Assembly: GCA_031553535.1 (NCBI GenBank)
Contig: JAVBLM010000019.1
Location: forward strand, 154,128 to 218,127
Source: Bacteroidales bacterium
GTDB lineage: Bacteria > Bacteroidota > Bacteroidia > Bacteroidales > WCHB1-69
Length of the DNA stretch: 64,000 bases
Direction: 5' to 3'
The notes beneath the pieces are model-generated. The model ran no database searches. It worked only from the letters and a program-made list of their open reading frames with translations, and had not been told where the DNA came from. Position numbers and translations under genes: made by a program. Positions 1-64,000 of this stretch are shown here, in pieces. Every line of letters begins with the position of its first letter. Position 1 is the stretch's first letter.

Positions 1-897
1 TGTTTGAGCATCATAGAGTTTGTCAAAAACAGCCACTTGTTGGGCTCCTGTTCTACAAAAATCCGCGACGATAGGCGTAATGGCGGAGAAACTTGCCGTA
101 GTACTAAAGCTTTTATACCACGATTCCACATAATTAAACCCATTAAAAGTATACTTATACAAACGATATCCTCTATCGGCACTAGCTCCGGAAGTTACAT
201 TTGTATTACTAACCAGAAAGATTGATGCATAAGTATCTCCAGTCAATTTAGCAATAACATAAGAATTGTCCGAGCCCCTGAAAGCCGGTGTAGTCAAAGA
301 TTGTTGCAACGTAACCACATTGGTTGTAGGATTTACTTCAAAAATTCTTAATCCGGATTCATTTGAATTTGCTAAAATTATTTCTATTCGTCCATCACCA
401 TCAATATCCCCTACCAAAGGCACTGACGCAACATGAACTGTTGAATTATCAATATTACTGGTTATCTGATTTATTTCCCAATCAAAAGGAGGAGGATCAA
501 TAGCACATATTCCCGTATATATATTATCCGGTTTATCATATACATATATATATACTGTTGCCGTACTTGTCACCCCACTTCCCGGGCAATAAATAGAATA
601 CCTTAATGAATCCATCCCCGCATATCCCGATTGCGGCCTATAATGCAACTTTTTATCCGTATCAAAATAAACAGACCCGTTTATTGCATGGGAAGGCATT
701 GTTGTAAGGCTTACCTCAATCGTATTACGAGTACACAGACCAAAGTCATCATTATACATTGGATCCCATATAGCATCCTGCGTACTATTAGGCGCTACAA
801 ATCCACTAAAGCTTTTTGCTTGCTGAGCTTTCGCTTTTCCGGGTAATAAGCAAATTAACAATATTATTAAAAATGGGTAAAATACAAAATTTCTCAT
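1..897 (-). CDS. secreted FG-GAP/VCBS-like repeat protein, partial (C-terminal part lies beyond window start)
   Basis: Absent from the ORF track because there is no stop in the window. Manual minus-strand translation from ATG 897-895 gives MRNFVFYPFLIILLICLLPGKAKAQQAKSF (signal peptide) and later PLVGDIDGDGRIEIILANSNESGLRIFEV (FG-GAP-type DxDxDG repeat). The frame stays open for all 299 codons down to position 1. Confidence 0.6.
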   Translation of the reverse strand, partial: MRNFVFYPFLIILLICLLPGKAKAQQAKSFSGFVAPNSTQDAIWDPMYNDDFGLCTRNTIEVSLTTMPSHAINGSVYFDTDKKLHYRPQSGYAGMDSLRYSIYCPGSGVTSTATVYIYVYDKPDNIYTGICAIDPPPFDWEINQITSNIDNSTVHVASVPLVGDIDGDGRIEIILANSNESGLRIFEVNPTTNVVTLQQSLTTPAFRGSDNSYVIAKLTGDTYASIFLVSNTNVTSGASADRGYRLYKYTFNGFNYVESWYKSFSTTASFSAITPIVADFCRTGAQQVAVFDKLYDAQT

Positions 898-963
898 TAT
901 CTTTATTTTATTCAATTCACTATTGTATGTTATACTCTATCTTGTCAGTAGTTTTATTTATAT

Positions 964-2103
964 TTATTCTTTAACTATTAATTTCTTAAATCCATCTGTA
1001 TATGATATCCTTAAATTATCATTATCATCTATAAAGATAAAATAGCCTTCAAACTGCGGATATTTTTTCAAGAAATCCATAGATTCTTTTTCTCCCATTA
1101 CCATAAATGCGGTAGCCAAAGCATCAGCTGTAATGCAATCGTCTGCAATAACAGTGGCACTTAATAACCGATGAGACACAGGATAACCTGTCCTGGGGTC
1201 AATAGTATGGGAATACCGAACCCCATTTTCTTCATAATATTTTCGATAAGTACCGGAAGTTGCAACAGATTTATCTTTTAATAATATAATACTTTGTACC
1301 GTCCTATCGGAAGAATTGTCTTTGGAAGGTTTTTCTATTCCAACATACCAAGGTGATCCATCCGGTTTTGTTCCTGAAGTACGAATCTCTCCCCCAATAT
1401 CCACTATAAAATTATCAATCCCATTATCCTGTAATTTTCTTGACATCAAATCAACAGAATAACCTTTTGCAATCGCATTAAAATCTATTTTTATCTCGGG
1501 AAATTTCTTTATCATCCTATTATTTCTTATCGCAATATTCCGGTATCCCGTATATTGTAATAAGCTATCGATCATTATCTGTGTAGGTTCTTGCCTGTTG
1601 CTAATACCAAACCCCCATATATTCACTAAATCTCCGACAGTAATATCAAAGGCTCCATTGGTCATTTCCGAGATTTCTTGTGCTTTATTAAAAATCGTAA
1701 TGAAATCTTCATTTAAAACCGGATGTTCATTCCTATTGACTTTAGCTATAAGAGAATTTTCTTCCCATAGAGAAGCTATTTGTAAGAAATTCGTTAAGAA
1801 TATCTCTATCTCCTGTTTTGTGAACACTGTACTTAAGGTGTAATATAGAATTCTATAATATGTTCCTTGTGTATATCCTTCTATCAGAACAGTATCTTGA
1901 TGTGCAGAAGATTGTTGTGAAAACTCGGATTTAATTGGATATCCTGAATGATTTAATTCCCATGCATTTCCAAAATTAATCAATGAATAGGAATAAAGAA
2001 TTGGACAATAAACAGATAATTCTAATTTTGCAGACCCATGCGATAAGGGAAATACAGAAAGTAATTTTATTATAATAAGGATTGGTAAGAATAATTTCTT
2101 CAT
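964..2103 (-). CDS. apbE: FAD:protein FMN transferase (ApbE family lipoprotein)
   Basis: 379 aa with a hydrophobic N-terminal leader. Motifs AFDITVGDLVNIWGFG, AIAKGYSVD, DIGGEI, ATSGTYRKY and SHTIDPRTGYP are typical of ApbE/Ftp. Confidence 0.85.
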   Translation of the reverse strand: MKKLFLPILIIIKLLSVFPLSHGSAKLELSVYCPILYSYSLINFGNAWELNHSGYPIKSEFSQQSSAHQDTVLIEGYTQGTYYRILYYTLSTVFTKQEIEIFLTNFLQIASLWEENSLIAKVNRNEHPVLNEDFITIFNKAQEISEMTNGAFDITVGDLVNIWGFGISNRQEPTQIMIDSLLQYTGYRNIAIRNNRMIKKFPEIKIDFNAIAKGYSVDLMSRKLQDNGIDNFIVDIGGEIRTSGTKPDGSPWYVGIEKPSKDNSSDRTVQSIILLKDKSVATSGTYRKYYEENGVRYSHTIDPRTGYPVSHRLLSATVIADDCITADALATAFMVMGEKESMDFLKKYPQFEGYFIFIDDNDNLRISYTDGFKKLIVKE

Positions 2104-2142
2104 CTACGAAATTTTAAACTTATCTAAATAAATTAGGGTTTC

Positions 2143-2150
2143 CAAAAATA
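2143..2150 (-). promoter_or_regulatory. candidate Bacteroidota -7 promoter box (TATTTTTG) for apbE
   Basis: The minus strand reads TATTTTTG, matching the TAnnTTTG consensus, about 40 nt upstream of the apbE ATG. Confidence 0.35.
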
Positions 2151-2898
2151 TATTTACCTTCCTGTTGTAATATAAAACTCTAATAAAAAAACACCTATTA
2201 AGAACAACGTCCTTAATAAACATTCTTAATCACTATATTGTTTACAAAAATAGTAATATTTAACAATAATTTCCGAATTAATTCAAAAAAAACATAGGAG
2301 ACAAAATATTACACTAGTAACCAATCAATTGTAGAGAAATAGAAAAGATTGATCTCCATAAAAAAGCATTCTACAGCATCTAAGAAAGTGCAAAAATTCA
2401 TAAAAAATGGAAGAAAAATTGCAAAATAAAGAATGAAACAAAAAAAAGAATTTGTTAAAGTTGGCATAATAAAATGATAATAAAAGCAATAATACCAAGA
2501 GTCTCCCCAGTATATTAATTTTATTTCATAACGAACGAATATATCTTTGAAAACACCTGGTCAGGCATTGGGTTTTTCTATTATAAAAGCCGATTATTAC
2601 AATCAGCAATAGATAAACCGGAAGCAACATGTAATACGGGGATAACAACAAGGCAACGCTGAAAAGCCAGACACCGGCTATGTAATTGAATATTGATCAG
2701 ATTATGATGTTTATACTTTTCATAATTTAAAATACTGCCTTAAAAAATGTTTTTGAAGGATAAAAAATCTCTATGTTATTCATCAACTTGTTCTTTCTTT
2801 GTTCTAATTTTATTATTTATATCTGTATTTTTCCCATAACAGGGAAAATTCTACCCTAAAATGAGTTTTATAGTGTTGCGAAAACTTCTCTGATGTAT

Positions 2899-3345
2899 CG
2901 GATATACTTTCACCGTATTGTGAAAGTGTTTCGACAGTAGTTTTCATACTTTCACGAAGTAGTGAAAGTATGCCGACAGCAGTTTTCATACTTTCGCAAG
3001 GTAGCGAAAGTGTGCCGACAGTAGTTTTCATACTTTCGCAGGGTAGCGAAAGTGTGCCGACAATGGTTTTCATACTTTCGCAGAGTAGTGAAAGTATGCC
3101 GACAGCAGTTTTCATACTTTCGCAGAGTAGTGAAAGTACGCCGACAGTAGTTTTCATACTTTCGCAGGGTAGTGAAAGTATGCCGACAGCGGTTTTCATA
3201 CTTTCGCAGAGTAGTGAAAGTACGCCGACAGTAGTTTTCATACTTTCGCAGGGTAGTGAAAGTATGCCGACAGCAGTTTTCATACTTTCGCAGAGTAGTG
3301 AAAGTACGCCGACAGTAGTTTTCATACTTTCGCAGTATTATGAAA
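2899..3345. repeat. tandem array A: 42-bp unit x ~10.6, each unit with a 9-bp-stem hairpin
   Basis: The unit is GTTTTCATACTTTCGCAGRGTAGTGAAAGTAYGCCGACAGYA. The anchor TGCCGA occurs at 2971/3013/3055/3097 and onward, exactly 42 apart. The inverted repeat is CATACTTTC/GAAAGTATG. Two unit subtypes alternate in the right half, giving an 84-bp higher-order repeat. The edge units are degenerate. Confidence 0.95.
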
Positions 3346-3692
3346 CCTTCCCCCGATGTATTGGAATAGCTCTGAAACATTTTTTAAAATAAAGCCCAAG
3401 TATCCGGACGATATTAACCTTGTTATCCAAGGCAAATATTTATGCTTATCCTAATCGAAATTCTATCTTCGTTGTAATCGAATGATTATTGATAATGAAA
3501 ATTCTAAAATGAGACTTACATCAATAACACTTTGTTTTAATATTATTACGATTACAAGGGACAAGAAAAAACAACCGAACTTGTTCTAATCGCCTAGCCA
3601 TGAAAGAGAAAGAAAAATTAATCCACAAATCAACTTTTGATAAGTTTATTTGCAAATAAATAGGATCCGGAATATTCCAGGTAAAGACAATT

Positions 3693-4628
3693 TTATTTCT
3701 TTCTATAATGATTTAAAAACCAATCATAGACTTTTGCAATACCTTCTCTTAATTCCGTTTTATGCTTGAACCCGATCGAGCGTAATTTAGTAACATCAAG
3801 TAATTTGCGAGGAGTTCCATCCGGCTTAGAAAGATCATTTACAATATCTCCATCAAAACCGACAATTTCTTTTATCAATAAAGCCAAATCACCTATCCGG
3901 ATATCTTCCCCTGTTCCCACATTTATATGCATTTCCTCCTTATAATGCAACATTAAATATAATAGCGCATCGGCTAAATCATCAACATATAAAAATTCAC
4001 GCATAGGGTTTCCCGTTCCCCATATTACTACTTCATGGGTACCATTGATCTTTGCCTCATGAAACTTACGAATCAATGCAGGTAAAACATGTGATGAATT
4101 AAGGTCAAAATTATCATTAATTCCATACAAGTTTGTCGGCATCGCTGAAATAAAATTACAACCATACTGACGACGATAAAACTTACATAATTCTATTCCT
4201 GCTATTTTAGCAATAGCATATGCTTCATTTGTTTCCTCCAAATAGTCACCCAATAAATATTCTTCTTTTATAGGTTGTGGAGCCATTTTTGGATAAATGC
4301 ATGAACTTCCTAAAAACAACAGCTTTGTAATACCATATTTATATGCAGCATGTATAATATTTGCTTCAATGAGTATATTATCATAAATAAATTCAGCAGG
4401 ATATGTATTATTTGCCAATATCCCCCCTACCTTTGCGGCAGCTAAAAAAACATATTGAGGCCTCTCTTTTTTAAAAAAGACATTTACTGCATGTTGATCC
4501 CGCAAGTCCAATTCTTTCAGGTCCCGTACAAGAATATTATGATAATCATTACGCTCCAAACAACGCATAATGGAAGAACCCACTAAACCGGTGTGTCCCG
4601 CGACATATATTTTTGAATTTTTATCCAT
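3693..4628 (-). CDS. fcl: GDP-L-fucose synthase (GDP-4-keto-6-deoxymannose 3,5-epimerase/4-reductase)
   Basis: 311 aa extended SDR with a GHTGLVGSS Rossmann loop, SSCIYP and the YAIAK catalytic YxxxK. It overlaps gmd by 8 nt. Confidence 0.85.
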
Positions 4629-5715
4629 TTTGTTTGCTTTCTGTTAATACATATTTCATATCATGAGTAACCATTATCTTTACTAATTGCTCAAACGAAG
4701 TTTTTGTAGGGTTCCAGCCTAATACTGTTTTTGCTTTTGTCGGATCCCCTAACAATAGGTCGACTTCTGTCGGACGAAAATAACGTGGATCTACCTCTAC
4801 TATAGCTTCATTTGTTTTAATATCAATTCCTCTCTCATTCACTCCTTCTCCTTCCCAACGAATAGTAATCCCGGCTTCTTGAAAAGCCAATGTACAAAAG
4901 TCACGTACCGAATGCATTTCCCCGGTGGCTATCACAAAATCCTGAGCTTCTTTTTGCTGCAAAATCAACCACATACACTCAACATAATCTCGTGCATATC
5001 CCCAATCCCTTTTTGCATCCAGATTTCCCAGATAAAGTTTCTTCTGTAATTTATGAGCAATACGTGCTGCTCCCAGTGTGATTTTACGGGTAACAAAGGT
5101 CTCTCCCCTTCTTTCGCTTTCGTGATTAAATAGTATTCCATTAGAAGCATACATGCCATAGGCTTCCCTATAATTCTTCGTGATCCAAAAACCATATAAC
5201 TTTGCAACCCCATAGGGAGAACGAGGATAAAATGGCGTTGTTTCCGATTGCGGAACTTCCTGTACCAAGCCATATAATTCCGAAGTCGATGCCTGATAGA
5301 TACGGGTTTTCTTTTCCATACCCAAAATACGTATCGCCTCTAGAATACGTAAAGTCCCTATTGCATCACTTTCTGCCGTATATTCCGGAACTTCAAAAGA
5401 AACTTTCACATGTGACTGCGCCGCAAGGTTATACACCTCATCGGGTTGCACCTGCTGAATAATACGAAGCAAAGACGACGAATCCGTCATATCACCGTAA
5501 TGTAAATTAATATTACGCTCTTTCTTTGTATCTTCAATCCATTGTTCAAAATACAAATGTTCTATACGCCCCGTATTAAAACTTGAACTTCTACGAAGAA
5601 TTCCATGCACTTCATAGTTCTTTTCCAATAAAAACTCGGCAAGAAATGACCCATCTTGTCCTGTAATTCCTGTAATAAGAGCTATTTTTTTACCCATATT
5701 TATTCTATTTATCAA
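4621..5715 (-). CDS. gmd: GDP-mannose 4,6-dehydratase
   Basis: 364 aa, collinear with E. coli Gmd as I recall it ([61 protein letters not shown]). The internal Met at 5697 ([10 protein letters not shown]) is an equally plausible start. Confidence 0.9.
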
Positions 5716-5727
5716 AAAATTATATTA

Positions 5728-6477
5728 TTATTTACAATTAAAGTTATCATTTTTAAAACAGCTCAATTCTTTTAGTTCAGTCTGAGCCTTTTGATAATCC
5801 TGAGGAATACCAATATCAATAAAATATCCATTCGATTGAAAAGCATAAAAAGGGGAAATACCCACATTGGCTTCTAATATATCTTTCTCAAATGAAAATT
5901 TTTCTTTCTGTATTATATTCTCACTTTCAAAAACATGTTTGGACATAACATAAACACCCGTATTGATAAAGCCCCTTTCTATCGCTTTTTTTTCATTAAA
6001 ATTAATAACTCTATCATTTTCTATGTTTAGTGTCCCGTATCGTTCAACATGATACATCTCTTTTACTGAAAGTGTCACCAACGCCTTTTTCGAAAAATGA
6101 AATCCGGCTAACCGGGCTAAATTAACATTAAAAAAGCTATCCCCATTTAACAAGAAAAAATCATTCTGGGAAATAAAGCCAAGACTATTTTTAATCCCGC
6201 CACCTGTACCTAGAGGTACTTCTTCGATAGCATAATCTAATTTAATATTACAATATTGATTACCAAAATAATTTTCTATCACTTCATGCTTATATCCTAC
6301 CGAAAGAACACAATGACGACACCCCTGGTTATTTAAAAAATACAATAAATATTCCAAAAATGGTTTCCCATTAATATCAGCCATGGGTTTGGGAATATCA
6401 TTAACCACAGAACGAAGTCTGGTTCCCTGTCCCCCGACTAAAATAACACATTCATGAATATTTATCTTATCGTCCAT
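5728..6477 (-). CDS. sugar-1-phosphate nucleotidylyltransferase (HddC-like guanylyltransferase)
   Basis: 249 aa NTP_transferase fold with the loop LVGGQGTRLRS...PKPM. It overlaps the upstream GHMP kinase gene by 16 nt. Confidence 0.75.
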   Translation of the reverse strand: MDDKINIHECVILVGGQGTRLRSVVNDIPKPMADINGKPFLEYLLYFLNNQGCRHCVLSVGYKHEVIENYFGNQYCNIKLDYAIEEVPLGTGGGIKNSLGFISQNDFFLLNGDSFFNVNLARLAGFHFSKKALVTLSVKEMYHVERYGTLNIENDRVINFNEKKAIERGFINTGVYVMSKHVFESENIIQKEKFSFEKDILEANVGISPFYAFQSNGYFIDIGIPQDYQKAQTELKELSCFKNDNFNCK

Positions 6478-7487
6478 GTTTCCAATCCATTATTTGTGAA
6501 CTCAAACCGTCGAACGGAACCACCGAATTTCTGAAGTGTATTCACAACTTTATATCTTGTATTTCCCGGGCAATAAAAAAAGATAAATCCCCCGCCTCCT
6601 GCACCTGATATTTTTCCACCACTTGCTCCTGCCTTTACGCCTGCTTCATATAACTCCTCAAAAAAATCGGTAGATATTCCTGTCGCCATTTGTCTTTTAA
6701 ACTGCCAACCCATATTAAAAATACGACCCATATCATCCAAATTTTCTTTCAATAAGGCCTCTTTCATTAAAACGGCTTGTTCTTTTAATTTGTGCATTGC
6801 CTCAATAGGACGTGCATTTTTTTCCTTCACATTTTTCTGCTGTTCCTTAAAAATATTAGTAGAATCACGGCTTGTTTCAGTATAATACAAAATTATATTC
6901 CGGGAAAGTTCATTGATGATCCTGCTTTTTATTCTTAACGGATTAATAATTACTTTATCTTTATCGTAAAATTCCATGAAATTAAATCCTCCGAAAGCAG
7001 CCGCATATTGATCTTGCTTTCCACCAGCCATTGCCATATCTTCACGCTCGATGGAATAGGCCAAGTGCGCCAAATCATATTCTCCAAGTGGCAGTGACAA
7101 CCATTCAGCAAAAGCTCCTAATACAGAAACTACCAACGTAGAAGATGTTCCCAAGCCTGATCCTGCCGGAGCATCTACATAAGTGGATATTTCAAAAGAC
7201 AACGAAGTTTTATGAAAATCTTTTACAACACGGTTATAAATGGCTTTTAACAAGTCAATTTCACCATCTATAGGCAATTGTTCCATCGAATCGTAAATAT
7301 ATGTTTTATTCCGATCTTCCAAATTAAAAACAATCTTTCCATCATTTCGCGGAATAATAGTTGTATAAGCATACAGGCTAATTGTCGCATTTAAAATCGC
7401 ACCTCCATATATATCAGAATAAGGGGATACATCTGTGCCACCCCCTGCTAAGCCTAATCGTAATGGTGCCTTACTTTGAATTTTCAT
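6462..7487 (-). CDS. GHMP-family sugar kinase (HddA / fucokinase-like)
   Basis: 341 aa with N-terminal PLRLGLAGGGTDVSPY, GHMP motif PAGSGLGTSST and C-terminal GKISGAGGGGF. Confidence 0.75.
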   Translation of the reverse strand: MKIQSKAPLRLGLAGGGTDVSPYSDIYGGAILNATISLYAYTTIIPRNDGKIVFNLEDRNKTYIYDSMEQLPIDGEIDLLKAIYNRVVKDFHKTSLSFEISTYVDAPAGSGLGTSSTLVVSVLGAFAEWLSLPLGEYDLAHLAYSIEREDMAMAGGKQDQYAAAFGGFNFMEFYDKDKVIINPLRIKSRIINELSRNIILYYTETSRDSTNIFKEQQKNVKEKNARPIEAMHKLKEQAVLMKEALLKENLDDMGRIFNMGWQFKRQMATGISTDFFEELYEAGVKAGASGGKISGAGGGGFIFFYCPGNTRYKVVNTLQKFGGSVRRFEFTNNGLETWTIR

Positions 7488-7526
7488 GTATCATTAATTT
7501 TATTACAAATGCTATTTACTCAGTCA

Positions 7527-8465
7527 TTATTTTCCTCGTTTCTTAGCAACAACAATCATTTCTTCCCCTATATTCAGGAATGATAATAAATTATAAGCAA
7601 TATTATGCGCTAAAACAAACAATTTCAATACAAACTTAGGTCTTTTTGTTATTTTGTTGAAATATTCCTGTCTTTCAGAGTGAGCTATATCAGACGAAGT
7701 TTGATCTTTCTGTTTTTTCTTTTGTATCCTGGAATAGACAACAAACATTAAGAATAATTTAAATTCTATTGATGATTTGATTTTGACAATATCGAAACCA
7801 TGTCTATCTAAAATAATCGGAATCGTTTTTTTTGAAAAATAATTTACATGCCCTGGCCCGATCATTGTCCAATTTTCCTTCTGACGCTTTGCCACAAAAC
7901 TATCTATTTGGGGAACTTGTATAAAAAGATATCCATCATCTTTTATTAAATCAGAACATTTTTCAAGTACTAAATCAGCATTATTAATATGTTCGAAGAC
8001 ATCCCACATTGTTATAATATCATACGAATTATCAGGTTTATCTAATTCAAAAAAGTCAACATGATCAACAGGAAGATTCAAGTCATTTTTGGCATAAATA
8101 TATGGATTATCCGCTATCTCTATGCCATATATATCATAACCTAACTGTTTTCCCGTATATAGAAAATGTCCCCAACCCGTTCCCAAATCAAACAAAGAAC
8201 CGGATTTTTTATATTTTCGAATGAGCTTATATCGTAGTAAGTTTCGTTGAACCTTCAACCAATTGTTGCCCTGACGAATTTGCTTAAGTTCCTCATCATC
8301 TTTATAATCTTTGTAATCAACAAATTCTTCATTGTTTTGCGGCACGAAATTAAAAGAACATTTTTTACATTCAACTACTACAAATTCTTTCAGATCGTAT
8401 TTCTCAATAAATTGAGACGGATCGTCATTCAAGCAACATTGACATATTATATTTTCTTTTCCCAT
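7527..8465 (-). CDS. class I SAM-dependent methyltransferase with N-terminal zinc ribbon
   Basis: 312 aa with CQCC...CKKC cysteine pairs at the N-terminus and SAM motif I LFDLGTGWGHF. Confidence 0.75.
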   Translation of the reverse strand: MGKENIICQCCLNDDPSQFIEKYDLKEFVVVECKKCSFNFVPQNNEEFVDYKDYKDDEELKQIRQGNNWLKVQRNLLRYKLIRKYKKSGSLFDLGTGWGHFLYTGKQLGYDIYGIEIADNPYIYAKNDLNLPVDHVDFFELDKPDNSYDIITMWDVFEHINNADLVLEKCSDLIKDDGYLFIQVPQIDSFVAKRQKENWTMIGPGHVNYFSKKTIPIILDRHGFDIVKIKSSIEFKLFLMFVVYSRIQKKKQKDQTSSDIAHSERQEYFNKITKRPKFVLKLFVLAHNIAYNLLSFLNIGEEMIVVAKKRGK

Positions 8466-8506
8466 TTTACTTACACATTGTTTAAAATATTTTTCCTCGG
8501 TTAAGT

Positions 8507-9658
8507 TTAATTATTCAACTGTTCATATATAGAATTTATTGTCAGAACAAGTTTATCCCATGTATATTTCTCTTTTTCCTCCCGGATACCATTAGAAAAG
8601 TCCGGTTTATTATTGAGAAATTCCAACATTGCTTTTGTAATCTCTTCTTTTACCGGTTCGACTACGTAACCAACTTTTCCGTTTGGAATAATCTCTGCTA
8701 ATCCACCTACATTAGTGACTAACATTGGCTTCTCAAAATGATACCCTATCTGCGTAACTCCACTTTGGGTGGCACTTTTATATGGTTGGACAATCAAATC
8801 AGCTGCAGAAAAATATTCTTTCACCTGTTCATTCGGAATAAAATCTGTCCTTAGCAATATATCATCAGATAGGTTAAATTTCTTAATAGCATCCAAATAA
8901 GGTTTTTCATTATCATAAAACTCTCCAGCCACAATTAATTTAACAGGAAACTTCCTTAACCGGGGATCCGCAAAGGCTTCTATTAACAAATCAAGCCCTT
9001 TATAAGAACGGATAAATCCGAAAAATAAAAAATAGATATTACCATCATCAAGCCCGAGTCGTTGTAAAGCTTCTTGTTTAGAAAGGATTTCTCCAAAATT
9101 ATCAAATAAGGGATGTGGAGAAAGTTTCTTTACTTTTCGAGGATCAAAATGATCAATATCTTCATAAACAGATTGCGACATTGCTATATAGCCATCTACC
9201 GGTTTTATGAAATATTTGGTTAGTAAGGTATCATAAAAATGTTTTTCATGTGGAATCATATTATCCACAATAGTAATAATCTTTGTATGATGGTTTTTTT
9301 TAACAATTCTTGCAATAGTTCCAAAACAAGGAGCCATAAATGGGGTCCAATACTTAAAAAGTAAAATATCCGGTCTTTGTTTTTTAATACGGTTTCCTAT
9401 TTTTACCCAGTTAAAAGGATTAACAGAATTTACACATACCTCAATATCTAAATCAGGCTTCTCCGAATCAGAGAATTGAGTCTTTCCAGGAAATAGCAAT
9501 GAGGGATACTGCAATGAAAATGTAAGTAACCTTGATATGTCTCCATTCTCGTTAAAAGCACGAGATAAGCGCTCATTAAAAGACGCAAGTCCTCCCCGCA
9601 ACGGATAAGCAGATCCTAAAATAATTATCTTTTTTTGTTTTTTACTCATATTTACCAC
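8507..9658 (-). CDS. glycosyltransferase family 4 (GT-B)
   Basis: 383 aa. The C-terminal half carries a GT1/GT4-like sugar-donor region (SATQSGVTQIGYHFEKPMLVTNVGGLAEII). Confidence 0.75.
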   Translation of the reverse strand: MVNMSKKQKKIIILGSAYPLRGGLASFNERLSRAFNENGDISRLLTFSLQYPSLLFPGKTQFSDSEKPDLDIEVCVNSVNPFNWVKIGNRIKKQRPDILLFKYWTPFMAPCFGTIARIVKKNHHTKIITIVDNMIPHEKHFYDTLLTKYFIKPVDGYIAMSQSVYEDIDHFDPRKVKKLSPHPLFDNFGEILSKQEALQRLGLDDGNIYFLFFGFIRSYKGLDLLIEAFADPRLRKFPVKLIVAGEFYDNEKPYLDAIKKFNLSDDILLRTDFIPNEQVKEYFSAADLIVQPYKSATQSGVTQIGYHFEKPMLVTNVGGLAEIIPNGKVGYVVEPVKEEITKAMLEFLNNKPDFSNGIREEKEKYTWDKLVLTINSIYEQLNN

Positions 9659-9766
9659 TGAATCAGGTTTTCCTATAATAAACTTCTCTATTTACTGAAA
9701 ATAATTCCGCAATCTTTCATATTTTTACTACAGAAGTAAAAATATCATCTTATTATTAGTATAAAT

Positions 9767-11173
9767 TTATTCATCTTTATATGTGTGTACATCAAGATCA
9801 CCTTTTTCTATCGTATCCCTTATATGCAAAATATCTTTCCATTTATCGTTGTAAGGTTCTCCTCTTGCAGTAGAGTGCAATAAGCGAAAATCTTTTGTTG
9901 TCAAATCCGCATTGTAAAATACAAAAATCGCATTCACCTGCCCATCCGGTAATGTATTGTATGTCCATATTTCATAAGGCGGTCCGTTAACATCCGAATG
10001 CTCATATTCGATATCATTTGGCGGGCCATATTTTAAATAATAATGACCTCGATCTGTCCTATATCCTTTTATCTTTAATGTAGTATAGTTATAATTTACC
10101 CGCATCACTTGATTGTAATATTTGTACCATTCTTCCTGCGGATTTTCTTTGTTGCGTTTATACCAGAAAAAGTTGAAAAAATCTTCTATCTCATTATATT
10201 TTTCCGGGCTTATATTCTCAATAAAGCTACGTTCTTCAATATCTGCAATAATATAAATATAATCCAAATACATTTTTAAAGTATCATATGGCAAACTGTC
10301 TGTCCGATGAGTACTTATTTCTCTTACAGAAGGATTACTCCTTTGAAAGAAGAAAGATTTATAAGCATGTAATGTATCCCTTCTATCCCTTACTTCTATT
10401 TTTAATTCATAATTTCCCGAAGGCAAACTATCAATCTTAAAACTTTGGAAAAGGACACTCATATCCAATTTCTTTGCAGCTTCCCATTTTTCATATTGTG
10501 AAGAAACAGGTTCATTCTTATTATAGTGTGAAATATAACTATGTACAACAAAATCATTTCCCCTGATAACGGTATCCGTATTATAAATTTCTGCCATGAA
10601 AGTCAATAAATCTATATTCTCAGGATAAAAGTTCGAGAAGTAAGGCATGTATTCTATCCCATGTTTGGTGAAGTTATCTGATTTTGTTGCCTGAGAAAAA
10701 AAACCAATCGGCATAATATCTGAGAAACTAACAATATTCCGGTTATAATCCACATCTAATTTATCTTCATAAAATAATGTATCGGCCTTTAATGAATTTC
10801 TATCATATAAAGCAATTTTCATTTGATATTTGCCATCCGGTAAAGGAACACGAACTACATTATAAATATTATCAGCGCGAGAAGCGCTATCTATATATTC
10901 ATCACTTGTGAAAGTATAATTCCGCTTTATAATGGTATCATCCTTAATAAAGGAAATATTTGTCCCGATCAATGCCTGATAGGTTCCCTTATCAGTCATC
11001 TTATACGTTAAACCATTACCTTGGAAAAGAAATTGTAACTCTATATAAGATGTTTCATCAGGAATATTAAACAGCAGATAATTAAAATTAGCTCTGAATT
11101 TTTGAGCAAAAGGAAATAAAGGTATCAACATTAATATCGCTACCAGTAATAGTTTATGTATGTATAATTTCAT
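9767..11173 (-). CDS. GWxTD domain-containing secreted protein
   Basis: 468 aa with a signal peptide. The C-terminal KGYRTDRGHYYLKYGPPNDIE ... PYEIWTY resembles the GWxTD domain family of Bacteroidota. Confidence 0.6.
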   Translation of the reverse strand: MKLYIHKLLLVAILMLIPLFPFAQKFRANFNYLLFNIPDETSYIELQFLFQGNGLTYKMTDKGTYQALIGTNISFIKDDTIIKRNYTFTSDEYIDSASRADNIYNVVRVPLPDGKYQMKIALYDRNSLKADTLFYEDKLDVDYNRNIVSFSDIMPIGFFSQATKSDNFTKHGIEYMPYFSNFYPENIDLLTFMAEIYNTDTVIRGNDFVVHSYISHYNKNEPVSSQYEKWEAAKKLDMSVLFQSFKIDSLPSGNYELKIEVRDRRDTLHAYKSFFFQRSNPSVREISTHRTDSLPYDTLKMYLDYIYIIADIEERSFIENISPEKYNEIEDFFNFFWYKRNKENPQEEWYKYYNQVMRVNYNYTTLKIKGYRTDRGHYYLKYGPPNDIEYEHSDVNGPPYEIWTYNTLPDGQVNAIFVFYNADLTTKDFRLLHSTARGEPYNDKWKDILHIRDTIEKGDLDVHTYKDE

Positions 11174-11359
11174 CTGAATATATATTTTCTAATAACATAC
11201 AAAAGTAAAATAAAATTCCATTCAATCACTCAAAATTTATATTATCCTAATATAATCCCACAGGAAACTTTCTCCGCAATAATATATTTTATCTTATAAC
11301 AAATTAAGAAAATAATGAAATAAATTTACATTTCATCTCATTAATTAGATAAAAAATAC

Positions 11360-11367
11360 TACCTTTG
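11360..11367 (+). promoter_or_regulatory. candidate -7 promoter box (TACCTTTG) for tRNA-Gly/ftsY
   Basis: Matches TAnnTTTG and ends 7 nt before the first tRNA nucleotide. Confidence 0.45.
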
Positions 11368-11373
11368 CACCAT

Positions 11374-11450
11374 GCGGAAGTAGCTCAGTTTGGTAGAGCA
11401 TCAGCTTCCCAAGCTGAGGGTCGCGAGTTCGAGTCTCGTTTTCCGCTCCA
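11374..11450 (+). tRNA. tRNA-Gly (anticodon CCC)
   Basis: Manual cloverleaf: acceptor GCGGAAG/TTTCCGC, D arm GCTC-AGTTTGGTA-GAGC, anticodon arm TCAGC-TTCCCAA-GCTGA, T arm GCGAG-TTCGAGT-CTCGT, with an encoded CCA. Confidence 0.9.
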
Positions 11451-11478
11451 ACTTTTTATTTATGAACTAACTATTATT

Positions 11479-12444
11479 ATGGGCTTTTTTTCCTTCTTTA
11501 ACAAAGAAAAAAAAGAAAGTCTGGATAAGGGATTGGAGAAAACAAAAGAAGGTTTTTTCTCAAAGTTATCCAGAGCTATTGTCGGGAAAAGCACGGTTGA
11601 TGATGAGGTATTGGATTCCCTGGAAGAAATACTTATCACATCAGATGTTGGTGTGGAAACCACACTTAAAATCATTGATCGCATTAATGCCAGGGTATCC
11701 GCAGATAAATATATCGGTACAAAGGAATTAAACAGGATACTACAAGAAGAGATTACCGGTCTGCTAACCAAATCAAATACGGAAGACTTAGAACCTTTTT
11801 CCTTACCGCCCGGAGCCGGGAAACCATACGTTATTATGGTAGTGGGGGTGAATGGTGTTGGAAAAACAACTACCATAGGGAAATTGGCTTACCAATTTAA
11901 ACAAAAAGGATATAATGTCATGCTGGGCGCGGCAGATACCTTCAGGGCGGCGGCTGTCGATCAATTAAAAATATGGTCTGAACGTGTCGATGTAGGTTTT
12001 GTAATGCAACCCATGGGCTCCGACCCTGCATCCGTTGCTTTTGATACCGTGAAATCCGCTATGGCAAAGAATGCGGATGTGGTTATTATCGATACGGCAG
12101 GAAGGCTACACAATCGCATCGGGTTAATGAATGAGTTAACAAAAATCAAGAATGTAATGAAAAAACTCATTCCCAATGCACCTCATGAAATACTCCTGGT
12201 ATTAGATGCCTCTACCGGGCAAAACGCTATTGAGCAGGCAACCCAGTTTTCCGCGGCAACAGATATCAATGCCCTGGCGATTACGAAGCTGGACGGAACG
12301 GCAAAAGGCGGTGTGGTTATCGGAATCTCCGATCAATTTCAAATTCCGATCAAATATATCGGTATCGGGGAGAAAAAGGAAGACCTGCAAGCCTTTAACC
12401 GTGCAGAGTTTATCCAATCAATCTTTGATCAAACAGAACCCTAA
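11479..12444 (+). CDS. ftsY: signal recognition particle receptor FtsY
   Basis: 321 aa from ATG 11479 (MGFFSFFNKEKK). SRP GTPase motifs are GVNGVGKTTTIGKLA, DTAGR and TKLDG. The track start at 11365 is rejected because it overlaps the tRNA. Confidence 0.9.
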   Translation: MGFFSFFNKEKKESLDKGLEKTKEGFFSKLSRAIVGKSTVDDEVLDSLEEILITSDVGVETTLKIIDRINARVSADKYIGTKELNRILQEEITGLLTKSNTEDLEPFSLPPGAGKPYVIMVVGVNGVGKTTTIGKLAYQFKQKGYNVMLGAADTFRAAAVDQLKIWSERVDVGFVMQPMGSDPASVAFDTVKSAMAKNADVVIIDTAGRLHNRIGLMNELTKIKNVMKKLIPNAPHEILLVLDASTGQNAIEQATQFSAATDINALAITKLDGTAKGGVVIGISDQFQIPIKYIGIGEKKEDLQAFNRAEFIQSIFDQTEP

Positions 12445-12456
12445 TAAATCCTCCCG

Positions 12457-13332
12457 ATGGAAATCACGATTGACCAAAACTCCGGCTTTTGTTTTGGAGT
12501 AGTGCATGCCATTGAAGCAGCAGAAAAGACACTCCAACATCAAAAACAACTATATTGCCTGGGAGATATTGTCCATAACAATGAAGAAGTGTCCCGTTTA
12601 AAAGAAATGGGAATGGTGGTGATTGATAAAGCAGAAATGGAAACATTGCACAATCAATGTGTCTTAATCCGCGCGCACGGGGAGCCTCCTTCCACATACG
12701 AACTGGCGGAAAAGAATAACCTTTTTATCATAGACGCCACATGCCCGGTTGTTTTAAAGCTCCAAAAGAATGTCTGCAAGGGTTTTCTGGAAATGGAAGA
12801 AAGAAACGGACAGGTAGCCATCTTCGGAAAGAAAGGGCACGCCGAAGTAATCGGGTTAACGGGACAAACCAATAATAAAGCAATCGTAATCAGTAGTCTC
12901 GAAGAAATAGATACCATCGATTTTTCGAGGCCATTGCGATTATATGCACAAACAACACAGAGCTTATCCACATTCCAATCATTAGTTGAGCTTATCAGGC
13001 AAAAATATATTGAATACGGTTCTGAAAAACCTGATTTTGTCTGGTATGACACGATTTGCCGTAAGGTATCAAACCGGGAATACAGTTTACGGAAATTTGC
13101 CTATGAACATGACGTGATTATCTTCGTTTCCGGAGAGAAAAGCTCTAACGGGTTAATCCTGTTTCAAATATGCCGGTCTGTAAACGAACGTTCTTATATG
13201 ATCTCGTCCGAAAAGGGTTTACAAAAAGAATGGTTTACCAATTGCAAAAGCGTAGGTGTATGCGGCGCAACGTCCACTCCCATGTGGCTGATGAATACCA
13301 TTGCAGAAAAAATTAAAATAATCACTCTCTAA
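12457..13332 (+). CDS. ispH: 4-hydroxy-3-methylbut-2-enyl diphosphate reductase
   Basis: 291 aa with motifs GFCFGV, IVHN, IRAHG, DATCP and SGEKSSN characteristic of IspH/LytB. Confidence 0.9.
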   Translation: MEITIDQNSGFCFGVVHAIEAAEKTLQHQKQLYCLGDIVHNNEEVSRLKEMGMVVIDKAEMETLHNQCVLIRAHGEPPSTYELAEKNNLFIIDATCPVVLKLQKNVCKGFLEMEERNGQVAIFGKKGHAEVIGLTGQTNNKAIVISSLEEIDTIDFSRPLRLYAQTTQSLSTFQSLVELIRQKYIEYGSEKPDFVWYDTICRKVSNREYSLRKFAYEHDVIIFVSGEKSSNGLILFQICRSVNERSYMISSEKGLQKEWFTNCKSVGVCGATSTPMWLMNTIAEKIKIITL

Positions 13333-13345
13333 TACATGCTAATTT

Positions 13346-14167
13346 ATGAACAGGACACAACTTATTGAAACAATACAAAAAAAGAAAAGTTTTTTATGCG
13401 TTGGGCTGGATACCGATATCCAAAAAATCCCAAAACACCTTCTGTCTTATGATGATCCCATCTTTGAGTTCAATAAAGCGATTGTCGATGCTACCCTGCC
13501 CTATACGTTGGCATATAAACCCAACCTGGCCTTTTATGAAGCACAAGGATGGAAAGGTTTACTCAGTTTAGATAAAACAATTGCTTATATCCGTTCCAAA
13601 AAAGAGCCTGTTTTCTTAATCGCAGACGCAAAAAGAGGGGATATCGGAAACACCTCCACCCAATATGCCGTTTCATTCTTCGGGCAAACAGATCCGGACT
13701 ATAATTACGACGCCGTTACGGTTGCCCCATACATGGGAGAAGACAGTATCAAGCCTTTTCTGGAATTTGAAAACAAATGGGTGATTCTTCTTGCGCTTAC
13801 GTCCAATAAAGGGTCGTCCGACTTCCAATTACTCAAATATAAGGATCGTTATCTATTCGAAACCGTGTTGGAAACATCCAGACAGTGGGGAGATGCATCC
13901 AAGTTGATGTATGTGGTTGGGGCAACAAAAGCCGAAATGTTGACCGGCATCCGTAAAATTGTTCCGGATAATTTTTTATTAATCCCCGGAGTGGGAGCAC
14001 AAGGCGGAAATCTGGCAGATGTTGTCAAATATGGTATGAATAAAGATTGCGGATTGATAGTTAATGCTTCCCGCAGCATAATTTATGCCTCTCAAGGGGA
14101 AGATTTTGCCCAAAAAGCAGGTGAAGAAGCCCATACCATGCAACAGGATATGGAGAAATATCTATAA
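13346..14167 (+). CDS. pyrF: orotidine-5'-phosphate decarboxylase (type 2)
   Basis: 273 aa with [17 protein letters not shown] and PGVGAQGG. Confidence 0.88.
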
Positions 14168-14451
14168 TCCGTCTATTTTATAGCTATAAAAGGATTTTAA
14201 CAGCCTCCGGATTGTTATCTCTTCCGGCATTACGCTTGGCTTAACAGGAGTTGCGCAAGTTGATAATTTACACAAAATTATAATTTAGTTGTTGAATTGT
14301 TTATCGTTTACGGTTTACACGTTTACTTCTTGTTGGTTTATCTATTTTATTGGCTTTATCCTTTCTGCCTTCTGCATGTTATTTATTCTCTACACGACTT
14401 CATGCCTACCAATGAAAGAGATTGTATTTCGTTCTGAATAAACCTCTTACC

Positions 14452-14516
14452 GTCATGCTGAACTCGATTCAGCATCCCCTTTTTTTAAGGGGGTTGCGGA
14501 TCAAGTCCGCAATGAC
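14452..14516. repeat. stand-alone copy of the 64-nt four-way-junction (cloverleaf) module
   Basis: The sequence is GTCAT-[GCTGAA CTCGA TTCAGC]-[ATCCCC T7AA GGGGGT]-[TGCGGA TCAAG TCCGCA]-ATGAC. The same module occurs at 17070-17136, 55363-55426 and 55788-55851. Confidence 0.85.
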
Positions 14517-14700
14517 GCTCCTGACAAACAAATTACTGTCATCTTCTCGCTGTTTGATATTTCTCATTGGATATTCGCCGTAATGCGTTTCTGTTAATTC
14601 GGTGCATAACTCGTCATTTATAATTCGTAATTCGTAATTTCTTTCTGCTTGCTGCAATTGTTACCTGTAACTTGTGTGATTTCTGAAAAACTATTACAGA

Positions 14701-15144
14701 TTATTTTTTCTTTCTTTTCCTGACGCGATGCCCCCATTCGGACGGATAGCATTTATGTATCCGGTAAAAGAATTGGGAAAAAGAAACAGCGGATGAAAAA
14801 TTCAGCTTTTTACTGATTTCGGCTATTGGTAAATCCGTTTTTTCCAATAGTTCACAGCTTGCCAGGTCTAGATATCCACATATCCATTCCCGGGCTCCTA
14901 TTCCTGTCATTGCCACAATCGCTGATGAAAAAACTATTGCATCCACACCCATCATTGAAGCGTATCTTTGTGATTGTAAATTACCATATTTATGGATAAG
15001 CTGTGCAAAAAGGTTAATAAAATCATTTCCCGTAAGGCGGTTGCCATTCAATTGGGGTAATCCATCCCTGTTAACAGTAATAGAAGAATCAAGTATCGTA
15101 ATAAACACATCGGAAGGAAGGATTTTCTTGTATTTTGTTTCCAT
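14701..15144 (-). CDS. small AraC-type helix-turn-helix protein (DNA-binding domain only)
   Basis: 147 aa. The C-terminal ~100 aa (LLEKTDLPIAEISKKLNFSSAVSFSQFFYRIHKCYPSEW) fits the AraC/XylS HTH. No recognisable sensor domain is present. Confidence 0.6.
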   Translation of the reverse strand: METKYKKILPSDVFITILDSSITVNRDGLPQLNGNRLTGNDFINLFAQLIHKYGNLQSQRYASMMGVDAIVFSSAIVAMTGIGAREWICGYLDLASCELLEKTDLPIAEISKKLNFSSAVSFSQFFYRIHKCYPSEWGHRVRKRKKK

Positions 15145-15175
15145 AATGTTATTTTTAAGGAGTTATTTATACTTG

Positions 15176-15183
15176 CAAAGGTA
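15176..15183 (-). promoter_or_regulatory. candidate -7 promoter box (TACCTTTG) for the AraC-like gene
   Basis: The minus strand reads TACCTTTG, 32 nt upstream of ATG 15144. Confidence 0.4.
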
Positions 15184-15302
15184 TATTTTTTCTCAATAAT
15201 ACTCGTATCTGATTATGATTGTATAAAAATCAATTCCGGAACCGGATCTGTTTAAAAAATTGCGGAAAAATTTACTATAATATATAAGTTATTCGAAAAT
15301 AT

Positions 15303-15492
15303 TTAATGCCGGATATTCAAGCATTAAATATATGTAATAAAAGTTAATGTCAGATATTCGGGCATTAAATATATGTGATAAAAGTTAATGCCGGATATTC
15401 AGGCATTAAATATATATGATAAAAGTTAATGTCAGACATTCAGGCATTAAATATATGTGATAAAAGTTAATGTCAGATATTCGGGCATTATA
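15303..15492. repeat. tandem array F: 41-bp unit x ~4.6 with 8-bp-stem hairpin
   Basis: The unit is TTAATGYCRGAYATTCRGGCATTAAATATATGTGATAAAAG. The anchor TTAATG occurs at 15303/15344/15385/15426/15467. The inverted repeat is TTAATGCC/GGCATTAA. Confidence 0.9.
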
Positions 15493-15953
15493 TATATTAA
15501 AAATAGTTGTAGGAAAATAAATCAATATCCGGGACCTTTTATCTTTTATCCTATGAAAACAAATCAAGGCCGGGAATCTATTGTAGATTATTGCCGGCCA
15601 TTATCTGCTTTCAGGGGATAAATGTTCATTTACAGTATAAAATCAAAATATAACTTCATATCAATGGCGATGTTTTCTTTATTATTTACAGAAGTTATGC
15701 AAGATATAGAAATGATGATTAATTCAAAATCCAAGGAGAAGAATTTAAGAAAAATCTGCGGATACCTGCGAAATCTGCGGGAAAAATATTCAGTGAATAA
15801 TGAATAATGAAAAGTGAATGACAAATAAATCCCCTCAACTCCGCAACCTCGAATCCCGAACCTCAAATCTTGTATTAATTTTTATTTTTTAAAACAATTC
15901 TTTCACTGATTTGTTAATAAGTCTGTAAATATATTTAATAAAATATTCATATT

Positions 15954-16871
15954 ATGATAAAGAAAGCGGTTATACTCGTCTGTTTATTCCAATTCCTGTT
16001 TTTAATTGCCCAAGCACAGTCCACAATAAAGAATTATGTATATACACATCGTGATACGGTCTCTTTATCCATGGATATATACACTCCCGCACAAATCAAA
16101 GATAAATACACTACAATTATTTTTATATTCGGGGGAGGATTTGTAAGCGGATCAAAGTCGGAAGAAGACAATGTTGCCTATTGTAAAAAATTAGCCAACG
16201 AAGGCTTTGCCGTAGCCAGTATAGATTACCGGCTGGGAATGATAGGAGTGAAAAAAGCAGGCCCTTATGCATTAAAACGCTTGCGTGATGCTATCAATAT
16301 GGGAGTGGAAGATTTGTATGACGCCACGAAATATCTGATTGCACATGCTGACGAATTAAAAATAGATACCGGAAAAATTATCCTCAATGGATCAAGCGCC
16401 GGCGCCATAATAGCACTGCATGCAGATCATGAACTTGCCAACCGTACGGCTATTGCATCGGTTCTTCCGGGTAATTTCCGCTATGCCGGGGTAATTTCAT
16501 TTGCAGGCGCCATCCTAAGTTTTGATGGGAAGCCAAAATACAAAACGCCTCCCGTCCCTACTCTTTTTTTCCATGGAATGGATGATAAATTGGTTAGATA
16601 TAAACAAATACAAATATTTAATGTAGGATTTTTCGGGTCCAATACATTAGTGAAACGCTTCAATAAATCGGATTACCCTTATTGTATTTTCCGTTACCGG
16701 AATATGGGGCATGAGATTGCGGTTCTTCCGATGATCCGGCATGTCCATGATGTTGCCTCTTTTATCAATGAATATATTATCCTGAAGCGGCCTTTGGAGA
16801 TTGATGTTACAATAGAAGACAGAGATTTAAAACGCATCTATTTTGCTACTCCAAAAGATTTGGGAAAATAA
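15954..16871 (+). CDS. secreted alpha/beta hydrolase (esterase/lipase-type)
   Basis: 305 aa with a signal peptide, an FGGGF oxyanion-type motif, the nucleophile elbow GSSAG (in NGSSAGA) and a C-terminal GH. Confidence 0.7.
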   Translation: MIKKAVILVCLFQFLFLIAQAQSTIKNYVYTHRDTVSLSMDIYTPAQIKDKYTTIIFIFGGGFVSGSKSEEDNVAYCKKLANEGFAVASIDYRLGMIGVKKAGPYALKRLRDAINMGVEDLYDATKYLIAHADELKIDTGKIILNGSSAGAIIALHADHELANRTAIASVLPGNFRYAGVISFAGAILSFDGKPKYKTPPVPTLFFHGMDDKLVRYKQIQIFNVGFFGSNTLVKRFNKSDYPYCIFRYRNMGHEIAVLPMIRHVHDVASFINEYIILKRPLEIDVTIEDRDLKRIYFATPKDLGK

Positions 16872-16956
16872 ATTCAAGGTTCAGGGAAATCTGCGAAAAT
16901 CCACAAGGAAAGTAAAATACAAGAAGCAACATGCAACAGGCAGAAAAGATAAAACA

Positions 16957-17225
16957 GAACTTGTCAAAAGTTGATATAAAATAAATAGAGATTATCTCAC
17001 TTCGTTTGATGTACTCATCTGCTTCGGGTTCGGGTGCTTTGTCGTTCCTCCTCACAGTGGCGGAAGTGCGTCATTGCGGACTCGATCCGCAATCCCCTCA
17101 ATAAAGAAGGGGATACTGAAACAAGTTTAGCATGACGGTAACAGGTTTGCTCATTGCGAAAAACGAAGCAACAGAGCTTGCAAGCTCAACGGAGTTAATC
17201 TCCTATCTCAACTTTTGACAAGTTC
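16957..17225. mobile_element. MITE-like element copy 1 (269 bp) with 18-bp terminal inverted repeats
   Basis: Left end GAACTTGTCAAAAGTTGA (16957-16974), right end TCAACTTTTGACAAGTTC (17208-17225). It carries the four-way-junction core at 17070-17136 and has no coding capacity. Confidence 0.8.
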
Positions 17226-17355
17226 GCAGATAAAAATACAGAAAAAAATCATTAACTGACAACTAATTACGAACGACTAAGTCTTATTTTGAAGTACCGG
17301 AAGTGCTGGAATCGCAAGGGTTCAACTTGGATAACTTCTGTTAATTATTTTTATG

Positions 17356-17363
17356 TAAATTTG
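17356..17363 (+). promoter_or_regulatory. candidate -7 promoter box (TAAATTTG)
   Basis: Matches TAnnTTTG, 53 nt upstream of the EamA-family gene. Confidence 0.35.
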
Positions 17364-17415
17364 TCATCTTAATTCAACATTGTTATAATACGTATAAGCT
17401 AAAGATTATAAAGCC

Positions 17416-17832
17416 ATGTGGAAATATTATGCTATTGCGTCTGCCATATTCGCTGCACTAACGGCTATCTTCGCAAAGATAGGAATAAAAAACGTAGATT
17501 CAAATCTGGCAACCGCTATACGTACCTGTATCATATTGTTTATAACATGGGGAATTGTTATTGCCAACAGCAGCCTCGGAGGAATCAAAGAATTAACGAA
17601 AACAAACTGGACTTTCTTAATCCTTTCCGGCATAGCAACCGGTTTATCCTGGTTATTCTATTTCAAAGCATTGCAACTGGGCGATGCCTCAAAAGTAGCC
17701 CCCATAGACAAGTTAAGCGTTGTGATTACTATATTTCTTTCTTTTATTATTCTGGGAGAATCCGTCAGCTGGAAGGTGATACTGGGTGGATGCCTGATCG
17801 CCGGTGGGTCTATCGTTATATTGATGGATTAA
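17416..17832 (+). CDS. EamA-family (DMT superfamily) small membrane transporter
   Basis: 138 aa with 4-5 predicted TM helices and a single EamA-type domain (AIFAKIGIKNVDSNLATAIRT...). Confidence 0.65.
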   Translation: MWKYYAIASAIFAALTAIFAKIGIKNVDSNLATAIRTCIILFITWGIVIANSSLGGIKELTKTNWTFLILSGIATGLSWLFYFKALQLGDASKVAPIDKLSVVITIFLSFIILGESVSWKVILGGCLIAGGSIVILMD

Positions 17833-17968
17833 AGTATAGTGGTTAATGGTTAGTTGTCAGTGATTAGTGTTAACTGCAAATTTTATATTAATTCTTAATT
17901 CTTAATTCTTAATTTCTTAGCAATGACGCTCTTTCGTTTGTTCAGCGTTAATAACTAACCACTAACAA

Positions 17969-19921
17969 CTATTTCCACTCTGATTTCAGATTATCCAATT
18001 GGGTAGATAATTTTTCCCATTCACTTACCGCTTGTTCCAAAGCCAGTTGATGATCTTGATATTGCTTATATAATTCACCGGAAGCAATTTGTTGCTGATA
18101 ATATTCAACGTCGGATAATTTATCATCCAACTGCTTTATTGCCTGCTCCAGGTTATGAATTTTACTTTCCTGGGTTTCAATCTGCTTTTCCAGCTTCCTG
18201 AATACACTATCCCTCTGTTTTTGTTCCTCCCAGGATAGTTTTTTATCTTTCTGCTCTTCTCTGTTTACTGAATTTATTTTTGATTGCTTGACTTCCAGGC
18301 TCTGTAAAGACTCCAAGTTCCGTTTCTCAATATAGTAACTGATATCGCCGATATATTCTTTAATATTCCCATCTTTAAACTCAAATACTTTATCTGTCAA
18401 TCCCTGTAGGAAATCACGATCATGTGAAACCAGTATCAATGTTCCGTCATAATGCAAAAGGGCATTTTTGAGAACATCTTTCGAACGCATATCCAAGTGA
18501 TTTGTCGGCTCATCCAGAATAAGTACATTATAGGGATGTAACAACAACTTGGCCAATGCCAAACGAGCTTTCTCTCCACCGGATAAAACCCCTACTTTCT
18601 TTTCTATATCATCACTGTCAAACAAAAAGCTACCCAAGATTCCCCGTACTTTGGTACGCATATCCCCTACCGCTATATCATCAATGGTTTCAAATACCGT
18701 TTTTTTCGGATCCAATAATGCATTCTGGTTTTGTGCATAATACCCTACTTTTACCATCGATCCTATCTTAAGATTTCCGGAAGTGGGCTGTAATTCCTGA
18801 TGCAGCATCCGGATAAGCGTGGTTTTTCCCTCACCGTTCCTTCCGACAAAAGCTACTTTTTCTTTCCGCTGAATAACAAAGTCCAGATTCCGTAAAATCG
18901 GTTTTACACTGTATGTTTTACATAGATTTTCAGCTTCAAATATAACTCTGTCTGCCGAAGGAGCAGGTGCAAATAGGAAATGAATATGGGAAGTATCCAG
19001 ATCATCTATTTCAACAATCTCCATTTTCTCCAATAATTTTATCCTGCTCTGAACCTGTTTTGCCTTGGTTGCTTTATAACGAAAACGTTCTACAAATTTC
19101 TCTATATCGGCAATTTCCTTTTGCTGATTTTCGAAAACTGATTTCTGATGCTCTATCCGTTCCGACCTGCGGTTTACATATTCCGAATAATTACAGTTAT
19201 AGTCAACAATTGCTCCCAATGTTATCTCAACCGTACGCTTACAGACTTTATCGAGGAACATTCTATCATGCGAAACCAAAATAACAGTACCTGAATAGGT
19301 CTGTAAAAACGATTCCAACCATTGAATGGATTCTATATCCAGATGATTTGTCGGCTCATCCAAAAGAATAATTTCCGTTTTGCGAAGCAAGATTTTTGCT
19401 AATTCCACACGCATCTGCCAACCACTGCTGAACTCACTCAAACTACGTTCAAAGTCAGTCTTTTGGAATCCCAGTCCAAGCAATACCTTTTCTGCTTCCG
19501 AATCTATATTATTTACATCCAGATATGTATATTGATGATTCAAATCTGCCAACCGCTCTAATAACTTGGCATAATGAGGAGACTCATAATCCGTAGTTTC
19601 TATTATTTCCCGATTTACTTCTTCAAGTTGTTTTTCAAGGTTGCGAATTTCAATAAAGGCGGTCATTGTTTCTGCCCATACTGTTTTGTCCGTATTTATC
19701 CGCATCTCTTGAGGCAGATAACCAATCCTGTGGCCGGAAGTAATAACTATCGTTCCTGTTTCCGGTAATAATTGTCCGGCTAAAATATTCAACAAAGTGG
19801 TTTTCCCGGCACCATTCTTCCCTACCAGCCCAATTCTATCATTGCCTCCAATAACAAAACTAACTTTATTAAATAAGTCTGTGCCCGTAAAATGAACCGA
19901 GAGATTGTTTACTGTAATCAT
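17969..19921 (-). CDS. ABC-F family ATPase (two ABC cassettes, C-terminal coiled coil)
   Basis: 650 aa with Walker A GKNGAGKTT and GRNGEGKTT, signature LSGGEKARL, Walker B ILLDEPTNHLD and LILDEPTNHLD. It has no TM domain and a Lys/Glu/Gln-rich coiled-coil tail. Confidence 0.88.
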   Translation of the reverse strand: MITVNNLSVHFTGTDLFNKVSFVIGGNDRIGLVGKNGAGKTTLLNILAGQLLPETGTIVITSGHRIGYLPQEMRINTDKTVWAETMTAFIEIRNLEKQLEEVNREIIETTDYESPHYAKLLERLADLNHQYTYLDVNNIDSEAEKVLLGLGFQKTDFERSLSEFSSGWQMRVELAKILLRKTEIILLDEPTNHLDIESIQWLESFLQTYSGTVILVSHDRMFLDKVCKRTVEITLGAIVDYNCNYSEYVNRRSERIEHQKSVFENQQKEIADIEKFVERFRYKATKAKQVQSRIKLLEKMEIVEIDDLDTSHIHFLFAPAPSADRVIFEAENLCKTYSVKPILRNLDFVIQRKEKVAFVGRNGEGKTTLIRMLHQELQPTSGNLKIGSMVKVGYYAQNQNALLDPKKTVFETIDDIAVGDMRTKVRGILGSFLFDSDDIEKKVGVLSGGEKARLALAKLLLHPYNVLILDEPTNHLDMRSKDVLKNALLHYDGTLILVSHDRDFLQGLTDKVFEFKDGNIKEYIGDISYYIEKRNLESLQSLEVKQSKINSVNREEQKDKKLSWEEQKQRDSVFRKLEKQIETQESKIHNLEQAIKQLDDKLSDVEYYQQQIASGELYKQYQDHQLALEQAVSEWEKLSTQLDNLKSEWK

Positions 19922-19942
19922 CCTGTCAAAAATTATCTTTTT

Positions 19943-21124
19943 CTATTTCCGTAAACGTTCGTCACCGTATTGTATCAGTTGACCTAATAACAATATCAAA
20001 TCAGTAAACAATATACCGGAATGAGCATTTTGTTCTATGTTAAGAATTGCTTCATTGATTACCTCTACTACTTTTTCCCCGTTGTAATTATTAATAAAAG
20101 GAGAAAAGTTAACTAACCATGCTGCCTCATCGGAGGAGGATTTCACCATGGATGATGCACCACAGTTGGTCAAAATACATTTCCGGACTAATGTCAAGGC
20201 ATAGCGCAGAAAAGATTTTTGTTTTTCACGCCCCAGACTTTCCAGATCTTTTATTAATGCCACCGTTTCAGGGAACACCACCTTTTCGGGACTATTGGTA
20301 AAATAGCAAATACGATATGCCGAACGCATCATGGAAACAAAACGAGTGAAATTTTCCTTTTCCAATATTTCCCGTTTGTCTGCATTAAAAGCATCTATCA
20401 AATTATTATCCGTAACCGATGCTATGGCGAACGCTTCATCACGAGTATAATTCAATTTTTGAGAAAGTATACCTACAAAATCTTCCGTAGTAAACTTATT
20501 AACCTTTACAAGCTGTAAACGCGAAAGAATAGTCGGCAATATTTGTTCGAAATTTTCACTGACCAGGATAAATAATGTTTTTCCGTCAGGCTCCTCCAAA
20601 CTCTTCAGCAGTTTATGTCCCATGGGAGTATATATTTTCTCCGCCATCCAGATAATGAAAACCTTATATTCCGATTCATATGGCTTGGTTACCTGTCCTT
20701 CCAATATCCGGGATATATCATTTTTATTAATATAAGCTTGTTTATTCTCTATTCCCAGCTTAGCATACCAGTCATCCAAAGAGAATAAAGCATTTGTTGC
20801 TGAAACAATCTCACGCCACTCTTCATAAAAAGAGGCAGATTCATTATCCTTCTTTATCTTTGATGTAAGGGCGTTAGGAAAAAAGAAATGCAAATCCGGA
20901 TGAGCCAGGTTTTGATATTTAACACAAGAAGGACATGTACCGCATGAATCAGTTTCTGTCCTGTTTTGGCAATTAATATATTGTGCGTACGCTATTGCCA
21001 ACGCTAAAGCATGAGTCCCCTCCTGAGCCAGAAACAACTGGGCATGGCTCACTCTTTGGTTATTAACCGTGTTAATTAATAACTGTTTTGTTTGTTGTGG
21101 AACAAGTACTTCGGAAAATAACAT
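19943..21124 (-). CDS. holB: DNA polymerase III subunit delta'
   Basis: 393 aa AAA+ clamp-loader fold with SHAQLF, the Zn module CQN...CGTCPSC and the SRLQ sensor motif. Confidence 0.75.
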   Translation of the reverse strand: MLFSEVLVPQQTKQLLINTVNNQRVSHAQLFLAQEGTHALALAIAYAQYINCQNRTETDSCGTCPSCVKYQNLAHPDLHFFFPNALTSKIKKDNESASFYEEWREIVSATNALFSLDDWYAKLGIENKQAYINKNDISRILEGQVTKPYESEYKVFIIWMAEKIYTPMGHKLLKSLEEPDGKTLFILVSENFEQILPTILSRLQLVKVNKFTTEDFVGILSQKLNYTRDEAFAIASVTDNNLIDAFNADKREILEKENFTRFVSMMRSAYRICYFTNSPEKVVFPETVALIKDLESLGREKQKSFLRYALTLVRKCILTNCGASSMVKSSSDEAAWLVNFSPFINNYNGEKVVEVINEAILNIEQNAHSGILFTDLILLLGQLIQYGDERLRK

Positions 21125-21130
21125 CTAGTA

Positions 21131-21967
21131 TTAATTAATGCGCAAAACTAATTCTTTAACTAACCGGCGTAACTTGGGCTCAGCTTCATTGGCAGCTTTG
21201 AGAACTTCTTCATGAGAAACTTTTTCTACAATACCGGGTATCCCCAAATCTGTAATTACTGAAAATGCTACGCAACGCATACTCGAATGACGTGCAACAA
21301 TAGCCTCAGGAACAGTCGACATTCCAACACAGTCTCCCCCTAAAGTATGAAACATACGATACTCTGCCGGAGTTTCAAATGTTGGCCCTTGCGTTCCTAC
21401 ATAAACCCCCTTTTGATAATTAATATTATTATCCGAAGCGATCTTTTCTGCCAAAGAGATCAATTCTTTAGAATAAACCTCACTCATGTCGGGAAAACGA
21501 GGCCCTAATGAGTTTTCATTCTTTCCATGTAGCGGGTTTTCCGGAAAAAGATTAATATGATCCGTGATAAAAACGAGATCTCCTACTTTATAACCGGGAT
21601 TCATTCCTCCGCTGGCATTGGACAATATCAAAATATCCACTCCTAAAGCTTTCATTACCCGTACAGGAAAGGTGACCTCTTTCATATTATATCCTTCATA
21701 ATAATGAAAGCGCCCCTGCATGGCAATTACTTCTATATTATTGATATTTCCAAAGAGTAATTTCCCTTCATGACCTTCTACTGTCGAAACCGGAAAATTT
21801 GGAATATCTGTATATAAAAGTGTTTTTTGTATTTCAATATCTTTAGCTAAACCATTCAAGCCACTTCCTAAAATAATTCCAATTCTGGCGTTTGTCTTAA
21901 TTTGGCTATTTATAAAATCAACTGTTTCTTTTATTCTTGTTAACATATTGTTGAACCTGTTCTTCAA
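21131..21967 (-). CDS. purine nucleoside phosphorylase (trimeric PunA type)
   Basis: 278 aa with GSGL, GRFHYYEG, SNASGG and GMSTVPE motifs. Its start overlaps the lpxK 3' end. Confidence 0.85.
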   Translation of the reverse strand: MKNRFNNMLTRIKETVDFINSQIKTNARIGIILGSGLNGLAKDIEIQKTLLYTDIPNFPVSTVEGHEGKLLFGNINNIEVIAMQGRFHYYEGYNMKEVTFPVRVMKALGVDILILSNASGGMNPGYKVGDLVFITDHINLFPENPLHGKNENSLGPRFPDMSEVYSKELISLAEKIASDNNINYQKGVYVGTQGPTFETPAEYRMFHTLGGDCVGMSTVPEAIVARHSSMRCVAFSVITDLGIPGIVEKVSHEEVLKAANEAEPKLRRLVKELVLRIN

Positions 21968-22979
21968 ACTCCTCTTTATATCTTCGATGAAACTTTACTT
22001 CTATAGGAATATAAAAAATCGGTAGTTTCTCCACTTCTCTTCTAAATTCACTATCTAGTAAACGCATTGCATCCTTTTCTGTTGTAATAACAGCGCAATT
22101 TTTCCGCATGGAGCGATTCACATACCTTTGCATTTTCTGGATATCTTTCTCTGTGAAACGATAGTGATCGGAAAAAACAAGTTGTTGCTTTTCTATGAAA
22201 TGATCATTTACATATTCCAGAAATGGATATGGGTTAGCTATTCCGCAAACAGCAACAGCACTTCGAAGGCTATCAACAGGTAATTCTTTTGCTTTCTGAG
22301 TCAACGGTGTTATTTCGCCAAACTCTATATACGAAAAATAGACTTTTTGATGAGGTAATGGTTTTACTTTATTTAAAATTATTCTTTCTTCAATTGTCGG
22401 TATTATCTTTGGTGATTTAGTAATAATGATTATGTCTGCATCCTTTGCCGCAGATCTTCCCTCACGAAGCCTGCCAACAGGAACAACATAATCTTGCATA
22501 TAGCTATAATAATAATCTGTTAACAAAATAGATAATCCGGGACGTAAAGGCATATATTGATATGCATCATCTAATAGGACAACATCCGTTTCAGGCAATT
22601 TTTCAAATATCTTATCCAACCCTTGAATCCTATTTTTAGAAACAGCAACAGAAGCCGATGTGTGCTTTTTATATAGTAATAAGGGTTCATCTCCAACATC
22701 TTTGCTGGAAGATAAAGAATCTACAAACCGAAAGCCTTTTGTTTTTCTTCCATGCCCGCGACTCAAAACAGCTATGTTAGAGTGATTTTTTTCCAATAAG
22801 TTGATAAGATATTCTACATGAGGCGTTTTTCCTGAACCTCCCATGCATAAATTTCCCACACAAATAGTAGGCTTTTTGTATTTTATTCGCCTTCCTTTAT
22901 TATAGAAAGCCCGCCTGATATACATAAACAGAGCCCATAAAGCAGAAAATGGAAAAAGAATAAATTTAAACATGTTCAC
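21918..22979 (-). CDS. lpxK: tetraacyldisaccharide 4'-kinase
   Basis: 353 aa with an N-terminal TM segment and the P-loop GNLCMGGSGKTP. Confidence 0.85.
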   Translation of the reverse strand: MNMFKFILFPFSALWALFMYIRRAFYNKGRRIKYKKPTICVGNLCMGGSGKTPHVEYLINLLEKNHSNIAVLSRGHGRKTKGFRFVDSLSSSKDVGDEPLLLYKKHTSASVAVSKNRIQGLDKIFEKLPETDVVLLDDAYQYMPLRPGLSILLTDYYYSYMQDYVVPVGRLREGRSAAKDADIIIITKSPKIIPTIEERIILNKVKPLPHQKVYFSYIEFGEITPLTQKAKELPVDSLRSAVAVCGIANPYPFLEYVNDHFIEKQQLVFSDHYRFTEKDIQKMQRYVNRSMRKNCAVITTEKDAMRLLDSEFRREVEKLPIFYIPIEVKFHRRYKEEFEEQVQQYVNKNKRNS

Positions 22980-23068
22980 ATAAAGGGGTATTTATCAGAT
23001 AAATAAAAAGTATATTGTTATCCCATTTAAATCATAAACCAAGTTTGCTAAGATAACATTTTTTTTTG

Positions 23069-23076
23069 TAATTTTG
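23069..23076 (+). promoter_or_regulatory. candidate -7 promoter box (TAATTTTG)
   Basis: Matches TAnnTTTG, 20 nt upstream of the NIF3-family ATG. Confidence 0.4.
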
Positions 23077-23096
23077 AAGAAATAATAAAAATAATA

Positions 23097-24191
23097 ATGA
23101 ATAATAAGATTTGTCAAGTAATAGAACATCTAGAAAGAATTGCTCCTCCTTATTACCAAGAGAGTTATGATAATTCAGGGCTATTAATAGGTAATCCAAA
23201 CACAATGCTGAGAAAAGGATTAATTTGTCTGGATGTTACACAATCAGTAATGGATGAAGCTATTGCAAATGATTGCAATTTAATCATTTCGCATCATCCA
23301 TTCATATTTAATTCGTTAAAGAAAATAACCGGAAATACATTATGCGAGAATATTATCATTCAAGCTATTAAAAACGATATTGTTATTTATGCAATACATA
23401 CCAATTTAGACAATATATTACATGGGGTCAATCAGCGTTTTGCCAATAACTTACACTTAACAAACATCAGGATACTCAAACCGGCACAAAATAACTTATG
23501 CAAATTGGCAACCTACATTCCCAATAAATATTCAAACTCTGTCAGGAATGCCCTATTCGAAGCAGGAGCCGGCACCATTGGAAATTACAGCTCCTGCAGC
23601 TATAATAGCGAAGGATATGGAACATTCAAGGCAAGTGAAGAAGCTAATCCATTTATTGGAAATAAAAATGAAATACATCAGGAAAGTGAAATCCGCACAG
23701 AGGTGATTTTCCCTGTTCATCTAAAAAAAGAAATCATTAACGCATTGATAAAAGCCCACCCATACGAAGAACCGGCCTATGATATTATCCCTATAATAAA
23801 TACAAACAAAAATATCGGTTCCGGTATGATAGGAGAACTAAATATGCCAATGAGTGAAACCGAATTTTTACAATTCCTGAAAAAACAAATGCAGCTATCT
23901 TGTATTAAACATAGTAAACTTACCAATAAACCGATTAAAACAGTTGCAATATGTGGCGGAAGCGGTTCGTTTCTTGTCCCGGAAGCGATTAAACAAAAAG
24001 CTGATATTTTCATTAGTGCAGATCTCAAGTATAATAATTTTATTGATCATGCCGATACACTTTTATTGGCCGACATAGGGCATTTTGAAAGTGAAATTCA
24101 AACAAAGCATCTTTTATATGATATACTTATCGAAAAATTTAGTACCTTTGCGGTTTCGCTAAATGAGCAAAATCCAATTTCATATTTGTAA
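23097..24191 (+). CDS. Nif3-like dinuclear metal centre protein (YbgI/GTP cyclohydrolase 1 type 2 homologue)
   Basis: 364 aa with N-terminal YQESYDNSGL and ISHHP, plus a C-terminal GGSG...ADIGH pattern of the NIF3 family with an inserted PII-like domain. Confidence 0.8.
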   Translation: MNNKICQVIEHLERIAPPYYQESYDNSGLLIGNPNTMLRKGLICLDVTQSVMDEAIANDCNLIISHHPFIFNSLKKITGNTLCENIIIQAIKNDIVIYAIHTNLDNILHGVNQRFANNLHLTNIRILKPAQNNLCKLATYIPNKYSNSVRNALFEAGAGTIGNYSSCSYNSEGYGTFKASEEANPFIGNKNEIHQESEIRTEVIFPVHLKKEIINALIKAHPYEEPAYDIIPIINTNKNIGSGMIGELNMPMSETEFLQFLKKQMQLSCIKHSKLTNKPIKTVAICGGSGSFLVPEAIKQKADIFISADLKYNNFIDHADTLLLADIGHFESEIQTKHLLYDILIEKFSTFAVSLNEQNPISYL

Positions 24192-24218
24192 TTAATATTT
24201 ACTTAAAATATTTTAAAA

Positions 24219-25049
24219 ATGGCAACCGCTAAACAAGGTAAAGACATGAAAATTAAGGAAAATAAAGAGGTTTCAAAATCAAGAAACAGTAATGATCTTG
24301 AATCCGGCATAGATAAATCCGTAGAAAACACACTAATTGCTTTATATAAATTGCAAACTATTTATTCTAGAATTGACAAAGTTCGCGTAATAAGAGGGGA
24401 GCTTCCTTTGGAAGTAAACGATTTGGAAGACGAATGTTTGGGTTTGCAAGCTCGTATAGATAAATTTGAAGAAACAGCTAAAGACTATCAGAATCAGATA
24501 TACGAAAAACAGGAATTAATAAAAAAATCACAAGCCCAAATCGCCAAATACAAAGAACAGTTAGATAATGTTCGTAATAACAGGGAATACGATGCATTAA
24601 GCAAAGAAATTGAATACGAAGAGCTTGATATACAATTGAACGAAAAAAAGATCCGCGAACTCATCGCAAAAATTACAGATAAGAAAGCTGAAATAGAAAG
24701 CTTAAGCATTGAATTGGGAAGAGCAAAAAAAGATTTAGACTCTAAAAAGGAAGAATTAAATACAATTATTGCTGAAACAGAAAAAGAAGAAAATGATTTG
24801 TTAGCACAAGCCAAAGAACAAGAAGTAAAAATTGAACCTCGAATGCTTAATGCGTTTACACGTATCCGGACAAATATGCGTAATGGCTTAGCTACAGTAA
24901 AAGTTGATAGAAATGCTTGTGGTGGATGTTTTAGTAAAATATCTCCTCAACGTCAATTAGATATACGCATGCATAAGAAAATCATTGTATGTGAATTTTG
25001 TGGTCGTATCTTGGTAGATGATGAGATAGCTTCATTAGCTTCCGAATAA
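24219..25049 (+). CDS. coiled-coil zinc-ribbon protein (COG1579 type)
   Basis: 276 aa with a long Glu/Lys coiled coil and a C-terminal CGGC...CEFCGR zinc ribbon. This family is commonly found next to NIF3. Confidence 0.75.
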   Translation: MATAKQGKDMKIKENKEVSKSRNSNDLESGIDKSVENTLIALYKLQTIYSRIDKVRVIRGELPLEVNDLEDECLGLQARIDKFEETAKDYQNQIYEKQELIKKSQAQIAKYKEQLDNVRNNREYDALSKEIEYEELDIQLNEKKIRELIAKITDKKAEIESLSIELGRAKKDLDSKKEELNTIIAETEKEENDLLAQAKEQEVKIEPRMLNAFTRIRTNMRNGLATVKVDRNACGGCFSKISPQRQLDIRMHKKIIVCEFCGRILVDDEIASLASE

Positions 25050-25072
25050 ATTTATTATCATCAACAAATCGA

Positions 25073-25113
25073 GTAGGAAGAAAACAAAGTAGTTTTCTTC
25101 CTACTTTCGTTTT
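25073..25113 (+). terminator. rho-independent terminator of the zinc-ribbon gene
   Basis: 13-bp perfect stem GTAGGAAGAAAAC / GTTTTCTTCCTAC with a 6-nt loop, followed by TTTCGTTTT. Confidence 0.75.
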
Positions 25114-25203
25114 CCGACCTCTCACACCACCGTACGTGCCGTTCGGCATACGGCGGTTCCTTACTTACGATACAACTTTACGATAACAATCCATCAGAAA
25201 TGG

Positions 25204-25542
25204 CTAGTTGGCTCGTTTGAGATTATCGTTGCTCAAGGCACGACTAAGAATAAAACTATGGGCAATATGCCAATAACCCTTGCGGGTATTAGCCCATTCC
25301 CACGCCTTTCTCTTATCAATACCACAGCGTTTGAGATTCTCAAAGCGGGTCTTCACTCTCTTCCAGCATTTCCAGATACACATACGGAGCCTGCTCCTAT
25401 ACCATTCATTCAATGTTTGAAGACGGTTCTTCATATCTGCCAGCTTGAATACTTCAAGCCAACCCAGTATAAAGGAGCCAAGAGAGCTTTTACGCTTCCC
25501 GTAGCCCAGACCGTTACTACGACCGGTCAATTCCTTTTGCAA
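25204..25542 (-). pseudogene. group II intron reverse transcriptase/maturase, C-terminal (X/maturase) fragment only
   Basis: The 112-aa ORF FILGWLEVFKLADMKNRLQTLNEWYRSRLRMCIWKCWKRVKTRFENLKRCGIDKRKAWEWANTRKGYWHIAHS matches the conserved C-terminus of bacterial intron-encoded proteins. The ~300-aa RT palm/fingers region is absent. Confidence 0.8.
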
Positions 25543-25618
25543 GAATACTATTTTTCCCCTTCTTATTTATCCTTTCATTTTCTTATTATCCTGAAAACTT
25601 TACCGGTTTCGCAGGAAA

Positions 25619-25921
25619 AAGAAAATATTTTACTGTTTGGGATAGACATTTTGGGGGAATCTGAAAACATTTTGCCATTTAGTTTGGATATTTTCAGAAG
25701 ATCCGAAAGCAACAAACCATTTGGTTTGGACGTTTCGGAAGATCCGAAAGAAGCAAACCATTTGGTTTGGACGTTTCGGAAGATCCGAAAGAAGCAAACC
25801 ATTTGGTTTGGACGTTTCGGAAGATCCGAAAGAAGCAAACCATTTGGTTTGGACGTTTCGGAAAGACCCGAAAGAAGCAAACCATTTGGTTTGGACGCTT
25901 CGGAAAGATCCGAAAGAAGCA
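25619..25921. repeat. tandem array B: 41-bp unit x ~7 with nested palindrome, inside the intron remnant
   Basis: The unit is GATCCGAAAGAAGCAAACCATTTGGTTTGGACGTTTCGGAA. The anchor ATCCGAA occurs at 25701/25742/25783/25824. The outer inverted repeat is TCCGAAA/TTTCGGA and the inner palindrome is CAAACCA-TT-TGGTTTG. The leftmost units are degenerate. Confidence 0.92.
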
Positions 25922-26528
25922 TCTATATTATATCGAATATTAAGATAAGTTATGAATGATTTTTCCGGAGAGGTTTATTCTTTATTAATGTCCTATCAGA
26001 ACACTTATCAAACAGGCAGGCCTATATCTGTGAGAGACACACTAAGGGGGATATTATCCGTACTTGAAAAAGTCTCAATTTATACCCCGAACTCACATTA
26101 CAATAAGGTTCTGTCCTTCAATACTTGGTAAGGTTCCTGCTGTACATTTTTTTTCATGGGCAGGCTTGTGTCCGTATCTACTATGGCATCGGCTGACTTC
26201 TCACAGCAAGCTTTATACTCCGTGCTTCCGAAAAAAAACATCCGCACGTCTGTGAGACCTCCCCAGTTAAGATTCTATTCTTTCCATCTTATACCTGCTT
26301 GATTTACCATGAACGTTCCCAATAGCTATGGGGCTTTGTTTTGTTTAGCAAACGATCCCACATTCTTTGGCCTTATATCAAGTTTCTGTGCGTCAGGCCA
26401 GATGTTTGCCGCTGACTTCCTTCAGATTCCTTCTCGCGATAGACACCCTTGTCGTTGGCTATACTCTTCCCGCTATCTGGGCGTGTTTAGGACTTGCACC
26501 TGTTAGAATAAAACCATGCTGAACGAAC

Positions 26529-26563
26529 CAAAAAAAAGGAGTGATTTTATCACTCCTTTTTTT
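26529..26563 (-). terminator. bidirectional hairpin terminator after the CNNM/CBS gene
   Basis: GGAGTGAT-TTT-ATCACTCC is flanked by A-run and T-run, so it gives a U-tract on either strand. It overlaps the stop codon region. Confidence 0.7.
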
Positions 26564-27893
26564 ATTCCTTCTGTTTCTCTTCTTCGATAATTATTACCAA
26601 AACTTTGTCTATTCTTGCTGCATCCATATTAAGTATCTCAAAGCTAAATTCTTTCCATCGAATAATTTCCCCAACTTGCGGAATATGCTCTGCTATGTCC
26701 AAAATAAGTCCACTCAATGTATTAAAGTCATACTCCTGAAAAATATCTTCCATATCAAAGTATGACAGAAAATCATAAAATGAATATTGTCCATCAACAA
26801 TCCACGTCCCATCTTCCTGTTCAATAATTGTTTCTTCATCATCATCAGGTAGGCTCATCCTACCAAGCAATGCTTCCATAATATCCACAGATGTAATCAT
26901 TCCCTGTAGCGAACCAAACTCATCTATAACAAACCCATAATATAACTGAGACTCTTTAAAACACTGCAATGCTTTATATGTACTGGTATTCTCCGGAAAA
27001 AAAACAGGATCACTAATAAATTCTCTGACATTAATCCTGCCGGAAGAAACACTTCCAAAGATATCTTTTAAAGAAATCACCCCTATAAGATTATCTAAAT
27101 GTTTATCAATTACGGGATAATATCCATGCATATCTTCATATACCACTGAACGAATAGTTTCTAAATCATCATTCACATCTATGCATATCAGATCGCTACG
27201 ATATGTCATTACAGAAGCTACATCCCTATCTCCCAGATCAAACACACGTTCAACAATGTCGTGCTCCACATCTTGAACTTCTCCCTCACTTGCACCTAAT
27301 TTAACTGCTGCAAGAATCTCTTCCTCTGTTATCTTACTTTCCTCTGACGGCTTTAGTCTTAACATACGCATAATCAATCTAACAGTAGACTCCAAAAGCC
27401 ACACAAAAGGATAAAAAAGCTTAGAAAAGAATTGCAAAAAACCAGAAAAACGACGTAGTAGTGTTTCCGGAAAAGTCATTGCCAATCGTTTTGGAATCAA
27501 TTCTCCTAATACAATAGTAAAATAAGTTATCACAAACACGACTATTACTTTTGCGATTATTCCGGCATAGTGCGCTATTGAAGGAAAAATTCCAACTAGC
27601 CAATCCCGTAAATAGGACGCCAATGTATCTCCACTATAGACCCCTGTTAAAATTCCAATCAAAGTAATTCCAACCTGAACTGTGGAAAGGAACCTATCCG
27701 GATTATCCATTAAAACCAATGCTTTCTTGGCGCCGCGTTTATCCGCTTTAGCTAAAACATTCATCTTGAGCTTACGCGAAGAAATTAAGGATATTTCAGA
27801 CAAGGAAAGCATTCCGTTGAATAAAATCAATAATAATATGATGAATATTTCCATTATAATATAATATTGAAAAAAAGAGTACCCACTTAGCAA
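26562..27893 (-). CDS. CNNM/DUF21-CBS-CorC_HlyC family protein (hemolysin/TlyC-like, putative divalent-cation transporter)
   Basis: 443 aa with an N-terminal 4-TM DUF21 (NGMLSLSEISLISS), tandem CBS domains and a C-terminal CorC/HlyC transporter-associated domain. Met14 (start 27854) is probably the true start. Confidence 0.85.
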   Translation of the reverse strand: MLSGYSFFQYYIIMEIFIILLLILFNGMLSLSEISLISSRKLKMNVLAKADKRGAKKALVLMDNPDRFLSTVQVGITLIGILTGVYSGDTLASYLRDWLVGIFPSIAHYAGIIAKVIVVFVITYFTIVLGELIPKRLAMTFPETLLRRFSGFLQFFSKLFYPFVWLLESTVRLIMRMLRLKPSEESKITEEEILAAVKLGASEGEVQDVEHDIVERVFDLGDRDVASVMTYRSDLICIDVNDDLETIRSVVYEDMHGYYPVIDKHLDNLIGVISLKDIFGSVSSGRINVREFISDPVFFPENTSTYKALQCFKESQLYYGFVIDEFGSLQGMITSVDIMEALLGRMSLPDDDEETIIEQEDGTWIVDGQYSFYDFLSYFDMEDIFQEYDFNTLSGLILDIAEHIPQVGEIIRWKEFSFEILNMDAARIDKVLVIIIEEEKQKE

Positions 27894-27917
27894 TTAGATA
27901 CTCTTTATATTTTATAT

Positions 27918-28223
27918 TTATGCGTCCCCCTTACTCTTACCAATATTTATAGGAATACCCCTATTAGGATCAAAATCAGGAATAACACCGTGCATCGACT
28001 CAAATCTTTTAATATTTTCGTCTAATGCCATTAACAATCGTTTGGCATGCTGAGGTGTGAGAATAATCCGCGATTTTACATTCCCTTTTGGTACACCCGG
28101 CATTAAAGAGACAAAGTCAATAATAAACTCCGAATGAGAATGAGTAATTATTGCCAAATTAGAATAAGTACCTTCTGCTATTTCATCACTAAGAGAAATA
28201 TCTATTTTCTTTTCCTCTTCCAT
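27918..28223 (-). CDS. DUF3467 domain-containing protein
   Basis: 101 aa, EGTYSNLAIITHSHSEFIIDFVSLMPG...RIILTPQHAKRLLMAL. It lies 4 nt downstream of the rpoC stop. Confidence 0.7.
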   Translation of the reverse strand: MEEEKKIDISLSDEIAEGTYSNLAIITHSHSEFIIDFVSLMPGVPKGNVKSRIILTPQHAKRLLMALDENIKRFESMHGVIPDFDPNRGIPINIGKSKGDA

Positions 28224-28227
28224 ATTT

Positions 28228-31200
28228 TTACCTGTTATTTTTGAGTTTTGAGGCCATCAAGTTATTATATTCTTCCATTGAGCCCACTACAATATTTTCA
28301 AATGTACGCAATCCGGTTCCGCTAGGAATCAACTTTCCGACAATTACATTTTCTTTCAATCCTAACAACTTATCCATTTTGGCATTAACTGCTGCTTCTG
28401 TTAAAACTTTTGTTGTTTCCTGGAATGATGCTGCCGAAATAAAACTACGAGTTTGTAAAGAAGCTCTTGTTATTCCCTGCAATACTTGTTTACCCGTAGC
28501 AGGAGATGCATCTCTCACTTCCAATCCTTGTTTATCCTGACGCCTTAACAATGAATTCTCATCACGAACTTCGCGAGCAGTTACAATTTGACCTCTTTGA
28601 TATTTGATAGAATCTCCAACTTCCACAACTACCTTTTTGTCCCATATCATATCATTCTCTTCCTGGAAATCAATTTTATTGATTAGCTCTCCTTCCAAGA
28701 AACGAGTATCACCCGGATCTTCTATTTCAACCTTTCGCATCATTTGACGTACAATTACTTCAAAATGTTTATCGTTGATTTTTACTCCCTGTAAACGATA
28801 TACTTCTTGTATTTCATTTACAATATACTCCTGAACCTGCATAGGACCACGAATTGCCAAAATATCAGCAGGTGTTAACGCCCCTTCCGAAAGAGGAGTT
28901 CCGGCACGAACAAAGTCATTTTCCTGTGCTAAGATCTGCTTCGAAGTCGAGATAAGATACTTTTTCTCCTCACCTGTTTTTGAGGTAATAATAACTTCCC
29001 TGTTACCACGTTTCAGTTTCTTGCTAAATGACACAACACCATCAATTTCTGCAACTACTGCTGGATCAGACGGATTTCTGGCTTCGAATAATTCCGTTAC
29101 ACGAGGAAGTCCTCCGGTAATATCTCCGGTTTTCCCAAACGTTCTCGGTATCTTTACTAATATATCCCCCGCCGTTATCGTATCTCCATCATTTACTTCT
29201 AAACGAGAACCCACAGGAATATCGTACTCCTTAATAATTTCTCCCAGTTTATCCAGAATCTTGATAGATGGACTTTTTGTTTTTTGTCTACTTTCGATGA
29301 CTACTTTAGAAGTCATACCGGTTTGTTCATCGGTCTCTGTACGATAAGTAACTGCCTCTATAATATCCGCAAAATGTACTTTTCCTGCAACTTCTGATAT
29401 AATTAAAGCATTAAATGCTTCCCAATCAGCAATTAATTCGCCTTTTTCAACTTCATCTCCGGATTTTTTATATAGAAACGACCCATAAGGTATATTAGCT
29501 GTTGCCAAAGTAAGCCCTGTCATCTTATCAATAATATGCATTTCTGCCGAACGTCCAATAACCCGCTCGCATTGAAGTAATCCTCCATCCGATCTACTAT
29601 CTCTAGTAACCGGAACTGAACGCAACTCATCAATAGATAAAAGTCCCGAAGCTTTTGCTTTTACATTCGCTTGAACACTCAAGTTACCTGCAACCCCCCC
29701 AACGTGAAACGTACGAAGAGTAAGCTGTGTTCCCGGTTCTCCAATCGACTGAGCGGCAATAACACCAACGGCTTCCCCAATTTGTACCATTTTAGAGGTC
29801 GCTAAATTACGTCCATAACATCTTGCGCAAACTCCACGCTTAGATTCACAGGTAAGGATAGAACGAATTTCTAACTCCTCAATACCTGCATCTTCTACCT
29901 TGTGGCTTAGTTCTTCATTAAGTTCTTCGCCTGCCTTAACGAGAAGTTCATTGGTCTCAGGATGATAAACATCGTGCAATGTTGTTCTTCCTAAAATTCT
30001 ATCATATAATGATTCTACAATCTCATCATTCTTTTTCAATGCTGTAACGATCAAACCACGCAAAGTTCCGCAATCATCTTCCGAGATAATAACATCATGG
30101 GCAACGTCTACCAAACGACGAGTTAAATACCCTGCATCAGCTGTTTTTAATGCCGTATCTGCCAACCCCTTACGTGCACCGTGTGTTGAAATAAAGTATT
30201 CCAATACAGATAATCCTTCTTTAAAGTTGGAAAGAATCGGGTTTTCAATAATTTCACCCCCAACAGCTCCCGCTTTGGTTGGTTTTGCCATCAATCCACG
30301 CATACCTGATAACTGACGAATCTGTTCCTGAGAACCACGAGCCCCAGAATCCAACATCATATACACAGGATTAAAGCCTTGACGATCTTGAGACAATTTA
30401 TTCAATAGAATACGACTCAACTTCGCATTTGTATGCGTCCATATATCAATTACTTGATTATAACGCTCTGTTCCTGTTATTAAACCACCATGATAGTGCA
30501 TCAATACTTCATCTACTTGCTCATTGGCTTCCTTTATTAACTCGGTCTTTTCTTCTGGAATAATAACATCTCCCAAGTTAAAGGATAAACCACCTTCAAA
30601 TGCCATTTGGTATCCTAAATCTTTTATATCATCCAGGAATTTAGCAGTTTTAGCAGTACCTGCTTTTTTCAATATATCATTAATGATGTTACGTAATGAT
30701 TTTTTTGTTAGCAACTCATTGATATAACCATATTCTTCCGGCACTACTCTATTGAATAACACTCTACCAACAGTAGTGTCAATCAACTGCATTTTACCAT
30801 CACCATTAAGATTTACCTTACACTTAATAACAGCATTTGTATGAACTTTCTTTTCTGCATGCGCCATGATAACTTCTTCAGGAGAATAAAATACCATATT
30901 CTCTCCCTTTACTTTCATGTCATCGGTAGATTTTAACGGTTTCGTTATGTAATATAATCCAAGTACCATATCCTGCGAAGGAACCGTAACCGGAGCACCA
31001 TTTGCAGGATTTAAAATATTATGAGATGCAAGCATTAACATTTGTGCTTCTAAGATTGCAGCATTACCAAGTGGAACATGAACTGCCATTTGGTCTCCAT
31101 CAAAATCCGCATTAAAAGCAGTACAGGTCAAGGGATGTAAACGAATTGCCTTACCTTCAACAAGCTTCGGCTGAAAGGCCTGTATCCCTAAACGGTGCAA

Positions 31201-32523
31201 TGTAGGAGCACGGTTTAACAATACCGGATGGCCTTTTAGGATATTCTCTAAAATATCCCAAACAACCGGATCTTTTCTATCTACGATCTTTTTAGCAGAT
31301 TTTACTGTTTTCACAATACCTCTTTCGAGCATCTTACGAATAATAAATGGCTTAAATAATTCCGAAGCCATTTCCTTAGGAAGTCCGCATTCATTCAAAC
31401 GCAATTCCGGCCCTACTACAATTACCGAACGACCGGAATAATCCACACGTTTTCCTAATAAGTTTTGACGAAAACGTCCTTGTTTTCCTTTCAAACTATC
31501 GGATAAAGATTTTAATGGTCTTGACTCGGATTTGAATGCATTCGATTTTCTGGAATTATCAAACAATGAATCCACCGCTTCTTGTAACATACGTTTTTCA
31601 TTACGCATAATTACATCAGGAGCCTTTATTTCCATTAATCGTTTCAAACGATTATTACGAATAATCACTCTACGGTATAACTCATTCAAGTCTGAAGTTG
31701 CAAAACGACCACCATCCAAAGGAACCAATGGACGTAATTCCGGAGGAATAACCGGAACAACTTTTACAATCATCCATTCCGGTTGGTTTTCTATCCGTTT
31801 TTTACTATCTCTAAACGATTCAAATACATGTAAACGTTTTAATATATCTTGTTTACGTTGTTGCGATGTTTCATTATTTGCCCTATCTCTAAGCTCGTAT
31901 GATTCTTTATCAATATCTATTCGTGAAATAAGGTCTTGAACTGCTTCAGCCCCCATTTTCGCTATAAATTTATTAGGATCATTATCTTCTAATAAAGCAT
32001 TTTCTTTAGGTAGTTTATCCAATATTTCAAAATAATCTTCCTCTGAAAGAAGATCTAACTTCTTAATACCCAACTCTTCTGCTATCCCCTGTTGAATAAC
32101 TACAAATTTTTCGAAGTAAATTATGGATTCCAATGCTTTTGAAGGTAAGCCTACAAAAGCACCTAATCTATTCGGTAAGGATTTAAAAAACCAAATATGT
32201 GCTACCGGAATTACCAACTGTATATGGCCCATTCGTTCCCTACGTACTTTCCGCTCGGTCACTTCAACACCACAATGATCACAAATTACTCCTTTATAAC
32301 GAATACGTTTATATTTTCCACAATGACATTCCCAATCTTTTACTGGTCCAAAAATACGCTCACAAAACAGTCCGTCTCTTTCTGCTTTATAAGTACGATA
32401 ATTAATGGTTTCAGGCTTTGTCACTTCTCCTTTTGAACGCTCCAATATAGATTCTGGAGAAGCTAAACTTATAGTGATTTTTGTAAAATCTTTTCTTAAA
32501 TTATTATCTTTTCTGAAAGCCAT
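28228..32523 (-). CDS. rpoC: DNA-directed RNA polymerase subunit beta'
   Basis: 1431 aa with the N-terminal Zn finger CHCGKY...CDHCGV and the catalytic motif NADFDGDQM. Confidence 0.98.
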
Positions 32524-32582
32524 GGTTTATTTATATGTATGTATATATTTCAAATATTAAATTTCTTATGAGTGCAATTAAT

Positions 32583-35500
32583 TTAGTCAAAAGTTACTTC
32601 CAATGCTAAACTACGTAACTCATTTACCAACACGTTAAATGATTCAGGTAATCCCGGAGGAGGCGGAACCTCTCCCTTAACTATCGCTTCGTATGTTTTT
32701 GCTCTACCCACAACATCATCTGATTTGACAGTTAGTATTTCCTGAAGAATATTTGCGGCTCCAAATGCCTCTAGAGCCCAAACTTCCATTTCTCCAAAAC
32801 GTTGTCCTCCAAATTGAGCTTTACCTCCTAATGGCTGTTGAGTAATCAATGAATACGGTCCTATAGAACGTGCATGCATCTTATCGTCAACCATATGGTG
32901 AAGTTTCAGCATATAAATATAACCAACAGTTACAGGCTGTTCAAAGCGCTCACCGGTTCCTCCATCATAAAGATAAACACTTCCATTTTCCGGCAAGCCA
33001 GCTTTTTTCAGATAAGTATTCACTTCTTCGATAGATGCACCATCAAAAATGGGAGTTCCAAAACTCAACCCTAACTCTTTACCTGCCCAACCTAAGATTG
33101 TTTCATAAATCTGTCCTATATTCATACGAGAAGGCACTCCTAACGGATTTAAAACAATATCAACAGGAGTTCCATTTTCCATAAACGGCATATCTTCTTC
33201 ACGAACAATCTTTGCGACAATCCCTTTATTACCGTGACGACCAGCCATTTTATCTCCAACTCTAAGCTTACGTTTATTTGCTAAATAAACCTTCGCCATT
33301 TGAACAATACCTGCCGGAAGCTCATCTCCAACTGTAATCGTAAATTTCTTACGTGTAGTAACAGCAACTAATTCACGTAATTTCTCATTGTAATTACGAA
33401 CAACTTGTTCTACCATAGAGTTAATTTTCTGATCCGTTGTCCAGCCGGAATGATTTACTATGCTATAATCAATAGTTGATAATGCTTTTTGCGAGAATTT
33501 AAGTCCACGTGGGATTAAAATGTTTTTAACATTATCGGCTACTCCATGAGAAAGTTTACCTTCTAGAATCTTATAAAGCTTTCCTACCAGTTTATTCTTT
33601 AATATATCTGCTTCCTTTTCAAAATGAAGCTCAACATCCTTAACCGTTTCCTTTTCTTTTATTTTACCTTTTCGGGTTTTAAGCATCCTTGAGAACAAAC
33701 GATTATCCAACACAACTCCTTCCGTTGAAGGTGGTGCTTTTAAAGAAGCATCTTTCACATCTCCTGCCTTATCTCCAAAAATCGCACGTAATAATTTCTC
33801 CTCTGGGGTAGGATAAGATTCACCTTTAGGAGTTATTTTTCCGATTAAGATATCCCCTTCTTTAACATGAGCTCCTATTCGAATCAATCCATTTTCATCC
33901 AAGTTTTTTGTAGCATCAGTACTAACATTAGGAATATCATTGGTTAATTCTTCTGCACCCCGTTTCGTATCACGAACTTCCAGCGTATACTCATCTACAT
34001 GAATAGAAGTAAACCAGTCTTCTTTAACAACCTTTTCGGATATTACGATTGCATCTTCAAAATTATATCCTTTCCAAGGCATGAAAGCTACTTTCAAATT
34101 ACGTCCTAACGCTAGTTCTCCTTTGCTGGTAGCATATCCTTCCGTAAGGATTTCTCCTTTTACAACACGTTGACCTTTGCGAACTATAGGATGAATATTT
34201 ATAGATGTACTTTGATTCGTCCTTTGGTACTTTGTAAGATAGTATGTTTTCAAATTCGAATCGAAACTAATCAATTCTTCTTTTTCTGAGCGATCGTATT
34301 TAATACGTATTTGAGCAGCATCTACATAGTCTACAATTCCATTTCCATCTGCATAAATTTGAGACCGGGAACTATGAGCTACCATTCCTTCTATGCCAGT
34401 ACCCACGATCGGAGCTTCCGGGCGCATTAATGGAACCGCTTGACGCATCATGTTTGATCCCATCAAAGCACGGTTTGCATCATCATGTTCCAAAAACGGA
34501 ATTAAAGAAGCTGCTATAGAAGCTATCTGATTTGGCGCCACATCTAATGCATCTACTTCTTCAGGACTTACGATTGGATAATCAGCTTCTTTTCTAGCCT
34601 TTATTCTATCAATCTCTAATTCGCCGGTTTTCGGATTAAATGGAGTTGTTGCCTGAGCAATGGTAAGATTTTCTTCTTCCTCTGCTCCCATATATAAAAA
34701 TGGTTCATCAACAGCCACTTTTCCACCCACTACCCTACGATAAGGAGTTTCTATAAATCCTAAATGATTAATTTTGGCATATACACATAATGATGATATC
34801 AATCCAATATTCGGACCTTCCGGAGTTTCAATCGTACATAAACGTCCGTAATGAGTATAGTGAACGTCCCTTACTTCAAAGCCTGCTCTATCTCTTGATA
34901 ACCCCCCTTGTCCTAAAGCAGAAATCCTTCGCTTATGAGTTACTTCCGCTAATGGATTTGTCTGATCCATAAATTGAGAAAGCTGATTGGTTCCAAAGAA
35001 AGAATTAATAACAGACGTTAATGTCTTTGCATTAATCAAATCAATTGGAGTGAAAAGTTCATTATCACGAACATTCATTCTATCACGAATAGTACGTGCC
35101 ATACGCATCAAACCAACACCAAACTGATTTGAAAGTTGTTCTCCTACTGTTCTTACTCTACGGTTACTCAAGTGATCAATATCATCAACCTCTGCTTTCG
35201 AGTTAATTAATTCAATTAAATGCTTAATGATTGAAATAATATCTTCCCGTGTAAGAACACGTATATCAGGAGAAGTATTTAAGTTCAATTTTTTATTAAT
35301 ACGATAACGACCTACTTCACCTAAGTCGTAACGTTTATCAGAGAAAAATAATTTATCCAACGCCAAGCGAGCAGTTTCCTCATCAGGAGGAGCTGCATTC
35401 CGCAATTGAAAATAAATATATTCAATGGCTTGTTTCTCTGAATTAGCAGGGTCTTTTTGTAATGTATTAAAGATCATGGAATAATCTACTGATGTATCTT

Positions 35501-36386
35501 CATCTTTATGAATCAGAATAGTCTTTATTCCATTATTTACAATCAAATTAATATGTTTATCTTCCAGTATTTCTTCGCGATCTATTAATATTTCAGTCCG
35601 AGGAATTGTCACTACTTCACCCGTTTCTTCATCTACAAAATCTTCATTCCATGTTCTAACAACCCTGGCTGCCAGTCTTGAACCTAATAATTTTTTCAGA
35701 TTTGTTTTTGTAGCCTTTACTTCATTAGCCATATCAAATATTTCCAGAATATCTTTATCTGTCTCATATCCAATAGCTCGAAGTAAAGTTGTTACAGGTA
35801 ATTTCTTTTTCCTGTCAATATATGCATACATAACATTGGAAATGTCCGTAGTAAATTCAATCCACGAACCTTTAAATGGTATAACCCTTGCAGAATATAA
35901 CTGAGTACCATTTGTATGATATGACGTTCCGAAAAACACTCCTGGAGAGCGATGTAACTGGGATACTACAACCCGTTCTGCACCATTAATAACAAATGTT
36001 CCTTTAGGTGTCATATAAGGAATCAATCCTAAATATACTTCTTGTATAATAGTTTCAAAATCCTCATGATCAACATCGGTGCAATATAGTCGTAGCTTTG
36101 CTTTTAAAGGAACACTATAAGTCAATCCTCTTTCTACACATTCTTCAATTGAATAACGAGGAGCATCGACAAAATAATCTAAAAATTCCAACACAAAGCT
36201 ATTACGCGTGTCGGAAATAGGGAAATTTTCTGTGAATACTTGATGCAATCCTTCTTTGCATCTTAGTTCAGGATTTGTATCCACACTAAAAAAATCTTTA
36301 AATGATTGCAATTGAATATCCAAAAAATCAGGATAATCTGTATGAGCCACAGAGGCAAAACTAATTCGTTCTGTATTATTAACCAA
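32583..36386 (-). CDS. rpoB: DNA-directed RNA polymerase subunit beta
   Basis: Unmistakable RpoB sequence. The track ORF starts at ATG 36452, but the first 22 residues ([22 protein letters not shown]) look non-native. A TTG at 36386 gives (M)[17 protein letters not shown], matching the usual Bacteroidia N-terminus, so the start is uncertain. Confidence 0.95.
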
Positions 36387-36497
36387 AGCTTTAGTTTTAA
36401 AATGTTTACGAATAAGAAAATTAAAGAACGTTGTTTTATTATTAAAACACATATAAGACCTTCCTTACAAAGGTCTTATATGTAAAAATCTACTTAA

Positions 36498-36872
36498 TTA
36501 TTTAATTTCAACGCTAGCACCAACTTCTTCTAATGATTTTTTAAGAGCTTCTGCTTCGTCTTTAGTTACACCTTCTTTTAACGGTTTGGGAGCAGCATCA
36601 ACTAATTCTTTTGCTTCTTTCAAACCAAGGCTGGTTAGTTCTTTTACTAACTTCACAACTGCTAATTTTTGGGCACCTGCTTCTTTTAAAATAACGTCGA
36701 AAGATGTTTTTTCTTCGGCTGCATCAGCTGCTGCTGCCGGAGCTGCTGCTACTGCAACTGCTGCTGCTGCTGGTTCAATACCGTATTCGTCTTTCAATAT
36801 TTGAGCTAATTCATTAACTTCTTTAACTGTTAAGTTAACTAATTGTTCTGCAAATGATTTCAAATCTGCCAT
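36498..36872 (-). CDS. rplL: 50S ribosomal protein L7/L12
   Basis: 124 aa with an Ala-rich hinge and the C-terminal domain [19 protein letters not shown]. Confidence 0.97.
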
Positions 36873-36910
36873 TTTTATTTTAATTTAAATTGTTTTTTTA
36901 CTTTGTTTAA

Positions 36911-37426
36911 TTAATTTCTTTCCGAAAGTGTTTTCACGATACCCGATAGTTTTGTTCCACCAGATTGCAATGCAGAAATAACATTACGTGCAGGTGATTG
37001 TAACAATCCAATAAGGTCACCAAGAAGTTCTTCTTTCGATTTGATTCCGCATAAAAAGTCTAACTGATCTCCAAAATATACACATTCTTCAATGTATGCT
37101 ACTTTTACAGCCGGAATTGAAGCCTTTTCACGAAAATCTTTAATAATGCGAGCAGGAAGATTACCTGCATCTGCAACCATTATTGCTGACGTCCCGTGTA
37201 AAGCCGGATACATTTCTGAATAGTCTGTTTCTGACTGTTCCATTGCTCTTTTCAGAAAGGTATTTTTTACCATTTTAAGCTTTACCCCTCTTTTAAAGCA
37301 AATTCTTCTTAATTCATTGCTCTTAGCAACAGTCAAACCAGATATATCAGCCACATAAACCGTATTATATGCAGAAAGGATGTCAACTATCTCATCAATA
37401 ACTTGAGCTTTATCTTCTTTTCTCAT
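36911..37426 (-). CDS. rplJ: 50S ribosomal protein L10
   Basis: 171 aa in the conserved position between rplA and rplL, with an L10-type sequence. Confidence 0.93.
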   Translation of the reverse strand: MRKEDKAQVIDEIVDILSAYNTVYVADISGLTVAKSNELRRICFKRGVKLKMVKNTFLKRAMEQSETDYSEMYPALHGTSAIMVADAGNLPARIIKDFREKASIPAVKVAYIEECVYFGDQLDFLCGIKSKEELLGDLIGLLQSPARNVISALQSGGTKLSGIVKTLSERN

Positions 37427-37440
37427 GATACTTTTTTAAA

Positions 37441-38136
37441 TTATAATGTAACTGATTTAGTATCTACCTGAACTCCAGGACTCATTGTACTGGACAAGTA
37501 AACACTCTTAATGTAAGTACCTTTCGCTGCTGTAGGTTTCAATTTTATAATTGTCTGCAATACTTCTCTCGCATTATCCAAGATAGCATCATTCGAAAAT
37601 GATACTTTCGCTACAGAGGTATGTATAATCCCATATTTGTCAACTTTAAAATCAATTTTACCTGCTTTAACTTCTTGTACAGCTTTTCCAACTTCCATTG
37701 TAACGGTTCCAGTTTTAGGGTTAGGCATCAATCCTCTCGGACCTAATATTTTACCTAATGCCCCAATTTTTGGCATTACACTTGGCATGGTGATAATCAC
37801 ATCAACATCTGTCCATCCATTCTTTATTTGTTGAATGTAATCGTCTAATCCAACATGTTCGGCTCCCGCTGCTCTTGCTTCTTCTTCTTTATCAGGAGTT
37901 ACCAATGCTAATACACGCACTGTTTTTCCTGTTCCATGCGGTAATGTTACAACACCCCTTACCATTTGATTGGCTTTACGAGGATCAACGCCCAAACGAA
38001 CGTCAATATCCACAGAAGCATCAAATTTCGTATAGGTAATGTTTTTAACAATCTGAATTGCATCAGACAAAGCATAAACCTGAGTCAAATCATGTTTTGC
38101 TTCTACCTCTTTGCGTTTCTTTGATATTTTTGCCAT
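37441..38136 (-). CDS. rplA: 50S ribosomal protein L1
   Basis: 231 aa with [12 protein letters not shown] and [15 protein letters not shown]. Confidence 0.96.
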
Positions 38137-38159
38137 TTTTACTTTTCTTTAAACGATTT

Positions 38160-38606
38160 TTAGTTTTCAAATGGATTGGTGCCGCCTTTTACATTGACTC
38201 CCATACTACGTGCCGTTCCAGCCACCATACTCATTGCCGATTCCACAGTAAAACAGTTCAAATCCGCCATTTTGCTTTCTGCAATTGTACGAACCTGATC
38301 CCATGTAATGGTAGCAATTTTGTTACGGTTTGGCTCCGGCGACCCTTTTTGGAGTTTTGCAACCTCCATTACTTGAACAGCAACAGGAGGAGTCTTAACA
38401 ATAAAATCAAATGATTTATCTTTATAAACAGTAATAATTACCGGTATCACTTTCCCTGCTTGGTCCTGTGTACGGGCGTTAAACTGTTTACAAAACTCCA
38501 TAATGTTTACTCCCTTTGATCCTAATGCCGGCCCTACGGGAGGAGATGGGTTCGCAGCACCTCCTTTAATTTGTAATTTAATGAGTCCTGCTACTTCTTT
38601 TGCCAT
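38160..38606 (-). CDS. rplK: 50S ribosomal protein L11
   Basis: 148 aa with [20 protein letters not shown]. Confidence 0.96.
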
Positions 38607-38656
38607 TTTTTAACTTTTTAATTTTAAACTTCAACTAATTTGCCTTCCAACAATTT

Positions 38657-39205
38657 TTAAGATTCCTTGACTACCTGTGAGAAATTTAATTCTAAAGGAG
38701 TCTTTCTGCCAAAAATCTTCACCGTAACTTTCAGCTTTTTCTTTTCATGGTTTATTTCTTCAATAATCCCAGTAAAACTGTTAAAAGGACCATCAGTAAC
38801 AATTATCGATTCTCCTACCATAAACGAACCTACCACTTCTTCTTCATTCTCGATCAATTCATCTACTTTTCCTAATAAACGCATCACTTCATGTTGACGT
38901 AACGGTTCCGGTTCTGCATTACCAAGAAAACCCAACACACCCGGAGTATGACGAAGCAAATGTTTTACTTCACCTTGAGAAAGGTCAGCTTCTACAAAAA
39001 CGTATCCCGGATAGAAATTCTTTTCTTTTGTTACCTTCTTTCCGTTTCTGATTTGAAAAACCTTCTCGATAGGAATTAGTACTTGTGAAACATATTCTTG
39101 AAATCCAAGACTCACAACTTCACTTTCAATGTGTAGTTTTATCTTTTTTTCCTGACCTGTAATGGCTCGTAACACATACCACTGCAAATTGCTTGTCTCA
39201 CTCAT
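38657..39205 (-). CDS. nusG: transcription termination/antitermination factor NusG
   Basis: 182 aa with an NGN domain (WYVLRAITGQEKK) and a C-terminal KOW (GESIIVTDGPFNSFTGIIEEI). Confidence 0.95.
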   Translation of the reverse strand: MSETSNLQWYVLRAITGQEKKIKLHIESEVVSLGFQEYVSQVLIPIEKVFQIRNGKKVTKEKNFYPGYVFVEADLSQGEVKHLLRHTPGVLGFLGNAEPEPLRQHEVMRLLGKVDELIENEEEVVGSFMVGESIIVTDGPFNSFTGIIEEINHEKKKLKVTVKIFGRKTPLELNFSQVVKES

Positions 39206-39317
39206 ACTATCGAATCAAAATATTACCAATCATTATAAAAACAAACCTCACCTTATTAAGTATGATTACTTAAGGAAGCAAGACGAGATTTTCAATTTCT
39301 TAAAATATAAATATAGA

Positions 39318-39542
39318 TTATGCACCGTACAAAAACCCTAATAATCCTTTCCAAACAAAGGATCCAAATTGGATATGTTGAATACCAAAAATGAAATCCA
39401 TTACGAAAACAATTAATGCAATAACTAATGATGCTATAGAAACAACAACAGCACTATTTTGCAATTCCGCCCATGTTGGCCATGTTACTTTATGCACCAA
39501 TTCATCATAGGACTCCCGTACGTATCTTACTATTTTCTTCAT
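39318..39542 (-). CDS. secE: preprotein translocase subunit SecE
   Basis: 74 aa with SYDELVHKVTWPTWAELQNS followed by a single TM helix, in conserved synteny between tRNA-Trp and nusG. Confidence 0.88.
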   Translation of the reverse strand: MKKIVRYVRESYDELVHKVTWPTWAELQNSAVVVSIASLVIALIVFVMDFIFGIQHIQFGSFVWKGLLGFLYGA

Positions 39543-39558
39543 TGTGTACTATATTTCG

Positions 39559-39629
39559 CAGGAGCAGAGAGATTCGAACTCCCATCAATGGTTTTGGAGA
39601 CCACTATTCTGCCGTTGAACTATGCTCCT
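39559..39629 (-). tRNA. tRNA-Trp (anticodon CCA)
   Basis: The minus strand reads AGGAGCA-TA-GTTC..GAAT-A-GTGGT-CTCCAAA-ACCAT-TGAT-GGGAG-TTCGAAT-CTCTC-TGCTCCT-G (71 nt). No CCA is encoded. Confidence 0.9.
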
Positions 39630-39654
39630 AAAAGGGAAGCAATAAATGCTTCCC
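39630..39654 (-). terminator. hairpin between tuf and tRNA-Trp (terminator/processing hairpin)
   Basis: The minus strand reads GGGAAGCA-TTTAT-TGCTTCCC followed by TTTT, which abuts the tRNA-Trp 5' end. Confidence 0.5.
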
Positions 39655-39678
39655 TCCAATTATAAAAACAATTTTGTA

Positions 39679-40866
39679 TTAATCCAAAATTTCTGTCACC
39701 TGACCGGCTCCTACGGTTCTTCCTCCTTCACGGATTGCAAAACGTAAGTTAAGGTTCAAGGCGATTTCCGATATTAATGTAACGTCTATTGTTAAGTTAT
39801 CGCCAGGCATAACCATTTCTACTCCTGCAGGTAATGTAATTTCACCTGTTACGTCAGTGGTTCTGAAATAGAACTGTGGACGATATTTGTTATGAAATGG
39901 GGTATGACGACCACCTTCTTCTTTCTTTAAGATATAAACTTCCGCTTTGAAATGTTTATGAGGTTTAATTGAACCTGGTTTTGCGATAACCATTCCACGA
40001 CGAATTTCATCTTTGTCTATACCGCGAAGTAATAAACCGGCGTTGTCACCAGCTTCACCTTCGTCTAATATTTTGCGGAACATTTCAACTCCCGTAACAA
40101 CAGATTTCAATTTCTCTGCTCCCATACCAATAATATCAACAGGGTCTCCTGTATGTATGATACCGGTTTCGATTCTACCTGTAGCAACAGTACCACGGCC
40201 TGTGATAGAGAAAACGTCTTCTATCGGCATTAAGAAATCTTTATCTTTCAAACGAGGAGGAAGTTGAATGTAAGTATCTACATTATCCATCAATTCAACG
40301 ATTTTTTCCACCCACTTTTCGTCATCGTTCAATCCGCCTAAAGCAGAACCGCGAATAACAGGTGCATTATCACCGTCATATCCATAGAAAGACAATAAAT
40401 CACGAATTTCCATTTCAACGAGATCTAACAATTCTTCATCGTCAACCATGTCACATTTGTTCATAAATACGACCAAACGAGGAATCCCTACCTGACGACC
40501 TAAAAGGATATGCTCACGCGTTTGTGGCATAGGGCCATCTGTAGCAGCAACTACCAAAATAGCTCCATCCATCTGAGCCGCACCCGTTACCATGTTTTTA
40601 ATATAGTCAGCGTGACCCGGACAGTCAACGTGAGCATAGTGACGGTTTAGCGTTTGGTATTCAACATGAGATGTATTAATAGTAATACCACGTTCTTTTT
40701 CTTCCGGAGCATTATCAATAGAGTCAAAACTTCTGAACTCTGACCAGCCTTTCTTTGCAAGCACTTGGGTAATTGCCGCAGTCAAAGTAGTTTTACCGTG
40801 GTCAATATGACCGATAGTTCCAATGTTTACGTGAGATTTGGACCTGTCAAATTTTTCTTTTGCCAT
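39679..40866 (-). CDS. tuf: elongation factor Tu
   Basis: 395 aa with [14 protein letters not shown] and NKCD, collinear with Bacteroides EF-Tu. Confidence 0.98.
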
Positions 40867-40915
40867 TTCTTTAAACTTTTAAGGATATTTGTTATAGATT
40901 TAAATGCGAAACTAG

Positions 40916-40987
40916 AGCCATTGACGAGAGTTGAACTCGTGACCTCTTCCTTACCAAGGAAGCGCTCTACCACTGAGCTACAACGGC
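40916..40987 (-). tRNA. tRNA-Thr (anticodon GGT)
   Basis: The minus strand reads GCCGTTG-TA-GCTC-AGTGGTA-GAGC-G-CTTCC-TTGGTAA-GGAAG-AGGTC-ACGAG-TTCAACT-CTCGT-CAATGGC-T (72 nt). Confidence 0.9.
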
Positions 40988-40995
40988 TTCTATCG

Positions 40996-41068
40996 AGCGG
41001 AAGACGGGGCTCGAACCCGCCACCTATAGCTTGGAAGGCTATCGCTCTACCAAATGAGCTACTTCCGC
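40996..41068 (-). tRNA. tRNA-Gly (anticodon TCC)
   Basis: The minus strand reads GCGGAAG-TA-GCTC-ATTTGGTA-GAGC-G-ATAGC-CTTCCAA-GCTAT-AGGTG-GCGGG-TTCGAGC-CCCGT-CTTCCGC-T (73 nt). Confidence 0.9.
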
Positions 41069-41124
41069 AAAAACAAAGACAGACAATATAGATACACTTA
41101 TTGCCGTTCTTCATTCAATACTCG

Positions 41125-41206
41125 TGGGGGGAGGAGGATTCGAACCTCCGAAGGCTTCGCCAACAGATTTACAGTCTGCCCCATTTGACCGCTCTGGTAT
41201 CCCCCC
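41125..41206 (-). tRNA. tRNA-Tyr (anticodon GTA)
   Basis: 82 nt with a long variable arm. Anticodon arm CAGAC-TGTAAAT-CTG..., acceptor GGGGGGA/TCCCCCC, T loop TTCGAAT. Confidence 0.88.
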
Positions 41207-41233
41207 ATTGAATACAATCATTCAAAGAACGTG

Positions 41234-41307
41234 AGCCACCAGAGGGATTCGAACCCCCGACCCGCTGATTACAAATCAGCCGCTCTGGCCAACTGAGCTA
41301 CGGTGGC
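41234..41307 (-). tRNA. tRNA-Thr (anticodon TGT)
   Basis: The minus strand reads GCCACCG-TA-GCTC-AGTTGGCCA-GAGC-G-GCTGA-TTTGTAA-TCAGC-GGGTC-GGGGG-TTCGAAT-CCCTC-TGGTGGC-T (74 nt). Confidence 0.9.
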
Positions 41308-41343
41308 GTTTCCGCTACAAAATTTTGTGTTTGAAACGGATTG

Positions 41344-41351
41344 CAAATGTA
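41344..41351 (-). promoter_or_regulatory. candidate -7 promoter box (TACATTTG) for the tRNA-tuf operon
   Basis: The minus strand reads TACATTTG, 37 nt upstream of the tRNA-Thr(TGT) 5' end. Confidence 0.45.
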
Positions 41352-41771
41352 CAACATTTTTTTATACAAATTACCTTTTCTTATTTTTTTTTTATCCAAC
41401 TTTATAATCATTTGTTTTTCAATTTATTTTATGATTAAAAGACTCCTCTTTAGATTGAAAACCATCATCTATAAATACAGAAAATACTATTCTCAACATA
41501 TTATCAGAGAAGAAATACCCACCATGTAAACATTGAATTGCTCTTAAAGAAAGTATTTACTATAACCTTGTCTAAAGTGAAGACAAAAGGGATAGGTATT
41601 AATAAGGAATAGGTATTAATTATGTTGAACCGACAGACAAGATCGGTTTGCCATACTTCCATTAACGCTTCGTTATCTATGACGGCATTTTTGTTTCTGC
41701 CTTCTGCTTATTAGAATTAATACCTGTAACTTGTATAACTTCCTCTAACTTGCGTAATGTATAATTACAAA

Positions 41772-42521
41772 TTATAAATTCGTAATTGAATCATTCTCCT
41801 CCCTGTTCTTTCTTGCGGCAACCCATCCCCTGCGTTGAACGATAAGGTATTTGTAATGTTCGATATGGATATTGTGTTCTTTGGCAAACGCAAGATAGGC
41901 AGCTTCTCCCTCCACGATCATCAAAACATCGATACATTTGATAAGAGTCCGGTAAGCGGCATCTATTTCCTTTCGGACGGTTTTCATCCTGAGGCCGGTT
42001 TTTCCCGTTGATTCGAGCGCACGCTCTTTTTTCAATTCCTCGAATTGCCCATTACAGGAATCCAGTTCTCTGATCCAGTCTTCCAGGCCAATCCTTGACG
42101 CATCTGCGGCATATTCCCCATTGAGATCCTGTATCAGGTCATAAATGGCTATCGTTTCCTTGTCATACGGTTTCTCATAAATTTTTCCATAGGTATCGAG
42201 AAGTATCTGCAACCGGTTAGCAGCCTGAGCCACATCCTGATCGAAATGATAGCTATATGCTTCCACTAAGAGGGTTAAACCGCGGGCAAGACGATCCCGT
42301 GCAGCATCCATTTCCGCCAGCAATGGGGTAAATGAACTTTTGAAAATCAACTTGAGGCATTCATCTTCCTTCTCGTAACTGGGAAGATACAACTCCTGCA
42401 ACGGCACATCGATTTTCAAGGCCAGGGCAGTATGCTCCCGAACTAAATTCAAAAATAGGGTTTGGAACTGGAAATGTTCTTCGTTGTGAAGAGGAATCAA
42501 GTCTATGTTTTTGATTTTCAT
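41772..42521 (-). CDS. hypothetical protein (all-helical; possibly a Bacteroidota DUF family)
   Basis: 249-aa ORF with coding-like composition and no repeats. I see no catalytic motif and the family was not identified with confidence. Confidence 0.55.
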   Translation of the reverse strand: MKIKNIDLIPLHNEEHFQFQTLFLNLVREHTALALKIDVPLQELYLPSYEKEDECLKLIFKSSFTPLLAEMDAARDRLARGLTLLVEAYSYHFDQDVAQAANRLQILLDTYGKIYEKPYDKETIAIYDLIQDLNGEYAADASRIGLEDWIRELDSCNGQFEELKKERALESTGKTGLRMKTVRKEIDAAYRTLIKCIDVLMIVEGEAAYLAFAKEHNIHIEHYKYLIVQRRGWVAARKNREENDSITNL

Positions 42522-42617
42522 ACTAAATGTTTTTTATACTATTCATACTAAAAGGAGAAAAGTCAAAGGGGAAAAGGAGAAAAAAATTACCGGCAGGCGT
42601 TCAAACTTCATTATATC

Positions 42618-42850
42618 CATCCTTCCGGCCGCCTGCCAACTTTGAGAAGTTGCCGGGTTCCTGTTTGAGATTGAAAACAACCTTCCAGGAGTTCCTGGAT
42701 TCCTGTCTGGGTTTTCCAACAGGCTTTTCCGCACGTGGTATTCCCTGTTTGGACTTTCAAACAGGTTCCCAGGAGTTGCTGGATCCCTATTTGGAATTGA
42801 AAACGACCTTCCGGAAGCTCCTGGATCCTCGCCCGGAATTGAAAACCGGT
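42618..42850. repeat. tandem array C: 42-bp unit x ~5.5 (inverted relative of array D)
   Basis: Anchors at 42660/42702/42744/42786/42828 are all 42 apart. Units contain the palindrome CCAGGA-GT-TCCTGG and a TGTTT..AAACA hairpin. The reverse complement of unit 42660-42701 matches array D unit 54696-54737 at 31/42 positions by hand alignment. Confidence 0.85.
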
Positions 42851-42979
42851 TTTTAAGGCGTTTGAAGCCTTTCAGGAGGATTGGCAAAACACATTCCGGC
42901 CTTCTGGAGCGGTTGCCGGTAAATCCGACATGCCTTTCATGGCCGAAAACACGTTTGCCGGAGGCGGACAATAAGCGGT

Positions 42980-43022
42980 TGTAAAAGAAAAACCTCTTTC
43001 CATAAAAAAGAAAGAGGTTTTC
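42980..43022 (-). terminator. strong hairpin terminator (minus-strand orientation)
   Basis: 12-bp stem AAAACCTCTTTC / GAAAGAGGTTTT with a 9-nt loop. On the minus strand it is followed by TTTTCTTTTAC. Confidence 0.6.
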
Positions 43023-43261
43023 CTGTAATAATTGTAATATCTTCATGATCCGGTTCCGGCAGTAACCGGCCACTATCCGCCGGGAATGGCATTTTGTCCG
43101 GCTATATACAAGTAAAAAATCCCTGTAAGGAAAGAAATGAAGACCTTCCCCCATCCTTTTCTCAAAATTTAGAAGATGATGTTGCCTGTTTGCCGGTGTC
43201 ATATAGGGTTCCATTTAAAATCTTTTCAAGATATATTAAATCACATGCATGATTTTGCCTG

Positions 43262-43269
43262 CAAATATA
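43262..43269 (-). promoter_or_regulatory. candidate -7 promoter box (TATATTTG) driving an unannotated ~270-nt transcript/leader
   Basis: The minus strand reads TATATTTG. The hairpin terminator at 42980-43022 lies about 240-275 nt downstream. Confidence 0.4.
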
Positions 43270-43900
43270 CAACTATTTTATTAGCTATATCATTTTTTTA
43301 AAATATTATTATTATTGTAAATACATGTTTCGCTATTTTGATCTATTGGGGAATGCGGCAAAGCAAAACACCTGTAAAAACAGTTGAAAAGAGATTGAAA
43401 TGATTTGCTATCTTCTTATTGTTTTTTTATTGTTGCCCAGCTTTGTTTTTAGCCTTGTGCAAGAGAACATTCATCTTTTTTCTGAACAGTTATTCTCTAT
43501 AGTAAAACAAGCTAATTATAGTTCATTTAATTTGTTTATCCTCTATGTACATGCGATCTATAATATTGAAAAAGATCCGGGAAGATAAGAAAAAAATGCC
43601 ATAACGCCACACAAAGAGAAAGAATTGTTTGTCTTTATTATAGAACTTGTCAAAAGCTGATGATGAAGTTTTTGAATAACGTTATAGCCATCAATTGACA
43701 GAAAACGTTTTTTGAGATTATTTCATGAAACAAAAATTCTTTAATGTAGTTATGAATGAATCAAATTCTTACAATCAAAAAACATCGACAGATTTAAACA
43801 ACTTCATAATCGAAAAAACTTATAAAGAGATATTCCGAGATATTGTTTTACTATTTTTATTATCTCTCATTTCTTTATTCAAACAAGAACACAAAAGTTG

Positions 43901-43908
43901 TAATTTTG
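43901..43908 (+). promoter_or_regulatory. candidate -7 promoter box (TAATTTTG)
   Basis: Matches TAnnTTTG, 55 nt upstream of ATG 43963. Confidence 0.4.
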
Positions 43909-43962
43909 CAGCTTCACCATTATCTGTTGTATCTTGTATTATTTATCAAAGACTATTTATTT

Positions 43963-44985
43963 ATGAATATCTCCGGTCAATTGCATGATTTTTTTGCTTA
44001 TGTGTTTCGTAGGACCGGAAAAGCATGCTGGATCCTGTTTAAACTCATGATACCCGTCTCTATTATTATTCGCATTATCCAACAGACAGGATTGCTGACA
44101 TATATCAGTGATGTATTACACCCAATCATGCGTATTGTCGGTCTTCCTGCCGAAACGGCAATAGTCTGGCTAACGGCAATGGTTGTAAATATTTACGGGG
44201 GATTACTTTCTTTATTTTCGATATATCCTTCTTTAAGCGAACCCATGACTGTTGCCCAAATGACAGTGCTATTGACTATGATATTAATTGCACATACTTT
44301 TCCCATCGAACTGGGCATTTCTCAAAAAACAGGTATTCGTATTATTATTATGTTTATGATTCGTTTCGGACTGGGAATAGTGCTGGGTATCTTACTCTCC
44401 CGCATCTATTTATTCTTTAATCTCCTGCAGGAACCCGCACACATAACCCCTATTTTCACTACGAGTGGAACATCATGGCCGGCATGGGCGTTGAACGAAT
44501 TAAAAAATTACGGGATTATTATTGTTATCATCTTCTTATTAGTCGCATTTATTCATTTACTGGATGTAACAGGAATATTGAAAATTGTTAATAAAACGAT
44601 GGAGCCTGTTTTGAAATGGCTGGGTATCAGTAGCGCGATGTTACCCCTCACTGTAGTTGGCCTGACACTGGGAATCGCTTATGGAGGCGGACTGCTGGTT
44701 GAAGAAGGAAGGCAGAAAGGACTTAAAGCCAAAGAAATTTTTTATTCCATGACATTGATGGGACTATTCCACAGCATATTTGAAGATACATTGTTGATGC
44801 TTTCCATGGGCGGCCATTGGTCAGGAGTGATTGTATTCAGGGCAATTTTTGCTTTTGCATGTACCTATCTAATTGTTCGTTGTACCCGGAATATTGACGA
44901 GAGACGATTTCTGAGAATATGTATGACAAAATCATACACAAAACAATACCTTAAAACCGAAACCTTCAAATCTACATCCGGATGA
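43963..44985 (+). CDS. nucleoside-recognition (Gate) domain membrane protein
   Basis: 340 aa from ATG 43963 (MNISGQLHDFFAYVFRRTGKACWILFKLMIPVSIIIRIIQQTG). It is polytopic with two Gate-like halves. The track's longer start at 43843 is an AT-rich extension. Confidence 0.65.
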   Translation: MNISGQLHDFFAYVFRRTGKACWILFKLMIPVSIIIRIIQQTGLLTYISDVLHPIMRIVGLPAETAIVWLTAMVVNIYGGLLSLFSIYPSLSEPMTVAQMTVLLTMILIAHTFPIELGISQKTGIRIIIMFMIRFGLGIVLGILLSRIYLFFNLLQEPAHITPIFTTSGTSWPAWALNELKNYGIIIVIIFLLVAFIHLLDVTGILKIVNKTMEPVLKWLGISSAMLPLTVVGLTLGIAYGGGLLVEEGRQKGLKAKEIFYSMTLMGLFHSIFEDTLLMLSMGGHWSGVIVFRAIFAFACTYLIVRCTRNIDERRFLRICMTKSYTKQYLKTETFKSTSG

Positions 44986-45731
44986 AAGCCATGATTTTTG
45001 CAGCCGGTCTGGGCACACGTCTTAAACATTTAACTGAACATACTCCTAAAGCATTAATAAAAGTTGGGGGAATAACACTTCTGGAACGAGTTATTAATAA
45101 ATTAAAAGATGCCGGTGTTGAGGAGATTATCATCAACACACACCATTTCTCCGAACAGATTATCGATTTTATCAAGGAATATGATTTTGGAATAGAAATT
45201 TGTTTTTCCATTGAGAACGAAAAACTACTGGATACCGGAGGAGGATTGAAAAAGGCATCCTGGTTTTTCAATGACAATAAACCCTTTATTATTCATAACG
45301 TAGATGTTATCAGTGATATCAATATACAGGAGATGTATGAATTTCATTGCCGGGAGAATGTAATAGCGACCCTTGCCGTTCGAAACCGGATCACACAACG
45401 TTATTTCTTATTCGATGAAAAGAATTATTTATGCGGCAGAGAGAATATAAAGACGAATGAATGTATCATGGTAGCCAATATTCCACCCAACACAAAAATA
45501 CATCGTTTGGCCTTTAGTGGAATACATGTCGTCTCTCCTCAAATTTTCGAGTTAATGCCGGAGGAAGATATTTTTTCCATCGTAGATATATACCTGAAAG
45601 CTCATGCTAGGATATTGGGCTACCCGCATGATTACGGCATGTGGATGGATATGGGAAAGATTGAAGATATTGACGCTTACCGGGAAATAATAGAAAATGA
45701 AGAACGCAATAAACAAAATATTTCATCATGA
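44982..45731 (+). CDS. sugar-1-phosphate nucleotidylyltransferase (MurU/mannose-1-P guanylyltransferase-like)
   Basis: 249 aa with MIFAAGLGTRLKHLTEHTPKALIKVGG (NTP_transferase signature). An ATGA overlap links it to both neighbours. Confidence 0.75.
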   Translation: MKAMIFAAGLGTRLKHLTEHTPKALIKVGGITLLERVINKLKDAGVEEIIINTHHFSEQIIDFIKEYDFGIEICFSIENEKLLDTGGGLKKASWFFNDNKPFIIHNVDVISDINIQEMYEFHCRENVIATLAVRNRITQRYFLFDEKNYLCGRENIKTNECIMVANIPPNTKIHRLAFSGIHVVSPQIFELMPEEDIFSIVDIYLKAHARILGYPHDYGMWMDMGKIEDIDAYREIIENEERNKQNISS

Positions 45732-46150
45732 ACAATCAATTATTAAGGGACAAAGAAATATATCCTGACAATAAAATTTTAGAATTAACACTTGGAGATA
45801 TCTACCCTGTTTATAATAATTTTACAAATATCATAACAGATGATAAATATAATTTAGAGCTTCAGTGGAATTATTATAATGATGGAAAAGCCTGGCTGTG
45901 CAAAGTGGTCTATAAAAAAAAGACGGTCTTTTGGTTATCTATATGGGCAGGGTATTTTAAAACCAGTTTCTTTTTTACACAAAAGAATGACAGTGGTATA
46001 AAAGACTTAAACATTGATGAATCTATAAAAGAATCTTATTATTCGAACAAGGCAATAGGAAAATTAAAACCCTTGATATTAGACATAAATACATCCGGTC
46101 AATTACATGATGTATTGGAGATTATCAATTATAAAAAGAACTTAAAGTAA
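45728..46150 (+). CDS. DUF3788-like small protein
   Basis: 140 aa, WNYYNDGKAWLCKVVYKKKTVFWLSIWAGYFKTSFFF. The family call is from memory only. Confidence 0.5.
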   Translation: MNNQLLRDKEIYPDNKILELTLGDIYPVYNNFTNIITDDKYNLELQWNYYNDGKAWLCKVVYKKKTVFWLSIWAGYFKTSFFFTQKNDSGIKDLNIDESIKESYYSNKAIGKLKPLILDINTSGQLHDVLEIINYKKNLK

Positions 46151-46235
46151 TGATGATTATAAGTTTGCAAGTTGACAAGTTTATCTTTCTCTATTCCCTA
46201 ATTGACGAATCAGCTAATTGGCTTAATAACTTACT

Positions 46236-46643
46236 TTAATCATCATCATTTAAGGAAAGAAAATCCTTCAGGTATTCTATCTGCCTTCTATCCCGTTTGG
46301 TAGGTCTGCCAAGACCATGATCTCGTTTTTCGGTTTGTTGGGCTATCAACTTTACCCGTTCGTACTCTTCTTCGGAAGTAAGATCCAAATAATATTCGGG
46401 AACAGATTTTGCAGGAATCCGGTTTTTAGGATAGTCGATTACTTTAATTGTTTTCTGCAATTGCCCTATACGAACTTGTATTTCATCGTCGATTTTTATT
46501 TCCCGGGAGGGTTTACAATTGACATTATTAATTTTAACTTTCCCTGCAATGCAAGCATCATTGGCTATGGTTCTGGTTTTAAATAAACGTACCATCCACA
46601 ACCATTTGTCTATCCTGACTTTTGTATTATCTTGTGAAGGCAT
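46236..46643 (-). CDS. RNA-binding S4 domain protein (Hsp15/HslR-like)
   Basis: 135 aa with VRIDKWLWMVRLFKTRTIANDACIAGKVKIN (S4 domain). Confidence 0.8.
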   Translation of the reverse strand: MPSQDNTKVRIDKWLWMVRLFKTRTIANDACIAGKVKINNVNCKPSREIKIDDEIQVRIGQLQKTIKVIDYPKNRIPAKSVPEYYLDLTSEEEYERVKLIAQQTEKRDHGLGRPTKRDRRQIEYLKDFLSLNDDD

Positions 46644-47271
46644 ACTGAATTATGTTAGCACCCATTTGAAGCGCTTTGGCACGTATCTCTTCACTATCCA
46701 GATGTACCGCATAATCTTCCCAGCCATCGCCCAAATCACTTTCGTAGGAATAGAAACAAACCAACCTGCCCTCATAAATCAATCCAAATCCCTGAGGGGA
46801 TTTATTATCATGTTCATGAATTTTAGGCAATCCGTTTGGAAAATTATATTTCTGATTATAGATAGGATGATTCTTTGGCAATTCTACAAAATCCAGCTCC
46901 GGAAACACTCTTTTCATTTGGGAACGAATAAATTTATCCAATCCATAATTGTCATCAATGTGTAAGAAGCCCCCTGATATAAGATATGTACGCAGGTTTC
47001 GGCATTCTTCATCAGAAAAGACCACATTCCCGTGCCCTGTAAGATGAATAAGTGGATAATTGAAAATATCTTTGCTTCCAACTTCTACTGTTGCCGGTTC
47101 AGATAATGTCATTCCCAAATTCTTATTACAGAATTTCACCAAATTAGGTAAAGACGTTGGATTGGCATACCAGTCTCCCCCACCGCGATATTTCACTAAT
47201 GCAATTTGTTGTCCATAGCCTATAGCTACGCTAAAGAATAACAATAAAAAACAAACAGTTTTCAGGCGCAT
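46627..47271 (-). CDS. DUF4159 domain-containing protein
   Basis: 214 aa with a signal peptide and YRGGGDWYANPTSLPNL. It overlaps the S4 gene by 17 nt and abuts the RNase G gene. Confidence 0.7.
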   Translation of the reverse strand: MRLKTVCFLLLFFSVAIGYGQQIALVKYRGGGDWYANPTSLPNLVKFCNKNLGMTLSEPATVEVGSKDIFNYPLIHLTGHGNVVFSDEECRNLRTYLISGGFLHIDDNYGLDKFIRSQMKRVFPELDFVELPKNHPIYNQKYNFPNGLPKIHEHDNKSPQGFGLIYEGRLVCFYSYESDLGDGWEDYAVHLDSEEIRAKALQMGANIIQYAFTR

Positions 47272-48839
47272 TAATTGGTATTTTTTTCGTTAGGAGTCCA
47301 AAAGTTTATTTCCCCTAGCTTTTTACTATAAAACCGATACTCTAATAGTTGGAACGAATTCCTGGCTTGCAATTTGATCCAGCATTTGTATTTAATCATC
47401 CACTTTATACGATAAAAATGTTTGATTAGATATGAATATAAGAATGGATGTAATGCAAGTGTAAGATTTTTCTCTTTTTGGGTCTTTACCAATAACTGCA
47501 AACTATTGCTGATATCATCGATAATTAAGATAGGAGGACGAACCATCCCCGTACCATTGCAGGAAGGACACATTTCCCTGACATCAATACTTACTTCCGG
47601 ACGAACTCTTTGCCGGGTGATCTGCACCAAGCCGAATTTATTCGGGGGTAGAATTGTATGCCTCGCTTTGTCTTTTTGCATTTCCGTAGCAATGCGATTA
47701 TATAACTCCCTGCGATGTGCGGCTTCATGCATATCAATAAAGTCGATGACAATAATTCCTCCCATATCTCTCAATCGCAATTGACGGGCAATCTCACCGG
47801 CAGCACGCATATTCACTTCCAATGCATTGGTCTCTTGCGTTTTGTCGGAATTAACACGATGTCCGCTATTAACATCTATTACATGCAATGCCTCTGTATG
47901 CTCAATAACGATATATACACCTCCTTTGATAGAAACACTTTTTCCAAAAGAGCCTTTTATTTGTTTATCAATTTCATAATGCTCGAAAAGAGGAGTTTTT
48001 CCTTTATATAGTTTTACAATATCAACCTTGTCCGGAGCTATTTGCTGAAGATAAGACCGCATTTCCGGATAGTAAGAGTTATTCACATAGATGGCATCGA
48101 AAGTATCATTGAGAATATCCCGAAGCAAAGCAGATACTTTATCCAATTCGCTAATTACTTTCTTAGGAAATTTATTACCACTTATATTGGCAACTATTTC
48201 TTTCCATTTATCAAGCAATGCCCTCATGTCGGCATGCAAAACATCAATACTCTGATCTTTAGCCACAGTACGTATAATGATGCCCATATTCTTGGGTTTA
48301 ATACTCAACATTGCTTTACGTAAGCGGATTCTTTCATCTGAGTTAGTGATTTTCTGTGAAACCATCACTTTATCTGTAAAAGGCACCAAGACAACATATC
48401 GTCCGGCAAGGGCAATTTCTCCAGTCAGGCGCGGCCCTTTAGTGGATATTGCTTCTTTTGCTATCTGGACTAATATTAATTGATTAATAGAAAGTACATC
48501 CTTTATTTTTCCATTTTTAGGAATAGGATCATCCAACTTCACATCCGATAGAGACGGACTTTTTATATTTCCTGATAAACAATCTTTCACATATTTATTA
48601 AAGGCAAGAATATTGCTTCCTAAATCCAAATAATGCAGAAAGGCATCTTTTTCATGACCAATATCTATAAAAGCAGCATTTAATCCCGGAATGATTTTTT
48701 TTACACGACCAATAAAAATATCCCCTACATGGAAATTATCAGAGGTTTTCTCACCATGTAACTCTACCAAAACTCTATCTTCCAGTAGTGCTATCTTTAC
48801 TTCATTTTCATGTGTATCTATGTATAATTCTTTTCGCAC
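47271..48839 (-). CDS. rng: ribonuclease E/G family (RNase G-like)
   Basis: 522 aa with an S1 domain (GDIFIGRVKKIIPGLNAAFIDIG), the catalytic region HVIDVNSG, and IIVIDFIDM. Confidence 0.88.
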   Translation of the reverse strand: MRKELYIDTHENEVKIALLEDRVLVELHGEKTSDNFHVGDIFIGRVKKIIPGLNAAFIDIGHEKDAFLHYLDLGSNILAFNKYVKDCLSGNIKSPSLSDVKLDDPIPKNGKIKDVLSINQLILVQIAKEAISTKGPRLTGEIALAGRYVVLVPFTDKVMVSQKITNSDERIRLRKAMLSIKPKNMGIIIRTVAKDQSIDVLHADMRALLDKWKEIVANISGNKFPKKVISELDKVSALLRDILNDTFDAIYVNNSYYPEMRSYLQQIAPDKVDIVKLYKGKTPLFEHYEIDKQIKGSFGKSVSIKGGVYIVIEHTEALHVIDVNSGHRVNSDKTQETNALEVNMRAAGEIARQLRLRDMGGIIVIDFIDMHEAAHRRELYNRIATEMQKDKARHTILPPNKFGLVQITRQRVRPEVSIDVREMCPSCNGTGMVRPPILIIDDISNSLQLLVKTQKEKNLTLALHPFLYSYLIKHFYRIKWMIKYKCWIKLQARNSFQLLEYRFYSKKLGEINFWTPNEKNTN

Positions 48840-48875
48840 AAGCTTTCTTTAATTATTCTTTACAAAATAATATAT

Positions 48876-48924
48876 ACACAAAAAACTAAATCACATATTA
48901 TTTACAATATGCGATTTAGTTTTT
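48876..48924 (-). terminator. long hairpin terminator downstream of HU/bS22-like genes
   Basis: The arms AAAACTAAATCACATATT / AATATGCGATTTAGTTTT give an ~18-bp stem with one G-U pair, flanked by A and T runs on both sides. Confidence 0.6.
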
Positions 48925-48946
48925 ATAATTGTAATTTCACAAAAGG

Positions 48947-49036
48947 TTATTTCTTTTTATGCCTATTTTTACGCAAGCGTTTTTTCCTTTTGTGAGTTGC
49001 CATCTTATGTCTTTTCCTTTTTTTTCCACTTGGCAT
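48947..49036 (-). CDS. bS22-like / AURKAIP1-COX24-type highly basic ribosomal micro-protein (29 aa)
   Basis: Below the ORF-track size cut-off. Manual translation gives MPSGKKRKRHKMATHKRKKRLRKNRHKKK*. The composition and the KRKxRxHK...RKKRxRxxRHKKK pattern resemble the small basic 30S protein described in Flavobacterium and mycobacterial ribosomes. Confidence 0.6.
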   Translation of the reverse strand: MPSGKKRKRHKMATHKRKKRLRKNRHKKK

Positions 49037-49051
49037 AATCTTATACTTTTA

Positions 49052-49336
49052 CTATTTTACTTTTGTTTTAATCGTAGTTGAAAAAGATTTTGCAGGTTTA
49101 AATGCTGGGATTTTATGAGCCGGAATAACGATAGTCGTATTTTTTGAAATATTTCTACCTGTTTTTTTAGCTCTTTCTTTAATAATGAAACTACCAAAAC
49201 CCCTTAAATATACATTTTCCTTTTTTAATAAAGAATTCTTTACAGTTGTCATGAATGTTTCAACTACAACTTGAACTGCTGCTTTGTCAACTCCTGTTTT
49301 GTTGGCTATTTCTGCCACTAAATCTGCTTTTGTCAT
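49052..49336 (-). CDS. hup: HU family DNA-binding protein
   Basis: 94 aa with MTKADLVAEIANKTG...LRGFGSFIIKERAKKTGRNISKNTTIVIPAHKIPAFKPAK. Confidence 0.92.
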   Translation of the reverse strand: MTKADLVAEIANKTGVDKAAVQVVVETFMTTVKNSLLKKENVYLRGFGSFIIKERAKKTGRNISKNTTIVIPAHKIPAFKPAKSFSTTIKTKVK

Positions 49337-49415
49337 ATCTCAATTACTTTTTTTGATAAATAATTAATAAATTCATTTTGATAACTTCCTAAACATTAGG
49401 TATCATTTAAAGATG

Positions 49416-49423
49416 CAAATGTA
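49416..49423 (-). promoter_or_regulatory. candidate -7 promoter box (TACATTTG) for hup
   Basis: The minus strand reads TACATTTG, about 80 nt upstream of ATG 49336. Confidence 0.4.
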
Positions 49424-50065
49424 CAACTATTTTGAATATCAAATATATAAAAAAACAAAAAAAACAAATACATAACTTCTATCTGTTTGATATTCAGAAA
49501 TAAAAAATAAGAAACAACATTTCTAAGCCTCTTTTCTGTAAATTATTATTTATTTAGTATTCAGGAATATATAAAACAACGAAAATGTTATAATTTTTAA
49601 TACTTAGTTTATCATTATCCGTACAGTTAGAAGGTTTTATTTTTTTTCCTCTTAAGAAATTATTTGAAAGCATGTAATTTAGAACAGGTTTTATCTTCTC
49701 GATTTATCAAGAAAGATATTAATCATCAAAAGAAGATGCTAATATACTCTTTATGCACATAGAAATCGATTGATAATTAATTGTTTTTTTTTATTAAAGT
49801 GGTAGAAATAGAAAAATAAATTGTTTTTTTGTCAAAAATATAGAAATATTATTATACTTTTGCTGATTAATAATCTGTTATTAAATGGATGTAAATGAAA
49901 CGACTATTTTTATTCTGTGAATTATACCACATCAGCTTATTTTAAGTTCAGTGATTACATTCACTTAAAGAATAAAATTAATTGATTTTCATTTTATTAT
50001 TATATAATTTAAATAAAGAATTAACTATTGCAAATTTTTGAAAAGAGTGAAGGAAATTAAGATTT

Positions 50066-50941
50066 ATGAATAGTCGATTACTAGTTATATTAATCATGTT
50101 TAGCAGTTTGACTGCTTTTTCACAGACAAAACACTGCCTCCGTGCCAGTGGAACTGTCGGAATGAACTCTCTATTCTATAGTATAGATGGAGGATCAAGC
50201 AAACCTAAACTTGGTTTTGGTGGAAAATTTAACTATACTTATTATTTTACCCCTAACTGGGGGATTATGACAGGCGTTGAAGCATCTATGTATTCAACAG
50301 ACGGATATTTAGATGGTGCTTACATTTCCATTGATGATCAAATCGATGATGAAGGCGATGTCTATCGGAAAGATATCTATTTTAGAGACTGGCATGAAAA
50401 CGAAAAGATCCTCTTTGCCGAAATTCCGGTAATGCTTACCTATCAATATGATTTTGGCCTAAGAAAACGGAGAAAAATATACATCGACCTGGGAGTAAAA
50501 GTACAAGTTCCGCTAATTGCCAACTACAAAGTTACCAGTGGAGAATTGGAAATCCAAGGATATTATGAAAGATGGAATGTAACTCTTTTCGGGTTACCCA
50601 ACCATGGTTTTGGAACACAAGGAGCTAAAAACACCGCCGGTAAATTAAATATTCCGTTTAATATTTCCGCAACATTAGGGATAGGCTTCTCTTTCGAAGT
50701 TTCTAAAATGGTAGATATCTTCATAGGAGGCACTTTCGATTACGGTTTCATGAATATGAAAACCACCGATAATGGAGACTTGCTTTGTATGGACGCTAAT
50801 CAAAATCTGCAATATAACGGAATCCTCAACTCTTCGGCCATTGAAAAAGCAAATACGGTTTCCGTACAGGGAGAAGTTGGCGTACGTATTGCCGTAGGCA
50901 AACAAGGCCCTGGCGGAATTTACGGTTATCGTCACAAATAA
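50066..50941 (+). CDS. outer-membrane beta-barrel protein
   Basis: 291 aa with a signal peptide (SLTAFSQ), alternating amphipathic beta-strand pattern and an aromatic C-terminal region. Confidence 0.65.
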   Translation: MNSRLLVILIMFSSLTAFSQTKHCLRASGTVGMNSLFYSIDGGSSKPKLGFGGKFNYTYYFTPNWGIMTGVEASMYSTDGYLDGAYISIDDQIDDEGDVYRKDIYFRDWHENEKILFAEIPVMLTYQYDFGLRKRRKIYIDLGVKVQVPLIANYKVTSGELEIQGYYERWNVTLFGLPNHGFGTQGAKNTAGKLNIPFNISATLGIGFSFEVSKMVDIFIGGTFDYGFMNMKTTDNGDLLCMDANQNLQYNGILNSSAIEKANTVSVQGEVGVRIAVGKQGPGGIYGYRHK

Positions 50942-51290
50942 GATCGAAAGCCATGCTGATGTCCCTTTCTGATTCACGTTAATTTAGCGACAGAAGTTAT
51001 ACAGGCTATACAAAATTACAGGAAGTCATAAATAATGGTGAATGATTAATGATAAATGGTTAATTCCGCTTTTTGTTTTCTTCCTTTTCAACTGTCTTTT
51101 TATTATTAATTAGTAGCTGAATATATTTTTTCCGCCAATCTCCCGGATTTTTCCCTGAATCTTACATTTTGAATCTTGAATTTACCATTAATCACTATTT
51201 CTATAACTTGTGTAACTTCTTATAACTTGCGCAACTTCTATCGGCGAAGAAATATTTTTCCGGATTTACGCTTTGTAAAGAGAGAAATGG

Positions 51291-51298
51291 TATATTTG
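51291..51298 (+). promoter_or_regulatory. candidate -7 promoter box (TATATTTG)
   Basis: Matches TAnnTTTG, 34 nt upstream of ATG 51332. Confidence 0.4.
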
Positions 51299-51331
51299 TG
51301 GACAAATTTTAAGAATAATCGAAAGCGAACC

Positions 51332-52618
51332 ATGAATACACTCAATACTTCTAAAACAAGATTATTAATAATCGCACTGTTGCTGGTAACTTTATCCGGA
51401 TCGGTTTTCGCCCAAAAAGGTAAATCAAAAAATGAGAAAGTAGTTGATACAACTATTGTATCGGAGGAGAATATACCCGCCGACGTTTTTAAAACATATA
51501 AAAAACGGTATGCAACAGCCGTCGATCCTGTTTGGAGATTCTATAAAGATGTACAAATATATAAAGTCAACTGTGTATACCGGAATATTCCTTCCGTAAT
51601 ATCCTATACAAAGGAAGGAAACTGGATTGAAACTATTGAAGAATGGGAAATTGACAGATTGCCTTCGGCTTGTATAAAAAGTATTAATTTATATTATAAC
51701 GACTACGAGATTAATTCAGTTCAAAAAATACTCGACAGCAGTAAAAACGACCTATTTATCGTAGGAATCTTCGAGAAACAAAATATAAAAAAGAAACTTG
51801 AAACAACAGTATACCTGGATAAGTCAGGAAAATATATTCGATCGGAAGAGCCCGTCGAAACAGATGCAGATGGAACAGGGACAAGTAAGGCCGATAAAAA
51901 GCAAGCGAAAGAAGATGAAAGATTGAAGAAGGAATTCGAAAAAGACAGACGATTAGATATCTATCCTACAAAATTAACGGAAGAGGAACTTCCGCCTTCT
52001 ATTCAAAGATGGGTAAAGGTAAATTATCCTGATTATGTTTATAAAGATATCGCATACGAAGAATACGATGAGTTTGAAAATGAAGGGAATGTTTATCAAA
52101 TCGTGATACAGAGAACCGGAATTAATCAACCGCACGCAACCGTTTGGTTTACCAGGGATGGGGATTTTCTGAAACTGGAAGACCTCTTTAAAGAAGAAAC
52201 CCAAAACGAAGAACAACAAGCTGAGGAACCGGTTCCTGTAGTGAAGCGAGAAGTAAAACCGGAAACAGTTACCGCCTTTGAGACCAAATATCCCCGGGCA
52301 AAAAACACCTCCTGGGAAGAAGATGAAGACGGGAATTGGGTTGCTTCCTATACGGATCAATACGGGGAAAACCAGGCTACATTCTCAGATAAATCCTCCG
52401 AATGGATGTATACAAAAACACGTGTTTCCGATGTAAACAGAATCCCATCAGCGATACGTACATATATCGATAAAAATTACCCTAAACAGGAGATAACACA
52501 AGGGTGGTCGATAAAAACGCCTGACACAAAACCGTATTATACTGTTGAATTATACTATAAAAAGATGAAATCAACAGAATATCTTGATTTCTGGACAACC
52601 GGAAAGCCTAAAGAATAA
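51332..52618 (+). CDS. PepSY-like (DUF2874) repeat secreted protein
   Basis: 428 aa from ATG 51332 (MNTLNTSKTRLLIIALLLVTLSGSVFAQ signal peptide). It carries four copies of the P..v...f...YP module (IPADVFKTYKKRY, LPPSIQRWVKVNYPDY, VTAFETKYPRAK, IPSAIRTYIDKNYPKQ) and an acidic/Lys-rich linker. Confidence 0.7.
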   Translation: MNTLNTSKTRLLIIALLLVTLSGSVFAQKGKSKNEKVVDTTIVSEENIPADVFKTYKKRYATAVDPVWRFYKDVQIYKVNCVYRNIPSVISYTKEGNWIETIEEWEIDRLPSACIKSINLYYNDYEINSVQKILDSSKNDLFIVGIFEKQNIKKKLETTVYLDKSGKYIRSEEPVETDADGTGTSKADKKQAKEDERLKKEFEKDRRLDIYPTKLTEEELPPSIQRWVKVNYPDYVYKDIAYEEYDEFENEGNVYQIVIQRTGINQPHATVWFTRDGDFLKLEDLFKEETQNEEQQAEEPVPVVKREVKPETVTAFETKYPRAKNTSWEEDEDGNWVASYTDQYGENQATFSDKSSEWMYTKTRVSDVNRIPSAIRTYIDKNYPKQEITQGWSIKTPDTKPYYTVELYYKKMKSTEYLDFWTTGKPKE

Positions 52619-52625
52619 CCGTTAT

Positions 52626-54446
52626 ATGAAGCTTCTGGAGTTGCTTGCCCCTGCTAAAAACCTGTCGGGAGGGAAAAAAGCAATAAATTATGGTGCCGAT
52701 GCGGTGTATATAGGTGCTGATCGTTTTGGCGCAAGAAAACAGGCAGGGAACAGCCTGCCGGATATTGCAGCTTTAATAGGATATGCTCATTTATATCGAT
52801 CCAAAGTATATATTACATTAAATACACTATTCTATCAGGAAGAACTGGAGGATGTTCATAAACTGATCGTCGAATTATACAATATTGGTGCGGACGCTTT
52901 GATAATTCAGGATGTTGCCATATTGGAAATGGACTTACCTCCCATACCTATCCATGCAAGTACCCAGATGCATAATTCGGATCTCCTGAAAATAAAATTC
53001 TGGGAAGAAAACGGCTTCAAACGTGTCGTCTTAGCCAGGGAATTGCTGCCCTCTGAAATCTCAACGATCCGGGCAAATACGAATATTGAGTTGGAATGCT
53101 TCATTCACGGTGCATTATGTGTTTGTTATAGCGGACAATGTTATCTGAGTGAATATATTGGTGGCAGGAGTGCCAATCGTGGCATGTGTGCTCAGCCCTG
53201 CCGGTTGCCTTATAATCTATTGGATAAAAATAAACAGAAGATCATTGAAAACAAGCATTTGTTATCGTTGAAGGATATGAACAGAGCAGAGTATCTCTCC
53301 GGTTTAATACATGCAGGAGTAAGTTCTTTTAAAATAGAAGGACGATTAAAAGATGAACCCTACATTACAAATGTGGTGAGTTATTACCGTCAATTACTGG
53401 ATGATTTTATGACGGGGAATAACGGCGGATACAAAAAGGCATCTATCGGGAATACCCTTGTATCCTTCATGCCGGATGTGGAAAAAACATTTAACCGGGG
53501 TTATATTCCTTATTTTATAGATGAACATTCTTCCGGCCTGGCCAACTTCGACACACCGAAATCACTGGGGAAATACATCGGGAAAGTTGATAAGATACAA
53601 CAAAATGCCTTCCATCTAAACACAACAGAAACCATAATCAACGGGGACGGACTATGTTGGATAACAGGGGAAGGATTATTAGACGGATCAAATGTAGATT
53701 CCGTAGACGGTAATTGGATAAAAAAAACAAACAACCATACGCCTGCCGTTGGAACCGAAGTGTTTCGAAATTATGATCATGCATTTATTTCCATGCTTGG
53801 GAATGATAAGGCAACCCGCAGGATTAAATGTACCTTTTTATTGGAAGAATCCCCCGGTGGTTTTGTTTTACGCTTGACAGATGAGCAAAACAACCAAACA
53901 ACTATTGATTTTCCTTTACAAAAAGAGCTTGCCAGGAATCCTGAATCAGCACAGCAAAACATAATCAATCAGTTGAAAAAATCAGGAGATTCTATTTTTG
54001 TTGTTGATCAGGTGTTTCTAAACCTGGATAATGATTATTTTTTCCCGATATCGGCATTAAATGCCATGCGCCGGAAAGCATTCGAATACCATGAACGGTT
54101 TTTACTTCAATCATACACTCCGGTAAGGATTGAATACAAAAAAAACCGCACAAAATATCCGCTCCATCCTGTTGATTTCCGGTTAAATGTAACGAACCCG
54201 TTAGCAGAACAATTTTACAGGGACAGAGGGGCGGAAACGGATAAATTATTTTTGGAAGAACCTGTAAATTGGAAGGGCAAAATCATATTTACCTCAAAGT
54301 ATTGCCTGCGCAGGGAACTGAACAGTTGTCTGAAAAAGAACCATGGGAAAAACGCACAAGATCCTTTCTATTTGAGTTATAATGATTACCTGTTCCGCCT
54401 GCAATTCGATTGCGGCAAGTGTTGTATGCACCTTATTGCCGAATAA
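52626..54446 (+). CDS. peptidase U32 family protein (with C-terminal DUF3656-like extension)
   Basis: 606 aa from ATG 52626 (MKLLELLAPAKN). It has U32 motifs, the Cys cluster ECFIHGALCVCYSGQCYLS...MCAQPCR, and SFKIEGR. Confidence 0.85.
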   Translation: MKLLELLAPAKNLSGGKKAINYGADAVYIGADRFGARKQAGNSLPDIAALIGYAHLYRSKVYITLNTLFYQEELEDVHKLIVELYNIGADALIIQDVAILEMDLPPIPIHASTQMHNSDLLKIKFWEENGFKRVVLARELLPSEISTIRANTNIELECFIHGALCVCYSGQCYLSEYIGGRSANRGMCAQPCRLPYNLLDKNKQKIIENKHLLSLKDMNRAEYLSGLIHAGVSSFKIEGRLKDEPYITNVVSYYRQLLDDFMTGNNGGYKKASIGNTLVSFMPDVEKTFNRGYIPYFIDEHSSGLANFDTPKSLGKYIGKVDKIQQNAFHLNTTETIINGDGLCWITGEGLLDGSNVDSVDGNWIKKTNNHTPAVGTEVFRNYDHAFISMLGNDKATRRIKCTFLLEESPGGFVLRLTDEQNNQTTIDFPLQKELARNPESAQQNIINQLKKSGDSIFVVDQVFLNLDNDYFFPISALNAMRRKAFEYHERFLLQSYTPVRIEYKKNRTKYPLHPVDFRLNVTNPLAEQFYRDRGAETDKLFLEEPVNWKGKIIFTSKYCLRRELNSCLKKNHGKNAQDPFYLSYNDYLFRLQFDCGKCCMHLIAE

Positions 54447-54654
54447 TTGAGAGGATTTAACGTTACAAATTCAAGATTCAACGTTCAAGATTATAAATAA
54501 TTTTTCTGCATTTTATCTATTTTATCTGCTTTATCTGCTTTATCGATTTTATCAGTTTAATTTTTCCCGCAGACCCCGCAGATTTTCCGCAGATTTTTTA
54601 TTGTAAAATTCGCATTACTAATTCTTAATTCTTAATTTTTAATTCTTAATTCTC

Positions 54655-55150
54655 CAGAGCAGGCGTTCAGATGCCTTAGATACCTGCTTGCAATTCCGGA
54701 CAAAGGTTCAGGAACTCCTGAATACCTGTTTTCAATCTCAGACAAGTATCCGGGAAGTCTCGAAACCCTGTTTCCAGTTCCGGACAATGGTTCAGGAAGC
54801 CCTGGAACCCAGTTTGAAAATTCAAACAAGGAATACAAAAGGGGAAAAACCCTGTTTAAAAATCTAAACAGGGAATATCGCAGATGGAAAACCCTGTTTG
54901 AAAATCCAAACAAGGAATTCCACAGGAGGAAAACCCTGTTTGAAAATTCAAACAGGTAATACCATGACAAAGACTGCCTGTTTGAAAATCAAAACAGGAT
55001 TCATTACGGCAAAGACTGCCTGTTTAAAAATAAAAACAGGGTACATTACGACAAAGGCTGCCTGTTTAGAAATAAAAACAGGGTACACTATGACAAAGGC
55101 TGCCTGTTTGAAAATCAAAACAGGGTCTGTTGCAATGGAAAGAACCGGGA
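54655..55150. repeat. tandem array D: 42-bp unit x ~11.8, two diverged sub-families in one strict register
   Basis: CCTG anchors at 54683, 54725, 54767, 54851, 54893, 54935, 54977, 55019, 55061 and 55103 are all multiples of 42 apart. The right-hand units are GCCTGTTTGAAAATCAAAACAGG+19 nt (inverted repeat CCTGTTT/AAACAGG). The left-hand units carry the palindrome TTCAGGA-AC-TCCTGAA. Confidence 0.93.
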
Positions 55151-55207
55151 CAAAACCGTTTGCCCGTATTCCTTTTTCTTTCTTTTGCCTTTTCTGTTTT
55201 TTACTTT

Positions 55208-55500
55208 GAACTTGTCAAAAGTTGACACAAGAATCGATCTTTTGTCAGGGATTATCTCACTACGTTTCGATGCTCTCACCTGCTTCGCGCTCGGGTGCCA
55301 CGTCGCTCGTGCCTCATTCCTGCCTGACAGAGATCAGACCTCGCTCTTAATAACATATTGCCGTCATGCTGAACTTGTTTCAGCATCCCCGTTTTTAAGG
55401 GGATTGCGGATCAAGTCCGCAATGACGCTCTTAACTAATATATTACCATTATCATTTGCGATGAACGAAGTAATCCCTTAAATCAACTTTTGACAACTTT
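55208..55500. mobile_element. MITE-like element copy 2 (293 bp)
   Basis: Left end GAACTTGTCAAAAGTTGA (55208-55225), right end TCAACTTTTGACAAC (55483-55497). The four-way-junction core at 55363-55426 is inverted relative to copies 1 and 3, while the left subterminal arm (TTATCTCACTAC..GATGC.CTCACCTGCTTCGCG) keeps the same orientation. Confidence 0.78.
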
Positions 55501-55649
55501 TTTATAAAAACAATATAGCGAAAGGAAGAAATCAATCAAGAGAAAGGGAAAGATTTTTCTCTTTTAAGTTAGCCGGGTATTTTTCCGACGCCTCATTATA
55601 GGGCTTAACCATTTTAATATTGGCTTTTGCAAATCTCAATAAAAAATTA

Positions 55650-55657
55650 TACTTTTG
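55650..55657 (+). promoter_or_regulatory. candidate -7 promoter box (TACTTTTG) upstream of MITE copy 3 and the antiporter gene
   Basis: Matches TAnnTTTG. MITE copy 3 starts 17 nt downstream, and the next plus-strand gene starts at 56120. Confidence 0.35.
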
Positions 55658-55673
55658 CAAGTAATCATATAGT

Positions 55674-56009
55674 GAACTTGTCAAAAGTTGATATAAAATG
55701 AATAAAGGTTATCTCACTACATGTCGATGCACTCACCTGCTTCGCGTCCGGATGCTTCGTCGTTCCTCCTTACAATGGCGGAAGTGTGTCATTGCGGACT
55801 TGATCCGCAATCCCCTTAAAAACGGGGATGCTGAAACAAGTTCAGCATGACGGTAGCAGGTTTATTCAGAGCGAGAACCGAAATCCGAAGGATTCGGTAT
55901 AGCCAACCACCCGAGCCACGGAGTGTAGCGATTGCATCGACACGTAGCGAGATAACCGAACTTGCGAGCTCAATGGAGTTAACCTCCGGTATCAACTTTT
56001 GACAAGTTC
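55674..56009. mobile_element. MITE-like element copy 3 (336 bp)
   Basis: Perfect 18-bp terminal inverted repeats (55674-55691 and 55992-56009). It has ~30-bp subterminal inverted repeats (GGTTATCTCACTACATGTCGATGCA / TGCATCGACACGTAGCGAGATAACC) and the core at 55788-55851. Confidence 0.82.
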
Positions 56010-56119
56010 AATAATAGCTTGGAATCGTAATATATCGGAATCAAATAAACAAATAAATATAGAATAATGTGAACATTACTACTACTACACGGAGTTTAAT
56101 GTGTCTTTAGATAGTCTGC

Positions 56120-57589
56120 ATGGGAATAACCTTTGAAAATGCGCTTTTAGTCCTTTCGATTTTACTGTTTGTTTCCCTTATCGGAGGGAAAACATCTTAC
56201 CGGTTTGGCGTTCCCGTATTAATTTTTTTTCTTGCTTTAGGAATGATAACCGGTTCGGAAGGTCTTGGCGGTATTTATTTTGATAATCCCAATGTTGCCC
56301 AGAACTTAGGGATCGTCGCCTTGAATTTTATTCTTTTTTCCGGCGGGCTGAGTACCAATTGGAAGTTTATAAAACCCGTTTTATGGCAAGGAATCAGTTT
56401 ATCTACATTAGGGGTATTACTTACGGCTATTTCTGTAGGTCTCTTTGTCTGGTTACTGACAGATTTCTCCATCTATGAAGGATTATTATTGGGTTCGATA
56501 ATATCATCAACCGATTCTGCTGCCGTTTTTTCTATTTTACGTTCTAAAAACTTATCATTGAAAGGTTATTTGCGTCCTGTGTTAGAATTAGAAAGCGGAA
56601 GCAACGATCCTATGGCTTATGTTTTGACGATTACGTTTCTAACACTTATCACAACTCCGGAAATGAGTTTATTGGGAGCGATTCCTATCTTTCTGCAACA
56701 AATCGGACTCGGTATAATATTTGGATTTGCAATGGGATGGATCGGGAAAAAAGTAATTAATAATATACGGTTAGATTACGAAGGAATGTACCCTGTGTTA
56801 ATGATCGTAATCATGTTTTTTGCTTTCTCATTTACTAATTTCCTGGGAGGAAACGGATTCCTGGCTATTTATTTATCTGCAGTATATCTCGGAAATCAAG
56901 ATATTATACATAAACAACAAATTATAAAGTGGTTTGACGGGTTTGCATGGTTAATGCAGATTTTGTTATTCCTAACGCTGGGGCTTCTTGTTTTTCCTTC
57001 CCACCTTATCGCAGTAGCAGGAATAGGATTGCTGATATCCCTGTTTTTAATGTTTGTAGCACGTCCAATCAGTGTATTCATCAGTTTATCATTTTTCAAA
57101 ACATCGATACGTTACCGTAGCTTTATTTCATGGGTAGGACTCCGGGGTGCGGTTCCCATTGTATTTGCCACCTACCCCATGATTGCGGGCTTGCCTATTG
57201 CCGAGACAATTTTCAATATTGTATTTTTTGTTTCGTTAACTTCCCTGTTTTTGCAGGGAACTACCTTATCGCAGGTAGCAAAATGGATGGGATTACTTGA
57301 AGAAGATGTTCCCAATGTGGATATGCCTCTGACCATTCTAGAAAATGATAATATCCGTTCTAAATTAACGGAAATTGTACTTACCCAGGATAGCTTTGCC
57401 ATTAATCGACGAATTGTAGATTTAGAAATACCGAAAGATATTCTAATTGCATTGATTCATCGGGGAGACGAGTATCTGATTCCGAATGGATCTACCGAAC
57501 TGGAGGAAGGTGACCAGTTGTTTTTAGTATCGGGAGATCAAAAAGCAATTTATCGTGCGTTTTATAATGATATTGATGAAGATGAATAG
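56120..57589 (+). CDS. potassium/proton antiporter (CPA1, NhaP2/CvrA-like) with C-terminal TrkA_C domain
   Basis: 489 aa with ~12 TM helices of Na_H_exchanger type (SSTDSAAVFSILR) and a C-terminal RCK_C-like domain (LIPNGSTELEEGDQLFLV). Confidence 0.85.
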   Translation: MGITFENALLVLSILLFVSLIGGKTSYRFGVPVLIFFLALGMITGSEGLGGIYFDNPNVAQNLGIVALNFILFSGGLSTNWKFIKPVLWQGISLSTLGVLLTAISVGLFVWLLTDFSIYEGLLLGSIISSTDSAAVFSILRSKNLSLKGYLRPVLELESGSNDPMAYVLTITFLTLITTPEMSLLGAIPIFLQQIGLGIIFGFAMGWIGKKVINNIRLDYEGMYPVLMIVIMFFAFSFTNFLGGNGFLAIYLSAVYLGNQDIIHKQQIIKWFDGFAWLMQILLFLTLGLLVFPSHLIAVAGIGLLISLFLMFVARPISVFISLSFFKTSIRYRSFISWVGLRGAVPIVFATYPMIAGLPIAETIFNIVFFVSLTSLFLQGTTLSQVAKWMGLLEEDVPNVDMPLTILENDNIRSKLTEIVLTQDSFAINRRIVDLEIPKDILIALIHRGDEYLIPNGSTELEEGDQLFLVSGDQKAIYRAFYNDIDEDE

Positions 57590-59666
57590 AACAAATGTAA
57601 TTTCCGTTGCAATACTTTTAATTCACATTGTTGTTATTATATTGTATCATGTTTTTGGATACATTGGCCATTACGGATACGATGATATACAGTATGCAAA
57701 ACTGTCAAGCGATTTAATAAATGGCCAGATAGACTATAATGATCACTTTGTATATAGAACTCCGGTTATTCTACTTACGGCATTATCCTATCTGGTTTTT
57801 GGAATCAATGACCTTGCGTCCTCTCTTCCGTCGCTTTTTATTACCATAGGAATTCTTATATGCATCTTCTTTTTATTAAAGGAAAAAGGGAACATTCCAT
57901 TAATAATAGGTTTGTCTTTAACTACATTCTCGAACTGGTTTATATTTTATTCCGATAAATTAATGCCGGATATATATGTCGCCTTTTTTGTTATACTATC
58001 CCTATTCATTTTACATTCGTATAAATTTAAAACGGCAAAGAAAAAACCATTTCTATATGCTTCCTTATTTTCATTGGCCTTATTTTTTGGCTTCTTGTCA
58101 AAAGGCACAATTGTATTGATATTACCACTCTTACTTTATTATCTTATCGTAGATATTTTATGTAAAAGAGATATTCGATTCTGGGTATATACCCTGTTTA
58201 CAGGGTTAGCATTTCTTGTGATCTATTTCTTTATTATATGGTTGTTAACCGGAGATTTTTTCAAGCGGTTTGATGCTATCACAAGCAATAGTTATTTGAA
58301 TTTATGTAGTTATGATCAGCAATCCTGGAAAGTCCTGTTAAAAAGAATCACTATTGACTTTTTTATGTTAATGATTCATCAGGGAATGATAACCGGTTTT
58401 ATTTTTGTTTTAGCATTCCTTCTTCGCAGGAATACTTTTTCCTATTACAAGCTGGATGATTCTTTTTCGTTTTTCCTTATTTCCGCTCTGATTCTTTTTC
58501 TTTCCTCTAATTTTATGACGATATCTATATCTTCATATTCTCCAATGTGTTTAGATCCCCGGCATTATTTATTCCTGATACCTGTTGTGGCTGTGCCTGC
58601 GTCATTAATTATCACCGGTTTTATAAAAGAAAAGAAATACGCCTTTCAGATAATAGGCATACTGCTATTAATAGCTGCGATTGCCTTTGTTACAAAAAAT
58701 AGTTCCTGCTGGAAATTATATTTGCCGTTAACTTTATTATTCGGGATATATTTCTTTATTAAAGACAGCAATAAATACCGAACTGTTTTTATCCTCGGTT
58801 TTATTTTTATCCTGGCAATCATTCCTTTTGACATGATAAGATACGCACAAAAGGTAAATTATCCTGAACAAAGAGAAATAATCAACCAACATATATTATC
58901 AATAAATGAAGATTGTTACATCATAACAGATGAAGTGCAAAACCGGTTAGGGAATTATTATTGTGGATTTAATAATAATTCGAATATCCATTTCCTGTCA
59001 TACCATCAATTTGATATCGACTCCCTGGATATGAACAAAAGGAAGATACTATATTTGAATAACTACACCTGTAATTTGTCCGGTTATGATTTTAATGACT
59101 TACCCTATTATGCACAGATAATCGACACGGCAAATATCCTGCTCTTTGCAGATAAAGAACTGGGCATCTCTATTTATGAAATGAATACCCTTTCAGACCC
59201 TTCTTCTACAGGAATTTTACTTTTAGAATCATCTGCCTCCTTCGAACATGGCGTTCTTCCCCATTGGAATATCAACGATAATGAATTAGTTAATAAAGAT
59301 GGAAAACGAGTGAATAAAGTGACGGAGTATTCCGCTACATTCTCCTATCCTGTTGATTCGTTACTTGCTGATCTAAATTCGAATTTATTAATATCATGTG
59401 AATTGCAATCATATTTCGAAGATAAAACAGAAGCAATGCTGGTAATTTCCATTGAGGATCACGAAAATTCATATATCTGGAAGGGAATTAATGTTAATAA
59501 ATATATCCGGGCATATTCAAACTGGCAATTGCTGAAATTGAATACGGTCATACCTGAAAATGAAATAAAAGAACATTCGATAATGAAGATCTATTTATGG
59601 AATAAAGACAAGAAAACAGCTTATATCGATGATTTTGTAATTAAAATAATTACTTCGGAAAACTAA
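57582..59666 (+). CDS. GT-C fold membrane glycosyltransferase (family 39 / ArnT-PMT-like) with C-terminal soluble domain
   Basis: 694 aa from ATG 57582 (an ATGAATAG overlap with the antiporter stop). It has >10 TM helices, an acidic first-loop motif YGYDDIQY, and a ~270-aa non-membrane C-terminus. Confidence 0.6.
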   Translation: MNRTNVISVAILLIHIVVIILYHVFGYIGHYGYDDIQYAKLSSDLINGQIDYNDHFVYRTPVILLTALSYLVFGINDLASSLPSLFITIGILICIFFLLKEKGNIPLIIGLSLTTFSNWFIFYSDKLMPDIYVAFFVILSLFILHSYKFKTAKKKPFLYASLFSLALFFGFLSKGTIVLILPLLLYYLIVDILCKRDIRFWVYTLFTGLAFLVIYFFIIWLLTGDFFKRFDAITSNSYLNLCSYDQQSWKVLLKRITIDFFMLMIHQGMITGFIFVLAFLLRRNTFSYYKLDDSFSFFLISALILFLSSNFMTISISSYSPMCLDPRHYLFLIPVVAVPASLIITGFIKEKKYAFQIIGILLLIAAIAFVTKNSSCWKLYLPLTLLFGIYFFIKDSNKYRTVFILGFIFILAIIPFDMIRYAQKVNYPEQREIINQHILSINEDCYIITDEVQNRLGNYYCGFNNNSNIHFLSYHQFDIDSLDMNKRKILYLNNYTCNLSGYDFNDLPYYAQIIDTANILLFADKELGISIYEMNTLSDPSSTGILLLESSASFEHGVLPHWNINDNELVNKDGKRVNKVTEYSATFSYPVDSLLADLNSNLLISCELQSYFEDKTEAMLVISIEDHENSYIWKGINVNKYIRAYSNWQLLKLNTVIPENEIKEHSIMKIYLWNKDKKTAYIDDFVIKIITSEN

Positions 59667-59705
59667 ACCGGATTGATTAAGCGCTATCTACCCCAAATTA
59701 TAAAG

Positions 59706-60293
59706 CTATAAATATCTAATTACTTTACAGGGATTCCCCACCGCAAGGCAATTGGATGGTATTGATTTTGTGACTACACTCCCCGCCCCTATTGTTGTGT
59801 TATCACCGATAGTAATACCCGCCAAAAGAACAGAACCTCCTCCTATCCATACATTACTCCCAATTGTTACAGGTGCAGTATATGATTTCCATAACACAGA
59901 TGATGAATCATTCTCTTTTTTCAGTAAACGTTGTTGAGGATTTACAGGATGTGTGACCGCATAAATCTGAACATTAGGCCCTATTCCGGAATTACTTCCA
60001 ATTGTAATTTTATTACAGTCCAGAAAGACGCAATTCATATTTATCTCACAATTATCTCCGATATGAATATTTTCTCCATAATCAACGAAGAAGGGAGGAG
60101 CAATTAAGACATTGTTTCCTTTTGTTCCCAACAATTGTAACAGAACCTGGTCGCGGGCTTCCACATTACGGGTGTCCAATTGATTGTATTTACTGGTCAA
60201 TTCTTTTGCCAAATGCCATCGGGCAATTAATTCAGGGTCGGTAAAATCATATATTTCGCCTGCAAGCATCTTTTCTTTTTCTGTTTTCACCAT
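59706..60293 (-). CDS. sugar O-acetyltransferase (maltose/galactoside acetyltransferase family)
   Basis: 195 aa with the Mac N-terminal domain (KMLAGEIYDFTDPELIARWHLAKEL) and left-handed beta-helix hexapeptide repeats. Confidence 0.85.
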   Translation of the reverse strand: MVKTEKEKMLAGEIYDFTDPELIARWHLAKELTSKYNQLDTRNVEARDQVLLQLLGTKGNNVLIAPPFFVDYGENIHIGDNCEINMNCVFLDCNKITIGSNSGIGPNVQIYAVTHPVNPQQRLLKKENDSSSVLWKSYTAPVTIGSNVWIGGGSVLLAGITIGDNTTIGAGSVVTKSIPSNCLAVGNPCKVIRYL

Positions 60294-60457
60294 ATATTTA
60301 TCTTTTTAAAAACAACATCTTTGTTTTAGCGTAACATTACAGCTTCATTTTATAACATGACTGTCATAAGAATAGATTTATCCATGCAAAAATACAATTA
60401 ATTATAAGTTATCAGGGTAATGTATCATTTCAATTTTACAGATTCAGCAGAAAAGTG

Positions 60458-60465
60458 TAATTTTG
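60458..60465 (+). promoter_or_regulatory. candidate -7 promoter box (TAATTTTG) immediately upstream of recR
   Basis: Matches TAnnTTTG and ends 5 nt before ATG 60471, which implies a leaderless or near-leaderless mRNA. Confidence 0.35.
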
Positions 60466-60470
60466 CATAT

Positions 60471-61100
60471 ATGCAGAATTATTCATCAAAACTTTTAGAA
60501 AACGCAGTTAATCAAATATCCAAACTTCCGGGCATAGGAAAGCGGACAGCTATAAGATTGGCGCTATACCTTCTTAAACAATCGCCGGAGGATGTATCCG
60601 CTTTTACATCTTCTATTCTGGCAATGCGTAATGATGTATTTTTTTGCATAAACTGTCATAATATCTCTGATAATGAACAATGCGAAATTTGCCGGGACCC
60701 GCAAAGGAATAAAACACTTGTTTGTGTTGTACAGGATATTCGTGATGTAATCGCTATCGAAAACACCCATGCTTACCGTGGTGTTTATCACATTCTGGGA
60801 GGGGTTATTTCCCCAATGAATGGAATCGGAGTAGCCGAATTGAATCTGCAATCATTATTCGAACGCATGCAAAACGAAGCAATTGAAGAAATCGTGCTGG
60901 CTCTGCCTTCAACAACGGAAGGAGATACAACAGGATACTACATATTTAAACATGTACAATCTTCGGGATATCCTACTAAAGTAACTGTCATTGCCCGCGG
61001 ATTATCGGTTGGCGATGAATTGGAATATGCCGATGAAATAACGCTGAGCAGATCATTATTAAACCGGCTCGATTTTGAATCATCCATATTAAAGAAATAG
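60471..61100 (+). CDS. recR: recombination protein RecR
   Basis: 209 aa from ATG 60471. It has the HhH LPGIGKRTAIRLA, the C4 zinc finger CINCHN..CEIC and a Toprim domain (VCVVQDIRD). The track start at 60420 adds 17 non-conserved residues. Confidence 0.9.
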   Translation: MQNYSSKLLENAVNQISKLPGIGKRTAIRLALYLLKQSPEDVSAFTSSILAMRNDVFFCINCHNISDNEQCEICRDPQRNKTLVCVVQDIRDVIAIENTHAYRGVYHILGGVISPMNGIGVAELNLQSLFERMQNEAIEEIVLALPSTTEGDTTGYYIFKHVQSSGYPTKVTVIARGLSVGDELEYADEITLSRSLLNRLDFESSILKK

Positions 61101-61200
61101 TTTCGAATGAAATGTCCATGAAATAAAAGTCCCACACTCAACGGAAATAATTAGGAAGGACATTCCATGTGATCTTAATTCAAAATAAAAATATAAGCAG

Positions 61201-62346
61201 ATGAAATTTGATGTTTTTGACTTCTTTTCCCAGGTACTTATTATTACGTTTGTCGTAATCATGATGATGGTACTCATTGAATTTCTCAATGTCAAAACAC
61301 GAGGGAAATTGCTTGTTTTACTGGAAAAGCATCCAAGAATCCAGATCTGGATTGCCGCATTGCTGGGGCTGATTCCCGGTTGTATTGGAATCTTTGCGGT
61401 AGTGTCTTTATATACTCATCGTTTAGTGACTTTCGGAGCCTTGCTGGCAGCTGCCATTACCAGTTTTGGAGATGAAGCTTTCTTTATGATTTCACTCATC
61501 CCAAAGCAAACGCTGATCCTTGTCGTTATCTTATTTGGAATTGCTATCATAGCAGGATACATTACCGATTTGATTTCACACAGGAAAACAGCACAACAAA
61601 TCGACCAGGAAGATACGTTTGATGTACACCAGCACGATTCCTGTACAACACATACCGGAAAAGAAACAAAATATATTTTCGGTAAAGTTTCCATACACCG
61701 CGTTATTTCCATAGTAGTGGTTGGAATGTTCATTATAGGAATTACAACCGGTTCTCTGGGTCATGATCATTCCATCGCGGACAGTTTTTCTCTTCATTCG
61801 CATATAGAAGATCAAGAGGTAACAGATTGTGACCATAGCACCCATGATCACCGGCATATGGAGCATCATCATAGCCCGTTTTCAGGGGAGAATCTGGTTT
61901 TCCTTATCATTGCCGCATTCACATTTATCTTATTACTCACCGTAAATGATCATTTCTTCGAAGAACATATCTGGAATCATGTCATCAAGAAGCATTTTCT
62001 GAAAATTTTCATCTGGGTATTCTCTATCATGCTGCTTATAAAAATCGCCGGATTGTTTATTGATGTGGAAGCCTTTTCTTATAGCGCATGGGGAAAGGTC
62101 ATTTTGTTATTCTTCGCTTTATTAATAGCATTAATCCCTGAGTCGGGGCCGAATTTGATTATTTTGTTCCTTTTTATCGATGGAGTTATTCCATTTAGTA
62201 CTTTACTTGCAAATTCAATCTTACAGGAAGGCCATGGCGGATTGCCGCTTATCGCAGAAAAACCCAAGGATTTTTTAAAATTGAAGGTTATCAAGTTTAT
62301 AATTGCTTTAGTTGTCGGTTTGTCGGGATTGTACTTCGGGTTTTAA
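61201..62346 (+). CDS. putative 10-TM metal (manganese/heavy-metal) transporter with His-rich central loop
   Basis: 381 aa with two 5-TM halves separated by a loop rich in His/Asp (HDHSIADSFSLHSHIEDQEVTDCDHSTHDHRHMEHHHS). It resembles the ArsP_2 / 'putative manganese transporter' family from memory. Confidence 0.55.
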   Translation: MKFDVFDFFSQVLIITFVVIMMMVLIEFLNVKTRGKLLVLLEKHPRIQIWIAALLGLIPGCIGIFAVVSLYTHRLVTFGALLAAAITSFGDEAFFMISLIPKQTLILVVILFGIAIIAGYITDLISHRKTAQQIDQEDTFDVHQHDSCTTHTGKETKYIFGKVSIHRVISIVVVGMFIIGITTGSLGHDHSIADSFSLHSHIEDQEVTDCDHSTHDHRHMEHHHSPFSGENLVFLIIAAFTFILLLTVNDHFFEEHIWNHVIKKHFLKIFIWVFSIMLLIKIAGLFIDVEAFSYSAWGKVILLFFALLIALIPESGPNLIILFLFIDGVIPFSTLLANSILQEGHGGLPLIAEKPKDFLKLKVIKFIIALVVGLSGLYFGF

Positions 62347-62469
62347 TCAGTACAATACAGTCTATTTAAAAATATTGTACTTGCAATAAATGCAATCCCA
62401 TCGAAACGGAGCAAAATAAACCGTTTGTATTTATTCCCTCATTACGGGATGTCAAGGAATAGTATATGT

Positions 62470-62855
62470 TTCCCCCTGTAACATCTGTATAAACCTTTCC
62501 GAGAACTGGGACACCTATAAACGAGAGTAAATATATCTTTCCCAGAATTGGGACACCTATAAACGAGGATAAATATACCTTTCCCAGAGTTGGGACACCT
62601 ATAAACGAGGATGAATATACCTTTCCCAGGATTGGGATACCTCTAAACGAGAGTGAATATATCTTTCCCAGGATTGGGATACCTCTAAACGAGAGTGAAT
62701 ATATCTTTCCCAGGATTGGGATACCTCTAAACGAGGATAAATATACCTCTCCCAGAGTTGGGACACCTCTAAACGAGGGTGAATATACCTTTCCCAGGGT
62801 TGGGATACCTCCAAACGAGAGTGAATATATCTTTCCCAGAGCTGGGAAACATTCA
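62470..62855. repeat. tandem array E: 42-bp unit x ~9 with short palindrome
   Basis: The unit is CTTTCCCAGRRTTGGGAYACCTMTAAACGAGRRTRAATATAY. The anchor TCCCAG occurs at 62540/62582/62624/62666/62708/62750/62792/62834. The palindrome is TCCCA-GAAT-TGGGA. Confidence 0.93.
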
Positions 62856-63122
62856 TGCAAGAGTGCGGACATGTTGACAAAAGGACAATTCTTTTTAACA
62901 TTATTATTCCCCTCTGTTTAATTTTCTATTATTGGCCACTACCAATGATGCTTTTTCATTTGTTCTGTGTTATTTACCATTGATCATTATTTCTATAACT
63001 TCTATTGCCTGGAAGATCTTAATATCATCATTTCTGTTGTCATTTTACTATATCAACTTTGAACAAGTTCGAATGAAAAAATAGTGTATTTTTGTAATCC
63101 TTAACTATCGGTATATAAGCTT

Positions 63123-64000
63123 ATGAGAAAATTAATGATTGTGCTCTATATATTCTCTATAGGACATATTGCATTTGCCCAGGACGCATATTGGGTATTC
63201 TTCACTGATAAAAATAACACTTGTTTTGACCCTTTCAGCTATTTCGATTCTTATGCGATAGAACGAAGAATACAAAATAATATCTCACTATACGATTCGA
63301 CCGACTTTCCTCTAACATCCTCATACGTGGAAAAAGTAACTCTTTTAGCGGAAGAAGTTTTGGGAGAAACCCGATGGTTCAATGCCCTTGCTATCTTTGC
63401 CACAGAAGAAAATTTTTTAAAGATACAAACCTTCCCTTTTGTAAGAGAAATTGTTCCTATACGTTCATCTCTTATGCTTTGCCAATACCGTGATCTGATA
63501 AGTGAACAAGAAGTTCCTGTGAGCAATAACAATATTGATTCTTCCAAAACCATTTTTGCATCAGCCCAGGTACAACGTATGGAGGGAGACTCGTTTATTG
63601 AAAAAGGAATCGATGGAAAAGGAATCCGCATTGCTGTTTTTGACGGAGGATTTCCGGAAGTAGATACGCATATTGCTTTCGAACATTTACGGAAAAACAA
63701 CAAGATTATCAAAACATGGAATTTCTGCAACAAAAAAGAAGACGTATATGGTTACAGTTCTCACGGAAGAATGGTTCTTTCATGTATTGCCGGCATAAAA
63801 GGCAATCAAAAGCTAGGGCTTGCAACCGGAGCCGAATTCCTATTAGCCAGGACAGAAGTCGAGATAGAACGATACAAGGAAGAAGTATGGTGGCTAATGG
63901 CTGCAGAATGGGCAGATAAAAACGGCGCCCATATTATTAACAGTTCTTTAGGATATGGTGGGGAACGTTATTATCCATCACAGATGGATGGAAAATACTC
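63123..64000 (+). CDS. S8 family serine peptidase (subtilisin-like), partial (continues beyond window end)
   Basis: Absent from the ORF track because there is no stop. Manual translation from ATG 63123 gives MRKLMIVLYIFSIGHIAFAQ (signal peptide), then GKGIRIAVFDGGF (catalytic Asp motif) and SSHGRMVLSCIAG (catalytic His motif), and the frame is open to the window end. Confidence 0.75.
   Translation, partial: MRKLMIVLYIFSIGHIAFAQDAYWVFFTDKNNTCFDPFSYFDSYAIERRIQNNISLYDSTDFPLTSSYVEKVTLLAEEVLGETRWFNALAIFATEENFLKIQTFPFVREIVPIRSSLMLCQYRDLISEQEVPVSNNNIDSSKTIFASAQVQRMEGDSFIEKGIDGKGIRIAVFDGGFPEVDTHIAFEHLRKNNKIIKTWNFCNKKEDVYGYSSHGRMVLSCIAGIKGNQKLGLATGAEFLLARTEVEIERYKEEVWWLMAAEWADKNGAHIINSSLGYGGERYYPSQMDGKY

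Follow-up and report, generated by a model that had tools for sequence, protein, structure and literature searches.

A class C group II intron without its reverse transcriptase and with a tandem array in domain IV in a Bacteroidales genome

The intron and its neighbours

The element described here lies in the spacer between two convergent genes in a 64-kb stretch of Bacteroidales DNA (the window, which is the whole stretch analysed). Upstream of it, a gene for a CNNM/CorC-type transporter with CBS domains occupies 26565-27893 on the minus strand (Pfam CNNM, E 3e-47; CorC_HlyC, 1.5e-18; CBS, 1.2e-15); a protein of identical sequence is found among NCBI records and in a Logan contig. The gene's intrinsic terminator is found at 26530-26563 (minus strand), with a perfect 15-bp stem (26531-26545 paired with 26549-26563) and a T8 run at 26530-26537, as revealed by a repeat search and a terminator scan. 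An earlier note, made from the sequence alone, had placed the hairpin terminator of this gene at 26529-26563, and the hairpin was found at 26531-26563. The stem is flanked by an A-run and a T-run, and action in both directions is possible. This terminator is the motif targeted by the intron. Downstream of the element, a gene for a C4 zinc-ribbon protein was identified from the ORF list on the plus strand at 24219-25049 (Pfam Zn_ribbon_9, 1.4e-12); 18 nt separate its stop codon from the 3' end of the intron. The 3' end of the CorC gene with its terminator forms the 5' exon context of the intron, and the zinc-ribbon gene forms the 3' exon context.

We confirmed that the minus-strand element at 25068-26528 is a genuine group II intron, a class C copy that lacks its reverse transcriptase (RT). 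For comparison, some 30 relatives were retrieved from genome and metagenome sequences. When the 112-aa remnant of the intron protein was used as a protein query, only short proteins (<200 aa) were returned, and full-length references were recovered via DNA loci. The intron is 1,461 nt long, and its hallmarks are all located on the minus strand, in the expected order and far above chance, as the earlier note had proposed and as matches to Rfam RF02001 and RF00029 and to Pfam GIIM bear out. The boundaries differ from the previously suggested 25095-26505. The 5' end is G26528, based on alignment to the relatives L011, L009, L001, and L036 (eight relatives start at an equivalent motif), while at the 3' end homology is lost past CTCGAT in six relatives, and the RF00029 match ends there too. 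The boundary words are thus 5' GUUCG and 3' ...CUCGAU, compared with a group II consensus of 5' GUGYG and 3' AY. The GUUCG start is also present in L009, L011, L019, L033, L037, and L036, the last of which has an intact protein; L001 starts with GUGUG. Since close relatives share GUUCG, it appears to be a trait of the subfamily.

The 5' ribozyme part (26092-26528, minus strand; 437 nt), delimited by alignment to relatives, contains domains I-III and the 5' base of domain IV. In a covariance-model search of the kind proposed in the earlier note, RF02001 (group-II-D1D4-3) matched 26272-26443 on the minus strand over the full model, 1-170, with 133 bits (E 3e-27; gathering score 32), which is comparable to the D1-D4 scores of the intact relative L036 and of L001. 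RF00029 (domains V and VI) matched 25068-25158 on the same strand with 46.3 bits (gathering score 40). A model of the domain III/IV base, RF01998, scored 25 bits at 26170-26240, under its gathering score of 35 (L036 scores 42.6 bits), and three private indels are located within this stretch. Judging from the weak RF01998 score and these indels, some impairment of the ribozyme may already be present. Overall, the 5' part is 90.6% identical to that of L011 (Bacteroides sp. GM023) and 88.9% identical to those of L036 and L043. Its private changes number ca. 17, which is within the range of 3-22 observed in relatives; among them are an inserted TA at 26216-26217 and the loss of 1 nt near 26134. 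The description of the intron as decayed is therefore appropriate for its drifting protein remnant (see below) but not for the ribozyme, which is not clearly decayed. The domain I word CGCCCAGATAGCGGG is present, one position away from where it had been reported (26469-26483 instead of 26470-26484). Domain II/III sequence had been thought to continue down to about 25980; intron homology stops at 26092, and the segment 25923-26091 is unrelated filler.

Domain V (25126-25157, minus strand), identified by RF00029 and by folding, is a canonical 13-bp bulged hairpin with a GAAC loop (fold z = -5.4), in agreement with the hairpin previously recognised at 25127-25160. It differs from domain V of L036 and L039 by a C-G to U-A compensatory exchange. 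The sequence reads A-CCGCCGUAU..., and its alignment to the canonical GAGCCGUAU places CGC at the position of the catalytic triad. CGC instead of AGC is reportedly found at this position in the O. iheyensis structure and is said to be a mark of class C. The domain VI region with the 3' splice site (25068-25123, minus strand) contains a perfect 14-bp hairpin (25072-25085 paired with 25092-25105), which is conserved in L001, L036, L039, L033, L034, and L020. A terminator scan of both strands indicated that the same hairpin, on the plus strand, reads as a terminator for the convergent zinc-ribbon gene.

Only the maturase (X/thumb) end of the intron protein is retained (25168-25537, minus strand; tblastn and Pfam), corresponding to residues 345-467 of ca. 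467. With the protein of a full-length relative as a query, tblastn recovered these residues only, at 80% identity (E 7e-62), which agrees with the earlier proposal that the RT region is lost while both ribozyme ends and the maturase C-terminus are kept. The ORF at 25204-25542, which had been read as a maturase C-terminus, indeed matches Pfam GIIM (E 3.5e-13), and no other Pfam domain is found in it. A premature TAG at 25204-25206 ends the ORF 11 codons before the natural stop. The remnant is 82% identical to the L036 protein at the amino acid level. Its private changes, 16 of which are aa-novel versus six that are aa-preserving, with six at otherwise invariant residues, reveal relaxed constraint and pseudogene-like drift.

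Class and relatives of the intron

The intron starts 2 nt past the T-run of the CorC terminator and ca. 9 nt past its stem, and not 35-60 nt after the hairpin, as had been estimated; the 50 nt upstream of the intron fold at -17.2 kcal/mol. Eight independent relatives are arranged alike: in these and in the window intron, the start lies 2-5 nt past a hairpin plus T-run, and the upstream sequences fold at -17 to -41 kcal/mol. L036 (metagenome contig OCSH01002291.1), the closest relative with an intact protein (467 aa), is likewise sited. The niche directly downstream of a terminator hairpin plus T-run, in the sense orientation, is occupied by class C introns (PMC1702495).

The protein evidence for the class was judged on the L036 protein, to which the window remnant is similar as stated above, by comparison with solved structures. 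The best matches were the GsI-IIC RT (2.5e-121) and the E. rectale IIC protein (5e-117), with the R. intestinalis IIC protein also among the best. Matches to LtrA (IIA, 1e-44) and to the maturase/RT chain of 6ME0 (9.2e-33), which we take to be the IIB T.el4h protein, were far below these. The assignment to class C, also made in the earlier note together with the post-terminator niche, therefore follows from the hairpin/T-run site, shared by the window intron and eight relatives, and from the best match of the protein to IIC RTs. The protein of this intron family consists of RT plus X, without an endonuclease domain; the window copy does not encode the RT plus X protein that an autonomous retroelement carries in its domain IV.

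Bacterial IIC introns include B.h.I1 of Bacillus halodurans, O.i.I1 of Oceanobacillus iheyensis, and GsI-IIC of Geobacillus stearothermophilus (PMC1702495, PMC4748821; PDB 6AR1, 7UIM). Like these introns, the window element is sense-oriented after a terminator hairpin plus T-run, has a compact ribozyme with CGC in domain V, and belongs to a family whose endonuclease-less RT plus X protein is most similar to solved IIC enzymes. Unlike them, it has no RT domain and retains only the last 123 protein residues with a premature stop, carries foreign DNA that includes a tandem array in its domain IV, and begins with GUUCG rather than GUGYG.

Four relatives, L036, L011, L043, and L039, are 83-91% identical to the window intron at the nucleotide level over both retained parts, and share with it the 5' and 3' ends, the additional 38-nt segment of domain III/IV, and the kind of target. 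In contrast to the window intron, they contain 1,042-1,050 nt of leader and RT coding sequence in place of filler, and no tandem repeats. The order of relatives by identity is broadly alike for the 5' and 3' parts (L036/L043, then L033/L001, then L034/L020/L040), which argues for one original element. The relatives form a coherent Bacteroidales IIC subfamily with a GUUCG 5' end, the 38-nt domain III/IV insert, an extended domain VI hairpin, and recurrent internal deletions. Loss of the ORF is frequent in the family, since L010, L014, L025, and L035 are independent internal-deletion derivatives with differing junctions. Another relative, L005, is a 5'-truncated copy that starts at ca. protein residue 310 and adjoins an unrelated 21-bp array. 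Multiple copies per genome occur (for example, three in MAG VLC_051), and short-read Logan contigs from the source sample end inside the intron at conserved k-mers (26291 and 25116), which suggests that other family copies are present in that sample.

ORF-less, internally deleted bacterial group II introns have been reviewed (PMC4424553) and surveyed (PMC2504315). As in these introns, the ribozyme ends are kept in the window element, the protein gene is truncated, and the element is non-autonomous. However, while L010, L014, L025, and L035 are plain deletions, the deletion in the window is accompanied by unrelated DNA of comparable length and by a minisatellite. In itself, the intron is one more routine case among the IIC introns and decayed IIC derivatives catalogued in uncultured Bacteroidales. 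Its decay by RT loss is of the ordinary kind, and the filler with a tandem array is the unusual detail.

Filler DNA and the tandem array in domain IV

The protein leader and RT coding sequence are replaced by 554 nt of AT-rich filler DNA (25538-26091, minus strand; 32-41% GC versus 45% in the intron parts). The deletion junctions, 26092|26091 and ca. 25538, agree across L011, L036, L043, L039, L042, and L037, which hold 1,042-1,050 nt between these points, comprising the protein leader and codons 1-344. Alignment to full-length intron copies elsewhere in the genome had been proposed as a check; here, the six relatives define the junctions, at positions other than those expected. Thus, the gap between the 5' RNA domains and the maturase remnant is 554 nt instead of about 420 bp, and the RT has been lost as claimed, though with a missing segment larger than the ca. 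900 nt supposed. Nor is the RT region replaced by the array as such, which makes up roughly half of the unrelated filler.

Both filler junctions are clean, with no decayed ORF between them. Local alignment of the filler to the deleted segment of L036 scored no better than shuffled sequences, and a decayed ORF as its origin was rejected. No RT remnant was found in the whole 64 kb by tblastn with a full-length relative's protein (E <= 10). The filler matched neither the rest of the window (blastn-short), nor any fetched locus (blastn), nor plasmid and phage collections in a distant-mode search. A 233-aa antisense ORF over the array is not on record in an exact look-up. A nested element (a twintron, IS, or MITE) in domain IV was also rejected: further Rfam matches in 24900-26700 at E <= 1 were noise only, no inverted repeats were found at the filler ends, and ORFs overlapping the filler had no Pfam matches. 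The filler folds as a single long rod (z = -7.8). In relatives, the leader just upstream of the start codon is highly conserved, and most of it is removed by the window deletion. RNAalifold analysis of the leader/start region in ten relatives revealed no conserved domain IVa stem-loop with informative covariation despite the high conservation. By analogy with other group II introns, the deleted leader may be the binding site of the protein.

The clear part of the array (array B) spans 25676-25922 and consists of two units of 42 nt, three identical units of 41 nt, and one unit that has diverged; scanning in register with the consensus adds a marginal seventh unit that reaches 25633. Tandem Repeats Finder (TRF) reports a period of 41 with 6.0 copies and 94% matches. 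The three central units are identical, and the edges are degenerate. Inverted-repeat analysis showed that the unit is quasi-palindromic (TTTCGGA-AGA-TCCGAAA plus AAACCA-TT-TGGTTT). The array was correctly assigned before to the interior of a mobile element, though at 25619-25921 (ca. 300 bp): it sits inside domain IV, flanked by the RNA domains on one side and by the maturase remnant on the other, at a place occupied by an ORF in all intact relatives. The earlier note had proposed checking other intron copies for the array; none of the ca. 30 fetched relatives has one in domain IV, and the array unit is absent from JGI metagenome contigs and viral contigs.

History of the intron and its array

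The most likely course of events, in our opinion, is that a IIC intron retrohomed past the CorC terminator, lost its RT, and gained filler, and that the array was amplified there. By retrohoming, a class C intron would have entered, in sense orientation, the short spacer that separates the convergent CorC and zinc-ribbon genes, landing 2 nt past the T-run of the possibly bidirectional CorC terminator. This copy, or its direct ancestor, would have lost 1,042-1,050 nt of domain IV with the leader, the start codon, and codons 1-344, a loss that covers the entire RT domain, and 554 nt of unrelated AT-rich DNA would have taken the place. We infer this order of events and a mechanism of deletion accompanied by filler. 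Within the filler, slippage or unequal exchange would most likely have raised a 41/42-nt quasi-palindromic unit to 6-7 copies. Because three central units are identical and the edges are degenerate, the array may have grown where it now lies, out of a short seed within the filler, rather than invading; the earlier suggestion that arrays can invade or replace sequence is plausible but unproven. The element, with no RT encoded and its maturase remnant drifting as a pseudogene, is now non-autonomous. The ribozyme domains I-III, V, and VI are near those of intact relatives. Should read-through transcripts be produced, their RNA may still be able to fold and splice, and the array would probably form a self-contained rod in domain IV, which points away from the catalytic core. 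Because it lies in non-coding DNA past a terminator, the intron is expected to have little or no effect on the host, with the possible exception of the domain VI hairpin, which on the other strand may now be the nearest terminator for the zinc-ribbon gene.

In principle, a protein made by another copy can mobilise an intron that has no RT of its own. If an intron already carrying filler and array had retrohomed here with protein supplied in trans, the array would predate this insertion. Such a course would be in line with the well-preserved ribozyme parts, with the several copies per genome in the family (as in MAG VLC_051), and with the other copies suggested by source-sample Logan contigs that stop at conserved intron stretches (26291 and 25116). 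It is nevertheless quite improbable: the array unit is absent from JGI metagenomes and viral contigs, some 30 relatives have neither filler nor domain IV array, other ORF-less copies differ in their junctions and hence represent independent deletions and not a propagated derivative, the deletion includes the conserved leader around the start codon, and the remnant drifts like a pseudogene.

The filler could also have been acquired at the RNA/cDNA level in a single step of retrohoming, with an RT switching from the 3' part of a broken intron RNA to an unrelated cellular transcript that contained the array or its seed, and back to a 5' fragment. Group II RTs such as the GsI-IIC (TGIRT) enzymes are known for end-to-end template switching, and the L036 protein matches the GsI-IIC family; the filler lies co-linearly between intron parts whose closest relatives are broadly shared, and the junctions are clean on both sides with no decayed ORF between. 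Against this, neither the window nor the other sequences searched yielded a donor locus of the filler, the filler ends lack features of transcript ends such as a terminator, and deletion with filler at the DNA level accounts for identical data, all of which makes template switching very unlikely. It concerns the origin of the filler only, and is otherwise compatible with the in-place account. Finally, two separate fragments, one from a 3'-deleted and one from a 5'-truncated insertion, could surround native intergenic DNA, with the array older than both. Copies truncated at the 5' end do exist (L005, which starts at ca. residue 310 beside its unrelated 21-bp array), and the filler has a low, host-like GC content. 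But two insertions and a deletion ending near the intron boundary are required, the 3' fragment is not preceded by a target of hairpin plus T-run, the two parts broadly share their closest relatives, and convergent genes with one possibly bidirectional terminator fit an original spacer of only ca. 55 nt. We regard this scenario as extremely improbable.

Under the favoured in-place account, the intron serves as a time marker for array B. Every intact relative has coding sequence at the position of the filler and array, from which it follows that the array formed after ORF loss in this lineage, and the conclusion that filler and array are younger than the intact ORF of this intron lineage is solid. 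The earlier claim that the array is later than the intron insertion itself goes further, since it assumes that the RT-less copy never moved, and is plausible but unproven. An exact empty-site orthologue was not found; the nearest CorC loci (L026-L029, 73-77% nucleotide identity) are intron-free, and their downstream genes differ. The locus provides a bounded example of a new minisatellite arising in DNA without prior function, in a genome unusually rich in 41-42 bp arrays, and can be used for following copy-number change between strains.

The BrickBuilt minisatellite/MITE of Porphyromonas gingivalis has a single 23-nt unit at 19 loci, with a shared leader and tail ending in small inverted repeats (PMC4596501). 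Array B resembles it as a spacer-less intergenic tandem array of imperfect copies in a Bacteroidales genome with many arrays. It differs in that the units in the window are 41-42 nt long and mostly unrelated between arrays. No shared flanks or terminal inverted repeats of the window arrays were found, the flanks of the filler have no match in the rest of the window, and a BrickBuilt-type MITE was rejected on the grounds of mostly unrelated units and the lack of a shared leader/tail and of terminal inverted repeats. A search of the literature for 41- or 42-bp tandem repeats in Bacteroid* returned no papers.

Array B could be a product of a genome-specific process that makes hairpin-bearing 41-42 bp arrays from arbitrary non-coding sequence, an idea we consider rather unlikely. 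It would then represent a datable de novo case, because domain IV ancestrally held an ORF, and the 41-42 bp period would reflect a mechanism or a structural constraint and not the inheritance of one ancestral repeat. Candidates for setting the period would be the footprint of a protein over four helical turns and a slippage or recombination step of a defined kind. There are five large arrays in the 64-kb window, all with a period of 41-42 bp and with mostly unrelated units. Pairwise comparison of the units revealed exceptions in sub-families at 54683-55126 and in a marginal score of B against A4b; A5 against A4a also gave a marginal score (z = 3.5, 3/200 shuffles).

Boundaries and class of the intron

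An Rfam scan of the whole window at the gathering threshold returned two intron matches on the minus strand: RF02001 (group-II-D1D4-3) at 26272-26443, with 133 bits and the full model covered, and RF00029 (Intron_gpII, domains V/VI) at 25068-25158, with 46.3 bits. Pfam assigned the maturase-specific GIIM domain to the minus-strand ORF at 25204-25542 (E 3.5e-13), and domain V (25126-25157) folded into the canonical bulged hairpin. The group II hallmarks reported in the earlier note are thus supported by covariance models and, taken with the terminator hairpin and the 41-bp array, are real and far exceed chance expectation.

When the 112-aa remnant served as protein query, only short proteins were returned; their contigs yielded a near-full-length relative, L001. 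About 30 further family members came from motif scans of GTDB genomes and JGI metagenomes. The closest intact relative, L036, encodes an intact 467-aa protein and is 88.9% identical to the 5' part of the window intron and 83% to its 3' part. On the 5' part, L011 (Bacteroides sp. GM023) reaches 90.6% identity; L043, L039, L042, and L037 are other close relatives.

In alignments A1 and A2, the 5' end is G26528 (GUUCGUUCAGCAUGG...), 2 nt past the T8 run after the stem of a terminator hairpin (26531-26563; perfect 15-bp stem, A and T runs on its flanks) that overlaps the stop of the CNNM/CorC-type gene. The distance of 35-60 nt proposed earlier reflects a 5' end set too far in. A 5'-motif scan placed the intron start 2-5 nt past a strong hairpin and T-run in the window and in eight independent relatives, and the L036 intron likewise begins just after such a structure. 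The 3' boundary lies at T25068: six relatives share homology only as far as CTCGAT, and RF00029 ends at the identical base. The intron therefore occupies 25068-26528 on the minus strand (1,461 nt). The stop codon of the convergent zinc-ribbon gene lies 18 nt from the start of the 3' exon; before insertion, the spacer was probably only ~55 nt long, with a single terminator able to serve both genes.

Three lines of evidence place this intron, filed as not an autonomous retroelement, in class C (IIC), and bear out the earlier assignment to the post-terminator niche. The first is its position directly after a terminator in sense orientation, as described for IIC introns (PMC1702495, PMC4748821). 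The L036 protein matched the GsI-IIC RT at 2.5e-121 and the IIC proteins of Eubacterium rectale and Roseburia intestinalis at 1e-91 to 1e-117. Its matches to LtrA (IIA) and to the 6ME0 maturase/RT chain, which we take to be a IIB protein, reached only 1e-44 and 1e-32, respectively. Finally, domain V carries CGC, a IIC trait, where most classes carry AGC.

The L001 intron lies in a Bacteroidetes conjugative transposon-like region (RteC, ArdA, topoisomerase). In its protein gene (L001:5185-6588, also L002-L004), an in-frame TGA directly precedes the YADD motif (RGH*YVRYADD) and recurs identically in contigs of four samples; it could reflect a pseudogene or recoding. In L036, hairpin units (TGAAACnnnCAGTTTCA) form a 22/44-bp array (9522-9640) directly upstream of the terminator hairpin targeted by the intron; spacers of one kind therefore house both hairpin arrays and IIC introns in another genome as well.

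Replacement of the reverse-transcriptase region

With the L001 protein as a tblastn query, only residues 345-467 were found (25536-25168, 80% identity), and no RT remnant was detected in the whole 64 kb even at E = 10, in agreement with the earlier view that RT coding sequence is missing. A premature TAG (25204-25206) stands 11 codons ahead of the natural stop of the maturase remnant. Alignment with relatives defined the deletion junctions, six of them agreeing on both: the 5' junction is 26092|26091, after ...UUAUUGUAA(U)GUGAGU and ~30 nt before the start codon in the relatives, and homology resumes at ~25538 (AAAGGAAYUGAC...). Between the junctions, relatives carry 1,042-1,050 nt and the window 554 nt (25538-26091, the filler), with a GC content of 32-41% versus 45% in the intron parts. 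Since the filler showed no similarity to the deleted segment (scores equal to those of shuffles), and neither the remaining window sequence nor plasmids, phages, or any fetched locus gave a match, the RT region was replaced; the filler is not a decayed ORF. The stretch 25923-26091, formerly read as domain II/III, is filler.

Tandem Repeats Finder placed the 41-bp array, array B, at 25675-25921. A register scan resolved two units of 42 nt (25922-25840), three identical units of 41 nt (25839-25717), one diverged unit (25716-25676), and a marginal one extending to 25633. Because each unit is a quasi-palindrome (TTTCGGA-AGA-TCCGAAA and AAACCA-TT-TGGTTT), the array is similar to its reverse complement, and the filler RNA is predicted to form a single long rod (z = -7.8). 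With its central copies identical and its edges degenerate, the array seems to have expanded recently in place. Searches of JGI metagenomes and viral contigs did not find the unit, and none of the fetched relatives carries a tandem array within the intron. The earlier dating of the array after intron insertion holds only in a weaker form, namely that filler and array are younger than the lineage's intact ORF; the idea that arrays invade sequence is at most plausible.

Internal deletion recurs in the family: L010, L014, L025, and L035 are deletion derivatives with differing junctions, essentially without filler. The MAG Bacteroidales VLC_051 holds three copies (L010, L014, L015), of which two lost the ORF by different simple deletions; L025 and L035 each bear multiple deletions, and L019 has two 5' intron parts in inverted orientation. 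L005:4777-5793, 5'-truncated from about protein residue 310, adjoins short repeats that include an unrelated 21-bp x 13 array, with an Rfam Acido-Lenti-1 match (5079-5123) between that array and the intron fragment.

Decay, origin, and host context

Private nucleotide changes in the maturase remnant comprise 16 that introduce a novel amino acid and 6 that preserve it, and six of these changes fall at residues invariant among eight relatives; the corresponding ratios are 2:4 in L036 and 0:2 in L043. By this rough test, and with the premature stop, the remnant is under relaxed constraint. Over its 437 nt, the 5' ribozyme part shows ~17 private changes, versus 3-22 in five close relatives, and at 133 bits its D1-D4 score is in line with those of L001 (134.8) and L036 (144.3). 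The domain III/IV base is weaker (RF01998, 25 bits versus 42.6 in L036; three private indels), and most of the highly conserved leader at the start codon has been lost. The RNA may therefore have kept its ribozyme function, but the copy itself is certainly non-autonomous and would probably serve poorly as a substrate for protein supplied in trans.

We consider it likely that a IIC intron inserted behind the CorC terminator, that its RT would then have been removed by internal deletion with filler, and that a minisatellite later expanded within the filler, leaving what would now be a harmless relic in a convergent spacer. Mobilisation of an array-bearing derivative in trans is unlikely; in its favor, Logan contigs (short-read contigs of the source sample) break at conserved intron stretches, which suggests that other family copies are present in that sample. 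Capture of the filler through RT template switching, as an alternative source of the sequence between the junctions, appears quite improbable, and we give hardly any credence to native DNA flanked by two independent intron fragments.

The extended domain VI hairpin (25072-25105) has a perfect 14-bp stem; on the plus strand it resembles a terminator, with TTTCGTTTT directly behind the hairpin. Because it lies 23 nt past the stop of the zinc-ribbon gene, and is the nearest terminator-like structure for it, the intron may supply that gene's current terminator. The host is an uncultured Bacteroidales lineage, its nearest named CorC homologues being Bacteroidales MAG proteins (~79% identity); no exact empty site was found among the CorC loci compared. 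Of six tRNA genes, five lie on the minus strand (39559-41307, near EF-Tu, ribosomal-protein, and rpoB-rpoC genes) and one on the plus strand (11374-11447); they form part of an ordinary core-genome context.

Shared period of the tandem arrays

All five large arrays in the window (2920-3335, 15303-15497, 25676-25922, 54683-55126, and 62489-62847) are intergenic and have a period of 41-42 bp, some with 84/126-bp higher-order structure. Their units are mostly unrelated, each with a short palindrome, and flanks are not shared. They differ from BrickBuilt of Porphyromonas gingivalis, a single 23-nt unit accompanied by common leader and tail segments (PMC4596501). In ~275 kb of other Bacteroidales loci, arrays had periods of 21-24 or 44-48, plus one of 35, and none had a period of 41-42. 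The shared period is the part most worth pursuing. Just upstream of the 54683-55126 arrays, the same intergenic region (54483-54660) contains short tandem runs of 9-nt (x 4.9), 11-nt (x 2), and 7-nt (x 5) units, making this spacer a repeat-rich patchwork.

Follow-up and report, generated by a model that had tools for sequence, protein, structure and literature searches.

The centromere of the F plasmid, sopC, consists of twelve 43-bp repeats, each with an inverted repeat, and kindred arrays are found in R1 parC and in iterons. Type III toxin-antitoxin (TA) loci are a second class of gene-linked array, and have been searched for as a tandem array of 31-62 nt repeats upstream of a stand-alone open reading frame (PMC3401426). 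Repeat lengths in the described families are 31-62, 40-48 and 39-57 nt, and a toxIN variant with its array downstream of the gene is known (PMC3401426). Within the Bacteroidota, the BrickBuilt MITE of Porphyromonas gingivalis has terminal inverted repeats and an internal minisatellite of 23-nt units, and is present in 19 near-identical copies per genome (PMC4596501). We compared these systems with two arrays of 42-bp units, C and D, located in a 64-kb stretch of a Bacteroidales contig (64,000 nucleotides, hereafter the window). The explanation that we favor, with a probability of roughly 60%, is that both arrays derive by descent from cassettes built around a DUF6261 gene and that the array would be the partner of the DUF6261 protein.

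Array C (about 42640-42890, minus strand) and array D (54683-55144, plus strand) lie about 12 kb apart in opposite orientation, and a first-pass annotation of the window had described them as inverted homologues. Formal alignment bears this out. Smith-Waterman comparison of the reverse complement of 42500-42900 with 54640-55230 gave a score of 74, whereas dinucleotide shuffles scored 21.3 ± 2.7 (z 19.6) and none of 300 reached the observed value. By self-blastn, 42702-42872 matched 54872-54702 collinearly (69% over 173 bp, E 7e-9), and the best C-D match, 42702-42765 against 54956-54893, was 83% identical over 64 bp (E 5e-11). The offsets of all blastn matches differed among themselves by multiples of 42; the register print and the unit matrix agreed with them, in support of the annotation's claim that divergence had preserved the 42-bp register. 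Identity between in-register units reached 35/42 in the unit matrix, compared with 10.8 ± 2.8 and a maximum of 22 for shuffled units, and positions in the non-palindromic linkers also agreed between C and D. Homology in the direct orientation was considered and rejected as the weaker of the two (score 35 versus 74; best unit 27 versus 35 of 42). Some direct signal is present because the units are palindromic, and it could be taken to favor chance or convergence of simple palindromes in both arrays. The shuffle controls rule that reading out, and the collinear 173-bp match, the shared linkers and unit identities well above the null maximum speak against it too.

Individual units could be paired between the two loci. 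The C unit at 42765 matched D units 54809-54935 at 30-35/42, and the C units at 42849, 42807, 42723 and 42681 matched D units 54683-54767 at 20-29/42, with 25-29/42 in 10 of the 12 pairs. Two unit subtypes are therefore common to both arrays, which indicates that the ancestral array was already heterogeneous, with at least two subtypes, when it was copied. Judged by these alignments, C and D go back to a single hairpin-repeat array of 42-bp units, copied in inverted orientation and since diverged. The unit pair that had been cited as an example, 42660-42701 with 54696-54737 at 31/42, is real, but its D coordinates were 9 nt off: as given, the two segments agree at 11/42 ungapped, whereas the reverse complement of 42660-42701 matches 54705-54746 at 32/42, and both motifs named in the annotation are found at that pairing.

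The gene at 41772-42521 (minus strand, 249 aa) belongs to family DUF6261 (Pfam PF19775; 142 bits against a gathering cut-off of 27, E 1.9e-41) and is preceded by array C. Its start at 42521 directly adjoins the C flank, in line with the earlier description. Moving outward from the gene, all on the minus strand, the locus comprises a gene-proximal flank that is T-rich on the gene strand (42522-42639, assigned by homology to contig L009, see below); an array core of five 42-bp units (42640-42849; register print, nhmmer, and a unit matrix of 25-35/42 against D); a degenerate edge unit or leader (42850-42891; 20/42 against the D unit at 54641), in a region where blastn matched 42759-42882 to 54773-54648; and a distal flank (42892-43031, homologous to L009 1-82). 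The distal flank contains a terminator-like hairpin (arms, 42979-43000 and 43010-43031), after which the minus strand has a T-run. The array has five to six units, with minus-strand unit starts at 42849, 42807, 42765, 42723 and 42681, and ends about 118 bp before the ATG. It is degenerate, with unit identities of about 60-70%. All five core units carry the dyad CCTGTTT-N8-AAACAGG, and four of the five carry a second dyad, TCCAGGA-AC-TCCTGGA.

Between array C and the gene lies a sigma-70-like sequence (TTGGCA-18-TATAAT, 42639-42610), called with an E. coli-type consensus. Among the loci examined, a promoter-like site between array and gene was seen at C only, and a search for Bacteroidota-type promoters (TTTG...TAnnTTTG) was uninformative. 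A 16-nt inverted pair, 81% complementary, brackets C at 42587-42602 (TTACCGGCAGGCGTTC) and 42907-42922 (GAGCGGTTGCCGGTAA). No equivalent bracket was found around D, and in a test of 16 loci such bracketing complementarity was inconsistent (Fisher P 0.056). The idea that the arrays are enclosed by terminal repeats or by a long-range stem was rejected on this ground.

Array D carries eleven 42-bp units of three subtypes (54683-55144, plus strand; TRF, register print, unit matrix). Units at 54683-54808 have two dyads, as do four C units; those at 54809-54934 resemble the C unit at 42765; and those at 54935-55144 form a third, locally homogenized subtype. On the left, homology to C ends at a degenerate edge unit (54641-54682, plus; blastn, register print, unit matrix), and leftward of 54641 lie heptamer repeats unrelated to the distal flanks of C or L009. 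On the right, a bulged hairpin and, after it, a T-rich tract (55145-55207, plus) are retained from a gene-proximal flank, as judged by homology to L009, and no gene follows. A MITE copy at 55208-55493, identified by self-blastn and by reading its terminal inverted repeat (GAACTTGTCAAAAGTTGA), abuts and truncates this flank. Self-blastn thereby confirmed the MITE terminus that the annotation had placed at 55208. No DUF6261 remnant was detected beside D by tblastn, and a hand-spotted resemblance of 55494-55673, after the first MITE, to the start of the L009 gene was not significant (z -0.9) and was discarded. D is best described from these comparisons as an orphan, gene-less partial copy, in which the array and some 70 bp of the flank next to the gene survive, up to a MITE.

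The MITE family, recognized by its terminal inverted repeat (GAACTTGTCAAAAGTTGA) and its internal core (GTCATGCTGAACTTGTTTCAGCATCC), has copies at 55208-55493, 55674-56009, 16957-17245 and 14400-14536, of which the first two are inserted between array D and a Na/H exchanger gene. Heptamer tandem repeats are abundant in intergenic DNA (54469-54653, 17837-17971, 14299-14639, 15794-15819 and 51033-51183); examples are TAATTCT x 5 at 54619-54653 and TTAATTC x 4.4 at 17888-17919, and similar forms return at several loci of the window. A replication origin between C and D was considered and rejected, as there was no DnaA-box cluster and the AT-rich gap contains, by eye, an HU-like ORF. The GC-skew plateau between the two arrays is explained by gene orientation.

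The likeness claimed earlier between the purine-rich flank of C and the flank of D was not significant for the quoted segments on their own: this exact pair gave z 1.2 against composition-matched shuffles (139/1000, p about 0.14), and the longer gene-proximal flanks, with D represented by 55125-55207, gave a weak signal (z 3.3, 10/1000). Homology of the flanks is supported transitively through L009, a contig (Logan, SRR23967709) that comes from the same sample. It encodes P0002, a paralogue with 65% identity to the 41772-42521 product, and has an array of 42-bp period at 188-426, 107 bp upstream of its DUF6261 gene. D 55125-55207 aligned to L009 414-534 with a score of 43, compared with 17.8 ± 3.1 for shuffles (z 8.3, 0/1000), and the C gene-proximal flank aligned to the same segment with z 5.7. 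The distal flank of C, including the hairpin at 42979-43031, aligned to L009 1-82 with a score of 77 against 17.4 ± 2.3 (z 25.6). The D distal flank matched neither that of C nor that of L009. The L009 array showed no similarity to arrays C and D (z about 0), and no homology was found between paralogous cassettes beyond the gene stop codon.

L009 shares both flanks of C, and homology ends at the stop codon, which argues that the unit of duplication was the cassette. On these alignments C is part of a DUF6261 cassette of about 1.3 kb, consisting of the distal hairpin flank, the 42-bp array, the T-rich flank and the gene. Comparison within the cassette family further shows that the array is replaced far more rapidly than the flanks and the protein: cassettes of paralogues have flanks in common but unrelated units, and the 41/42-bp period and the dyad symmetry alone are kept.

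In the earlier reading of C and D, whole array-bearing elements had been dispersed and had then diverged locally. A block of array and gene-proximal flank is indeed shared inversely by the two loci, as that reading has it, but we consider it highly improbable that the block is an autonomous, MITE-like mobile element. An array with one flank in common at two oppositely oriented loci would fit such an element, a minisatellite inside a MITE has a precedent in P. gingivalis BrickBuilt (PMC4596501), and real MITEs are active next to D. Against this, the arrays lack terminal inverted repeats or a consistent bracketing stem, the distal flank is not common to C and D, and there are two copies only in 64 kb. 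A profile built from 16 units (nhmmer) matched C on the minus strand and D on the plus strand and nothing else in the window, so solo units are absent there; coverage of the source genome consisted of the window and two paralogue contigs. A search of 185,579 species-representative genomes for CCTGTTT-N8-AAACAGG-N20-CCTGTTT returned seven chance matches and no related array. Sampling of the source lineage is poor: beyond the source genome, the nearest U32 peptidase has 54% identity. Finally, 41/42-bp arrays of unrelated units go with a single gene family in distant organisms, which a mobile non-coding element would not give. As arrays of this kind precede DUF6261 genes elsewhere, gene-linked paralogy explains the pattern better than independent dispersal of an element. 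Within the window, C would then be the intact and D the orphan copy of a gene-linked cassette, and not a new mobile element.

The linkage between gene and array was examined across the family in 21 loci from a DUF6261 alignment scan of metagenome contigs and in further loci from exact-protein look-ups. In this sample, which is biased to relatives with two conserved peptides, 19 of 25 DUF6261 loci had a TRF-called array of period 41 or 42 located 47-261 bp before the ATG. Periodicity of 41/42 bp within 450 bp upstream was found in 14 of 19 non-redundant loci (z 5 to 21.6, 0/200 shuffles), with the best lag between 20 and 63 being 41 or 42 in each of the 14, versus 1 of 15 downstream control regions. 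The period was 41 or 42 in all DUF6261-linked arrays found. The units themselves, by TRF and register prints, were wholly different between unrelated loci, and copy number varied between related loci with a shared unit (3.1 versus 4.1, and 3.2 versus 4.8, by TRF). No array was present at 5 of 20 DUF6261 loci. At locus L021 a 42-bp array of 2.2 copies (2407-2498) lies about 150 bp downstream of the DUF6261 gene and not upstream.

The cultured strain Prevotella nigrescens FDAARGOS_1486 encodes a homologue with 26% identity, preceded in the same position by a 41-bp x 4.5 array, and the 100 kb around this gene contained no other 41/42-bp array. The gene is part of the cargo that a conjugative transposon carries, with restriction-modification and AbiE genes as neighbors. 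Two human-gut contigs were examined; one had a TRF-called 42-bp array upstream of its DUF6261 gene, and the second weak lag-41 periodicity only, a figure that comes without a shuffle control. On this evidence an upstream 41/42-bp array of its own accompanies the majority of the DUF6261 genes examined, and this holds down to a protein identity of 26%. A near-invariant hairpin array before most members would be a first functional handle on DUF6261, and the association can be tested in P. nigrescens, a cultured human oral species. In a full-text literature search we found no paper on the function of DUF6261 or on its 41/42-bp arrays, nor any report of the association.

In NZ_CP082843.1 (P. nigrescens, locus L039) the array spans 416305-416487, and the RefSeq start of the DUF6261 gene, 416420, falls inside it; alignment of the protein suggests that the true start is near 416579. 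The arrays would accordingly be a repeat class that misleads start-codon annotation. Just upstream, at 415729-416165, is a separate 120-bp x 3.6 tandem repeat that overlaps two annotated small ORFs. Several short-read contigs end at array D or a short distance upstream of DUF6261 genes. An independent Logan/ENA contig (L038) ends at the start of array D, about 54641; L008 starts 23 bp upstream of the P0003 gene, and L036 and L037 start 96 bp upstream of their DUF6261 genes, with the regions beyond lying outside these contigs. Arrays of 41/42 bp probably fragment short-read assemblies and so hide their own prevalence.

Four other hairpin arrays of the same period occur in the window without a DUF6261 neighbor. 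One (2920-3335, 42 bp x 9.9) has no DUF6261 gene beside it; the second (15303-15497, 41 bp x 4.8) precedes an AraC-type HTH gene (14701-15144, minus strand) at a distance of 158 bp; the third (62489-62847, 42 bp x 8.5) stands 278 bp before a gene on the plus strand whose start is at 63125; and the fourth (25675-25921, 41 bp x 6) is in a group II intron (25068-26443, minus strand). Rfam placed D1-D4 of this intron at 26272-26443 and D5/D6 at 25068-25158. The intron is ORF-less, having no space for a maturase, and its array occupies the expected place of domain IV. Window arrays A, B, I and E showed no similarity to C or D, and no repeat with a period of at least 20, more than about two copies and an unrelated period was found in the window. 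With four such arrays lacking a DUF6261 neighbor, the period may reflect a more general process.

These four arrays, one of them inside an intron, are the kind of observation expected if the arrays were neutral or structural minisatellites with no cognate binder. C and D would then be related by descent only, with hairpin DNA slipping in steps of about 42 bp or hairpins acting generically, as an mRNA 5' stabilizer or a cruciform. Free variation of unit sequence under a persisting period and dyads, the differences in copy number between related loci and the degeneracy of C all agree with this reading. We nevertheless think it improbable, because it leaves unexplained why, in the 100 kb of P. 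nigrescens examined, the one 41/42-bp array lies upstream of DUF6261, why the same holds in each metagenomic locus of about 2-7 kb, and why the period stays constant among proteins as little as 26% identical. Since array sequence is locus-specific and the DUF6261 gene is the sole constant neighbor, the simplest reading is a partnership of cognate protein and repeat.

DUF6261 proteins are single-domain and of about 245 aa; the family comprises 5,652 clusters at 50% identity. Relatives of the 41772-42521 product were an identical protein, P0001, and the paralogues P0002 and P0003. The AF2 model has ten helices and no strands (pLDDT 86), the proteins are acidic to neutral (pI 5.1-7.8), and an N-terminal H-x-E-E-H is conserved. 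No significant match was obtained in PDB, BFVD, PHROGs, PADLOC or NCBIfam, with no PDB fold at E < 0.3, and neither Pfam, the AF2 model nor the PDB fold search revealed an HTH, RHH or winged-helix domain. Gene neighborhoods vary between loci, and there are several paralogues per genome. In the window, the genes near arrays include DUF6261, tRNAs, a transporter, the U32 peptidase and the Na/H exchanger.

Dyad symmetry was enriched in the unit consensuses (Fisher P 1.7e-9, 19 arrays), and in C and D together the CCTGTTT-N8-AAACAGG stem was paired in 86.6% of cells. No compensatory pairs were found in the C and D unit stems. Stem mismatches on the gene strand showed no asymmetry (27 G-T versus 21 A-C), folding energies (MFE) of sense and antisense strands were mixed, and the purine skew of the arrays was weak. 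No Rfam family matched the arrays in the window or in 11 loci; with mixed MFE and no compensatory pairs, a known RNA family or strand-specific RNA structure was rejected. A strict hairpin-plus-T-run terminator on the sense strand between array and gene was present in 2 of 20 loci, C not among them; C and D have bulged or long-loop inverted repeats only, followed by T-rich tracts.

The main rival is a type III TA-like RNA module, which we regard as unlikely. There, the array would be transcribed with or ahead of the gene, and its 41/42-nt hairpins would bind, neutralize or be processed by the DUF6261 protein; arrays would co-diversify with each paralogue for cognate neutralization, and D would be an orphan antitoxin array. 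Much of the architecture is as such a module would have it: an array upstream of a stand-alone ORF with a repeat length within 31-62 nt, which fits the published criteria (PMC3401426), cassettes in variable contexts with several paralogues per genome, the P. nigrescens copy among mobile cargo next to restriction-modification and AbiE genes, one locus with a downstream array as in the known toxIN variant, and arrays that diverge faster than their flanks. The protein, however, is all-alpha and acidic, unlike ToxN, CptN or TenpN; the strict terminator is confined to the two loci mentioned; there is no excess of G-U over A-C on the sense strand and no consistent sense folding advantage; and a period of 41-42 is far more rigid than those of the known families (31-62, 40-48 and 39-57 nt).

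Action at the level of duplex DNA is favored by the spacing of four helical turns, the dyad sites, the lack of strand bias, the absence of an Rfam match and the rarity of a strict terminator, as well as by the promoter-like site at C and the sister array before the AraC-type gene. We therefore offer, tentatively and at somewhat less than even odds, the proposal that the array and the adjacent DUF6261 protein are cognate partners, the array acting as duplex DNA. Each unit would be one dyad-symmetric site, and as 41-42 bp corresponds to four helical turns, all sites would lie on one face of the DNA. Such same-face sites could load a cooperative protein array upstream of the DUF6261 promoter, the outcome being autoregulation of DUF6261 or a centromere-like nucleoprotein complex. 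The site sequence would co-diversify with each paralogue, avoiding cross-talk, and D would be a set of orphan sites for the DUF6261 protein of the C locus. Several findings speak against this proposal, namely that DUF6261 has no recognizable DNA-binding domain, a pI of 5.1-7.8 and no database matches, that 5 of 20 loci have no array and one has it downstream, that four window arrays have no DUF6261 gene, that promoters were called with an E. coli-type consensus, and that the flanks of C and D, compared directly, are only weakly similar.

A broader claim, rather doubtful at present, is that the DUF6261 gene and its 41/42-bp hairpin array form a previously unrecognized two-part protein/repeat system that is widespread in Bacteroidota. 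This system could be a new repeat-RNA/protein family of type III-like design with an unrelated, all-alpha protein, or an array on the chromosome that resembles a centromere or operator. In the most radical form, the H-x-E-E-H protein could itself build or resize the arrays with a 42-bp ruler; were that so, it would also explain the orphan 41/42-bp arrays across the source genome.

In architecture, the closest described systems are, by analogy, the type III TA loci and the plasmid centromere or operator arrays such as F sopC. DUF6261 loci resemble ToxIN, CptIN and TenpIN in having a repeat array directly upstream of a stand-alone gene, repeats that differ between homologues, variable and often mobile contexts, and several copies per genome (PMC3401426). 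They differ in that the protein is all-alpha and acidic, and not an endoribonuclease of the ToxN/AbiQ, CptN or TenpN type, in the lack of a consistent terminator between array and gene (2/20), and in a period fixed at 41-42 with up to 10-11 copies, any transcription or processing of the array being putative. BrickBuilt, like C and D, is a spacer-less intergenic tandem repeat of Bacteroidota, with dispersed copies that have leader and tail flanks (PMC4596501), but the unit of C and D is 42 bp and not 23, they lack terminal inverted repeats, the window holds these two copies, and the class to which they belong is linked to a gene. CRISPR and REP/BIME clusters share with C and D palindromic repeats at regular spacing. 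Unlike CRISPR, however, the units of C and D abut head to tail, without unique spacers or nearby cas genes, and unlike REP/BIME, unit sequence is locus-specific and not that of one genome-wide REP family. Compared with plasmid centromeres, DUF6261 loci have no ParA/ParB/Rep-type partner and no recognizable DNA-binding fold, and are single-gene cassettes on chromosomes or in ICE cargo, in which binding is putative. The likeness to plasmid centromere and operator arrays would lie in direct repeats that each hold a dyad site, in a period close to an integral number of helical turns, and in an array that adjoins the gene of its putative binder, with a site that co-varies with the protein.
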